Shown piece after piece: positions 1-64,000 of a stretch of 64,000 nucleotides of DNA; the first letter of the stretch is position 1; the number at the start of each line of letters is the position of its first letter. The stretch covers positions 62,001 to 126,000 of the forward strand of contig JBEWZL010000220.1 in the NCBI GenBank assembly GCA_045837725.1. The letters run 5' to 3'. A program made the position numbers and the translations under genes. The DNA is from Vermamoeba vermiformis. Taxonomy: Eukaryota. The notes beneath the pieces were generated by a model. The model was not told the origin of the DNA, made no database searches, and saw only the letters and a list, made by a program, of their open reading frames with translations.

Positions 1-1221
1 CTTGTGCACGTGCTCGTCGTCGAACAGCAGCCAGTGTGCACCGGTACGCACCACTGTGGCAGGGGTTAGTGGCTGTTGTATGTCACTAGGGTCACTATTA
101 TACATCACTATTGTATCACTAGGGTCAAGATTGTCATATCACTATTACACATCACTATTATATATCACTATTGTCATATCACTATTGTATATCACTATTG
201 TCCTATCAGTCGCTACTGTACCAGCAATGTAGTGGCCCTGGTTGGGTCCCGCACCGAGGTGTATGATCACGGCGCCGAGTCTGTAGTGCACGCCACTCTG
301 CTTGAGCGCGAGCGGGAATGCCACGCGGTAGTTGAGCTTGGTGTAGCGCTCAATCTCTTCCAGGAATTTGAAGCGCTTCAGCTGCACCACCAACACGCGC
401 GGCGGGGACTTGATCCGCAGTCGTTTTTGTGCCTCTTGAAAGCTGTGACACTGCTCGCACCAGAACTTGTTTTGTCGCGACAGCGTCTCAATGCGACTGA
501 AGTTGTTTAAGCACGCCGTCAGCGAGCTGTTCTGCTCCACATCCACACTCAGATCAATGAAGGATTCGTCTTTGCTCGTGATCTGAACAGCATTAGAGAC
601 CTGAGTAGTAAATTTGGAGTACTTACAGTCTCGCACATCATGCACTTTGTTTCATTAGTCAATACGCCCTCAAAATACTCGTGCACCAGAGTTTTGATCG
701 GATCTGACAACAAACCATCAATTTCAATGCAGTGGCGTCAATAGTCTAATTACACATACCTTTTGAGTCCTCTTTCTGCTCTTTGCGCGCATCACGCTCC
801 ATAGTCTCTGAAATTGCATTGAGAAGGTAGATGAGAAATTCGTGTGCATCTTGTTGATTGAATCCGCTGAATAATACTGAAAAATATATTAATATTCGTC
901 TAAATGCGACTAAAACATCTACGCACCATTCTCAGTCTTCAAGCGCTGAATGAATTTGCGTGGGCCAATCACGCCCGTGCGTCGTTTGTGCGAGCCAATC
1001 TGCGCGTAGAGCTGTGCGAGTGTGTGGAGCAGCGAGTCACTATTAGGGCGCTGTTCGACATAGTGCAGCAGCGCAGTTCTGAACTCGCAGCAGTAGTACA
1101 AGGCCTGCAGCACCGAGTTGCAGTAGCAGGTGTTGCCGTAGTTCTCGAGGCCCAAGTAGTGCTCGTTGTCTGAGCTCTGCGGACCTAGTTCACGCTCGAG
1201 CTTGGTGTCTGTGTTGCCCAT
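1..1221 (-). CDS. USP12: Ubiquitin-specific protease, USP12/USP46 family (multi-exon; 3' end runs off the window)
   Basis: Starts MGNTDTKLEREL. Cys box GLENYGNTCYCNSVLQAL, QQDAHEF, zinc finger CEQC, LKRFKF. His box IIHLGAGPNQGHYIA splices across intron ~55-221 to VVRTGAHWLLFDD. Confidence 0.93.
80..203. repeat. Intronic minisatellite of degenerate (AT)ATCACTATT(GT) units
   Basis: Repeated TCACTATT/TCACTAGG cores read directly at 80-203, inside the ~167-nt minus-strand USP intron. Confidence 0.85.
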
Positions 1222-1615
1222 AGTAATAATAACAATATAATAGTCGTCAATGGAACGCGGTGGTTGTGTTCGTCATTCGCGTGTCAGCGTTGCGAAAAAT
1301 CGGAAAAAGAAAGAGCGAGATTGAAAGCATTGAGTGTCGTAGTAACAGCTCATGCCCCGTCTAGCTTGCCAGTCATTATTGGACAGCATGTGCCGTGAAG
1401 CCTACAGTGAATTCGCCTTACAATAGCTGAATAGCTGTCTTCTTGTTTCTTGCTACAGCTCCAGACCTCCATTGCTGGCTGGCTCATCATTGTATCATCC
1501 AACAAGCTTGTAGATGCGTACACCCCTTGTTGTTGCCGAGTTAGAAGGAAGTGAGCATTCCCCGCCAAAACCGAGTTGCGATATTTAAAATTGAACTGCA
1601 CACCACACGAGCACG

Positions 1616-2940
1616 ATGTCCTCGAAATCAAAGAAGAGCAGTAAAGCTGCCATGGAAGAGCACGCTGATGCCATGGATGTGGAGGAAAAGATGGATGTAG
1701 TCAAAGAACGCTCCACGGACACACTGCCGTGGGTAGAGAAATATAGACCCGCTTCATTTGACGATTTAATAGCGCATGACGATATTATATCCACTTGTAG
1801 GTTTTATTTAACACTGCGCTAAATCCATTAATATTATTAAGTAATTTCTTCTAATCTGCTATTGATGCAGTGAACAAGTTGCTAGACAGTCGCAAATTGC
1901 CGCATTTGTTATTCTATGGTCCACCAGGCACGGGCAAGACCAGCACCATCAAGTGTTTGGCGCGCAAGTTGATCGGCGGTGCCAACTATCAATCGCAAGT
2001 GCTCGAACTCAATGCCAGTGACGAGCGCCGCATTCAAACAGTGCGCGACACGATCAAGGACTTCGCTTCGACCAAACTACTCAACAGCGACGGCGGCGTG
2101 AAGCTGATCATTCTCGATGAGGCTGATGCCATGACCAACGACGCTCAAGCAGCGCTGCGACGAGGCAAGTAATAGCACTCATATACTACATAGCATTCCT
2201 ATACTGCAGTACTCGGTTCTAACGCGCAGCAGTGATCGAGAAGTTCACGCGCACCACACGCTTCTGTCTGATCTGCAATCAAGTCAACAAGGTCGTGCCG
2301 GCCATTCAGTCGCGCTGCACCAAATTTAGATTCCCACCACTGCGCGAGGCACAGGTGCGCGAACGACTCAACCACGTGATTGCTTCGGAGCACGTGACGA
2401 TCACCGAGGACGGTCTCAAAGCGGTGATTCGTCTCGGTGCTGGTGACATGCGCCGCTGTTTGAACATCCTGCAAGTACGTCGCACGAGTATAGCCTAATT
2501 AGGCAAGTGAACTGACTGCGTCCCACCAGGCCACGCACATGTCCGCCACAGAGGTGACCGAAGAGGCTGTGTACACCTGCACGGGCAGTCCCTTGCCGCG
2601 CGACATTCAGCAGCGCGTGGAGTCAATGCTGAACGAGGACTTTGTGACTGCCTACGACGGTGAGTAGCGACTAGTAGCACGGACACGGACACTACTGACT
2701 GCACGACACACAGGACTGATGAAGTTGAAAGTCGACAAGGGCCTGGCACTGCAAGACATTGTGCGCGAAGTGCATCTCAAAGTGATGGCACTCAAGCTGA
2801 CAGATCCAGCGGTGATCATTCAGCTCTTGAAACAGCTCGCAGACATTGAATACAGACTCGCATTCGGCACCGATGAGAAGTTGCAGACTGCTAGTCTCGT
2901 CAGCTGCTTTCAACTTGCCAAAGAGGCCATTGCGAGTTGA
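1616..2940 (+). CDS. RFC5: Replication factor C small subunit (RFC5 / yeast Rfc3 type), multi-exon
   Basis: PWVEKYRP, Walker [18 protein letters not shown], Walker B ILDEAD, SRC motif (IQSRC), GDMR, and C-terminal KGLALQDI...[11 protein letters not shown]. Confidence 0.95.
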
Positions 2941-3051
2941 GGACTGTACATATATATAAATGGTACTTGTAACTAGGTAGCAATCACTTTCTATTGAACA
3001 TTATAATAACAATATATACACAATTAAGATACAGCACTGTACACTATACAA

Positions 3052-6000
3052 TCAGTACGTCGCATCCACGTGATCGACAAGCACGTGACGCTCTTCGTTC
3101 TGCAGCAGCGCAAAGTCATTCTGCGTCAGTGCACTGCGACCACAGCGTGTCAATGTGCGACACATGACGTACATGTCACAACTGTCGCCAGTGCGCGGTC
3201 CGAACACGAGCACCAGGGTCGGGAAGAGCAGTGTGGTGAGCAGCAGTGCGGTGAAGAGTGTCAGACAGATGATGGCACCGAACTTGATGAAGATGACTAT
3301 CTGACACAGCAGCAGCATGGAGGTCGAGGCAATGGTCGTGATTGCGCCGCTCAAGATCGCAGTGCCCATGCTCTGAATAGCCTCGCTCAGCAGCACTCGC
3401 CGCGACTGCAGTGGTGCACGACGCGCTGCTTGCGTGTAGGCGTGAGCGAGGTGCAGCACATAGTCGACTGAGAGTCCGACCAGCAGTGTCATGCAGAGTG
3501 ATTCGACTGCACCGAGCGTCCAGCCCAACAACTTGAAGGCACTGCAATGCAAATCATCAGTCGCTGCTCGTGTGATGCCACCACCAGTGCCACTTACCCG
3601 AGTGTCAAGAACAAGTTGACAGCGAGTGTCACCAGGGCCAGGAATGCTGTCAACACATTGCCCACGAACAGCAACAGTGTGCCAAGTGCCACCACGAGAC
3701 TGGTGAAGAGTGACGTGACAATGTTGTCGACGAGTGTGGTCTCGGTGAGTGCTTCGATCCACGTGTCGCTGAACTGCAGTGCGCCACGACACTCGCGCGG
3801 TGCACGGCGATCCAATTCATCGAGCACAGTCTGCCACTCGTTGTACAGCGCTACTGCGTCACGACTCGAGATACTGCGACTGGTGTTCTGTGGAGTGACA
3901 CGTGTCAATCAGAGGTCAGTGCGGAGTGCCAGACACTTACCGAGAGGAAGGAATAGCGCAGCCAAATGACCTGCAGATCGAGTGGCTGGTGCTGCACGAG
4001 TCGCGCCTTGATGTCCGTCCAGTTGAAGTGATTCAAGCTGAAGTCGCTCTGGTACTCTTCAATGTTGGCACGAATGAACAGCAGCAGGTGATACAGCAGG
4101 GCATTGCGGTCACTCAGCGGCCACTTGCCAGCAGCTGTCAACTTGTCTCTGAATGCACTCAGCAGACACCGACCAGGGCTCGCTAACAGGCCGCGCTGCC
4201 ACAACGTGTCGCACACAGTCGCGAGGTGATCGATGCACGGCGTGGTCAGCGGATCGAATTGCGGGACTCGTTCAGGAATGCCAATCCATTCACTGAACGG
4301 ATCGCGTGGATTGACATGCGAGCCATTCACGTGTCCAGTGAGGCCCCACACAATCTGCACGTCAATGTTGTTCAGCGACGGTGGCACTGGCGGCTCGCTC
4401 TCGCCGTCACTCGCAGTGGGGGCTGTGGCACTCGGCACTGCGGGACTGCGGGTGACAGGTGTCACACTGCTGGGGGTGCGAGTCACTGGTGCGGTGTGTG
4501 TGACAGGTGTCAAAGTGACAGGTGTCACCGAGTGTGGCGCATGAGGCGTGACAGGTGGTGCTGTTGTATTGTTCGCGGGCTTGGGCGGAGTCCACGTGGT
4601 GGCACCTGTGCTGTCCGGCAACCAGCCACTGCGCTGCCATTCACTGAACCAGCCCAGATTGGAGTCACGTTGAAACACCTGCGGCGGCGTGCTGGCACCT
4701 TCCAAAGATAGACTTTGATATACTGCGCCAGCTGTCAGCACGGCAAAGATTGCCAAATATAGATATCGCAGTGTGTACACGTGACTGGACAGACATTGGC
4801 CGAGTTTCTGGTTGAAAGTGTTGCGCTTGAACGACTTTTTCCTTTTTAGGCAAGGCGCCAGGCAGCGTCCAATCTTCTGTTCCTTGGCGCGCACGTGACG
4901 GTCCCACGTGACGAGAGCTGCAGGGAACAGCGTGACTGAGAGTAGCCAGTTCATCATCACGATGAGTGACATGTAAATGCCTGTTTCAGTGAATTAGTAC
5001 TGAAATAGCCTAATTAGGCAATGAACTCACCGAACATGCGCAGTGCAGGTATTTGCGAGAACAAATTGGCCAAAAATGCCGCAGCGGTGGTGAGTGAAGT
5101 GACTGCGAGTGTGTGAGTGACAGGTGTCATGAAGGCTGTCAAACAGCGTGCACTTCAGGACTTACCAAATGTAGCTAACATGGCGTGTCGGTAGGTGTCA
5201 GCGAGTCGGTGGGCAGGTGCGTCAGGATAGCGCACAGCAGCGTGTCGATAGCTGAAGTAGAACACGAACACATCGTCCACACCAATGCCGATCACCAAGA
5301 ACAGTGCCACACCAGTCAACAGATTCACCGTCTCGAGCTGACACGCGTACATGTACACGCCGTACACCGCGGGGAAGGCAATCAACAGCTCGTACATGGC
5401 GTACAGGGCCAGGAACGGTGAGCGCAGCTGCACGACCACGAGCACCGCCACGAGCAGCAGACTGCCCAGTGCGTACTGTGCATCACCGAACACAGTCTCG
5501 CGTATCTCGTAGCCAGTGATGGCATCTCCGCCCCAGTGCGCATCGAGTGGTCCCTCGCGGGTCATGCGACGCAGTGTGTTGCGCAGCGGCACGAGCACAG
5601 TCAACAGCTTGTCGGACTGTTCGCTCAGTCTGTCGGTCTTGGACTCGTAGCCTGCAGCAGCGTCAGTGCTGTCACTGTTTGACACGTGTGACACGTACCT
5701 GGCAAGGGGCCACCAAAGTAGAGCTCGACGCGTGTCAACAAGCTGCGACCAGTCTCGGGAAAGTGTTGGTCTGTGTACCAGAACACTCCTTTCTCGCGCA
5801 GTGTGGCCAATCTTATTGACCAATCAGCGCGCAGCACATCTCCGTCCATCAGCTCGCTGAGCAGTGACCCTGGTGGATGACACGTGTCACCGCGCAACCA
5901 GCATGAAGCGGTGTATTCAGGCATTGCGGTCAGTTGTTGAATCACGTGGTGCATGTAGAGCACGTGACCAGGGCTGAAGATGGTGGCGTTGACTTGCGTT

Positions 6001-6641
6001 GACTGCTCGTTCAGTGAAAAGATGATGTGAAAGGTCCACATCTTCTCGTACCGCCCAGCATTCACTGAACGCGTCTGTCGCAATGATTCGTGCCAGTCAC
6101 GTGGCTGCGAGTCACCCATGTACGTACTTGCCATATTTAGCAACAGTGTTCGGTGGAGTTTGAAGGCCGCAATGTAACTCTCCAAGGCGCGGTAACTGAT
6201 GTGATCGCGCACTTGAAAGCTGCTCAAGCCGAGATCTACCTCCACGCGGTACGTGACACCTACCAGGGCCAGCAACAGCGGAATAATAGTGCACGTTACC
6301 AGCCACGCACGCGGATGTGCGCTTAGCCATCGAACGACGCGGTTTGGAGTGCGCGGCATCATAATTTCATCTAATATAGGCGTTATAATGCTGTGGTAAT
6401 GTCGCGAATCTAACAAAATCAAATAGATTTGAAATTTCTGCGAGCTGAGAATGACAGATCGGTCAATTTCAAATTCAAATTCAAATTTACGAAAAACTTT
6501 CATTTGCAAGAGCTAAAATATTGACTCACCTGACATAGGCAATGTTGCGTCTTCAATATCCAAGCCATGGACATCGTTGTCATGCCAATTCAGATCGAGA
6601 TCGAGAGTGGTGTCGTCTTGTTTTTGGTGCATTTCATCCAT
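3052..6641 (-). CDS. Dispatched/Patched-like RND-family sterol-sensing-domain membrane protein, multi-exon
   Basis: One N-terminal TM plus two multi-TM bundles. TM4 GIGVDD and TM10 GLSVDY match the GxxxD(D) motif. Large luminal loops and a Pro/Thr-rich insert. First exon MDEMHQKQ at 6641. Confidence 0.85.
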
Positions 6642-7277
6642 AGAGTGTTGCACTCAACACTACGTGGCACTAGTTTGACGACGAATGAGTGAATTGAAGT
6701 GCGTCGCGTGGTTCAAGTGTGTGTTAAGTCTTGCGTACTGACGCGAAAATGTTTTTCTAGGGCAAATGTGCAGTCACGTGATCGACTGCAGTACGGAGCT
6801 GTACGAATTGAGCGATGTATTGGTTGCAAACAAGATATCGGATACTATATAATAAGAGGTGTAAATTTCAAAATATTTCGACATAACACCGAGAATTCGC
6901 GCAGAAGTAAAATCAAGCAAAAAAATTGTATTTCTAAAAGATTACCTTATTAAGAGTGCCATGCTAAAGATATTGGCTTACTATTATTATTGAGCAGAAT
7001 ATTCTCGTCGAATTAGAATTACATTTTATAACTTTGAATTGAGTTTCATCGCAGTCCTGTCTGTAATAATGCGAGGTACTCCGTGCGTTTGCACTATTAT
7101 TATCATTTGATAATATTAACACTACATCAAGTTTGGTTGTGATTGTGGTTGTGTGCAGTAAAATAAATATCACGACTTGAACAATTATTACGAGTTTTCT
7201 TTGAGAGCAGCGAGCACATTAGCGCATTTGTTACAACAACCGCAACGCAAGTAACGCACTAGTGTTCAAATATCACT

Positions 7278-8814
7278 ATGCTCTCTCTTGTACCCAGATT
7301 ACTGGGACACAATGACACTTTGAAAGCTGCATCCAGGTATGTCTTGCAACAATAATTCTCTGATTATTTTTCTCAATATATACACCGCTTAATATGATAA
7401 TATTACCGCATAAAAACTCACTACCAATGCGTGGAATATTTTGATTATTATTTTTCAATAAATTTCCAACACATGCTCAGAGCCATTCAAGCGCGTACAC
7501 GCCGCACTACACGTGCACTACACACGCCGCGCGTAACAGACACCAAAACACTCGCTTTTACTTCCTCCAAGCCGCGCCGTGAGTCCTCATCTGGCCCCGA
7601 TCTCGAACCGAGTGCGCTCAGCAACAATACGGACGAATTTCTGCAAAAATTAGAGGTACGCGACCACTTCCATATTAGTACAAGCCACTCACTGCGCACA
7701 GAACCGGCCCTTTGGTCCCCCCGAAACATTCTGGCTGCGCGATCACAGTGCGTGGCTGGCCGAACATCGTCGCGCGGGTGCTGGTGGCCTGTTCAAATAC
7801 GCACTCGCGAGCTGGACGATCAATCGCCTCACGCGCGGCCAGTACAGCACTAAGAGTATGCTGCGCAATGCGACCATGGCGTACTATGGCATTATGGAGC
7901 GGTATGACATCCTGATTGCCTAATATAGTAATGTTGACACGTGTCAGATTGAATGCAGGCGACATTGACAGCGTGTTGCCCAACATGACCGAGTGGGCTG
8001 CGTGTGTGTTGCGTGGCTGGTACCGACAGGTGTCAAACAGCGGTCTGCACGTGGACTACCAGTCTACAGTGTTGCGCGCAGCAGTGAGTGGAGCATCAGT
8101 GTTGTATCAACTGCCGCGCGTGGTGGACTACGAGTACCCAGAGAGCCAGTCATATGTCTATTCGCTCTGGAGACCCTCGCGCTTCTTGTCAGTCGGCGCG
8201 TATGTCTCGGAAGAGTGGGCTGCACAGTCCGCTGAAGAACCGGGTGTGACCGTGTACATGAAGAACAGGTGCGTGCTGTGCTGTCACGTGATTGGTTAGA
8301 TACTGACTGAGATATTGCCTAATTAGGGAAGATCAGATGCGGTGGGAAGTGAACGATCAAGACGAAAAAATTCTCAGAAAAAGTCAAGCCGATGTGGCAG
8401 TGTGGGTGCGATTCGCTTGTCGGTAAGAGCTTCAGTTTGACACGTGTCACACCAATAACTGACATCTGTCGCAGCGAGAAGCTGAAAGTGACAGACAAAG
8501 ACAAGAATGTTGTGTTTGACAGTCACGACATTATTACGGAACACAGTAAGTGACACTTTGATTTCACTGAACGGTGCTGATCTCTTGCCTAGTATGGAAA
8601 TTTGTCTCGAGACTGCCGCTCGAAGAAGGCGAGTCCTTTCAGTGGCACATTGCCGACATTGACAACAACGTGCAAGAGCGCTCGTACAAGACCAGCATGG
8701 AGGTACGTGCTATTTTTAGCTCCACAATGCAGATCTGACCTCTGACAGGACCGCGTGTGGATTGATGTCCGCAAAGTGCCACCAGAAGAGACGTGGAAGA
8801 CTGTAGTCATCTAA
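7278..8814 (+). CDS. Probable mitochondrial Tim44-like-domain protein (MAIP1/Mba1/MRPL45-like), multi-exon
   Basis: Spliced N-terminus MLSLVPRLLG...RAIQARTRRTTRALH is Arg-rich and acid-poor, like a presequence. The C-terminal EKLKVTDKDKNVV...WKFVS...WHIADIDN pattern resembles Tim44-like domains. Family call is by recognition only. Confidence 0.5.
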
Positions 8815-8924
8815 CCACTTGCCATAATTAGCTATTTATAACCCTGTGAATACTTTGCATGAATTTTGTGAATAAAACTCGACATTTAAATACAGACTGG
8901 TGATTTATACAGGTAATTACAATG

Positions 8925-10780
8925 TTACACGTCTTTGTGCACGCCATTAGGCACGCCATTTTCCTGAGTGCCACTTCCTAATTTGGCAAGTTCACTCTTG
9001 AGCCGTTCAATCTCTTGTTTGTACTCCTCCTCGCGCTGTTGCAACTGTTTCTTCTTGTCTTTGAGCATTTGCACCTTGTTGACGGCGTCGCGGCCGTGCA
9101 CCCAATCCATCTGCTTGTTAATCGTCTTGTACACTTCGGGTCTGAGCGGCAAGATCTTGTCGCGCCAGTAGGTGAGTGCTTCGAACTCTTGGTGCTGACA
9201 CATGGACTGCACCACCCACTTGAGATTGCTCGTGTTGACAATGTTCTGCGTCACCGAGACAGTCTCGGTCAAGTTGAGTACTTGGTGCCACCAGCCACCA
9301 GGAATGAACACCATGTCACCTGCCTCCTGCACGAATTCAATGGGCTTGTGCTCCTCGCTCATGTGCGCGAACATTTGATGATAGAAGCGCGTGGGATACG
9401 CACTCGACATGTCCATGATGTTGCCTGCTGCGTCAGTCTCGACCTTCAAGCCAGGCGGCGAGATCTGTGGCGGGTAGAGGGCCCAGCGCTTCTTGCCGTA
9501 GAGCAGCGCATTCCACGCCGAAGTGCCGTGCGGATCAATGTGAAAGGGCGTGCCTGAGCGCGCAGGACCAACGATGACCCATCGGAAGGGGGGTCGATGA
9601 TCGCCCATGGCTGCGTAGAGGTCTTCAATGAAGTACTCGGGAATGCTGTAGTCTTTGAGCAGTTCAGGCACGCGCTCAGCGAATCCATCGTCGAACAAGT
9701 AGATCGGCTTGTCGTCGCGTTGATTGCGCATGTACGTCACGTAGTCGCGCATGGTCATCCACACGCGCTTCTTGTGGCGGTTGTGCTCGCCAATCTTGAA
9801 CAAGTGGTCCTTGAATCGCTCGGCCAAGTTGTCAGGGGTCCAGGCACGGGCGGGATCGCTCACTGCGGGCCAGTTCTCTACAATGCCGCGCAATATGACT
9901 GGCACGCCGTGCGAGGGGTAGGGCTTGTCGTACTGCTCGCGGAACTGTTCGAGGGTCAGTGCAATCTCCTCGCCATCTGCAATGCGTTAGCAATACTGTT
10001 ATATGCAGTGTTGATAGGTCATACCCAGGCCAGTGACGTCGATCCGTTCAATATCTTCAGTATCGCGTTCAAAATTCGTGTAGTCAATTTGAGTAGAGCG
10101 ATACCATTTGCGGTACATATAATCGCTATAAAATCCTAAAATCGGCATAATTAGTAATTTGTAATCTAAGTGGCTTATTTTCATGAATTAAATTACGAAA
10201 TTTGGTCATTGTTTTGCAAAACATAATCTCGGGTAACAAATATTTAATTAAATAGCGGATTATTACCACATATAATGCACATTATTATTAGTATTACGAT
10301 CGCGATTTTAGCAAATTTTTGTAATAAAATTTCCGATTTTTTCGGGATTGGAATTCTAATTTTACCATCAACTCGTTTAGGCGTTACTAACTCGGGCCTA
10401 ATTGCTCTCGGATCAGCGTGAGGGAACAAAGCAGTGAGTTTCCAAGTGTATTTGTAGACAAAATCGCCCTCCCAAAGGTCAAAGCAGAGCAAGCGCCACA
10501 ACTCGTCCCAGTTGCAGAACTGATGCCAGGCCTTGCTGACTGTATTCAAGGTCAACAAGTCCTTCACTGACAACTCGCGGAATATGACAATGACGTCGTG
10601 ATCGCTGAGCACTTGCATTGTACCGAGACCTTTGCGCAGTATCACGCTCGGATGCTCTGACATGTCGCCAGTGAACGGCGCACTCGCTGCTGCTGGACGA
10701 GGCTGAGTGTTCTTGGCCTTCTTAGGGCCTGTTTGTGGCACTTTGTTCTTCTGCTTGGTTTTGCCGAGTCGTTGCATCAT
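8925..10780 (-). CDS. F-box + JmjC-domain 2-oxoglutarate oxygenase (JMJD6-like)
   Basis: F-box LSDHDVIVIFRELSVKDLLTLNTVSKAWHQF...ELWR. JmjC GPARSGTPFHIDP...WNALLYGKKRW...PGGWWHQVLN with the HxD...H triad. C-terminal coiled coil. Confidence 0.9.
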
Positions 10781-10920
10781 CTTGTAAATTTGAAAGGTGT
10801 TTGGGGCTGTGAAAAATTCTGAATTTGACACAGATTTTTTGGTGCGCCGAAATTCAGCCCAAAATCTTAGGAAGAGCACTCGCGCATTGTTGCATAGCGC
10901 AGTATTAATAAGACCACGAA

Positions 10921-12230
10921 ATGAAATTACTCGTAGCTTGCACTATTCTCGCCCTTTTAGGCAAGTTTTATGATTATCGGCGACAGATCAAGCCCTTCGT
11001 AATACAAATTCAATCTCACTTAACACATACTTCCTAATTTATTTAATGCGATAATTGCATCAATTAATCGCTGTCTTAGGCGTTGTCTATTCACAAGGAT
11101 GCAGGGCTAGCCGCCATTATTCTGATTCAGACGAAGCATGGGACTTTGTAGGTTCATATTACCATCAATTTAATGCCATATTAATAATACAAGCCTACCT
11201 TTAATTTTCTTTTGACTTTTCATTTTTTATTTTCGTAATTCTGATTATTATTTATTATCCCAGACTGGATATGCTGCTGCTGAAGTACGCGGAGTTAGCA
11301 CGGTATGTATCATTGCTATCGGAATTAATCGGCACTGACATCGAATCTAGATCTTTAGCAACGGTAACGATGAAACTTACTCATTCGTTGTTAAATTCTG
11401 CACCAATGTCAACGTGGTGGTAAGTAATAACGAGGACACTAACGATCGTAAGTGATACTGACTGTGCATCCAGTGGGGAAACGTAACCAATCCGAAGAAG
11501 ACACAAAAGGACTGGCTCGGTACGTGCTGTTAACACCTCGCTATTAATAACACAATGCTCATGCTCGACTTGCAGGCTGGAGTCACGGCACACTCGACGA
11601 GTTCACGTACGTGGGCATGGAGCTGCACAATCCCAACAGCAAGGCTGAGGATCAAGTAGCCCCGCGCGTGGCCAAGAAGAGTTTCGAACAAGACTTCCAG
11701 CTCGGTGACCACGGCTACCCGTGCGTGATTGGTCGCAAGTCAACGCTCTTCGTCCACTGCGGACAAGCTGGAGACACCTGCGCCAATGTCCCTGGCGTCA
11801 CTAACCCCAACTGCCTCGACGGATCCACTGCCACCAGCGGTCAATTCTGCATGTGCGATGCTGCTTATGACCCTGCTGAAGCGTGCACTGCGAACATCAC
11901 TTTGCTGCTGATCGACTGTCCCTCCGTCATCATTTCACCCAATTCGCAGACCCCTGCTGCTAGCGAACCTCTCTCTGGCGGCGCTGTCTTTGGCATCATT
12001 GTCCTTGTGTAAGTACTCGTGGTATATATGTAGATATGTGCTTATAATCGGATAGTTTGTTCCTTGTCACCCTCGTGATCTGCGCTGGTGGATTTGCTTA
12101 CAACTACAAAGTCAACGATCTCCGCGGAGTTGATGCTGTTCCCTTCATTAGCGTTTTCCGTGGCTCAGCTCGTGATCGTCCTTATCAACCTGCCTCTCAA
12201 AGCGGTTACGGCTCTGTTGAAGAGCACTAA
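10921..12230 (+). CDS. Type I membrane protein, mannose-6-phosphate-receptor/ATG27-like
   Basis: Signal peptide MKLLVACTILALLG, Cys-rich luminal domain, TM LSGGAVFGIIVLVLFLVTLVICAGGFAY, tail NYKVNDLRGVDAVPF typical of CD-MPR/ATG27, and a YGSV sorting motif near the end. Confidence 0.65.
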
Positions 12231-12488
12231 ATTAAATTACGGATCGTCGATCATCCTGATCGCATCTGAACTTTGTTGTTTACCGCTGCGTACAATATTA
12301 CATTAAATAATAATTAAAAATTTCCAGTGTTGAATGAGTTTGATTTGTGAAACCTTTTTCGATCACGATCAACGGACTGATTCGACGATCTGCGGCGGTT
12401 AAAGTAATATGAGGTGCTCTTCTATAGTTTACAAATCAACATAACACTTGTTCTCGTTTCCGTTTATGCCAAGAAGAGGTGTGTTCAC

Positions 12489-12496
12489 TCCCACAA
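12489..12496 (+). promoter_or_regulatory. DUSE-like upstream sequence element (TCCCACAA) for U3
   Basis: Matches the Dictyostelium upstream sequence element WCCCAYAA, ~65 nt before the inferred U3 start. The same element sits at the same spacing before RNase MRP. Confidence 0.7.
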
Positions 12497-12553
12497 TAAT
12501 TTTATGCAGTTCTCGCAGCTCCCCTCAAAACTGCGCAATGAACGCATTTGTTT

Positions 12554-12788
12554 CTGACCGTACTTTCAGGATTCATTTCTATAGTACGTTCAGTCATGTC
12601 GTGTCTTTCACACATGGCAAAATCTCTCAGTAGGGATGATGAACTAGGTCTGGGAGTCTTGAGCGGGAAGGTTTGTTGAGAGCTTTACTCAGCCGGCTTC
12701 GGTCGTGCGGAGTACAAAGTCTCACCAGTTGATGAACGTTTCCTCTCAGTCTTCTGCGAGGAAGGGACTCTTCAGAAGTTTGACCTAT
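12554..12788 (+). ncRNA. U3: U3 small nucleolar RNA
   Basis: All U3 boxes in order: A' GACCGTACTT, A GGATTCATTTCTATAGTA, C' GGATGATGA, B GAGCGGGAAG, C TTGATGAACG, D-like GTTTGA, closed by a TAGG/CCTA terminal stem. Length ~235 nt. Confidence 0.92.
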
Positions 12789-12792
12789 TCTC

Positions 12793-12801
12793 TTTTTTTT
12801 T
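12793..12801 (+). terminator. T9 run, candidate RNA polymerase III terminator of U3
   Basis: Nine consecutive T directly after the U3 terminal stem. Confidence 0.5.
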
Positions 12802-12909
12802 GCCTGAATCTGATCGCATCTACTAAAAAATCGAGAAAAGAAGGGAAGCCTGCAACTCATAAATAAACGACTTCAAATCGTGTGAAGTCTCGTAGGGGCG
12901 TTTATTATT

Positions 12910-15900
12910 TTAACGACGACGCTTGCTAGAATCATCTTTATCGCGATCCGATCTGTCAGATCGCTCAAGAGTTTTCTTGACTTGATCCATCTGCTAAATA
13001 ACTCATAAGAAGCTAATTCACGAACAATATGTAATCGACTTACTCCGTAAGAGCGATCTAATCGCCGAGGACGACCACTGTCGCGGGGCTGTTGACAGCA
13101 TGGTTAGCTAAATCCGCTCGAGAACAACAACAGCAGTCACGCTACGTACCTCCTCTTTGACTTCCTTCTTATCTTTCTTCTCCAGTGCTCCTCGGCTGCT
13201 AGGTCGTTCAATCTCAACGATGCGAGAGCTAGATCTGGTGTCGTGCTCGCGCTCCTTGTGTCTCGAGCCACTGATGTTGTTGTTGCTGCTCGACTCTTTG
13301 TCGTCGCGACTGGGCTTGCGGTCACTGCTCGATGAGACGATCTTGTCACCCGTGGATCTTTCTCACGCTTGTCCTGGCCTGTTGCCGAGCTGCTGGATCC
13401 GGTGCGTGGGATTTTCTTCTCGCGGTCTGTGTTCAGTGCATTAGAATCAAGTAGTGACGATAATACTAAGTGCTATTACCATCTTCGAGCGCGCCTTCTT
13501 CTCGTGGCCGCTTAATAGCGCCAGACTCCTTCTTGACACTGACACTTGACGGGACTGACACTTTGACACTCGATGACACCTTTGGCACGTCACGCTCGCG
13601 ATCTTTGTTTGCAGACGAGGAGGGCACATCGTCTTTAGAGGTCTTTGCAACCTTTTCTGGTCGTTCAGAGCTGCTTCTCTCGCTCTGTCGTTTGCGCTTG
13701 AGGTCTGCGTCTTTGTCCTCGTGACTGGCGCTCTTGGTACTCTTGTGGTCTTTTGACTCGCGCTCTTTGGAGTTGCGTGATTCACTGAAGGGCAACAGTT
13801 AGACATTGCAATTAATTGGGCAGGTACACTCACGATTTGTGCTCAGATTTGCGGTCCTTAGACTCGTCGTGCTTGTGGGATTTGGACTTGCCTATTCAAA
13901 GTCAGTGAGTCAAGTGACTCGCCAAGTAAATTTTTGCAAAGCTTACTCTCGCCGTGAGATTTGCTGGATCCAGAAGTGTTGTTGTTGGCAGCTGGCTTGG
14001 GCTCAACTTCAAGGTCGAGATCTCGATTCATCTCATCGGCACTCATCATTGACGCTTTTTGTTGTTCAAGTTGCGCGGAATATCTGCGGAGTGTGTTAGC
14101 ACGAGGTACTTACAATCTAAAAATAGTCTCGCTCACCGTTGTGCGAGGGTCTTCAAGTCTTCATCGGTCTTGAGCGGCACAATGTTCTCTTCGATCTGAT
14201 CGGCGATTGGTCGATAGCTTGGATAGACTTGTACTAATTTGGTAAGTGCCAGCAAGGCAGATCTCATCTCAACGTATTGGCGACTTGACAGCATGTCAGT
14301 GAGGGCCTAAATTAGCTGTTAGCTTTCCAAATAAGGCTATTCCCGTCCACGTACTGTCAACAAGTTGTCACGCTCCCACGTGGCCAACATTTTGCGGTAG
14401 CCCTTGTAGTCAATGTTGTTCATGGCGGTCATGCCCGAAGCATCGAACAGATTGCGATCTAATCGCCATTTTTGGAAGGTGATCAGCACTTCTTTCACGA
14501 ACAGACCGACACGTGCTGCTTCTTGGTCTGTGCAGCCGTACAAGATCCAGCTCACCGAGTCGAAGAACTGCAAAGATTAGACGACTATATTTGGAAACTG
14601 AATGGCCGTACCTTGTTGCAGACATCGAGCAGGTTGTAGTTAGGCACTTGCAATTGGTGCAGCAAAAACAATATTTTGGCGCTGAACATGGCGTCTTCGA
14701 GTGTCATTTTCATGCGCGGAATGAGACACTGTTCTAAAAATAGATCGGCTGTCTCGGTGGTCCCTATAGCAACATCGGTTAGTTCTAAGAATAGCCACAA
14801 TGACACGTGTCACATACAGGTCGCGAACCAATTCTTCTTGTCCTGTTCGAGCTGTTTCATCACGTGCTTGTTCACGGTCTCAAAGCGCTTCAGTTCACTC
14901 TTCAGCTGTGAAATGCTCTCTTCGAGCAGTGTTTGCTGTTCTTTCTTCTGGCCAGGCTCAGCTTGTTTCTGTTGCTGTGCTTTCACGAACTGATTGTACT
15001 GTTCGACGGGCACGTGAATGTCTGACAGGCGCAGTGTCCAGAACGTCGCGTACCACTCCGCACTGACTATATTTAGTAATGGATCGACAATGACAAACAG
15101 ACTTTACCTTAAATGGTTCGTTTTGTCGTCGAACAGTTCTCTGACAGTGTCGACTAATTTGGCAGTGGGCGGTGCTGTCACTTGCTGTTGCACTTCTTCG
15201 CGCTGCACAACATCGGTCTATTTTTAGCGTTAGAGACAATGCTAAATATAGTAAATCAGTGTAACTTACGTAGAAGTGATTCATGAACGGTCGCAACAGG
15301 TGGAATGCATATTCAGAAGTCACGTGATACTGTTTGACAAGTGTTGCCAAATCAGGCAAGTGAGTGCGCAGTTCGGGCTTTTGAGTGAGCACGAGTTTCA
15401 TGAACGCTGCAAACTGCAATGTCGTCACGTGACCTTGATCGACAGCGTAGGCAGCGAGTTGAGCAGATGGCGGGGCATTGGGTCCATAAATAGACGCAGC
15501 ACGCAGTTGTGCAAAGGCTGCAAATAGCGGTGCTGGCCCAACTTTGATGGTGGCATCGGCGAGGGGTTCGTATTGACGGCGCGTCGGTGTGGGCTCGAGA
15601 CTGATTTGGGCTTGTGACTGCAAATACACCGTTCAGTGAATGAGATTCAATGAATGAATTTGACACGTGTCACATACCAGATCGTGCAGTACTTGTCCAG
15701 CACTCTGCGCGAGCACTTGTTCGTCGTAAATGTCTTCGAGCACGCGAATGTTGGCCATGTGCCCAATGATCTCGCTGATCACGAGCACTTGCCACGGGTT
15801 GTGATTGGTCCGAATCTGCTGCACCATGTACGTCAGCATGGACTTGAGTTCAATGCGCGAGCCAAACTTCTGGAACAAATAGCCGCAGAACTGCGACAGA

Positions 15901-18453
15901 CCCTGCAGCCACGTGGCAATGCTGAGTCCTTCTTCTTTGATCTCTTGTTTGGTCGACGAGACTAACTTCTCCAACAACAGATCTGCAGGCACGTGATCAG
16001 TACGATGACAGGTGTCACGTGTCACACGAGTACTTACAGCTGAGCACATCGCACGTGAGATTCGAGACGTATTTGACAGTGTCGACGACAGGCTTGATGA
16101 TGTTCGTGTAGGTCTGGATCTGGCCCAAGATCTGTTCGAAGGGCGGGAATGGTGCGCTGTGGGTGATGCGGCCCAATTGACGACCGATCGATCGCACATT
16201 GTCGGTGGAGATACGACTGCCAAATATAGACATTAGAACTGCACTATGCCGCGTGTCACTTGACGTACCGCAACAACTTCTTCGCTTCATTTGCAGCTTC
16301 AGCGCGGGAGATGATGAGCGCGGGATATTTCTGACTGGTCTTCCACTGATAATAGAGTCGGTAGCGCACTTCGTAGTGATAGTGCACGAGAATGTCCCAC
16401 ACTTCATTGCTCGCGGCTGGATTGGCGGGCAACAACTGCAGTGCGGGCATCAGCACGTCTGCGAGGATCACTTCGACCTCTTCCGTGAACTCTGCTGCGG
16501 GCTTGGGGGCACTCTAAATATAGCTCAGTGCCTGTCCTTATTAGTACACGATGGCAGCACGTACCTTCTTGAAGAAGTTCTTGAGCACACGACAGACCTT
16601 GAAGAACAATATCGTGTCCAAGTGCAAATAAGGACCGAGACACTTGAGCAGCGGGAAGATCAAGTGTTGCAGCTCAATGATGCTCGTGGCTTGGGGCTCA
16701 GTCTGCTTGACGTACTCTTTGGGTGTCTCTTTGTTGATGGACAGGCTAAAAATAGATTAGAAGACTAGAGCTATAAATAGCACTACGTACGGTCTGTAGA
16801 GCGGTTCAATCGTGTAGTGAATGCGCTGACACAATAGCGCGGCAATCTGCAAGTGAAACGTGTCAATGCGAGTGTTGCGCTAAGGGCTAATAATAGCACA
16901 TACCCCAGGGTGCTGTGCGGGGAAGTACGAGAAGAGTCGCTTCAACAAGACATCACTCGTCTTCCACTCGTGCACATCGAGCAGGGCCTCTAACAGTCCT
17001 AACTTCTGATTGGCCAGCTGTGCAAAGTGACACGTGTCAATGACTAATGTTCAGTGAACAGTGACACGTGTCACTCATAGCTACGTACCAGTGGCTTGAG
17101 TTGTTCCTCGCGCTCAGCTCGCTTGTCCTTCTTCTCATTGCTATTCGTCGCAGGTTTGGCAGTCAAATTCACCGCGCCAATAGTGCGCGCTTCTTTCTTC
17201 GCGTCCAAAATCTTTTTCTTGGCATCACTCGCCATCTCTTCGTCTTCGGGTTTCAACTGCGCTCAGTAGTCAGTGAGTTACCCATTCTATCTGCAAACAA
17301 CTGCAAAGACTACTCACGTGCGGATAGATCTCATCGAGCGCGAGCACTTGATGTTTGATCAGCGTTGCAGTCAAGCGATGCAAACTCTTCGGGGCCACGC
17401 GCTGCTCGCTCTGATAGAACTGATATTTGAAGCCGAGGATGTGCGCCAAATAGGCCTGCGGGAACATGTAGACGAGTGGCAAGAAGGCCGTGTTGTCAAT
17501 GTGTTGTTCAAAGGCGTCGAGTACAATGTCGAACACGCGGTTAGGATCGAGATCAAAGTGACCAATCAGCGCGCGCACATTGCCGCTGACACCGTGCACC
17601 GTGTTGGCGTCGAACGGTGTGTTGAGTTCAGTCAACAGCTTGGAATAGCCTTCATTCTCTTCGCGGACCAGGTTGAATTTGTTCTGCGTGAGACCGCGCT
17701 TGGTTCTGATGACTGCTTCTTTGCGCCCAAACACATCGGCATTGATTGCAATCACTTTGGCCTGTGCTAAGAAGTGTCGATCCAGCCGTTCTAACAACAT
17801 CTTGCGCGGCAAGAATCCTTGCTTCTATCATCGCGTGAGCATATTAGAGTGAAAATACACGGTTGAACTTACCATAGACTGCTGCACAAATTCGTAAAGG
17901 TTCTGCTTGATCTTTTCGTCTTTGACTTTGCGCTCAGTTTTGATTGCTGTCATAATAGCCCATTTAATATGGATATCATTGATTAACGCGATATATATTA
18001 CCTATTAGCCAAATCACATCCACCACTACTGATGCGAGGTCTTTGAATATGGCCTGTGTGTATAATTAGAAATGTCGTAAATTTTTCTTTGGATAGAAAA
18101 ATTATTTCATGCAAATTATCGTTGTTAATATGAATGCTATAGCTAAATAATAGAATTAAAATTATTTAAAAATAATTACCAATTCTTCGCTTTTGAGAAA
18201 TTGAATAACTTTATCGATCACCAATCGACCAGCTAGAATTGCATCAATCACTTCAAATATAATCTTTTTAAATACTCTGCGTGACTCCATATCTTTGCTT
18301 TCATAGCCCTGATGAATGGAGTTGAGATCCACCATCCTACAAAGTCAGAGATCAGTAAGCATCCCGTACGATTTCCACAGTTAATATAGCATACAATTTG
18401 GCTTTCCCCTTCTCCCAGTCCTTAGTGACTTGATCAGTCACATATTCTGCCAT
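12910..18453 (-). CDS. THOC2: THO complex subunit 2, many exons
   Basis: QNKFNLVREENEGYSKLLTEL, ALIGHFDLDPNRVFDIVLDAFE, LQLLPANPAASNEVW, WLQGLSQFCG, FLEQCLIPR, and a charged low-complexity C-terminus ending SSKRRR*. Confidence 0.95.
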
Positions 18454-18609
18454 TGTGGTAGTGTTCTGAGGTGCAACTAAAATAATGTTCCACCGTAACA
18501 TCCGAAAGACTTAATGGAAACTGGGGTACTATCCGGCACTTACATTGCCGATACCAGATTGGATATATGCTAAGAGGCTTGATTAACAAAATAATGCGCT
18601 ACTTGTTCT

Positions 18610-19791
18610 TTATTTAGGTCCAAATTTCTCGTTGTACAACTGCTTGATCTCAGGCTTAGCTTCCATAAGGGCTATAATCTGCTCTCTATTGTTCTTATAT
18701 GCCGCATCTAACACTCGAGCAGGCTCGTATCCGCGATTCGAGTCCAGCAACACTTTGAACATGTCAATGGCGCGCGGAGATTCAGAGAGTAGCATCAGCA
18801 GCGAGACGACTCTTCTGCCCACCACACACGGCGAGTCCTCCGCCCCTGCATCGAGCAGCATATTCAACACTTCTAAGCTGCGCACAAAGTGGATGGGTCT
18901 GTCCATCAAGCGATAATTTCCTTCGGCTTTAGCACCGTACTTCAACAACAACTTGATCATTCTAATCGAATTGTTCTTCACTGCTAAATATAGTGGTGGC
19001 AGTTCGACTTCACTGTCCACATTTGGATCGGCTCCAGATTGCATCAAGAGTTCGGCAATTTGACACGTGTCATCGTACTTGGACGCCTGGTGCAAGTAAG
19101 TGACGTGGCAAAATGAATCCATCAACTTGGGGTCATGCATGCCAGCTTTGAATAACATGCAGCTGATTTGATCCCAACCCTGTTCAATCGCAAGCTTTAG
19201 CAAATCTAGTTTTGCTGGATCTTTCTTGAGCAGTTTATGCGCCAGTAGTGCTTTGACTAACGATCGATGGCCATAAAATACGCCATAATATGTCTTGCCC
19301 ATTAATATTTTATCGAACTCTTTCTGTTGTTCTTCGGTAGCAGCCTCGTTCTTTTCTGCAAGTAATTGACGGATCAGATCTGACAGCGAGAACTTCTCTA
19401 AATCCTCGTCTGACATGTTGTTCGGCACACTATCGAGTTCTCGAGTTCTATTCCAGTGCTTCAAATTCACCGCAAACGAGGTTACTCTTTTGTAAAGTTC
19501 TCGCCAAGTCCATGTCGTTGACTCTTCAAAGCCTCGTTGAACCTCAGGCAGGCCTCCATAATAACGTCCATAGCGCAGTCTCCAAGTCATATCGGGAAGG
19601 GCTTCGATGGTAGTTTTAAATGAGTGACAGATCTCCCGACATCTAGCGACATCTTCAATCGCGCAATAATTCTTGAATATAATCGAGGATAATTCTTGCG
19701 GCATGGTTAATAATCCAAGGACCTCATTTCCATTGAGCTGATCCATCTCGAGTTGATTCTGCAATATGATGTGTGGAGCTGTGTAGTTCAT
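18610..19791 (-). CDS. Intronless F-box + ankyrin-repeat protein (393 aa)
   Basis: F-box-like LLTMPQELSSIIFKNYCAIEDVARCREICHSF...W, followed by ankyrin repeats (TYLHQAS...LLMQSGADPN; PPLYLAVKNNSIRMIKLLLKYGAK; RPIHFV...LLDAGA). Single uninterrupted ORF. Confidence 0.85.
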   Translation of the reverse strand: MNYTAPHIILQNQLEMDQLNGNEVLGLLTMPQELSSIIFKNYCAIEDVARCREICHSFKTTIEALPDMTWRLRYGRYYGGLPEVQRGFEESTTWTWRELYKRVTSFAVNLKHWNRTRELDSVPNNMSDEDLEKFSLSDLIRQLLAEKNEAATEEQQKEFDKILMGKTYYGVFYGHRSLVKALLAHKLLKKDPAKLDLLKLAIEQGWDQISCMLFKAGMHDPKLMDSFCHVTYLHQASKYDDTCQIAELLMQSGADPNVDSEVELPPLYLAVKNNSIRMIKLLLKYGAKAEGNYRLMDRPIHFVRSLEVLNMLLDAGAEDSPCVVGRRVVSLLMLLSESPRAIDMFKVLLDSNRGYEPARVLDAAYKNNREQIIALMEAKPEIKQLYNEKFGPK

Positions 19792-19995
19792 TAGAAGACT
19801 GTTATGATAATCAACTAGACATGATTCGCTTATTTAAGGCGTGGTCTATGTTACCTACAGGACTGAAAGTGCCCAAGTGACTTTTGTCAACATTCTTTTA
19901 AAGTGTCGCGCGAGCAACGGCACTCGATTAAGGTACCCAACATGAGTGCAGGCATTATGATAAGGTGCTATATTACATCGATTTATTCGACCACG

Positions 19996-21499
19996 TTACG
20001 ACGAAAAGACATATTCAGCCACGAACACGTGCATAATTTTCTGAATGTCGAGCACGGCAGGCAGATCGAGGTGCTTCAAATCATCGCTGGCACGGTGCCA
20101 CTGCGGTGGGAAGGGCGTTACAATCAAGTGCACTATGGGCACATCGCGCTGCAAGAAAGGCACGTGATCATCTTCAATCGGATAGTGGTGCAAGCGCTGC
20201 GATTTGAAGAAAGTGCCAGGAGTAGTGACCCTATTGCCTTATTAGTACATATCGCTGCATCGATCGCTCAGCACTGACACGTGTCACACTTACAACTTGA
20301 GCTTGCGCAGTCGTTGTTCGACAGCGACCAAGAGATCAAACTTGTGGTCAGTCTTCTCGAAGAAGCTGTGAAAGGCCGCGTTGGGTGCCCCGACCAGATC
20401 CAACAACACGAACAGCTCAATGTTCTGCAGCTCCGTCTGAGACACCTGTTAGCGAGACTAAGCACAGCAACAGCGCACTCACCTTGCCGTTCACACCAGC
20501 AGTGTCCGCCATCTTTGCAGCCAAGTGTCGCGAGCCATAGCTGTGCACACAAGTGTCAGCACCTCACCACTGCACATCACCGCCAGTCACTTACAGCGAG
20601 TCAGTCTTGGTCCACATCTTGAAGGCCTCTTCGCCGTCAAAGAAGATCAACTTGATGCCGTCTAATAGGCCAGCATATTAGTCTCGTGTCTCGTGCTAGC
20701 ATTGTACTCACATCCAGGCTTGAGTGTGCCAGTGATGTCAATGTGTCGCGCGAGGTCCAACAACATGGCGCACGGCACTGCAGAGTCGGTGGCAGCCACG
20801 AACACAAAGTCCTGGTGCACGGTGCGTGAGTACTATTAAGTGAGACTACTACTGGTACTGGTACTGACCTTGAACAGCTTGGAGTCGTAGTGCGCGGACA
20901 GGACGAGGTAGTTCTCAACAGGGTCTGCGGGATAGGTCGCTATAATATTCGTGAACTTCTTGTCGCCAATCACCGTGTTCTGTTCGAAACTGTCCAGATG
21001 TACCTGGCAACCAACGGGTGAGCTTGAGTATAGCAAGCATAGTTATAGTGCGTACTGTAAAATAGGTCTTATGCAACTCGCTGATGATATAGTTCTGCAC
21101 TACAGTGTGTTCTGGCGTGTCTGGTACACGCACCACGGCAATGTTTTTCAGATCTGTATCGAAATTGTCTGCAGTAATCTTACTGCTAATTTCCTAAATA
21201 TAATATTATTGTCAATAATAATGGCGATCTCAAATTATTATTAATTTAAAGCTTAACCGATTAAATTATTATGGATAATTTGATTATTCCGCCTAACTTT
21301 CATATGCTGATAAAACCCGTTATAATACCTTGACTTTAGACAATGGTAATTTATATGGACCAGTGGGCTCTGATAGCACCGGATCTGATCGTCGTGGTGC
21401 TCCAAAGGCGGAGTCAAAGGTGGTGAACCACACTAGCGCTACCAGTACAAAAAACGATGTAAATACAGTCACAGCTGTTCTCTTTGTCATTCTTAGCAT
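19996..21499 (-). CDS. QPCTL: Glutaminyl-peptide cyclotransferase (M28 family), N-terminally anchored isoQC type
   Basis: LSAHYDSK, AATDSAVPCA, IFFDGEEAF, LLDLVG, IEDDHVPF, FPPQWH...D. The N-terminal hydrophobic anchor is AVTVFTSFFVLVALVWF. Confidence 0.88.
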
Positions 21500-21586
21500 T
21501 GAAATCCTAGTAATTAACTGAATTCAATTGGTGTGCTGTGTTGTGCAGTGGATGTGAGACAAAAAAAACAGCAGTCGCTTATTACT

Positions 21587-22825
21587 ATGTTACGTGCCAC
21601 ACAACGCGTGTGCAAGTCTTCAATATTTAATACTACAGTAACAAAGGCACCCAGGCGCTTCGGCAATCAAAGCAGATCAGTTTTTTCAGCCATGTCAATT
21701 TCAAATTCTGCATCAAATAACAGCATTAGAGTAAGTTACAATTTATTATAGAGAAATTGCAAATATAATTCAGTAATATAGTGTATAATCAAGCTCGCCC
21801 ACACGATTAATGAATAATTGCCTTAAAATAATTTTATTCGTGACACAGCCCTAATTAACTTATTATACTGCCAGTGCGTTACACCTGAGCAAGCAGCAGC
21901 TATAGACGCAGACTTGATGAGCCCCGAAGTCGGATTCAGACTCGAACAATTGATGGAGCTCGCAGGACTGAGTTGTGCTGCAGCATTGAGTCGTGTCTAT
22001 CCTCGCGACAAATACGCGCGTGTGCTGGTAGTGGCTGGACCAGGCAGTACGTCTATAATGCTCAATAATAATAGGGACCGTACTGATGTCGCGCAGACAA
22101 CGGTGGTGATGCACTGGTAGCCGCACGACACTTGCAGCACTTCGGCTACAGACCGCACGTGATCTATCCCAAGCCCACGCACAACACGCTTTATTTGGTA
22201 GGACTTGCCTAATTAGGTAATACGTCACCTGACACTCACCACACAGACACTGCTCGCACAACTCAAGTACATGCACGTGCCAGTGAGCGACCAGTTCAGT
22301 GAAAAAGACATTCATGAACACGATGTGGTACTCGACGGCATCTTCGGCTTCAGTTTCAAGGGGGAAGTGCGCGCACCATTCGACGCGGTGATCAAGGTAC
22401 GATGTGCGGCTATATTTAGCACTCAATTATTGCACTAATTTCATTTGCAGACCCTCAATAGCAGCACCTTGCCTATTGTCAGCATTGATATTCCTTCAGG
22501 CTGGGATGTTTCCCAGGGCAATGTCTCAGGTCAGGGTTTGACACGTGTCGACTTGTTAGGTATGCAGAGCTAAATATAGACCTCACACGCACTCACTGCC
22601 AAATATAGTATCGCTCACTGCACCCAAGCCCTGTGCCAAGCTGTTCAAGGGCACGCACTATCTGGGCGGCAGATTTGTGCCCGAGTAAGTGTTTCGTGCT
22701 GCTGTCCTCTGCTGTCGCATTGACCACTCGACAGTGCTCTGCGCGACAAGTACCGCCTGACCATTCCTGCGTACAGTGGGGCTGAGCAGTGCGTGGAGAT
22801 CACTCACTGTGCCCTGGTGGATTGA
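21587..22825 (+). CDS. NAXE: NAD(P)H-hydrate epimerase (YjeF_N), multi-exon
   Basis: [61 protein letters not shown]. Arg-rich N-terminal presequence followed by a second Met (MSISNS). Confidence 0.92.
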
Positions 22826-22887
22826 AATAAATGTGCAGCACGTGCTTGACTGACTTCCAAATAAGGAGAATGGCGCGTTTATTCCCA

Positions 22888-23752
22888 TCACAGTGTGTCA
22901 TCGAGTTCGTACGGCATCACCGCGCGGTCCAGTGGTTTGATCGACTTCTTGTGCACATCGCGCGGCAGTGCTTTCCGCATGTCTGCACAGTGGTCAGTGG
23001 GGGCTGCAGTCAGTGTCATGCCGCTCAATACGTACCGAATGCGTCCTCCTCGCCCGAGTAATAGTTCGTGACTGTTCTATACACCGAGTAGCCTAGTGTC
23101 TTGTACATGTTTATCGCCACTGAATTTGATTTGCGCACGAACAGATCTACAAAGTACGCGTTGTGACTGTCATATGCGCGCATTAGTTAAGCTGCATGCA
23201 CGTCATTAATATCGTAGTAATGTACGCACATCTTTTCAGACACGAGTTCGCAGAGATTCATCAACTTGCGCGCCACACCGTAGCGGCGGAATTCAGGACC
23301 AACAGTGATTGCTGTCACATGTCCGTGCCACTTCTCTCCAGGTCCTTCTGCCTTGCCATATACTAAATATAGTATTAGTCGGCAGTAATAGCTCATTAGA
23401 CACGTCAAAAAAATAAATTAAAAAATTTAAAAAATTATACGCGCTTTAAATATTCATTTCGCAACATAATATCGTAACCAATGTACTCTGTAGTGTATAA
23501 TAATATCTCTGATTTTTTCTTACAATATCCGACGACTCTGCTGCCGATCGAGTCCACTACGTAGTTGTATTCGGGCCATGTAACTAAATATTGCAAGTAG
23601 AATCCCAAATTGTACTGTTTTGATAATATTCCATGAGTCTAAGGTCTAATCCAACCAAGCTACTTTCGCCCTACCGTTTCAGTGTACGCATCCAGATTCA
23701 CGTTGTTGAAGCGCAACAAATCGTTGCATGTAAATTGCCTGGTTGTGGTCAT
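22888..23752 (-). CDS. NAA20: N-alpha-acetyltransferase 20 (NatB catalytic subunit)
   Basis: MTTTRQFTCNDLLRFNNVNLDAYTET, GKAEG..WHGHVTAITVGPEFRR, FVDLFVRKSN, EEDAF/DMRKALPRD. Confidence 0.95.
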
Positions 23753-24030
23753 TTTAAGTCTGTTATATTCTCAAGAAAGTTCAGTTGTACGTGCAAACTT
23801 GGCCTTTATCAATTTTATGCGGCCAGAAAAAGTCAGAAAAAACTGAGATAGGCAGACATAAATAGAGAATTCTGCGGCCTGTCATTTTCAACCTTGCGTT
23901 ACTAAGGTACCACGCATCATTCAACTAGCCGTGCCGGTCAGCCCTGCCAGTCTCGACTAGTACCTGTTCTTGTTGAATTTTGTGTGCCCTTTTTAACTCT
24001 CGCTCCATCCAACAACTTTATTTCTTTACC

Positions 24031-25878
24031 ATGGCCCTATTCAATGGTATTTCATTTGCCACCGATCTTGGCATCGCTCCTCTCAAGCAGAAGTCAGCGC
24101 TCAAAGAGCTAATTGTGCAGAATGGAGGCTCTGTTTCTCTGATGCTCACCAAAACGGTAAGCAATAATTATGATTACCTTTAATAATTATGTACACAATT
24201 AATACGTACATATTTGTAGACGCAGTTTTTTGTCGTTACGGAGGAGTTGCTCAGTAAATCCAGCTCTAAAATAGACACGGCCAAGAAGTACGGCGTGTCC
24301 GTTATTACCAATGTCTTTTTAGAAGAGTGTGTACGCAATAACAAACCACTCGTGTCCAAACCCCAACCAGAACCAGTAAGTAACCGTTGCAACCCGTTGT
24401 TACTCGTGCTCACCACTGCTGCATCACAGGCCCCTGTTTCAGCCACTTCAACCACCTCTTCGGCACAGAAAGAAGAAGAGCTCAAGGCGAAACAACTGAA
24501 GCTCGAGGCTTCTCTGGTAGCTGGCTGCCTCTTCACCGGTCTGCAGCAAATCCGTGCTGTTGGCGCGGGTCTTTTGCAGTCCGATGAACTCAAGACTATT
24601 ACACTCGGTCCCAATCCCCGTTCTCCCTTCAAAACTGCTCAACATCAACTCGCTCAAGCACTGCATGTCGTTGCTCATCGCAGCGTCGTGCAAATGAATC
24701 GCTTGCGCGAAACTCGTCTTCAACAACGTCAAGCAGGTGCCGCTGAACTTGAAGCACAACGTCGTGCTCAACTTCAAGCGCAACGCGAAGCTCAAGAGGC
24801 TCGTCGTGCTCGCGAACTTCGTGAGCAACAAGAGGCCCGTGAACTCGCCCCTGAACGATTACATCATCTCGTGGGCCGAGTGCTGTCTGGTCTGACAGAC
24901 CCTGACATGAATGAAGTGCCCAGAATTCAAGGCAAGGTGACTGGCATGTTGCTGGAGACCTTTGACGGTGATCTCACTCGCCTCGCCAACACCCTCGATG
25001 ACAACGAGAAGAGTTTAGTGCCCACGATCAAAGAGGCTGTGGATCTGCTCCTCAAGGGTATCAAAGACCAACGTGCTGCGCGTGAACGAGAGCAACAATC
25101 ACGTGAGGCTGCCGAGCGTAGTCTCAATTACAAGACTCGGCAACGACGTGAAGCTGAAGCTCGCGTCACAGTCGAGTCCTCAGCCCCTGCCACTGAATAC
25201 GAACGACATTTCCCTGCCCTGCCCTTCACTCGCGAGCCCACAGTTGTCTCTAAGACTTGGGCTGATTTATTTAAGATCAAGTACCTCGGCGCTGAACAGC
25301 TGCCTGAAGAGGTCACCAAGGCACTCAGTGTCAGCACTGAGCCTGCACCCAACACCGTTAATTTTGCAGCGGTGACTGTTGGTGCTGCCGTGCCCAAAGC
25401 TGAACCTGAAGTTGAGAAGAAAGACAGCGGTGCTGGTCGCAAATTATTTGTGAGCAACATCGACTTCTCGGACATTCAACTCAAGGCCCAGGACAAGAAG
25501 AATGGTCCCTGGACCAGCGACAAGATTGATCTCGTCACGCGCGAGCGACGCATTGAATTGATTGCCCTGTTCAAGCAATTCGGCCAAGTGGTCGATGTGC
25601 AAGAGCACTGGGCTGATCGATACATCTTCGTCACCTTCGCCCGTGTCGCTGATTGCAAACGAGCGCTGAACACGCTCAAACACTACGAGAAGAGAAAGGG
25701 TCTCGTGCGTGAAGTTCGAGCCAGATTGCGCGACAAGAAGCAAGAGCCACTTGCTGCGCCTAAGGCCAACTTCTACGTGCGCTATCCCAAGTTCTTCACA
25801 CGTATGTTGGACAAGAAGAAACAGAAAAAAATAGCTGCTGTCAACGAGTCGGATCAAGACTCCGATCCCCGTGACTAA
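24031..25878 (+). CDS. Protein with BRCT, coiled-coil, MLLE(PABC)-like and RRM domains
   Basis: BRCT LKELIVQNGGSVS...AKKYGVSVITNVFLEECV; MLLE-like GKVTGMLLE...IKEAVDLL; RRM with RNP2 KLFVSNI and RNP1-like YIFVTF. Introns at ~24157-24219 and an in-frame 54-nt intron at 24376-24429. Confidence 0.75.
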
Positions 25879-26063
25879 ACTTGTCTGTGGGAATGCGGTG
25901 TGAATTTTGTGCATTTGTTTGTAAAGTGTTAATAATTTCTTAGAATAAAGTATTGCTTGCTTTCAGGTCGGTGTCTGCTAATATTTGCTTGCTGTTTTTG
26001 TTCGTGCCAGTTTGAATTGCAAATTTGATCGGAGCGCCACAAGTCACTCGAAATGAATGAGTA

Positions 26064-28180
26064 ATGGGACAACGACCCTCCAACAATAATACGAACCAGA
26101 CGAAAGAAGAAGATACATCCAAGCACACTTCGTCAAAAATGAGCAAAAAAGACATTGGCAACTCTGCAACTTCAACTTCCTCCAACTCAGATTCAAAGCC
26201 AGCCGGCGATAAAAATTCAGCTACAAAAGAACCTGTTAAGAAAAATATATATGATGATCCTAAGTATCAGCTGCAGCAGTGGAAGGTTAGAATAATTAAA
26301 GGCTTGATTCGTGCCGGATTTTGGTTAAAATTAAAAATTATTTATTATAGGAGTTAGAACGTGAAGAATTTGAAAAAAATGGAGTCCTAGACGAATCTAG
26401 ATTTACAGCAGCATTATTGAAAGAAAATTATGATAAAAATCGATATTACAGTGTTCTTGCACGTAAGTTGAATCTAGCCAAACATTTCTTATAATTTATC
26501 TATATTAAAACTGTAGCACGCACTACGTCATATGCTTATTTTATTATATAGTTCAATTAAAATCAATCGTTCGAAGACTGGTGCATCTAAAATTTTATGA
26601 CCGTTAACCTTATATTTATTTTGAATACAGCCGACAAGACTCGCGTGAAACTAAAGAAGATTGGTGACATTGTTGGATCAGATTATATTAATGCTAATTT
26701 TGTTGACGTAAGTGCAGTTCCCTCGCAATTTTCAATTTCATCCAATTTGATCGAGCCGCAAATCATTATATTTTTCAATACCAAATGAAATAGTGGTTAT
26801 AACACATCAAATATTACGTTGATTTCACTTTTGCAACTCAAATATACTTTTTACAACCCACATCCGACAAATCCGGCTCACAATTTATTAATGACTACGC
26901 GCTAAGCTCGCAATATTAATTAATCCTAATCTATTTCAAGTAAAAGCGATTTTGTTTAGCACAACCATTCTTCAGAAAATTAATTAATTCAAACACAAAT
27001 TTCCCGCACAACAAAAGATTCCCACGCGGATCTATCCATTAGCTAATTTTGTACAATACCCTATTTATAGCGACTCGAAACTATTTGTTTAAAATCACAA
27101 ATATGCCAATCGTCTCTAATTTTGTTGACATGACAATAGGGAATTCACGAGCATGGTAAAGCAGCATATATCGCCTCACAAGCACCGCTGCCGCTGACAT
27201 TTCACGACTTTTGGCGCATGATTTGGGAGCAGCGTGTTGAAATCATAGCCATGCTGACCAAATTGGAGGAGGGCAAAGTACTCAAAGCTCATCGCTATTG
27301 GCCCACCAAGGGTACCAAGGAGTACGGTGATATTACAGTCACACTTGTCAGCAACAAATCCAAGCACAACGATTCATATCGCGTCAAAGTGTTCACTGTA
27401 CAGCGGGTACGTGTCAAGCAAAAGTTGTGAATTAATTTCGATTTTACTTATTCAATTTTAATTCTGTTGAATTTCGTGCTTTAAAGCAGTGACGTGTTCT
27501 AATAGTAATACTATTGTAATAGGATAACGAAACACGAACAGTGACGCAATATCACTACTTGTCATGGCCGGATCACGGTGTTCCTGTGGAAGCACACCCT
27601 CTTTTGGAAATGATGAGCGAGATTGAAGCTGAGCGCAGTGACAAACAGAAGACTAAAACACCAATGGTCGTGCATTGCAGGTACGTAGTCATAGCAATAG
27701 TAGCGCGTGATCATTGACTGACCGACTGTTTAGTGCGGGCATTGGACGAACAGGCACATTTATTGTGATCCACACAGTGCTCTCGAAGATGCGACAGGAG
27801 CGAAAATACAGTTTAGAGACGCTAAATTTGCAGCCCTTAGTCTCCAGTATACGCGACCAACGTCCTGGCTGCCTCACTCAAAATGTAATTACCGTCACTC
27901 GAGTGCCTTACAATCGCGCAATCTAATCTATTTGTGTCTACAGAACCAATTCTTTTTCTGTTACCGAGCGATAGCCGTGGCGGTGCAGAACAAATACACG
28001 TGGATCATGAGTGGCGCGGACAGCAATGGCACGCACGACAAACAACTGCCGACAGCGAATGTACGCGATGTGAATAGTCTAGACCCGAACGAGAACAATG
28101 AAAATGACGCGCAGAGTTCGAGCAGTGGCAGCGAGAGTGGCAGCACGGAATATCATCCTGACGACATGACTGACAACTGA
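26064..28180 (+). CDS. Classical (non-receptor) protein tyrosine phosphatase, multi-exon
   Basis: KNRY, DYINANFV, YIASQAPL, FWRMIWEQ, WPDHGVP, and the catalytic VHC|SAGIGRTG split by an intron. N-terminal MGQRPS is a candidate myristoylation site. Confidence 0.92.
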
Positions 28181-28519
28181 TCAGAGCAGCGCGTGTCATC
28201 TGGATCTGCAGATATTATTTATTTTTTCAAATTCCCCTTTCCACTTCGCACCTAATACCTTTGAAATTATTATTATTTTACTTGAACCTTTTTTTTGAAT
28301 TGCTTTGTGTTTAAAGGTGGCTTAGTTAGTCTATGTAATATATACATTAAAGAGCCAATTTACACGACTGATCCGTACCTTTGTGGACTTTAATACGTAT
28401 TTACGTTCATACATATTGCAATAGCCAGTAATTATAGTAAGTATGAACAGGCGTGCTGCAATTTTCTCGATCCAATTTTTTGTCCTTGTCAGAGTTAACT
28501 TTCTCATGTCAATAGCAAC

Positions 28520-31500
28520 ATGAACGATGAATACAAAGGCCTTCAAGTGGCCTCTCACTCAGACAAGTTAGAGTTGATCGCTAACGTCAAGTCTGGAACT
28601 CTCGACATCTGGGCTCTGGTCAACTTATTTTATTTGAAAGATGATCCTGAAGTATTGGAGATTATATGCAACAAATTATATGCTTTCGAGCCCAAAGATT
28701 TGACCTTCTTTCTGGCCCAGCTCTGGTAATTATTATTTTAATTATCAATATTCGTAAATATTGAAAGTAGCATTATCTTTACGTAATTAGCACTACATCA
28801 TATAAATTTAATACATTTGTTTAATTAATATTGGTATAATAACGATAAAATCTTTTGTTAACCTGTCAGATCCCAAACTTGATTTTTATACCTTTATTGC
28901 ACAATAGATTTACATCTTAGTAATATCACTGACAAATCACTCATATTTCCAGCAATCTGATGTTAAATCGTAAGCAAGGCTCGCATCCACTTTCTCGTCT
29001 GCTGATCGACAAGTCTCGTGCATCACTCTCATTCGGGCTGTTAGTGTACTTCATCGTGCATGCCACACTCGAGGGGTGCGACGATGATGACAAGAGTGCT
29101 CGCTGCGAGACTCTGTTGATGGAGCTGGAGGCTGCTGTGCTCGATGGCTATCGCAACGTGGATCTTGCCATGATTGAAGCATTTAACACCCACAACAGAC
29201 AGTACCGCATTAACAAGGGCTATGCATCGCTCGACGACACGGATATTATATTGATTAAGACTGAGTCCTCAGTGCGTAAGACTGCGTACAATATCTACGA
29301 GCACTTGGAGGTGCACACGGAAGATCTGATGCCCGATGTGACGCCGCTGACCGTGCACGACATGAACAACTTGCGACAACTGTGCAGCGAGGTGTTGAAC
29401 ATAACGCAGCCAGAGACCTTGTTGAAATTGAGACGCAATTCTGTTGTGGAACTTGAACCTCCAAGTCTCACTCAAAGCTTCGGCGATGTGACGCACAACA
29501 CCAATCGATCGAGCAATGAAGAGCCCAACATCAATACAGACGACTACAAAGAGCTGAAGAACAGCAGTGTGGATTCACTGAACGAGCCCCAACAACATGT
29601 TGATTTGAACGACTCAGATCCGATGATTGCCTACGAGAAGAAGTTGCTCGCTATCGAAGGACTGCACTTAGGTCTGCGCGAGCCTAAGACACGTGACGCA
29701 AAAGTGAAAATTGCGAATGAACAGCGCGGTATTGTGATTGGTGGCCGACACCGCAGTGTGGCAGATATTTCACAGCTGCTGAATGAGGCCAGTGCCGATC
29801 AATTGGCGACGAATGACAACACTGCTCTGACACGTGCTTCAAACACCTTGTACAGCACTGTCGCGGCCAAGGAGTGTTTGTTCGATTACTTCCACGCGGA
29901 GATGAAATTCATCAATGCGTTGACTGGTGTGTCAGCCATGTTGAAGGACTTGGGACTGAAGAAAAAAGAACTCAAAAGTAAGTGCTGGATTTGACACGCA
30001 TGTTTAATAACACAATGACGCAGATGCTGCACTGAAAGTGGCCATCAAGAAGTTGAACAGACAATTACCTCGCGGAGTATTCATTCCTATTTGTGGCAAA
30101 AACTCCGATGAGTACTACCGTGTACTGCGCATTCCATTTGAAGAAGCTTTTGTTTTGAATTCGCGCGACAGAGTGAGTAGTGGGTTGTATTGTGATGCAG
30201 TCTAATAACCGTTCAATCAAGGTGCCGTTCATCTTGTTCATTGAAGTGGCCTCAGGGACTTCGAAGAACCCCGAAGATCTGGCGTGCGAGATGCACACTG
30301 AGAGCGAAGAGACCCCCGAAGAGTCGCGCGAGATAGCACATCTGCAACAATTGCACGATGAAGCCATGAAGAAGCACGCCGAGGAAGAGAGTTCAACAGC
30401 GAGCGGTGAACAGCCCAACCCTGAACAGACGATCACGGTGACTGAGGAATTCACGGTGAAGAGATTGGACAAGTTTGAGATCATGGACGAGTGGGTGGTC
30501 GTGCAAAACCCTTCCGATCAACCTGTGCAGCCCAAGGCTATCAGTGAGTATCATCTCTTACCGTCGATTCAGTCAAGCTAACCTGCCCTCAGAGGACGCA
30601 TTCGGTGAACTGTGGGAGGACAAGAAGAAACGACTGCGCAAAGAATCGCCAGTGGGCAGTCACTCGGGCTGGGGTACGTGTCACTGCATTCACTGCTGAT
30701 TAGTGTTGCTAACGGCAGTGCAGATATGATCTCGGTGATTGTGAAGAGCGGTGATGACTTGCGACAAGAACAGTTCGCCACACAACTGATCAAACTGTTT
30801 GACGATGTATTCCGCAAGTCGGGACTGCCCTTGTGGTTGCGCACATACACCGTGCTGGGTACGAGCAGCGAGGCAGGACTGATTGAGACCGTGCCTGACT
30901 CGATCTCCATTCACTCGCTCAAAGAACGACTCAACATCACGTCATTGCGCAGCTACTACATTGCGGTAAGTCATTTGAAGTTGTGTTGCGGGCACGCTAA
31001 CGTCACTGTTCGATAGGCTTATGGGGATGCCGAGAGTATGACATTCATCGAAGCCCAACGCAATTTTGTGGAGAGCTTAGCAGCCTACTCGCTGGTGTGT
31101 TATTTCTTGCAAATCAAAGACAGACACAACGGCAACATTCTCATCGACAAGGACGGACATTTGATTCACATTGACTACGGCTTTATGTTGTCGAGCAGTC
31201 CTGGCAAATTCAACTTTGAGAAAGTGCCATTCAAGTTCCCACGCGACTTTGTGGAGGTGATGGGCGGCAAGAACTCGAGCATGTTCATGTACTTCAAGAC
31301 ACTCTTTTCCAAGGGGTTCTTAGAAATGCGCAAAAATCATCGCAAGTTGGTGGATTTAGTGGCCATGATGTTGCCCGGCACGAAAATGGCGTGTTTTATG
31401 GCTGGGCCTGCGACCATTGAAAAGCTTGAGGACCGCTTCAAACTGCATTTAAGTGAGCCTGAGGCTATTGCTTACGCTGACAGTTTAGGTACGTCACTTA

Positions 31501-31608
31501 TAATTTGTGTCTATATTATTCTAACGGCTATTAGTGCTCGAGTCGCTGGAGAACTGGCGCACGGATTTGTACGATAACTTTCAATATTACAGCAACGACA
31601 TAAAATAA
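28520..31608 (+). CDS. PI4KB: Phosphatidylinositol 4-kinase beta (Pik1 type), multi-exon
   Basis: FFLAQL helical region, LNSRDRVPF, IVKSGDDLRQEQFA, QIKDRHNGNIL, IHIDYGFML, C-terminal LYDNFQYYSNDIK*. Confidence 0.93.
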
Positions 31609-32163
31609 GCTGTAAATTGCACGTGAATCAGTTGTAAATTAAACAAGATATTAGCAGGCAATACAAACAGTGGCTCTCATATTGTAGTAGAAAAAACAAA
31701 GAGGTGCATTGTATAATGCTATTCATGTAAATTGTGGACACTGTTTAATGGTGGCATACTGAGATTAAAAAGGTGGTTTGTGGTCGTGAGGTTGTGCGGG
31801 AGCTTGGTGAAAAGAAAAAGCTGTTGTTTCGTTTTCAATAATCATTACAGCCATTCAATATGAACCTCTGAACAATCAACCACACCACAAACACTTTATC
31901 TTGCACGTAACTGTTAGTCCTGTAATTCAGTCTGAGATGTAGGCAGTGGCTACGAAGAGCTATTTCTCAGTTTCATTCATTACGCAAGCAAATTATAACA
32001 TGGGTACTTAAACAATATTTAAGCGCTTATTGGCTTTGCAGTTGCCCCAATAATAAATTTTATCTTATTTTTGCTATTATTTTTATTATACTTAAAAATT
32101 ATTTGGTTCGCGAAACCATTTTATTTAAAAATTGAACAAGAGTACCTCACGAGCTGACATAAG

Positions 32164-34540
32164 ATGAGCTGGTTAATGAAGTTTGCGGATGCTCTCTCCT
32201 TGCAATCTGTTCCGAGCAGTTTGAACTGCCAGGGCACAGCGTTCGGTGAGTATTAGCAGTCAATATTACGTGCACATTAGTTAATAATAATACAGTCGTT
32301 GAAACAACCGAAAAGCAATACCGAGTAGGGCACTTTGAAGATGTCTCCGCTGGTAGACTGGATTTCGTAAGCATAGTGTGCCTAGAACCTGCGTCTATTA
32401 TAGTATTATTCATACTTGGCGATCAATTAAAGGCCATAAACAAGCTCATGCAGAGTCAGCGTGTTCCTCACGTGTTCCCTGCCATTTGCAGCTTCGAGTC
32501 CACAGACGCAGCAAACAAACCTGTGTTCTGTGTGGTGTACGAGCACGACGACAAGACAACAACACTAGCTGACTATGTAGCGTAAGTGTCGACGAGGTAT
32601 GAATAACAACTGAATGCTGACCTGTTGCTAGTGATGGCAACAAACGTCCGTTCAATCTCGGCGTCACAGATCTGCTGCGCGGTCTGTTTCAGCTCAAAGA
32701 ACTATTGCAGCACACCATTCAGTTCTTTTATCAGACCTTGGTGTCAATGATGTATCCTGGTGTGTGTCCAGATGATATTATTCTACACATGAACGATCGA
32801 GGTCAAGTTGACTGGTACTTGCACAACTTCTCAAAGTCCATTGTCAAGCTGTTGGTCGGGTATGTCAAGAATAAAATTCTCAGCTCGAATTAACCGGTGA
32901 GGACAGGCATCGAACGCAAGAGGTCTATGAAAGTCCAAACATCACGTACTCGAACGGTAATGATACTAGGCTCGAGCAGGCCCTTGACAAACGTGTGTAA
33001 ACAATGTAGACAATATATTGCTCGTTCTAAGCGAGTACCAGTTGTGTCCATTCTTGGCGCTGAAGAGCTGCGATTGGATATAAAAGAGTGCAGTGCCATC
33101 TACGGATATTCTTGGTATCATGGGTGTGGAGCCATTGTGGACAAGGTTGTGAAAAAGCATTTGGACAAGGAATTGTTCTGCGAACTGTCCGCTGCAGAAG
33201 GGGACTTGTTTAAACGTAAGTCATCTATAATTCCGTTAGAAGCTGAGTAACGAAGTGAATCAGATCTGAAAGTACCTCCACATATGCTTCGCGATGAAGT
33301 GAAGGACTACAGTATCGAATATCCCATACCAAAACAGCCGTCGTGGTTCAAAGGATTAGTGAATAGTTTTCGCGAACTTTATGCGAGTCGCACACCTTCA
33401 TTCAATGTGATTGACTACGGCGAAAACGCAGTCGATGAGCTTATTTTTGATCGGTCACAAAGACGTATGCGTAGTATGTATACTAAGCACAGCAGAATGT
33501 GGCATATTGACAATTGTTCTTAGCGTACATGTCTTACGTCGTTCAAGATGAACTCGGCGCGAAATTCGTGGTTCGAAAGTATTTTGAACAACAAATTGGC
33601 AAAATCGAATGGGTATGTCAGTGTAAATCGTCAATGTGACACTTTTGACACGTTAACTTTTAAGTCCATCTTATCAACGTTAAATAATCGCAATGTCCCG
33701 CATATTGTTAAAGCACTCTTCACTTTCACTGAGAAGGAAACAGCCACGAGTCAACACGCTAGCTTCTTTATGTGTGTTGAATATCTCGAAGGCGCGAGGT
33801 CACTGAGAGAGTTGTGCAAGTAAGTCTTAGGAGCCTTCAAACTCAAAAGATGGCGCTCACGCAATCCACGTAGGTCGCGGAAGATAAATATCGACCTGAC
33901 CTTGGGCGATATTTTGAATGGAATGAAAGTGGCCCACCAACTTTCAGGCAAATACAAGTGGCATCCTATTCCAACACCGGACTCACCGATACATTTGCAC
34001 CACGACTTGAGGACAGAGGACTTGCTGTGCTGGAAAAATCCAAAAACTGGCGATATCGAGTGGTACTTGTCGAACGTTACGTTGACGTCCCTCAAAGCAC
34101 TTAACGAGTAAGTTAGTCACCCTCTCGAGCACTTCGAATTAATGACTCATAGAGACGGCGTGAGCTACACATTAATAGCCTGTCCTGATTCCAAACCGGC
34201 CAGGCATATAGGTGATCAATCGTATAGTTTGGTTTCACCGCTCTTGGACTGTAAGTTTTTATCTGAACGACTTTGACTCTGATCTAATGTGGTGATATAC
34301 ATAGTGGGTAAAAGATTGTTTTCACTCGACAGTCACTCCTTAACTGCGTTGAAAGCGATTGATGCATGCCCTTTCGAGTCAAGGCCGTATATCATTAAAA
34401 AATATTCAGTTAGTGAGTATAATACAATAGTTAGCTTTTAAACGTCTCACTAATTGCATTAAGTTTGCAAGAAACGAAAATCTTCCTCGGTGCCTCAGCA
34501 ATCAAATAGGCCTACGAAGAAAATTAAGTACAGCCATTAA
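32164..34540 (+). CDS. Hypothetical protein with two degenerate protein-kinase-like repeats, multi-exon
   Basis: Two parallel segments: VPHV...CVVYE...TLADY...DLLRGL...YPGVCPDDII...DWYLHNFS and VPHI...CVEY...SLREL...DILNGM...HHDLRTEDLL...EWYLSNVT. C-terminal KKRKSS...KKIK is NLS-like. Confidence 0.55.
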
Positions 34541-34754
34541 TTAAATGATGGCCTAGCAACTAGTTTCATTATTGTACTTGGGAAATGACATTTTATCAAT
34601 AAATACAAGTGAAAGCCCATCCACCCTCTTCTTTTGTTCTTGTTTCTTCTTGGTCTGGCGGAAACGTTTGACTCCTAAACCTACGAAGTGGTTAAAATTA
34701 GATAAAAAGTTTACGATAGACTTAGCTGTATTTCCAACTCCAGTGAGAGTGACG

Positions 34755-34880
34755 ATTCTGACGTCTTCTTCGCGCAAAGGCATTTTCTTGACGGTACCAG
34801 TCTCGTAGAACGGCAATTCGCAGAAATGAATGCTTTCGGGTTGAACTCTAGCTTTAGTAGAACGAATCAACTACTTGATT
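34755..34880 (-). pseudogene. Fragment of the PIG-L-like domain of a long-form glucosamine-6-phosphate deaminase (NagB fusion)
   Basis: IHFCELPFYETGTVKKMPLREEDVRIV matches the recalled motif IHFLDLPFYETG.VKK.P..E.D. An in-frame TAG lies just upstream (QIK*LIR) and no rest of the gene is visible. Confidence 0.55.
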
Positions 34881-36586
34881 TGGTTCTTGTTATTTGTTTA
34901 GTTCTTTAATTTCCTCTATTTCGCATCCAACTTTTTGTTGAGCTCTTCGAAATGGTTATTGTTCTTTTTTTGCTGCTCCTCGATTCATCTAAAGAATGAA
35001 TTTAATTACACAACCGCTTTCATCATCCTGCAAACTGTCGTTGCTTCTGTAGTTATTTTTGTTGTTTGAACGTTGTCCGTCTGCCTTTTTGACTGCAGTC
35101 AAAGCATTAGATACAACCTAAAACAGAATTGAGGTACTTACACAACGCACTCGAAACGCAGAGGTTTTTCCTTTAGAACGAACAGCTGGCTTGAACAGAG
35201 ACCTCTTGGTATTCACCTTCTCGAATTTTGCAGCTAAATTGAAGCAGACGTACAAGGTGAAGATCTGCGACACAAACGCATAACTCGACTCGGAAGTGCA
35301 GTTCAGATGACTGTTCTTCAACCAACTCTGTTGTTCAATTCGTCAAACTGGAGTTCGAGCTTGTCGTTGGCAGCCGTCACTTCGACCTGCAATTGGTCGG
35401 TCCTAACTTCTAATCTCTCAAGAAGTTTTCCTCTGCTTGAGGAAATACGAAAATCTACTCGAATATCTCAACGAGGAATCATACTATTGGTCAGCTAAGA
35501 AATAGGACAACATTTTTGAGCTCTACGAACGAATGAAGATCGAGTTCGAACGCGCAGTCTTCTATAGTAAGAAGCTCATAATAGAAATATAAATGCGATA
35601 GAATGGTATTTCGAGGCAGAAGGCCGAAAGTGAGGCTCAAAGTTGTATTTGATCGCCAAAAAAAATTTCGAAATTCAATTTCGATCCAGATGATTTTAAG
35701 AATTTCAAATAACATTATCAATCGTTTAATATATCGTACAGATGTAAATTTGAGGCTTTGATGAATTTTTAAAAACTTATGGGCCGACCTGAAAACGCAT
35801 CGGGTTTCGTACTGACCTGGAATTCAGAAAGACGAAGCCGCAAACAGTCTAGTCTATAATGTAATTTCTTTTAATAGCTAATGACCACATTCTAAATACT
35901 TACGGCACTATTCGGGGTTCAGACAAAGGTTGAGTGGGATGTACGCTTAAACATCGAGTCGCAGAGATAGGCAGCCCAGTCAAGTAGTCCGATTCAAGCT
36001 TACCGAAGTTTTGTCAACATATTCCATATTGTCGAAGAATGAGGAGTGGTTGTTGATTGGAGAGAGCAGAAAAATGACTGTTGCGCTTTCGTGCTGTACT
36101 TCATGAACTGATACGCAGGACCCTGCTAATACCTCAGCGGCTGCAATGTTGCTTCGGATCGGGAAGTTGAATTCATATCCAATGGCTTCTACTTCTAGAA
36201 CAGGTGCCCTTGTCTATCGTTAGGCCATAAAAAAGACGTAGATTCCTAGTTGTTGGTGTAGCAGATGAGAACGGTAGCTAATGATCTAACGTTTTAAAGT
36301 GAAATATTAATATTTAATTAATAGGTAGAATGGCTAGCCAAATGTTTAATAATTGAAATTTAATATTAAATTTCATAATGCCCATGAATCTGCCGAAGCT
36401 GTTGCAGGTTAATATTAGATAGGACTTGTTGGTAAAATAACTGTCATTATCTAGGTGATTAATGTTGTTCTCGCTCTGTATGATTGCATGTTTTGTTTGG
36501 GTTAAAAAAAAACAAAATAAAGTTGACAAAACGTCTTTCAGTTTATTTTATTATTCGTATTCGAGCTATTAACAACATCGCCCACC

Positions 36587-37498
36587 ATGACGAGCATGAA
36601 GAATCCTGGCAAATCTATTTTTGACTTGTCCGAATCAGATTCGGAAGAGCTGCCGGATTTGGAGACGCGAGGACCTAACACGGCGGACGAGCTTATTGAC
36701 GAGAATAGTCCTCTTCATAATGCTGCAGCGCGAGGTCACACTCAATATTTAGAGACGTTATTGAATAACGGCGCCAGTGTAAACTCGAAAAATCAATATG
36801 GATCGACCCTACTGCACTTAGCCTCTACCCATGGACATATTAAATCTATGAATTTATTAATCACACGTGGCGCCAATGTTCAAGCTCGCAACAGATACGG
36901 AAACACCGCATTGCACATGGCAGCTTTGAACGGTCAAGTAGAGGCTGTGAAGCTCCTCGTCGAGAAGGGCATCGATATTAATGTCACCAATAACTCTGGC
37001 AGCACTCCTTTGCATTATGCAGGTCAGTTTGAAATTTAAATTTAATTATTGAGATCAATTACGTAACAATTTAGAAAATTAATCTGCCCATTGCTAGAAA
37101 AATACTAAAAATATTTATAGCACTCATGGGACGTGCGGAATGCATGAAATTGTTGATTAAGCTCCATGGCGATGTTTCCAAGTCGAATGCGACTGGCTCA
37201 ACGCCCTTACACGCCGCTTCATTGAACGGTTACGGTGAAAGCATGGAAATTCTCATTGAACGAGGTGCGTAGTATCGATAGATGCGTAAATACAGACGAG
37301 TAATAATATTTGTAGGCTGCGATATTAACCAGAAGAATATATACAACTACACGCCCATGAATTATGCAGATTCGAACAGTCGTGGTCACTCGCCGATCTA
37401 TAATCACGTCTCGACACTAGAGTAAGTTCAATATAGCATTACGGTGGGATAAAGCATCGCTCACATTCACTTCTTTTTTTAGCGACGATGATTTCTAA
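36587..37498 (+). CDS. Ankyrin-repeat protein, multi-exon
   Basis: Consensus repeats SPLHNAA, TLLHLAS, TALHMAA, TPLHYAA, TPLHAAS with GASVN/GANVQ/GIDIN linkers. Confidence 0.9.
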
Positions 37499-38458
37499 TG
37501 GATCTCAATATCAACCTCAATCTAAGCTCAAATAACACTATTGTATATTCATATTATACAATGGTGCATTTTATTGGATCTAGCTTGGACGAGCCACTTT
37601 AATTTATTATAGTAACCTTTTCATAACGTTCGACCTGTATAATACAAATGGATGTAAAATAAATATTACGTAATCAAACATAATGCCACTAATACAACAA
37701 TTAGTAGACAGTGAAGTTGGTGCCAGATGTACACACGTAGTAGAATCTCCGCTTTAATCTCGCTATGCAGTTGCATAGAACGCATTCTTAACTCAAATGT
37801 AATGACTAATTATTGAGTTCTAGCACACATTAAGCGAAGCTAGTAATCAAGCCGCAGAGAGTAAAACAGTTCACTTGTACCTGGTACATCTATTGAACAT
37901 CGACGGTCATAACAGGCCTAGTGTACACTTTCAAAGTTTGTAATCTTTGGAGCTAGAGTCTATAAGAAGGCTTTACAATTATCGGCGGCCGTTTCTATAT
38001 TTGGAAAACTGCCGTACGAATTCCACCGTTAACTTTCGGTAACTTTAGATCGAACCTGAAATCGCAACGGAAGAAAGATCGCGTACAACGGAATAAATAA
38101 CTGAGCAAAAGACAGGCATAGGGGTGTCAGGGAAGCAAATTCTGCAACTCTTGAAAAAAAATGAAAACAAGCAAATTTCCGTCGATTTTTGATCTAAAAT
38201 ATTCGCTCGGCAGCACAACAGCACCTGCTTTGTTACCCTGTCTAGATTTGTTTATCGCGTGTCAGTACCATTCACGCAATCTAGTTGCAAATGACTTTGT
38301 AAACAAGTTGCTTCCACGATCAAGCTTCACATTCAAACTAAAAAGGTAAGCTCAATGTCTTACAAATATTTGTAGCATTATTATTGCGAACAGGATTTAT
38401 AACACACTTATACAGCAGAACCAAAGTATACAAAGACTGCGTTAATTTCAAAAAAAGT

Positions 38459-39240
38459 ATGAGTCACTCACCGCATGCAAGCTCAGTAAGTGATTGATTA
38501 CGTATTTATAATATTATGATACAATTATTATTGCGTGCATATATTATTGCAATTATTTGTCCCTAATTTCATATATTTTTATTTTTATCCTCCAAATTGT
38601 TAAATCTACGAAGTCGTCCCAAATAATTTCACTTCATTACGGCAGTACACACCGAGTTAATTATACAGCGTTTAAGTTATAATAAGCAAATTTCGCACTT
38701 GGTTGCAGAAAATAACGGTTATATTTTCGGCAGTCGGATGAGGATTTGCCGCAAGAAGATGACTGGCAACTCACCTACAAGCCCAAATCAGCGCTAGACA
38801 TCGAGGATGACGACGAGAAGCCTTCAAATGCACCTTTGTCGGTTGAAGAGTCATCGAGCGAAGCGCCAACTAGCGAACCAGAACAAACAGCCGAAGTTAA
38901 CGAGAACGAGTTGCCTGTGGTGCCTAAACCCAAGGAGGTGACACCTGCAGAGGACAAAACGGAGAATAAGGCCCCAGATAATAATACCAATGCTAGCACT
39001 ACACTCGTAACCCCGGTTGTCACAACACCGGCCAAGTCAGAACCAAACACGCCAACGAAGAAAGATGACAAAAGAAAATCTGACAAAAGGAAGTCAGATA
39101 AGAAGGACAAAAAGGACAAGAGCAGAGGCTCGGTTAGTCCCAAAAAACGAGACAGCAAACACAGATCTGACAAGAAACGTGCCAGCAAAAAAGATGACAA
39201 GCGCAGTTCAAAGGACGCTAACACGAGCAATATAACGAGC

Positions 39241-39275
<35 letters not shown>

Positions 39276-40623
39276 AAATGATAACGCGAACGAAAGCTCG
39301 AACACTAATAACACCAACGCGCCTTCTGAAAACAATACAAACGTCGTCAAAACTGAGACGACAGGCGGTGAATCAGTTGGCAAAGAGAAGATTGATGGCA
39401 CCGATGCACGCGTGATGTCAAAAGAGGAAGAAGAGGACTTGGAGAATATGCGCAAAGAACGACAACAAGGCCGCAAAAGACACGGTGCATTCTATGCTGG
39501 CAATAGCAAGTCAAAGATCGGCTTGGATGCGAAGGTAAGGATGAATATTAGGTCCTTGAAAGAGAAATATTAACGCTGCTTTGTGTTGCAGGAAGAAATT
39601 CCCGAGGCCCCGTCATCATCCTCAGGAACAGTTGCATTTTCATCAGCAACGTTTATTTCAACGGACGGCCGCATCACAAAACACAACATTCAAACGCGTG
39701 TCAAGAACAAATCAAAGCGATTTATCATTGCCTTCGCAGACACAGTGGGACGACGTGCGAATATGGAGGACGACTTTTTTATCGGAGGTCAATACCGCGG
39801 CTCCAGCGACGAGGACTTTATTGCGATATTCGACGGTCACGCTGGCCCCGATGTCGCTCACTATGCGGCGTATCAGTTACCAATCACTATGCAAGAGATG
39901 ATGAAGAAAAACAACAACATTCAGCTCTGCTTCAAGAAGGCATTCTACGAAATCAATCAACAGCTCAAGCAGAAGAAGATTGTTGGAGGTACGACGGTGT
40001 TGTCGTGCTACTTCCACCAACAAGATCTCTACATTGCCAATCTCGGTGACTGCAGAGCTGTCGCGTTGAATGCTGACGGCAAGTCTGTGCGACTGACACG
40101 TGATCACCGTCCTGATGCCCCTGAAGAGCAACGTCGCATTGAAAAGCTCGGTGGTGAAGTGACAACAGCTGTCACCAAAGAAGGCAAGCTCGTCAGTCGT
40201 GTCAACGGTGTCTTGGGTGTCGCTCGTGCCCTGGGAGATTTTGATCTCGAACCGTTCATTAATGCCGAGCCTGAAGTCTTCGTATTCCACCCTCAATCTG
40301 AAAAGCACAACTTCAAAGCGATTGTCATTGCCTGTGACGGCTTGTGGGACGTGGTGAGTACTCAACTTTGCATTAACGACGTGTGCAGCAAATCTAACGG
40401 TCATATTTCACAGCTGGAAGATCAGGAAGCCGTAGATATTATTAGTCCTTATTTAAAAGACCACGAAGTCGAGAAGGCCTGTGCTCGTCTTCGTAATGTC
40501 GCTTATGCTCGCGGTAGTACAGACAACGTGACGGCAGTTGTGATTCAGCTGTTGGATCAAGAAGAGATTACTGCATTGAAAAAGAGTAATGGCGGCAAGT
40601 CTGGCTGGTGCTCGGTGTCGTAA
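38459..40623 (+). CDS. PP2C/PPM Ser/Thr phosphatase with long disordered N-terminus and C-terminal CaaX box
   Basis: RRANMED, IFDGHAG, ANLGDCR, LTRDH, LGVARALGD, ACDGLWDV, GSTDNVT; ends KSGWCSVS*. In-frame 60-nt intron at ~40354-40413. Start exon MSHSPHASS is inferred. Confidence 0.92.
39241..39276 (+). repeat. Coding (AACACG)n microsatellite encoding an Asn-Thr repeat
   Basis: Five perfect AACACG units plus AACACA read directly. Confidence 0.9.
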
Positions 40624-40834
40624 ATATCACCAATTGACACTTATATAATATTGCCCATGTATATAACTCCGTCACTTAATTACCGAAGCATCACTTCTCG
40701 AGATCAAACCACGATCTTGCAAACGTGATCCAACTTACCTTTCTAGCTATAATTGCCGCTGTATTTGTAACAAATACTTGTTTTGTATTGTAAATAAAAC
40801 GAATTACGTAAGCACTGAGTCGTACATGAAAGCG

Positions 40835-40842
40835 TCCCATAA
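40835..40842 (+). promoter_or_regulatory. DUSE-like upstream sequence element (TCCCATAA) for RNase MRP RNA
   Basis: WCCCAYAA match ~62 nt before the P1 5' strand of the MRP RNA; same spacing as at U3. Confidence 0.7.
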
Positions 40843-40896
40843 TCTCTGTGCTGCACTAAAAACACAAAAGCCGATCTCTGTCCTGCTTTTTATTTT

Positions 40897-41200
40897 GAAC
40901 ACCACGGCAAAGAATTACACTCGAAGCATACATACGAGATCCAGGCTCAGCCTGTTGATCCGCTGTTATAATGAGCTTCGGGGAAAGTCTCCGGACACTG
41001 GGGCAGAAAGTGTCAGCCTGTAGGGGCAAAATCCTACTTCTCTGCCGCTAAACCAAGACGCTCACCGTAGATGAGAAGAGTTTGGTAGAGAACTAGGCAG
41101 TTGGTCACAGTTAAAGTAATTGTAATTACTCTGTCTTGCTTCAACGTCGTGATGAGGCGAGATGGAGGTAACTCAACGGGGCTTACTCTTGCTGGTGTTC
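40897..41200 (+). ncRNA. RMRP: RNase MRP RNA
   Basis: CR-I GGGGAAAGTCTCCGGAC; MRP-specific P8 GCA-GAAAG-TGT (GARAG loop); CR-V AACGGGGCTTA pairing with CR-I (P4); P2 AATTAC/GTAATT; P1 GAACACCA..GCAA.GA pairing with TCTTGCTGGTGTTC. Confidence 0.92.
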
Positions 41201-41335
41201 CTCACGACATCTAATATTATAAAATAATTAACGGGGGTTTATGGGCGGGTTTCTATAATTAACAACACATTTACTAATTTTACAACAATTATCGGATCCA
41301 AAAATTCAAAAAATAATTATTTGGACGCCAATAAA

Positions 41336-41615
41336 TTAGGGCAAGTCAGTAATCTTTTTCTTTGGTGGAGGACCGCCAGCAACTTGAGATTTAGTCTGCT
41401 TTTGGTATTGGTCATCCGCGTGAGGGGTCCATACTTTTTCTTTCTTGCCCTACTCAATATCACCGTTAATATTTCCTTCTCATAATAGCAATACAAGATG
41501 TCTAGGAGTATCGTTGTCACAGTGTACTTACAGGAGGGGCGTTGGCTTCTTCGATCTTCTTTTCGAAGGTGCTTTTCAATTTGTTGGTGGATCCAGCGCG
41601 GTGCAAATCAGCCAT
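41336..41615 (-). CDS. Two-exon ~65-aa hydrophilic micro-protein, unknown function
   Basis: ACCATGG start context; MADLHRAGSTNKLKSTFEKKIEEANAPP, GTAAGT...TAG intron, then GKKEKVWTPHADDQYQKQTKSQVAGGPPPKKKITDLP*. Confidence 0.65.
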
Positions 41616-41777
41616 GGTGGTATATTGCGCACAAGTAAGATTATTATTGACAATCTAGCGAGACAGCCATCAATAACGTTCAATCTCGGTAAATTTCTCG
41701 CTAGAAAGATTCTCTTGTCAGTTGCAATTCAGGCAGGGGTGACTTTGTACAGGGTAGTTTATGAACAGTTAATATGG

Positions 41778-43233
41778 CTAGTATTTGGACATTACAGTAT
41801 AATTAATGAAACGGTCGTAGATAAAGTTAGGCAATACTGCTGCGACCTTCATCAAGCCGTGCTCCATCGGGAATGGGAAGCCATAGTGGCCTTCATAGAA
41901 TGCATTAATACGATATATTAATTGGGTATACTAGTATTATGGTACTCACTCTTTTGTGCTGCAATGCCGTGGATAATGAAATTGACTGCCGTAGTAAGAT
42001 CCATCAGGAATGGAACTGGATGACCTCCTTGGTCCTAATACGGCAAGTATATGAATATTGTGATCAAGTGACATAATATCGCTAATTACCAATAAAGAAG
42101 TGCTAATAAAGCCCGGACAAATGTCGGTCACTTTGATCCCATTGTGAATGTTCTCGCAGCGCACTGACTCGAGATAACGACTTAGGCCCGCTTTAGTGGC
42201 ACAATATATGCTTCCTTTAGGCAAGCCTCTGAATTTAAAATTATTGTTAGTACGTGGGATCTAAGCCAGTACAAACGGTCAGATCCAATTTTCTAATGTT
42301 AATAAATGCTTATTATGTTATTATTTCCGATATTAGTATATAAAATATGAACTTACTTGTATCCTGCCACGCTAGAAATGCCTACAACGTGTCCACTCTT
42401 GCGCTCAACCATATCGGCCAAACAGCAGTTGATTGTCACTATTGCGCCAGTTAAATTGGTCATAATGGTCTTTATAGTATTATAATCAGTTTACGCGCAT
42501 AAAGTGATAATAGTGATTAATTTAGCGACTTACTTGTTGAATTTCTTTCGCGGACAGCTCGGCGGCAGGTGCTACTGTGTGTGTCATGCCTGCATTCGCT
42601 ATAACAATGTCTACTGGTCCTCGCTCGGATTTTAACTGAAATATGGGCATAATATTAGCTTAGTATTCTCATTGCGACGTTAATGAAAATATTAATGAGT
42701 TGTGGATCCAATAAATATTAGTAAAAATGAGGTACTTATTGAGTCCACTCGTACCTTCTTATATGTGGCTTCAATTTGATCTATTTTGGTCACATCTAAC
42801 GGATAATATTTGGCTTGACCGCCGGATCTGTTCAATGAATCGCATAATTTCTTCAGCTGGTCTTCTTTACGTGCACTCAGTGACAATACGGCTCCATATT
42901 TAGCAAATTCATAAGCCAAGCGTTCTCCAATGCCTTGTGACGCACCAGTAAGCCTACAAATAAATTTAATTAGATCCCGCATGTTGGATCCAATTAAGCG
43001 ACCGGGAATATTTTGTCTACCAATGCCATAAATATTAACTACACATACCATACGTGTTTTCCTTTAAAGTAAGCCTTTGGGTCGACACGTCGCTTGAGGA
43101 TCTACAAAATAAATTAATGTTAGTTTTAATTTCAACTACGTCTGCAATTAATTCTCCGTACGGTATTAAATAAATATATATGAGCTAAATTACTACAATG
43201 AATAACGAATTTAATTATGCAGAAGAGACACAT
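41778..43233 (-). CDS. Short-chain dehydrogenase/reductase (DHRS7-like), multi-exon
   Basis: TGASQGIG, IANAG, VGISSVAG, catalytic YCATK, ICPGFI; last exon HYGFPFPM...SKY*. Start position uncertain. Confidence 0.88.
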
Positions 43234-43438
43234 GGCGTGACCAGATCTGCACCCGTTATTCAATTAAAGATGATGAACTTACGCTCATGCCTCTCGTGTA
43301 TTATAATTAGTTGCTAGTATTGTGCAGTGTATAGAGGTGTTAAACAACTAATCGATCTATTTTTATCGTGCACGTAATTGCGTGTAAGAGGTCAGCTAAT
43401 TTTCAACTCACCAAAATAAGAATAACACCACTATTACT

Positions 43439-44898
43439 ATGGCAGGTCGCGGTGCTCGTCCTCGCAAAGTGATTCCTAATCGCGAGTTCATTGAAGTGCA
43501 AGAGAACATGCGGCTGTTGAAGTTGTTTCCAGATGCACTTGAATTGCGCGACCATTTTATGCATTTGAGAGTTAAGGCGGATGAAGGAAAGACTTGGATC
43601 AATCAAGGTATGCATTGGACTATTAAATAAGATTATTTGGAATATTAAATTAATATCTTGACAGAAAAAAAGCAAACTCGTCGGATCCCGCTTCCAAATG
43701 GGGGTTGGTACGTATTATTAGCACTAAAAATCATGTAAAATATTCTTAAATGCGTATAATAGGTTTCAAGGCGAAGAATTAGTTAACAATAAACGAAACG
43801 GCTACGGTATTTACTCAGATCTGAACGGCAATCTCTATGAGGTAAGTAATATCTCAATTAATCATATAGTGCATGTAATAACATATTATTAAGGGAGTAT
43901 GGGTCGATGATAAGAAGAGCGGTCACTTTCACGTAAGATCTGAAGCGCGTACTGGATTGTTCTTCACTCATTAACTCGCTTAAATACGATTATAGTGCTA
44001 TTACAAGAACGGAGAGAGATTCGAAGGGCAGTTTGAGAATGATAAGAGGAATGGTGAAGGAGTTCACTATTATCCTGACGGTTCTCAAGTAAGTTTATCA
44101 GATCCGACTCAAACTCCAGTAAAGGCGCTAACAAATTGGTTAATAGTACAGTGGTGAATATATAAATGACTATAGGCACGGTGTAGGCTTTTATTTCTCT
44201 GCAGCTGAGTTTTATACGCTACAAAAGGTATGCTGTTCGGATCTGCTAGAATTTAATTGAATACTTACCGTTACATTCAGATGCACTTTAGAAAATACAA
44301 CGAGGGACAGTTAATAGAAGAATATGAAGTATATACTGCGTAAGTTTGAACGGATCCACACAGTTCTATTGGAATACATATTTCTCTTTAGACAACAACG
44401 TTACAATGAGCGGCCAGTGAATGGATTTGGCACGATAATTGACGTCTCAGGCAACAAATACGAAGGCGACTTTATCAACAGTAAGAAGTAAGTTTTATGA
44501 ATTGAGAAGCTCCGGATGTACCTTGAATATTCGCTAATATTTGTCTAGGCACGGTAAAGGCAAAGTGACCGCGCCCAATGGCGATGTATTTGTCGGCGAG
44601 TTCATTGAGGACCAACGACACGGCCTGGGCATGTTAAAAACAACAGCGGGCAAGTACTATTATCAGAGCTGGCACCACGATGACTTGGAGTATGGTACGA
44701 CACTGCAATTATAGTGCTCATATTAGTATATATTATATGGGCTAATGATGACGCAGAGAATGAGACCGACAAACACAACTTTGAAAACTACTTGTGGTAC
44801 GATGGTAGGTGTCACTCGTGTCATTCAGTGCCTGACAGTACGCGGGTATTAACGCTCACTTACCAAATATAGAAGGTGGATTCAGCTCGCACAACTAG
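43439..44898 (+). CDS. MORN-repeat protein, many short exons
   Basis: Repeats such as GYGIYSDLNGNLYEGVWVDDKKSG, FEGSFENDKRNGEG, YEGDFINSKKHGKG and FVGEFIEDQRHGLG. Confidence 0.85.
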
Positions 44899-45372
44899 GC
44901 ACGCAAGATTGCAAATATAGTTTGGAGGTAGTTATTAATCGTTGTGAAATACCGTCTATACCTCAAAGGCAAGCACGTGCTTCAATTGATCGAGAACTGA
45001 TTGGTCATTACACTCGGCACATTATATTACACCATAGATGTGCTGCTTGGACACATCAAGCGTGGCAGTAAATAATGACGTCATGCATGATAAATACATT
45101 GTAGATTTTTGGTAATTTATTGCTAGTTGGCCTGTTGTGCTTTTGTGAGCTATTGGTGGTCATAACTGAGAGTCAAGAGCGCTCAAATTCTGCCAGTAGA
45201 CCTGATGGCATCCACTTAGATGCATGCACAAGTGTCGCGGTATCTATTGAAGTCGTTGGTCTTTCTGATGGATTAGTGCGTGAATTGAGAGCACAACTTG
45301 AGCAGAGGAAGCACGTCAAATCGACCAAGTAAGCAATCTGCTGTCCTTCGTGCTGCAGTTTTTTGTCGTGAA

Positions 45373-47156
45373 TTAATTCTTTGGTGCAAATATTAGATAG
45401 ACTAAGAACAGAACACGTTAGTCTTAATGACAGGTTGCAGCAGGTTATGATCTTGAGTACCTGTAACTAATATGGCAACAAGGAACAACATCACCACAAC
45501 AATGAATATCTTGGTGGACCTCGTCGGATTGATGGAACATTGAATTGGATGCCACCGGCCCATCGGATGTCCTGCGCATAACTTGTCAGTGACCGCACAA
45601 ATAGATCGTATCGCGCACTCGTACCTGGCTTCACTTTGCTATCAAATTCCTCGATTTTGATTCTCAGTTCGCTGATCTGATTCACCAGTGCTTGTCGTTC
45701 GTTTGGATCATAGTTCAAAGCTTGCAGTTGACGTTGTTTGTATCCGTCTAGTCGCGCAACAGCCATCTTGCTCTCGTCCTCTTCGTAGTCACCAATCTTC
45801 TTGCGAATAGACAGCCACACAATCACGTCGTGGAGTGTCATGCGCATCGCAACTAAATCTCCTTCGGACTCTTTCTGCTGATTGGCCAATTGTTTCACTG
45901 CTTGAATCAACACAGGCACCATGTCAGAATAATTGACAGACAGGTACCCGTTCTCTTCTTGTTTGACTGCTTCAGGGAACACTTCTTGGACTTGTTGCGC
46001 GATCAATCCCAGGACTCGCTCACGATGATCCAAGCCCTGCACGATAATATTTGATAAGTCCTCTTAATGCTATCTTGTGACAGTACGTACTGGTAGAGTA
46101 TCGGGCTTCCACTGATATCGCACACCTTGGAGTTGTGTCACCATTTGCAGCGCATCGACGATCTCCTCGATGTTGGTTTTGAGCCTTAGATCGGAAAACT
46201 GATGGAATGAATAGGCACGCACAGAGCCTTCAAGATCCGAGTCAGTCGCGCAAAGTGTCAAAAGTTGACACGCGTCACTTACCGTGCACGTCTAATGATG
46301 TCGGCATGACAATCGGGGACGGTTGAGACGTGTTGGAGTTGTTCTCTGAATGAGGACTGTGCACTGGCGATGGCTCAGCACTCAAATTGGGGGCAATGAG
46401 CTCCTGACCAGCGTCTAATCTGCGCTTCTTTTGTGCTGGTTGTTGCGCCGTCGAGGACTGCGAGTGCGATGTTTTAAATGTAACTGAGCGACACTCTAAT
46501 ATAGTTCCCAGGTAACTCGCTACTTCGACACGAAAGTAAATAGAACTTGATGTGTTAGTGGCTGCAATGAGCTGAAAATCGACCGTGGCTTGGAACTGAA
46601 CTGTGCGGTTGTCAGATCCGGATCCTTCAAATCAAACTAAACCTACCTGGATTGGCGTTCACTTGACTCACGGCAATATTTCCTAATTTTACAGAGTATT
46701 CTGTTGACAGTTCTGGCTTTTCGGTTAGATCGGCATTGATTATTGACACATTTAAAGATCTCCAATCGCACTCCATAAGCGTCATAATTGATAGCCGTAA
46801 ATGTTTGCCTCTACCATAAACTACGCGTATTGTGTCACCATCATTGATTTGCTCGTACGCTCCTTTTGCTTTTCTAAAAAAAACGATTAATACGTAAATA
46901 TGGTCAGAGTTACAATAAATACGTCAAATATACTTCAATATTCCTTCCATATTTTTCTTAATTTTCATTCTTACTTTGGGCGGTGAAGTAAAATTGTTCG
47001 GATGGGATCAAGTGTATGCGCAACTTCAATGGCATTATTGCTCGTCGCAGGAATATTTTCGTGATTATTCGGCCATTCTAATTCGATGTTGTCCTCAGGC
47101 GAAGAACTGCCGAAAATACTGTCAATTTCATCTGCTTCCAAGATGTCAAAAGACAT
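45373..47156 (-). CDS. MYRF/MrfA-like protein: beta-rich N-terminal domain, NLS, peptidase S74 intramolecular chaperone/autocleavage domain, coiled coil, C-terminal TM
   Basis: Spliced LDVHGSVRAYSFHQF-SDLRLKTNI...LQGVRYQWK...GLIAQQVQEVFPEAV...LSVNYSDMVPVLIQAVKQL is an S74 domain. Upstream PAQKKRR. Spliced tail KIFIVVVMLFLVAILVTVYLIFAPKN*. Confidence 0.85.
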
Positions 47157-47442
47157 GGTGGACTATCGTCGTCAAATAGATGTGGTAGTAAAATAAAAGC
47201 ATGACCGACATCGCTTGTGTGGTTGATAGCCCGCGAAAGTTCGAAATTAGAAATTGTGAGCGATTTCTGTGTGGACCAATCAGGAGCCGACGATTGTAGT
47301 GTGGATTGGTCCTTTCGATATCGTTTTGCGCAAAACATAAGCAAGAAATAATGCAAGTTCAATTAAAATTGATCTTTATTTCAATTCGTACAAGAAATCT
47401 CGGTGGATCTTTGTACTCGTTCAAGCACACAGAGGAGCAGGT

Positions 47443-47877
47443 CTACTTGATGTTAATGCGCTTAGCACCAGTCTTCTCTTTCTTTTGGATCTTCGGCAGA
47501 GTGACTTCAAGCAAGCCATGATTGTACGTGGCTTGAATCTGCTCGGCAGTCACTCCTTCGGGCAAACTCATTGAGCGAGAGAACTTGCCGTAGCTACGCT
47601 CGACGCGGTGATACTTCTCGTTCTCTTCCTTCTTCTCTTGTTGCTTCTCGCCGCTAATGGTTAAGACGCCATTGTCGACTTCAATGTTGATCTGATCGCG
47701 CGGCACACCGGGCAACTCGGCGCAGAGCACAATGGCATTGTCGGTCTCTTTGACATCGACTTTAGGGCGCCATTGGCTCATCATTCCACCCTTCTCTCCA
47801 AGGAACGGATCGAAGGACGACAGACGTGTGTCGAACACATCTGCGAAAGGATCGGCTAAAAATCGAGCAAGACTCAT
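47443..47877 (-). CDS. Small heat-shock protein (HSP20/alpha-crystallin), intronless
   Basis: PKVDVKET, AELPGV, VLTISGEK, HRVERSYGKFSRSMSLP, ATYNHGLLEVTLPK. Confidence 0.96.
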   Translation of the reverse strand: MSLARFLADPFADVFDTRLSSFDPFLGEKGGMMSQWRPKVDVKETDNAIVLCAELPGVPRDQINIEVDNGVLTISGEKQQEKKEENEKYHRVERSYGKFSRSMSLPEGVTAEQIQATYNHGLLEVTLPKIQKKEKTGAKRINIK

Positions 47878-48147
47878 TGTTGATTAGTGCTTAGTTGTTG
47901 AGTGTAGTATTGACGAATGATGAAATAATCGAGCGATCCAGTTTCAATTTATGTCTGTCGGTCTGCAGAAAGTCAACAGATAATTCTTTTTTTCCTATTG
48001 GATCTCAGTGAAAAGCAGAACTTGACTTGATTTGGATAAGTTGGCAAAATGCAACGATTATTGCAATATATATCAACGAGAAAATTTGCACTATAAAAGT
48101 GAATTTACATGTACGTCGCGATATTTACAATTTGGTTGGATCTTACA

Positions 48148-51100
48148 TTAGTGCGTGAGGCTGTAACACTTTTCATGAACGGGAACGCTTGCGTAGTGTT
48201 GGCTAGGGTGCGAGATAAATATTTTGGTGCCATTCGACTCTGACATTGGCAACATGCATTGAGCGCATCTGAACGAGGTCAATAAACAGCGAATTAAGTA
48301 AACTATTCTTGACTTACTTGTGCGTAGTCAAATTAGTGCTGACACCCCAATGCACATTTGCTTCCTCAAAATAGGCAGGAGAGTGCTCCACATATTCAAA
48401 ATTAGGTTCATCCTGGCCCTAACAATCAGATCATAATTAGTACTGGATCTAATTTCGTGGTCACGAACAATAATTCGTACATTAGCTCCAATAGCAACAA
48501 ATGGCAAGTCCACATTGAGGTCATTCACTTGCGAGTCCACTTCATGATTGAACACTTCCGCGAAGGGTGCGCCGAGAGCAGCGGAACGCACAGACCAGAG
48601 GTGCGAGTCTAAGACTTCGAGACTCTCGCGGACAATGGGCAACTTGGCCCACACTTCAGCACGTGTTTCAGTCAGCACTGCACTGAAGAACGAGGCAGGC
48701 AGTTGTATTTGTTGATCTTTGAGACAGGTCTGGAGCACATTGACAGCTGTGCGAGGACCGAGGGCTGTAATGGCACGGTGAGCTGCGAACAAGAGGTTGA
48801 TTCGTCGCGCTTGGCTGCTTGGTTTGTCATCGTTCGAGGTCTTGTGTGGTGCCAATACCGCGCGGATAAGGTGCGTCCAATTCGCGGGTGTCGAGGTTAC
48901 GGGGTTTTTGACGAGCACGTTCTCGAACTCATCAAAGTCATCGAGTTCAACGATCAAAGTAATTAAGTCTTCGTGCTTCTTGTTATTCAAAAGCATCAAT
49001 TTCAAGCCCTTGATGAAGCCATGTTCGCGTGTCAAGTCTTCTGCGACCTTCGGGTCAAATTGATACTTGTTCGAATGACCTAAAATCTTCATCAACGAGT
49101 AGCTGTTGCTCCACTCAACTTTTAAAGTATCGGCACGGAGTTTGTTATTGTCATCAAACAACTGCGAGTGATTGGGCGGATCTTCAACGATGAGCTCTTT
49201 CAACAGAGCATGGACTAGTGCAGCATCTCGACGATGAATCTTGCGTTCCTTTAACAACTTCTTCAAGTATTGCGACTTGTTCGCTTCCCCAATGTTCTCA
49301 AGCACGAGTGATGGCAAGAGCTCGTCAGATCTGTTGACCAAAACTTGAATTGTTGCTGAGGCATTCTTGGCCAACAACACCTCCATATTTCGAAGTAATA
49401 AGGACCATTGCTTGTGATTTTCTATTTGCTGCAAGGCATCGCCGAGTGCATCGCTTTGAATCTTTTGTTGGATCTGCTTTCGCAATTGTGCTTCACGAAT
49501 AGAGCTCGTGAGTACTAGGTCCTCGCTCACTTGTTGCTCTGCTAGCTTAGCTTCATACGCTGCAAGTAGCTGTGAGAAATGTTCTTCACCACGGCGGTCA
49601 AGTTTAGCCAACACCGATTGAGCTTTAGATTGCCACGTGTAGAGATAGACCTCGTTGTAGTTGAACAATCCCCAGTAGTTCTCGATGAAGTTGTCCATGA
49701 GGTCTGATTCATTGATACTTGTAGTGTCGTTAAATGCCTTGTATCGGTAGCACTCTGTTAGCAACAGTTCGATTGATTTCTTCGACACAAAAGCCAGTTC
49801 AACAGGGGCCGTGTTAACGACGCCATTCTCATTTCCATTTTCTTGAGCCTTCTCCTCTTGTTTCAAGAACAGTTTGTCGTTGTTCGATGTCAAGTCAATT
49901 AACTGTCTCAACTCGTTGTCAAAGTACTTCAACCATTGCCTCAACAACGGTGTTAAGACAGCTGCTCTACGTTGCTCGTTGTCGCTCTGGTGTTCTGACC
50001 GTGTGACATGTGACGTTGCAATGCTCGTTGATAGCGTGGTTGACTTGCTTGGAAGAACCAAATTGGTCGGTTTTCTTCTCAAAGCATTGACCTTCTCCGT
50101 GACAAATCGTGTCTTGACATCTTCAATTTCTATGGCCTTGGGAGCCGCAGGTTCAGCAACTGTTTTGTCCTTGTCTTCTTTCTTCTTCATCGTGCCAGTC
50201 TTGAAAAAGTTCTTGAGCTCGTCGAGGCCTTTCGCAGCCTCGGGTAGAATTTCCTCTTTGACTTTATCGCGCAGTTGATCCGTGAACTTCTGCAGATTGA
50301 ATTTATCTTTCTTTTCAGGCTCTTTTTTCTCTGGAACGGAGACGGCAGCGGCTGGGAACTCGGTAGCAGGAACAGTTGGCTGCGTATCACTATCTTTTGA
50401 TGGTTGAGCTGTGGTAGGAGTGGAAGTGCCGTTAGCAGTAGGATTGGATTGCGTATTATTGGACTGTGCTTGTGGAGGTGCTGGTGGGATGATTGAATCC
50501 AAGATGTTATTGAACACTTGTTGCACTTTCTCTTTAGTCTGTTGAGGCTGTTTGTCGGTAGTGCTCGGTGTAGGCGTTGGGGCAGGTTGGGTAGTATTAG
50601 GGCCGGGCTGATTGGGCGTGGGCAAAATCGAGTTCAAGAAGTTGTTGAATGAGGACTTGGTGCCTGTTGAGCTATCTACTCGTGGTACTGCAGGCGTGGA
50701 GGGCTGAGAACTCGATAAAGGAGTTGGATTCGTCGTGTCTTTCTTGGGCACAGCAGGACTGATATCTTTGCTGCTGAATGCTGTTGAGGGGGCTGACTTG
50801 GGCGTGTTTCCTTCGCTCAAAGACTCGAACACAACGGGTGTTACTAAGCGGGGCAATGACAGGCACACGCGGCTTTCTTCCTTTCTTCAATCGTGTTTTG
50901 TGCACGACAAGTGGATTGTCAGACAAGGCCTCGTTAGAAGTCACTGAGCTTGTCATTCTATCTGAACTGTCGGTGCTGTCAGGCGACGAAGACATGACTT
51001 GTTCTTTGGGCAATTGGATGCCACTGGACGAGGGAGAGGGCGAGGGACTAGAGTTCATCGACGAAGCTGAAGAAGGGAGCTCTGGATCTTTCGTGAGTGA

Positions 51101-53142
51101 GCCAGGCAGTGAGTTTGCAGCACGAGGCGAGCTGATTTTGATGGGCTCTGTTTGTGATGCAGGCATGCTCGTCGAGACATTCAATGTGTTCTGTTCTACT
51201 GCACCATTGGTTGATTCCTCACTCGAGGTTGGCTGTGCCGCCACTTCAATCGGTTGACTCGTCTGCTGCGGTGGATTTTCACTCTGTTCGGACTGCACTT
51301 CTGAAGCGGCACTAGAGCTAGCGTCGTCACTAATTGCAGGCTCAGTGACAGGTTTTTCTGGTTCCGCAGTTTCTACTGTTGAAGGAACTTCTTCGACCGG
51401 TTTGTGCGCCACTTCAGGGGAGAGTGGCTTGAATTTCTTAGCATTCTCAATGATTTCTTTCAGCGCGTTGACATACTCTGGCGTCGATGTTTTGCTCTTC
51501 GCAAGTAAATTTGAAAGTTCTTCGAGCCAGCTCACTTTGAGAACTTGATTCTTTTGGACTAATTCAATTACTCGCTTCCATTCACCTTTTTTGGCAAGTC
51601 TTTCAATGAATGCTTCAACATCGAAAATGATTCGAGATATTTTGATTGGATCCGCTAAACATAATTGTTAGAGATCAAAAAATCATAATAACAATGTATG
51701 TCTATTTACCGTGAATAGCATAGGCCTCATTATTATGTACAACCAAGTCTTGGAGTCCTACGGCATCCGCGTGCCATTGAATAATTTCTACAGATTCTAC
51801 GTCGATTAAGATGAGTGACTTGTCAGTCCACGACAGCAAACACTCGCCGAGTGGTGTCAGCTTTGAGAAGTTGACATTGTTAAGGGCGGGAGGTGCTTTC
51901 TTTTCTGCAAGTATCATTGGAAATCAGTCGCTACGCTACGAGTACACGACGCGTCAACATACCTTCTGACAAAAAGTCCTCGAACAAGGGCAATAGTTGT
52001 GCTTGTGTTAATGAGCCTTGAAAGTTGAGTGTTTGCAGTACTTTTGCATTGTCACTGTCTGCACGCCACAATCGCTTGCCAGGTCTCGACAGCACGAGGT
52101 ACTTTTTCTTCTCGCCCTCAGTGCCACTGTTGCCATTGACAGCTGATTGGTCCTGATTGATTGGCACTTCTTCCATGCCATCTGACGGTGCTCCACCTTC
52201 ATCGCCGCCAATCACTGATGTTTGTTGGCGCATCAAATAGTGCACTGCTCCGTACGTGCCATCACGAAGCTTTTTACCGACCTATAATACCAGTTAGTAT
52301 CTTGTAGTATTTAGTTGTTATTATATTACCTGCACAGCAGATCCTTTGGCGAAATTAATTAAAATACTTCGCGTTAAACTTGACGCGAGAAGTTGATTCA
52401 ATTCAGCATCAAAATCTAATTGCACCACGCGACTATAACGCATATATTAATACCAACAATAGCAAATGAACAATAAATCGCATACCTGTCGCATTTATAG
52501 AGATAATCTGATTCAATTTTGGTTTGAAAAAGTCCTTTGGCTTTAGCTCCAATAGGTGTTGCTAAAATAACGCCGCTTTCATCCGATGAATATAGGCGAA
52601 AATTATCGGGCGATAGTGTGGCCCATAGCATATTCGTTATTTCGGCCTTATGATCCGTGATACGATGAACGATCTATTAATAAAACTCTTATCAATAAAA
52701 TTTATAAAATAACCATATAATTAAATAAATAGAGTTGATAAAGAATAAGCAATTGCAGGGTTAAAATAATTGACAGAAAATTACCTTTTCTTTTCGAGTT
52801 TGCAATTTAGGCTCCAATATAATTATATCAAAATTTTTGAGTGTTGATATAGCCAGATAATTTTCATTTGGGCTGAATTTTAATTGTGTAATCGGTTCTT
52901 GGACAGTTGTGATCAGATGGACAAAATTGAGAGTCTCCCGTTCATAAAAATAAAGACTACCAGTATTGGCACCGAATACTAGATAGTGTTCCGAAGCATC
53001 TAAGCAAGTGTATCTAATTCTTGATTGACGCGAACCTCCTACGAATTTTCCAGTCAGATCTAACTTTTCTTTGGTCGCAGATCTTACCAGTTAGACTGGA
53101 CGATATCGAGTCCAAGAATTGATGCTTCAATAAACTGAGCAT
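48148..53142 (-). CDS. HPS5/TECPR2-like WD40 protein with helical region and degenerate C-terminal RING; one apparent frameshift near 50846
   Basis: N-terminal YTCLDASEHYLVFGANTGSLYFY, QVGKKLRDG-YGA and SRPGKRLWRAD are HPS5/TECPR2 propeller motifs. C-terminal HWGVS...CAQC...HEKC. Confidence 0.7.
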
Positions 53143-53999
53143 GTTGAGTTGTAGATAAATACTATGATGTGTTGCCCATGTGGGGGGCAAAGGAATAAAA
53201 ACGAACAAAAAACTTCGGAGCTTTAAAATATTGCGCCCTATCGATGCAACACGAGCACGTACAAATCCATGCTCGACTCCAATGTACTGTGCACAGCTCG
53301 ATAATAAGAAATTATTCTCGGGTTAGCTTAAGATCAGGAGTTACAATCTATTAATCCTGGGAATGAAAAATAATGTACTAAATAATAAGATTTAGATCCT
53401 CAGCTGAACGTTTTCATTCACAACTCAAATATAAATGCGTAAAGTAAGTAAAATCTTTTTTATCGACGGTTAATTAATCCAATTAAATACTTGATGATTC
53501 AATCATTAATAAATGTTCACTAATGTGCTAATTCTATTCCGAACAGCGGTTGCGTCGTGGCCCAAATCTTCGGTGAAATTCAAAATTGAAAATTCTCCAC
53601 GCGCTTTCGAAGCACACAGGGTATTTCATCCTGTCAGTCATTGGCGTTTATTTTTTAACTGTGCAGACAATATCTAATAGATTTAGCTATTAGAATGACA
53701 AACTAGAACGTTCGTTGGCCAACAGTAGTGAACGATCCAAAATGTCACTCCGATCCAACGTCCGCTCGTTAATCTTATTTATTTTAGCGCTAATATGCGC
53801 ATCAAAAGGTAATATATTATTACTCCAAACGATTTTAAGCCACATGGGACCTTTTGAATATGATAAAGTTGTAAATTTGATCTTGAAATACTGATTTTCG
53901 ACAAAATTATCCCCGCAGAAGTACATATTTTAATCAGATAAATATCGAAATATATTAGAGATTAAGCAATTAAAAATTATACCATTTTTTTGAATTTCG

Positions 54000-56900
54000 G
54001 TGACATCTACCTGTCTAACTTACTCTGTAGCGGCGTATACCGTCCAAAGTATTGGCTCAGCGAATCAATTTACTACTTCTCTGTCTTCCGTTGCATCTCC
54101 TTCGTTGGCTGCTGGTTCAAATTTTTTTGTCTTTGGATGGGTGGATTCGAGTGGCAGCAACAGCGTACTCCTTGCTTACTACAATCTATCTGTTAGTCCT
54201 ACTGCAAACACAGGAAATCTACAGAGCTCAACAGGAATAGTTGCTTCAGCCGCTAGAATGTCAGCAAACGGAGATTATGTTGGCGTAGCATACGCGGACA
54301 CCAACAACAACATTTACTTTGCATTGCTACAGCGCACCGGCTATGGCGGCACAGCATTCACGACTATTATCACCAACCCAGTCGGCGCAGGCTCGTTGCC
54401 GTGGGTCGGAAGTCATCCGAATGGCTGGATTGTGGCCTACAAGACTAGTGGTGGTGGCGTTGCACTGGCCTCATTTGATGCAACGTCAGGCACTGCACTC
54501 AAAACAGCTTCTCCAGAGGGGGGTTCATGCGACTTGGTCTCATTAGGCACGAGTCCAACTGGCACTTCATTCGTGATCAGCTACAACAAAGCAGAATCTT
54601 TGACGAACAATCTACGAGTAGTCATTGGCACGATGGATTCGACTGGCGCTTTTTCATACCCTGCTTCGATCAATTTGGGCATTGGATCGACGCTCAGCAC
54701 GGTAACTTCTCGTGCGTCTATTGCTCCTAACGGCGTGGCGCTAGTGTCGTATATCAAGACTAACAACAACTATGCCTATGTCACTATTACCAGTGGTACT
54801 GCAAGTGGTGAAACAGTACTGCAATCTTCGATTTCAAATGCACACGTCAGTTCCTTAAGCCCAAATTTGTTCCTAGTCCTGTGGGAGGTATCAAATGCCA
54901 TCAACGGTGCAATCATTCCTGCTGATGGAACTGCTTCAACTCAATTCCAAGTGGCTAGCAGTGGCGCGACAAACCCAGCCGCAGCTGCCCTAGGCCCTTA
55001 TCACTTCGCTATTGGATGGGCCACGGCATCATCAGCAAAGCCAGTGACTCAACATTGGGCCATTCAATTCTGTGGTGACGGTTTCGTGACACCAAACGAG
55101 GAGTGTGATTCAGGCCCGTACTGCCAAGCTAACTGCACGTGTCCCTCTGGTCAAGGTCCATTGGGTACTGGATGTACGGCCCCAGGAGTTCCATTCGCGC
55201 CTATTCCTCCACCCAGTCCACCTACAGACACCCCAACAACTGTATCTCCGATCGATCAAACCCCTGCAACTAGCGGACCTACCAGTGCCCCGACAAGTGA
55301 ACCAGGTACACCTGGTAATTCGAGTCAGCCAAGTACCACTCCATCGGATGGTGTCGCAACGCCAACTCTCGATTCAAGTCAAACACCTAGCGCTGATCCA
55401 CTTGATGCGTTGATCGGCCTTCTCCCCGCCAAATACTTTATCGTCGTGATTGTCGTACCTGTGGTAGCTGTTGCCGCGGCCGTAGCGTTACTAGTCGTGT
55501 TGCTGCGACGACGAAAGAGAAGAAAGAGCTCGAAGTCTGGCCCGTTCCAAGGTGGAGATGATGGCAGTGGCCCGACTCAATACGATCAAGTAAGACACTT
55601 CTATTTAACTATCACATATCTAATGCATTTAGATTTACGTCAATTCGTATACGCTTGACTCGGAGCCAATTGACTTATCCAGATTCACTGTTGATGAACG
55701 TCTTCATATTAAATACTCGGAGCTTAAGTTCCTAAGAGAGATTGGATCTGGTGCATTTGGCAAAGTATTCATCGGGTAAGCGCATAATATTAATTCAATA
55801 GTGTACTAACCTAATGTCAATAGTGAATGGCAAAAGACCAAAGTTGCGCTGAAACTGAATATGATGGCGCAAGGCACGGAGTTTGAGAAAGAGGCGCGCT
55901 TGATGGTGTAAGATTCTCACTTTAAAATTGTGATACGATTACTCACATTTATGTAATTAGTACTATGCGACCGCACCCGAACGTCGTGCAACTATATGGT
56001 ATATCAACAGACGGCCCTAATCCAGTGATGATTATTGAGTTCTGCGAGGGAGGCAGTCTTGATACCAAACTTTACAAAGCACGTGTCAATCTTTCACTGA
56101 AAACTCAGTTGCAACTTATCTCGGGCATTGCCAAGGGCTTATTGCATTTGCATCGTAACAAAATTGTTCATCGTGATCTGGCCGCGAGAAATATCTTGCT
56201 AGCGCATGGCAAACCAAAGATCTCTGTAAGTGGGTGACACGTGTCATGATCTTTTCAGCAACCAATATACATTTGCTGAACCAATTAATTAACAGGATTT
56301 TGGTATGTCTCGTCAACTTGAAGGCATTTCAAAAGCTGGTCAAACGAAGACTACTGTTGGGCCTGTGCGCTGGATGGTAAGCTTTTTGATTACAAATCAT
56401 AACGTGCAATTTCTCACCATTGTGATAAGGCCCCTGAATCGCTGTCAGATCTGAGTTACAGCCCTCAATCAGACGTATGGAGTTTCGGTTGTGTTATCTA
56501 TGAAATCATCGCGCAACAAGAGCCTCACGCCAACTCGGACGTGCTTACGATTGGCATTAAGATCAGAGATAACGGATACACTCCTCCTTTGCCTAAACGT
56601 GTAGATCCGTTCATCAAAAAGTTACTCAAAAGTATTTGGCAAAAAGATCCTAACAAGCGACCCGTAAGTACCACCAAATTCGTGCTAGCTACTGACGCAA
56701 TATCTAATGATATTTATATAGACTATGGAGCAGTTGGCAACTACAATCGATGAACACTTGGCGAAGGTTGAGAAGAAGGAAGTCGAAGGTGATAGCAGCA
56801 ATACTCCCTCACCAATTGAGGCCTCGGTTCTCGACAAGTCTATTCACGAGGAGCCACAGAACAACATTGGACAGAGCTCTGAATACGACAACATCAAAGA

Positions 56901-57271
56901 AAATATCTCGACACCCAGGCAAAATTTCCAAAAAAGGCAAGTCTCCGCGAAAGGAATTCCACGGCAACAAGAAGCACGCGCAGCACGCGAAACCAGTCAG
57001 CCAACAGAAAGGTGCCGATGTGTACGACGAGATCGATGTCTCGAACCAAGTCCAAATGCAGCCCATGGCTGAAGTCGATAGTGGCAGTGACTCATCGTCT
57101 TCATCGTCTTCATCCTCATTAGAAAAATCGCGGTCCATTCAAGCACCAAAAGTACCTCCACGTAGTAAGCCAACTACGCCACAAAGATCATTTCCGCCTG
57201 TTCCTCCCCGAACTAGCCAGACTTATAATAATAACACCGATGATGGCGCTTACGATGAGTTGCCAAAGTAG
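54000..57271 (+). CDS. Receptor tyrosine kinase-like protein (start not located; one frameshift near 56897)
   Basis: Beta-rich ectodomain, CGDG..EECD Cys-rich repeat, S/T/P stalk, TM followed by RRRKRRK; kinase motifs GSGAFGKV, VALK, HRDLAARN, DFG, GPVRWMAPE, SDVWSFG. Confidence 0.88.
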
Positions 57272-57521
57272 GTACGGATTTCAAATGTAAATAACAGTTG
57301 TAGATTTGGCAGTTAAAATTTTGTTGGGATCCGGCCTCTGATTTGAGTTGGGAACTTAACGGATAATTCCAAAAATTGTTTCGTCACGTCAGACAGGACT
57401 ACCTACGACCACAGGACGGTTTCCATTGTGACAGATTGGTTGACACGCTTACCTACAAACAGACCAAAATTGAATTCCAAATTCATTTTATATCTTTTAT
57501 AAAGCAACAGCAGTGCTAACA

Positions 57522-59760
57522 ATGGGCACAAATATCAAGTCAGGCAAATTGCTAGTGAATGTTCTGCAACTCACTTCAGTGCCGACTTTCAAGTATGAAG
57601 AAGCAATAGTAAATCTGTTATCCTCCGGGTTGTTAGAATACAAAACCGTAAGTCAAAATATTGATAGTATTGATATTAATTAATACTTATAATAGGCTAA
57701 AACAACGGTGTTAATTAAAATTGGACCTTCAAGCAAAGCCGAAATATCGGATGCGCACCCACAAAATACCTTTAACGTAACATGCTCGAATAATCAAAAT
57801 GAAACTTCTTTCCAAGTGATTGATAAAAAGGTAATTTTATTTTAAATGAATTGTTGTCGGATGCCGAAATAGGATTGCACGATTAATGCTGATTCCCGAC
57901 AGGATCTTGAACCTTGGGTAAATATGATAAATTTAGTACGAGCTCGGCAATCGGCAAAGCTGATCCACGAACATCCGTTAACGGAGCATGATTTTGCCAT
58001 TAGAATGAATCACACTTGCGTTGGGTGCCATAAAAACATCATTCGTACGTAATCATTAATACTAAGGCCGTTATATTATAGCAACTAATGGGATCAACAG
58101 TTTCTGTTTGTGAATTTTGCGACCCTGGCAAATTCCAGCTGTGTTCGGACTGCCATCAAGCCACTAAAAATGTGCGCTCTCCGTTCTTCACGTCCAAGTC
58201 ACACCCGCACGAGTTAATGCGCTTCGAAAAAGCAATGGATCCCAAGTTCTTCCCGCGAGCCTACAACACCGGCGAATTCATCTGCAGCATTTGCAGTGGC
58301 ACGAGCAAGGGTCCAGTGTATCATTGCGTCGAGTGCGGTGAATACGACGAGTGCAGCAAGTGTTTTGGTGCTGTAGCTGCATCGCCTTTTGCAGTGCTGG
58401 GAAGTCTCGTTGGAGCCAGCTTGCAAGGCCAGAATAATTCGCCGAAGAAAGAAGTGTCAAACAATGTCATGTCACTAAACTTGAACCTCGTCGGTGGTAG
58501 TTTTACAAGGGACCCTCGGCCACATTCGTACAGATTGATGACAGACCCCAAGAACTTCCCCAAGACCGCGAGTGCCATAGCAAACAGGCCCTGGGATCTG
58601 TCCAAGATTGATCAAATGCCAGCGAATGACGCGTACTTTGAGGTGACGTTCGATCGGTTTAATGACAACGAAGAGGTCGGCATTGGCATTGGTAATCAAA
58701 TCTTCGTGCAGAATAAATATCTCGGAGCACAACAGAACAGCTTTGGGTACTTCAAAAGTGGCGTGGTAAGGTTATTTTTCATTCATTCGATCGTCTAATT
58801 GTGATTTAGATTGCCAAGAATGGCGTGTACGATTATGAAACGGACGTGCCGAAAATTTCTCGTAAGGCCTTAGAATGTATAGTAGTATATCATTCTAATA
58901 ATTAATAATAGCTGGCGATACTGTTGGTGCAGGAATTCTGTTCGACAGTTTCAACCAACGACGCGTGTACTTTACCAAAAATGGAAAAAAGATTGGTAAG
59001 TCATTGAGCTGATCAATTGGACGTTAAATTAATAGCGGCATGATCAGATAATATGCCTGTAATGATCACGGATTTTGTGCACGACGGTATGGATTGTTTC
59101 CCTGGCGTATCATTTGCGCGCGACTCGCAAGTGATTTTCACTGTCAATATGAGTGGCCCGTTCAAATTCAATCCGAGCACTATTCCGAACTACCGCGGTG
59201 ATAAATTAGATCGAATTAGCAAGCTGCCCTCGGAAATACTTTCAGATATTCTGGCTTATGCTGCTATCAGTCCACTTCAAGCGGCAGAATTGAGGCGTGT
59301 AAGTACTGAATTTTGAACGAAGTGCCACTGATACTTTCTTCTCACCACTAACTGCCGTTTGACAGGTGTCAAAGCGATTCTCAGAAATCGCCAATAATAA
59401 CGCAGTGTGGCGAAAGTTATTCTTGCAACGATGGCCTAATCAAAACGCCAACTTGCACTTGAAGTCTTGGATGACTTTGTACAAACGACGTGCTGCCACA
59501 GAGAAGGACAATAATGTCGTTGAGCCTATTCACATTGAGAACTGCAATCTGGAGTTCACGTGTCCGTTATTATGGGAGAACTTGAAGGACACCAGTAACT
59601 ACGGCGAACGATTCTGCGACAAGTGTCAAAAGACCGTGTACGAAGGTATGTTTGCAGCTCTGTGTTGGTGGTCAATCTGATCTGACGAGTGCGACAGTGA
59701 GTGACTTGGACACACTGCAGCAGCTCGCAGCTCGGCGGCGCAGCGCGCACGTCCCGCCAC
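57522..59760 (+). CDS. Multidomain protein: PH-like, two C1/ZZ-like zinc fingers, SPRY, F-box, C-terminal Cys motif; 3' end obscured
   Basis: ADSRQDLEPWVNMI (PH helix); HEHPL...CVGC...CEFC...LCSDC and HPHEL...CSIC...YHCVEC...CSKC; YFEV...VGIG...GDTVGAG...YFTKNG (SPRY); LPSEILSDILAY...VSKRF...VWR (F-box); CPLLWENL...RFCDKCQKTVY. Confidence 0.8.
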
Positions 59761-59799
59761 CACCTCCTGAACTGTCAACGACATGTGGCACATGCCGCT

Positions 59800-60382
59800 C
59801 GGAGGCCACCACCGCCAATGAATTGGGAGCCCGCGCCCCCGAGCCCCGGCCCACCACCCCCCGTCACCACGCCTGGTGGGAAAGAGACTGAGGACGAGCC
59901 AGGGCGCGAGCCGCCCACACCGGAGGCGGAACAGAACCGCGCAAGGGCGCAGCGGAAGGGAGAAGGGGGGGAGGCGAGGAAAAGACGAGGGAGGGACAGA
60001 GAAGCCAAGAAGAAAAGGGCCTTTGAGGCAAAGAGTCGATAGAAGTGAGTATTGTGGTGCATTGGTGAAAGTAGAACGCTAAAAGGACCGAGTTTCGAAA
60101 ATACTTGGGCGAATTGGTCCAATTCGCCTTTTTCAACGATTGCCAGCTCAGACACTTTGACGCAATACTGAAGAATCCATCTCTCATCTTCTTCGTATGC
60201 CACCACCGCCGACTATTAAATGAACGAAACGATTATTGGTCAGTGATCGGAAGTCTTTCACCATGAAATCGAGTTGCACAGCTGTTCAAAATGAAGTATT
60301 TCTACGACGACGATTAAAATCAGATCTGTCCTGAGTCAGCTCACAAACATCCTTTTCAGTCTGCTGAGAGCGGGTTGACATG
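59800..60382 (-). CDS. Possible hypothetical protein running into a corrupted tract
   Basis: Can be spliced as MSTRSQQTEKDVSVQLDFMSAVVAYEEDERWILQYC...; no recognisable domain and the 3' end is undefined. Confidence 0.3.
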
Positions 60383-60478
60383 TTCAGATCAACTAAAATT
60401 CCGCTGATTGGTTGACAGCAAAACATCAATTGCGCGGAAATAATCCATTCGTTATACCACCATAACACACGTAACCAC

Positions 60479-61725
60479 ATGATGCGCTTGGCTATCATCA
60501 CACTTGTTGCATTGTTTGGCTTTGCTTTTGGTGCAGTGCCAGCGATTACTCAATCCGCTGCCAGACTCCCAACCCCTCGATACGGTATGCTTGTGGGAAG
60601 CACCGACAAATATGTTGTATTTTGGGGAGGATCATACAATATAACGCAATTCGATGTTGCTGGAGCGGAGTTGTTCGATCTGGCATCTGGACAATTCATT
60701 TCAATGCAACAAGATAGCAAGCTCTTTGGCTACACCAACGTTTTGGATACACAAACATATTCTAGCTTTTCCATCGGATCCTACGTCCTGTTTGGTGGAT
60801 TATCTCAACCCAGTTCCAAGGTTGCTGTTCTGGATACCGACGGGCCCTCATATACTATGCACAGCTTAGACTACAAGGGAGTTCCAGCAGGCGTTTCTAC
60901 TAACCGCATAGTTGCGCTTTCAAATGGTGCCAGATTAGATTTCTTCGATCCGATCACAAAATCTTGGTCAGGAATTAATGAAACCATATCAAACGTTACA
61001 TTCAACCATGCCGTGGCTGCCGATGATATTTTATACTTCACTGGTTCCAGCACAGCCGACATGGTAACGATATTTAATCTGACGAGCATACGCACCCACG
61101 TACCCGCCACACCCCCGCACGCACCGGGGGTCCCCGGGCACCACACACCAGATGGACGACCGGAACATGGCCCCCCCCCCAGACCCCGCGACCACGAGGC
61201 CAGACCAGAGAGACCCCGGGCGGGCGAAGATGGGCACTGAGCGCAAGAGGGCAAGACCACACGACGCCGACGACCCCGGGCCACGTCGGGACCACGCGGG
61301 CCAGCAAGGACAATTGATTTGGTTTTGATTTCGCGTCGGCGTCCACACTCCGTAATGTTCCGTTGATTGACAGTTGCGCGCGAAAAGTTATACTTTTATC
61401 TTTCTATTCATGATTACGTATTCGATGCAATTGTGCCTCCCTTCACGCAGGATACAACCAAGCTGCCAGTCGCACGTTCTATGGAGGCCGCCTCGCTAGT
61501 AGTCGCTTGGTTGCGATGGATCTGTTTGAATTGTCATCCAATCCTTTGTCCTACTATGTAATACTCAATTCAACTTCCATCCACTACTCCATCTACCAGT
61601 GTTATGTCAACTATACGATGCCACAGATAGCGACAGTAGCATCTGGCATTCTTAGGTTGGTTCTGAGAAGCAAAGACAGTACGACATTGGGTGGGACTTC
61701 AATAAAATCCATTTTATTGCTCTAA
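60479..61725 (+). CDS. Secreted kelch-like beta-propeller protein, interrupted by a T-depleted tract and frameshifts
   Basis: Signal peptide MMRLAIITLVALFGFAFG, then kelch-like LPTPRYGM...VFWGG, YVLFGG, FFDPITKSW and LYFTG. The frame degenerates after ~61090. Confidence 0.55.
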
Positions 61726-61745
61726 ATAAACTCCTATGGTAATAT

Positions 61746-62547
61746 TTAGGCTTGTTTAATTGTCTCGTTAATCACTTGGCACATCTTGGCCGCAGCATCT
61801 CCAGCAGATGCGGGATTCTGACCAGTGACGAGTCTTCCAGTGGCTATAACGGTGTTGGACCAGTTCGCGCCTGGCTTGACAATAGCACCGCGCTCTTTTA
61901 ACTTGGATTCGAGCAAGAAGGGCACAAATTTGTCTTTTTTAACCTCGCGTTCTTCGGCATCCGAAAAGCAGACCATTTCACATCCTGCAACGAGGTACTT
62001 GCCATTCTTAAGCATGACATTGACGAGTGCTGCTGGACCGTGGCATAATGCACCGACGACTCCGCCTTTCTCGTAGATTTTTGCGGCCAGCTCACGAGAT
62101 GCAGCATTATCAACAAGATCCCACCTTTCAATTGATTAGAACATCGGATATTATAATTTCCATTTTCTTACATTGGTCCGTGGCCTCCAGCGTAGAAAAT
62201 TCCATTGAATTGAGACGCGTCGATCTGATCCAAGCTGGCGGTGTTTTCCCAAAGAGCCTTAAGCGCAGGATCTTCCAAAAATCGTCGGCAAACCTCGTCT
62301 TTTTTGAATTGTTCCACACTTTCAGGGTCTACTGGCGTCTTCCCACCCTGCGGACTACGAATTCATTAGCTCGTAATTGAAGGTGCATCCAGATAAATTC
62401 TTACCTTGCGAATGTAATATCGAATCCGTTCTTCTTAAATACTTCGTATGGGTGCGCGACTTCGGGTAAGTACCAGCCAGTCTTTTTGCCAGAGTCTCCG
62501 AGTTGATCGTGAGAAGTCAAAACGAGTAAAACTTTTTTATGCGCCAT
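61746..62547 (-). CDS. DJ-1/PfpI superfamily protein (Hsp31/glyoxalase III type)
   Basis: VLTSHDQLG..TGWYLPEVAHPY, AGGHGPMWDL, GALCHGPAAL, LVTGQNPASA; two introns. Confidence 0.93.
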
Positions 62548-62825
62548 TGTGTTGTAGGTATTAAATGTTTGTAAAAAATGATAGTAAATAGCAAGAGAAT
62601 GATTTTTATGTCATTAAGTTATCGGAACACGGTCAAATACGCGTGAATAACGAAGAATTTTCGCTCAAAACACATCCACACGCTCGTGATTTTGTTGACT
62701 TGCAACAAATATAAATGAATATTTAGGGAATTTGACGAGTCCCGAATTTCAAAAAAGTGAGCGAATGGAACGAAGAATTTCATTTATTTTGCGATGAAAA
62801 GTATTTCGTCATAATTACCGCTTAT

Positions 62826-64000
62826 TTAGTGGCTTTCGGCGGGTTTTTCCTCTTTAGGAGCCTCTACTACAGGAGCAGGGGCGAAGTAAGAAGACAAGGG
62901 CAAGATAGTGTGGACCTTTTCTTTAAACTCTTGCGCTTGTTTCTCGCCGAACTTGGATGCGATGAACTTGTGCACCTTAACCAAATCCTACAACGAAAAT
63001 ACATTAGTACGTCTTACGTCTTCAAGAATATAAGTTCATTAAGGTACCTTAATGTTGGCATAAGAAGCGCCAGTGAGATCGGTCAACAAGCTCAAAACTT
63101 TGTCTTTTTGGCTAGCTTGGAATTGCCAAATCATTTCAGCAGCTTTAATAATGCAATGTTAACAATTAATTTGGACTCATAAAATTAATAATTAAGCTCA
63201 GAATGGTGGATCTGGATAGCACGTACCAGCAACCCGCTTGGCGAGATCAGCTTTGTTGGCAGCCAAGTAATCATCATTAGCCTTGTTAGACTCAGCCTCG
63301 GTGCTCAAGTGATAGACCTCTTGGTTCTCAAGCTCGAACACTTTACGAGCAGTTTCAGACAGATCTGAGGGGTTGGTTCGGACTAGATAAGTACAATTAG
63401 TAACGATTCAGTAAGCGTGATACGACTATACATACCAGCAGTGAACAAGCGGATCTTGTTGGCATGAACAGTACCGTGAGTAGCGCCCAACAATTGCTCC
63501 AACTTCTTGAGAGATCTCAAGGCGAGCAAGTATTTCTCTGTTCGCGTGTAAGTACCGCAGCTATGAATGTTATTATATTACTTACTCATGCGAAGGTAGA
63601 CCTCGAAGGCAACAATGTGGGTCTTGACTTTTTGAGGTGACAAAGTGACCAATTGTTTCACGTACTTGTGCGCCTTGGCCAAAGGATTTTTCACCTGTCC
63701 AAAAGTGTCAGATTCCGTTGATTAAATACCACTTAGTGTCATATTTTACTTACGTTTTCCAGGGCCTTGCCCTCTGGATCAGGGTCGTAGATCTTAGCCC
63801 AACGCTTGCCACCGATTTGTTTGTACTTCTCACGGTCAGCTTTAGCCTTGGCACGTGCCTCTTTCTCAGCACGGCGTTGGTTCTTTCGCTTCCTGGCCAA
63901 AGCACGCTTCTTCTCGTCTTCAGGGAGACCAGCTGATTAAAATTAGAAGTGTGCTCGTGAATTGAATGACCGCAAGGCTTACCAAACTCAGGATCTTCCT
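62826..64000 (-). CDS. NAA15: NatA auxiliary subunit NAA15/NAA16, 3' part (5' end outside the window)
   Basis: Basic helix EKKRALARKRKNQRRAEKE, then DPDPEGKAL, PLAKAHKYV, THIVAFEVYLRM.KYLLAL, which match the NAA15 C-terminal region. Confidence 0.85.

Follow-up and report, generated by a model that had tools for sequence, protein, structure and literature searches.

A spliced gene on the minus strand of the window (the whole 64-kb stretch of DNA that was analysed) was found to encode, in its predicted frames, a Peptidase_S74 (ICA) domain with an intact Ser-Lys dyad, preceded by an N-terminal cargo domain without recognisable NDT80 identity at the sequence level. The predicted parts follow the order known from MYRF/MrfA, as had been claimed in a first-pass annotation of this DNA, namely an acidic region, a β-rich domain, a basic motif, a linker, a short stalk, the ICA domain with its dyad, helices and a membrane anchor. 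The elements on which that claim was built (acidic N-terminus, β-rich domain, PAQKKRR, SDLRLK, S74 and hydrophobic C-terminus) were all recovered where it had placed them (Table 1). The product is most likely an MrfA-like factor that is tail-anchored, trimerises and cleaves itself but carries another cargo, a reading to which we assign an even chance.

Table 1. Coordinates of the predicted gene and its features (positions within the window; residue numbers follow the 479-aa model)
Feature	Position	Strand	Remarks
Whole coding region, ATG to TAA	45373..47156	-	7 exons, model scripted from splice motifs
Exon 1	46975..47156	-	acidic N-terminus studded with hydrophobic residues
Exon 2	46647..46873	-	first half of β-rich orphan domain; end moves to 46672 with the 76-nt intron
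Preferred intron 2, 76 nt	46596..46671	-	GTGAGT...CAG, CTGAC branch-like motif 16 nt from 3' splice site
Intron 2 of the first-pass annotation, 22 nt	46625-46646	-	inside the 76-nt alternative, without branch motif
Exon 3	46283..46624	-	rest of β-rich domain (to ~46464), linker, first part of stalk
Exon 4	46091..46227	-	remaining stalk strand, SDLRLK, N-terminal half of Peptidase_S74
Exon 5	45625..46036	-	C-terminal half of Peptidase_S74, then helical region
Exon 6	45461-45571	-	encodes tail anchor jointly with exon 7
Exon 7	45373-45401	-	separated from exon 6 by intron 6
β-rich domain	residues 61-190		112-130 aa depending on intron 2
PAQKKRRLD, nuclear-import-like KKRR motif	residues 199-207, 46413-46439	-	
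SDLRLK, Ser-Lys dyad	residues 262-267, 46178-46195	-	
Hydrophobic tail anchor	residues 455-476 of 479, codons at 45385-45509	-	predicted exons 6-7

The predicted coding region opens with an ATG at 47156, two codons downstream of an in-frame stop, closes with a TAA at 45373-45375 and is interrupted by six introns, each bounded by GT and AG. The seven-exon layout of the first-pass annotation was retained, and its introns 3 and 4 were confirmed by homology, as the two halves of the S74 domain match adjoining positions of both Pfam and PHROG profiles. Its 22-nt intron 2, on the other hand, appears doubtful. Among 17 in-frame GT..AG options compared, a 46-nt one included, the 76-nt intron fits better, because its CTGAC motif lies 16 nt from the 3' splice site in the manner of introns 3, 5 and 6, whereas the 22-nt version contains no such motif. 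With the preferred intron, a loop of the β-rich domain loses 18 residues and the product shortens from 479 to 461 aa; both frames are open, with no internal stop in either model. Introns 3, 5 and 6 (55, 53 and 59 nt, respectively) were each shown to carry a CTRAC branch-like motif 14, 14 and 16 nt from the 3' splice site, represented by CTGAC in intron 5 and CTAAC in intron 6, and intron 4 carries none. Introns 5 and 6, the source of the membrane anchor, were predicted solely from splice signals; their length is like that of introns 3 and 4, and their branch-like motif like that of intron 3. If intron 5 were left unspliced, the frame would continue for 48 residues without a hydrophobic segment.

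Allelic differences were distributed in a manner consistent with this model. Eight of the nine exonic differences are synonymous, including all four of those in exon 2, and purifying selection is seen to act on the predicted frames. Five differences were observed within introns 4-5 and a further five in the 54 nt upstream of the ATG; two of the three located in intron 5 would alter a residue if the intron were read through. The neighbouring genes are cellular (HSP20, PP2C, JmjC, RNase MRP RNA and U3), and tblastn identified no paralogue within the window.

The ICA domain was identified by separate profile searches of its two exons. Peptidase_S74 (PF13884) matched exon 4 over profile positions 1-34 (E 1e-9, 38.9 bits) and exon 5 over positions 39-58 (E 1.1e-4, 22.9 bits), both above the curated cut-off of 22 bits. 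Similarly, the best PHROG match of the domain, phrog_8215 (E 7e-15), is covered at positions 902-940 by exon 4 and at 941-988 by exon 5, the two segments being directly adjoining. Phage tail-fibre and baseplate families account for the PHROG matches of both exons (29 families for exon 4 and 38 for exon 5). When the spliced ICA region was compared with metagenome loci, all 12 fetched loci aligned over 93-122 columns at 30-46% identity; the alignment is unbroken across introns 3 and 4, and the Ser, Asp and Lys of the S-D-x-x-x-K motif are retained in 15/15 aligned rows. The closest relative (L007; 45.6% identity over 103 columns) has a phage-like open frame of 1715 aa that terminates in its S74 domain, and in both metagenome loci inspected (L002 and L008) the S74 match lies inside a long unspliced open frame. 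Viral contigs contributed four ICA-related loci, none closer, while a search with exon 5 among longer protein lengths returned two bacterial proteins and its Atlas neighbours were phage S74 clusters only. A profile built from the nearest S74 relatives matched the solved MYRF ICA domain (7dc3, E 3.3e-9) as well as phage fibre chaperones; single-exon phmmer searches of the PDB returned no S74 chain. The Pfam models specific to the MYRF ICA domain and to MYRF C-terminal domain 2, which we take to be PF13887 and PF13888, were absent at E<=1 from exons 4-7. By sequence, the ICA domain is most like those of phage tail-fibre chaperones.

The region upstream of the stalk, by comparison, was shown to match no known family. 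Residues 1-60 carry a net charge of -10, and the acidic region encoded by exon 1, in which no Pfam, PHROG or NCBIfam family was found, is a possible activation region. The β-rich domain has almost no net charge (+1; pI 7.96) and is parted from the S74 chaperone by a 65-residue low-complexity linker, rich in Ser, Pro and Gln, that carries the KKRR motif. The claim that this cargo is unlike NDT80 held at the sequence level: the exon 2-3 read-through matched no Pfam family at E<=10, NDT80_PhoG and TIG/IPT included, and no PDB chain at E<=10, and exons 1, 2 and 3 taken singly matched no Pfam family, NDT80_PhoG again included, at E<=1. Phmmer searches of the PDB with exons 2 and 3 yielded nothing or noise at E>0.3. 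For the N-terminal part as a whole, PHROGs gave no convincing family (best E 0.19) and NCBIfam gave nothing.

Homologue searches of the individual exons were equally negative. No real homologue of exon 2 was found among 1,835,955,588 representative proteins, where the sole match, a bacterial protein (P0003), was judged spurious, with nine repeats matching the same 28-residue stretch. None of 248 pattern matches of exon 2 in metagenome contigs was confirmed, a 24-residue match in viral contigs (L001) was treated as chance, and the Atlas search with this exon scored 0.81, within the noise range. Exon 3 had no match in viral contigs and no homologue among proteins of near or longer length. An AlphaFold model of the exon 2-3 read-through, computed without an alignment, contains seven strands at a mean pLDDT of 37.9; the modelled chain kept the mini-intron as seven extra residues plus an X and is not the spliced sequence. 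Foldseek comparison of this unusable model with the PDB gave no match at E<=0.001, and the listed rows were generic β-sandwiches (best TM 0.41) with no NDT80, MYRF or p53 chain among them. Since the cargo is near-neutral, matches no DNA-binding family and is devoid of homologues, DNA binding by it would be a guess from layout. The Ig fold that the first-pass annotation suggested for it is likewise conjectural.

Downstream of the S74 match, 131 residues follow, including the membrane anchor. The coiled coil that the first-pass annotation had placed here is at best tentative: AlphaFold predicted helices in exon 5 (4-19, 36-52, 58-80, 99-106 and 111-135) and hydrophobic residues with 4-3-4 spacing are present, but the prediction is of low confidence (mean pLDDT 56.7) and the spacing is short. 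This helical region probably supplies the helix through which the ICA domain trimerises. The anchor itself is a 22-mer with a Kyte-Doolittle 19-mer mean of 3.2, followed by just three residues; it is the only segment of the predicted protein above a hydropathy of 1.6, and the N-terminus contains no hydrophobic stretch. The predicted protein accordingly has the make-up of a tail-anchored protein, i.e. a single hydrophobic segment <=~30 residues from the C-terminus and no N-terminal signal. With introns 5 and 6 spliced as predicted, on which this topology depends, the membrane segment would lie C-terminal to the ICA domain and the N-terminus would be cytosolic. The explanation that we favour, at even chances for the whole of it, treats the locus as a genuine eukaryotic gene with introns, whose small membrane product (461-479 aa) is tail-anchored and keeps its entire N-terminal part in the cytosol.

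On that reading, we infer that the anchor exons are used and that the ICA domain and the helices behind it would assemble three chains, after which the Ser-Lys dyad of SDLRLK would sever each chain immediately before the Ser. A fragment of ~27-29 kDa, composed of the acidic region, the orphan β-rich domain, the KKRR motif and one short stalk strand, would be freed, leaving a 25 kDa stub bound to the membrane. The freed fragment would most likely be imported into the nucleus and act as a regulator, as do Dictyostelium MrfA and animal MYRF, with a cargo that is not recognisably NDT80.

Dictyostelium MrfA, compared here by its published description, offers a close parallel in layout, with a cargo, a long disordered linker, a short stalk, the ICA domain and a membrane segment near the C-terminus in the same order. 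MrfA is described as being cleaved at SDLRIK, nearly identical to SDLRLK in the present gene, to leave a 19 kDa membrane stub (25 kDa predicted here), with both Ser and Lys needed for nuclear entry (PMC3828593). Its DNA-binding domain has further been described as joined to the stalk by a long disordered linker, and its C-terminal ICA helices as driving trimerisation (PMC8326128). MrfA differs in its NDT80-type domain and its size of ~100 kDa, whereas the present protein has a mass of ~52 kDa and carries a cargo with no family match.

With animal MYRF, the predicted protein shares the type II orientation, the ICA domain with its Ser-Lys dyad and, as predicted, trimerising helices after the ICA domain. 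In contrast to MYRF, it contains no recognisable NDT80, no match to either Pfam model specific to MYRF, that of the ICA domain or that of C-terminal domain 2 (model names follow PMC13294678), and no luminal domain, as three residues follow the anchor. The amoebozoan MrfA-like proteins mentioned in that source are likewise reported to lack the MYRF C-terminal domain (PMC13294678). By eye on the alignment, as opposed to by computation, the present ICA domain looks closer to phage ICAs. Its stalk is far shorter than that of MYRF, where the β-helical stalk is described as holding the released trimer together (PMC8326128). Only ~16 stalk residues precede the cut in the present protein, an observation that counts against the proposed mechanism.

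Other membrane-bound regulators show partial likeness. Yeast Spt23 and Mga2 are tail-anchored ER proteins that free a cytosolic N-terminal part, bearing an Ig-like IPT domain, for action in the nucleus, although through ubiquitin and the proteasome and not by self-cleavage. A candidate class of fungal proteins, proposed as membrane-bound regulators outside animals with unusual domain pairings, combines NDT80 with a membrane segment and no ICA domain, whereas the present gene combines an ICA domain with a membrane segment and no recognisable NDT80 (PMC13294678).

In the literature examined, as far as the sources extend, self-cleaving ICA-tethered transcription factors are described as MYRF/MrfA-type proteins with an NDT80 domain, and a search found no ICA-tethered factor with another cargo. 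A further possibility, which we consider less likely than not, is that a eukaryote captured the phage tail-fibre ICA domain a second time and independently, the self-cutting module being joined to a tail anchor and to a DNA-binding or regulatory domain that is specific to the lineage and had not been seen before. Release from a membrane by autoproteolysis would in that case be a reusable transcription-factor chassis and not a one-off of MYRF/MrfA. The same release machinery joined to a different compact cargo would show the mechanism to be modular, a protein of ~460 aa would offer a minimal system for studying ICA-driven release, and the cargo could bring to light a regulatory or DNA-binding fold not yet described.

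The protein could instead be a highly diverged but ordinary member of the MrfA/MYRF family, its β-rich domain being a reduced s-type Ig fold of the NDT80 kind that escapes sequence methods; the gene would then extend what is known of the MrfA family in both range and minimal size, and we regard this as quite unlikely. Its parts stand in the order seen in MrfA, where the stalk is likewise preceded by a long disordered linker (PMC8326128), and its nearest S74 relatives yield the profile match to the MYRF ICA domain noted above. The MyRF DNA-binding domain is described as being just 16% identical to Ndt80, with seven core strands (PMC5473870), and the low-confidence model of the cargo likewise suggests seven. 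Yet the NDT80_PhoG and PDB searches were negative even though solved MyRF and Ndt80 domains are available (5H5P and 1MNN; PMC5473870), the domain measures 112-130 aa compared with 182 ordered residues in MyRF, the MYRF-specific Pfam models were unmatched, and the listed fold matches, from a model that is itself unusable, include none of the expected chains. Alternatively, and we judge this unlikely albeit of appreciable weight, a fibre gene of phage type or from a eukaryotic virus may have been domesticated and survive here as a remnant, or the product may be some other trimeric protein that acts outside the nucleus; S74 would then only chaperone and cut off a cytosolic or membrane-proximal β-sandwich with a role other than transcription, for example in binding or scaffolding. 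In favour of this, the ICA domain finds its nearest relatives in phage tail-fibre and baseplate families and its Atlas neighbours in phage S74 clusters, L007 bears its S74 domain at the terminus of a long frame and the charge of the cargo is neutral; moreover, S74 domains in protist genomes are described as often being part of integrated virus fibre genes, commonly those of polinton-like viruses (PMC12220804). The best sequence matches of the ICA domain, which share its Ser-Lys dyad, are chaperones of phage tail fibres and tailspikes (the endosialidase endoNF type and the T4-like long tail fibre distal subunit, 6f45), but these are terminal on a long fibre and are discarded, whereas here the domain is mid-protein and is followed by the helices and anchor. 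Furthermore, fibre chaperones fold the adjoining stalk, while here the KKRR-bearing linker separates cargo from chaperone. The gene does not have the features of a phage or viral fibre gene, being interrupted by six spliceosomal introns whose signals are uniform and host-like, lying among cellular neighbours and encoding a short, non-fibre N-terminal part with no convincing PHROG match.

Lastly, the gene model could be materially wrong, with anchor exons that are untranscribed, a decaying pseudogene or a soluble product ending after exon 5, which we consider very unlikely. Intron 2 is ambiguous, and exons 1-3, 6 and 7 are covered by no homologue. Against this stand the frames, all of which are open, and the predominance of synonymous allelic differences, which extends to orphan exon 2. 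The likeness of introns 5 and 6 to introns 3 and 4, together with the intron 5 differences that would change residues on read-through, argues for the predicted splicing of the anchor exons, and an in-frame 22-residue segment of such hydropathy is unlikely to arise by chance.

The minus-strand gene, which encodes a putative MYRF/MrfA-like self-cleaving, membrane-tethered protein, was modelled by joining open frames at GT..AG sites, giving seven exons between an ATG at 47156 (preceded, two codons upstream, by an in-frame stop) and a TAA at 45373-45375. In the first-pass annotation, introns 1 to 6 measure 101, 22, 55, 54, 53 and 59 nt. Homology confirms predicted introns 3 and 4. The halves of the Peptidase_S74 domain on exons 4 and 5 match consecutive profile stretches: Pfam profile positions 1-34 for exon 4 (E 1e-9, 38.9 bits) and 39-58 for exon 5 (E 1.1e-4, 22.9 bits; cut-off 22 bits). 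In the PHROG tail-fibre family phrog_8215 (1000 positions), the two exons correspond to positions 902-940 and 941-988, with a gapless junction. All 12 metagenome loci retrieved with exon 5 aligned with the script-spliced ICA region (the self-cutting Peptidase_S74 chaperone domain) at identities of 30-46% across 93-122 columns, without a break at either junction.

Predicted introns 5 and 6, which carry the C-terminal hydrophobic segment into frame, are based on splice signals and on a length class (53-59 nt) shared with introns 3 and 4. Introns 3, 5 and 6 share a CTGAC/CTAAC motif placed 14-16 nt before the 3' splice site, which intron 4 does not have; retention of intron 5 would extend the frame by 48 residues that include no hydrophobic segment. 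For the 22-nt intron 2, which has no branch motif, 17 in-frame alternatives were enumerated, the best being a 76-nt intron (46596-46671) whose donor is GTGAGT and in which CTGAC lies 16 nt ahead of the CAG acceptor. With this version the beta-rich domain loses 18 residues from its middle and the product shrinks from 479 to 461 aa; the peptide stretches quoted in the first-pass annotation stay as they were. Most of the gene's introns (45402-46974) follow one pattern: a length of 53-59 nt, a donor of the type GT[AG]NG, and CTGAC/CTAAC lying 14-16 nt ahead of the acceptor. This signature resembles that of fungal-type introns.

Features of the gene, its product (479-aa numbering) and its neighbours
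Feature	Position	Strand	Remarks
Exon 1	46975-47156	-	
Exon 2	46647-46873	-	with 22-nt intron 2
Exon 3	46283-46624	-	with 22-nt intron 2
Exon 4	46091-46227	-	
Exon 5	45625-46036	-	
Exon 6	45461-45571	-	
Exon 7	45373-45401	-	
Acidic N-terminus	residues 1-60		net charge -10, scattered bulky hydrophobic residues
Beta-rich domain	residues 61-190		net charge +1, pI 7.96
Ser/Pro/Gln/Asn-rich linker	residues 191-245		contains PAQKKRRLD
Short strand-like stretch	directly before SDLRLK		~16 residues
SDLRLK cut motif	residues 262-267		
Peptidase_S74 match	ends near residue 348		
Hydrophobic segment	residues 455-476		sole strongly hydrophobic one, 19-mer hydropathy 3.2
HSP20/alpha-crystallin gene	47443-47883	-	intronless; Pfam E 6e-26; directly upstream, its end 287 nt from the ATG at 47156
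RNase MRP RNA gene	40897-41199	+	full-length Rfam match, 114.6 bits, E 2.4e-31; just downstream of PP2C gene
U3 snoRNA gene	12554-12784	+	full-length Rfam match, 76.3 bits

A DNA run containing 96% of the stretch's sampled words, which may be the window's own source, revealed 19 listed positions at which a second allele or strain differs. Nine of these differences are exonic, and eight of the nine are synonymous, including all four in the orphan exon 2, the single exception being Pro433 to Ser; five lie in introns 4 and 5, and five within the 54 nt preceding the ATG. Within intron 5, two of three differences would alter a residue if the intron were read through. Though the numbers are small, the pattern points to purifying selection acting on these frames and speaks against a pseudogene. 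None of the sequencing runs recorded as containing the stretch is an RNA run, and three RNA-seq runs under the same species label, in which the organism's presence is not established, yielded zero reads on 45100-47450. The ambiguous intron 2 leaves some room for a faulty gene model, which we regard as very unlikely given the homology and the alleles; the gene and its layout are very probably real. Across 45100-47450, several short stretches occur in two versions in the best DNA run (e.g. with 6 differences within the 132 nt of 45549-45680), which points to heterozygosity in a diploid or to a mixture of two strains. The differences are concentrated in introns, at third codon positions and in the 5' flank.

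In the spliced product, the acidic N-terminus, PAQKKRR, SDLRLK with both Ser and Lys, and the S74 domain claimed by the first-pass annotation are all present. Its ~130-aa beta-rich domain holds with the 22-nt intron but falls to 112 aa with the better-fitting one. PAQKKRRLD fits a classical monopartite import motif. The claimed coiled coil falls on helices predicted at low confidence in the remainder of exon 5 (exon-5 residues 58-80, 99-106 and 111-135), a region with a short 4-3-4 hydrophobic spacing; the exon 5 model has a mean pLDDT of 56.7 overall and <50 past residue 85. A terminal membrane segment is brought into frame by the predicted introns 5 and 6 and followed by three residues; a tail-anchored layout is predicted, with all but the anchor cytosolic. 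Cutting before Ser262 would yield a fragment of 26.9-28.7 kDa (pI 5.4) and a membrane stub of 25.1 kDa.

All 15 alignment rows keep the three named residues of the S-D-x-x-x-K motif (Ser, Asp, Lys), in what is a biased sample, since the relatives were picked via a shared AQQVQEVF pattern. The closest of them, metagenome locus L007 (45.6% identity, 103 columns), carries the domain at the end of an open frame spanning no fewer than 1715 residues, with three more open frames after it (contig positions 1-7377); the contig looks phage-like and the locus like a tail-fibre locus. In two other loci, L002 and L008, the S74 match lies within long, unspliced frames. A profile from ten relatives finds four solved structures, namely 6f45 (T4-type long tail fibre tip, E 8.8e-10), 8jov (another tail fibre, E 1.1e-9), 7dc3 (MYRF ICA domain, E 3.3e-9) and 3gud (phi29 neck appendage). 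The gene's domain is thus a full S74 family member, and the same profile also reaches the MYRF ICA domain. Judged by eye on the alignment, it looks nearer to phage sequences than to MYRF's.

The N-terminal domain is, at the sequence level, an orphan. Pfam gave no family for exons 1-3 singly (E<=1) or for P0004, the exon 2-3 read-through with X at the frame change (E<=10), and to that extent the claim that the domain is unlike NDT80 stands. No match was obtained in the PDB sequence search or the metagenome contigs, no family in PHROG or NCBIfam, and, among proteins of similar or greater length, no homologue of exon 3; the queries were single exons of 55-118 residues and a read-through of 196, with which remote relatives would be missed. 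Exon 2 matched one of 1,835,955,588 representatives (HMMER), a bacterial repeat protein, nine times over the same 28 residues, and this was judged spurious; the sole viral-contig match, of 24 residues, was treated as chance. P0004 folded without alignment into seven strands (mean pLDDT 37.9), and the Foldseek check of this low-confidence model came back empty at E<=0.001, with generic beta-sandwich rows at TM <=0.41. The Ig fold and the DNA binding proposed in the first-pass annotation are thus conjectural.

MYRF is a type II ER protein from which the same type of domain releases a trimer (PMC3742443). MrfA is cut at SDLRIK, leaving a 19 kDa membrane stub, and its cleavage and nuclear entry require both Ser and Lys (PMC3828593). 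Trimerisation is driven by C-terminal ICA helices, a beta-helical stalk holds the released trimer together, and in MrfA a long disordered linker separates the DNA-binding domain from the stalk (PMC8326128). The likeness to MrfA is close in the order of parts, cut motif, disordered linker and small membrane stub. At the sequence level the gene product matches neither of two defining features of the family, the NDT80 domain and the MYRF-specific Pfam models, and it is therefore not placed in the family. The preferred reading is that it works like MrfA: the tail-anchored protein would trimerise via its ICA domain, and the trimer would then cut its own chain before the SDLRLK Ser, freeing an acidic fragment bearing the import motif. 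Self-cleavage is probable; that the freed fragment is a nuclear regulator is a tentative proposal, weakened by the neutral cargo charge, the very short stalk and the phage-like ICA sequence.

The neutral cargo and the phage-like ICA sequence speak for a rival reading, in which the protein acts outside the nucleus or is what remains of a domesticated fibre gene, and S74 is also common in protist genomes at fibre-gene ends of integrated polinton-like viruses (PMC12220804). The window is eukaryotic (41-51% G+C), and the gene's neighbours are cellular (HSP20, PP2C, JmjC, F-box, ankyrin and ZZ genes; RNase MRP RNA and U3 snoRNA); we consider this explanation unlikely, if still deserving of weight. 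A diverged NDT80 fold as cargo is less likely again. The MyRF DNA-binding domain has an s-type Ig fold, in which 182 residues are ordered and 7 strands form the core and 9 the outer part, and is only 16% identical to Ndt80 (PMC5473870); the cargo here is smaller and gave no NDT80 match. A 2026 survey of NDT80-plus-membrane proteins includes four from amoebozoans that carry the endosialidase chaperone domain, besides a fungal class described as having no ICA domain (PMC13294678). Literature covering few subscription journals offered no ICA-tethered factor that carries anything but NDT80 as cargo. If the cargo of an MrfA-like protein proved truly new, the release mechanism would be shown to be modular.

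Elsewhere in the window, open frames at 48328-50886 (-, 852 aa) and 53994-55658 (+, 554 aa) gave no Pfam family at E<=1e-5. At 38716-40623 (+), two long same-frame open frames abut at 39573/39574, the second carrying PP2C (E 2e-52); both may belong to a single larger gene, with the intervening stop inside one of its introns.
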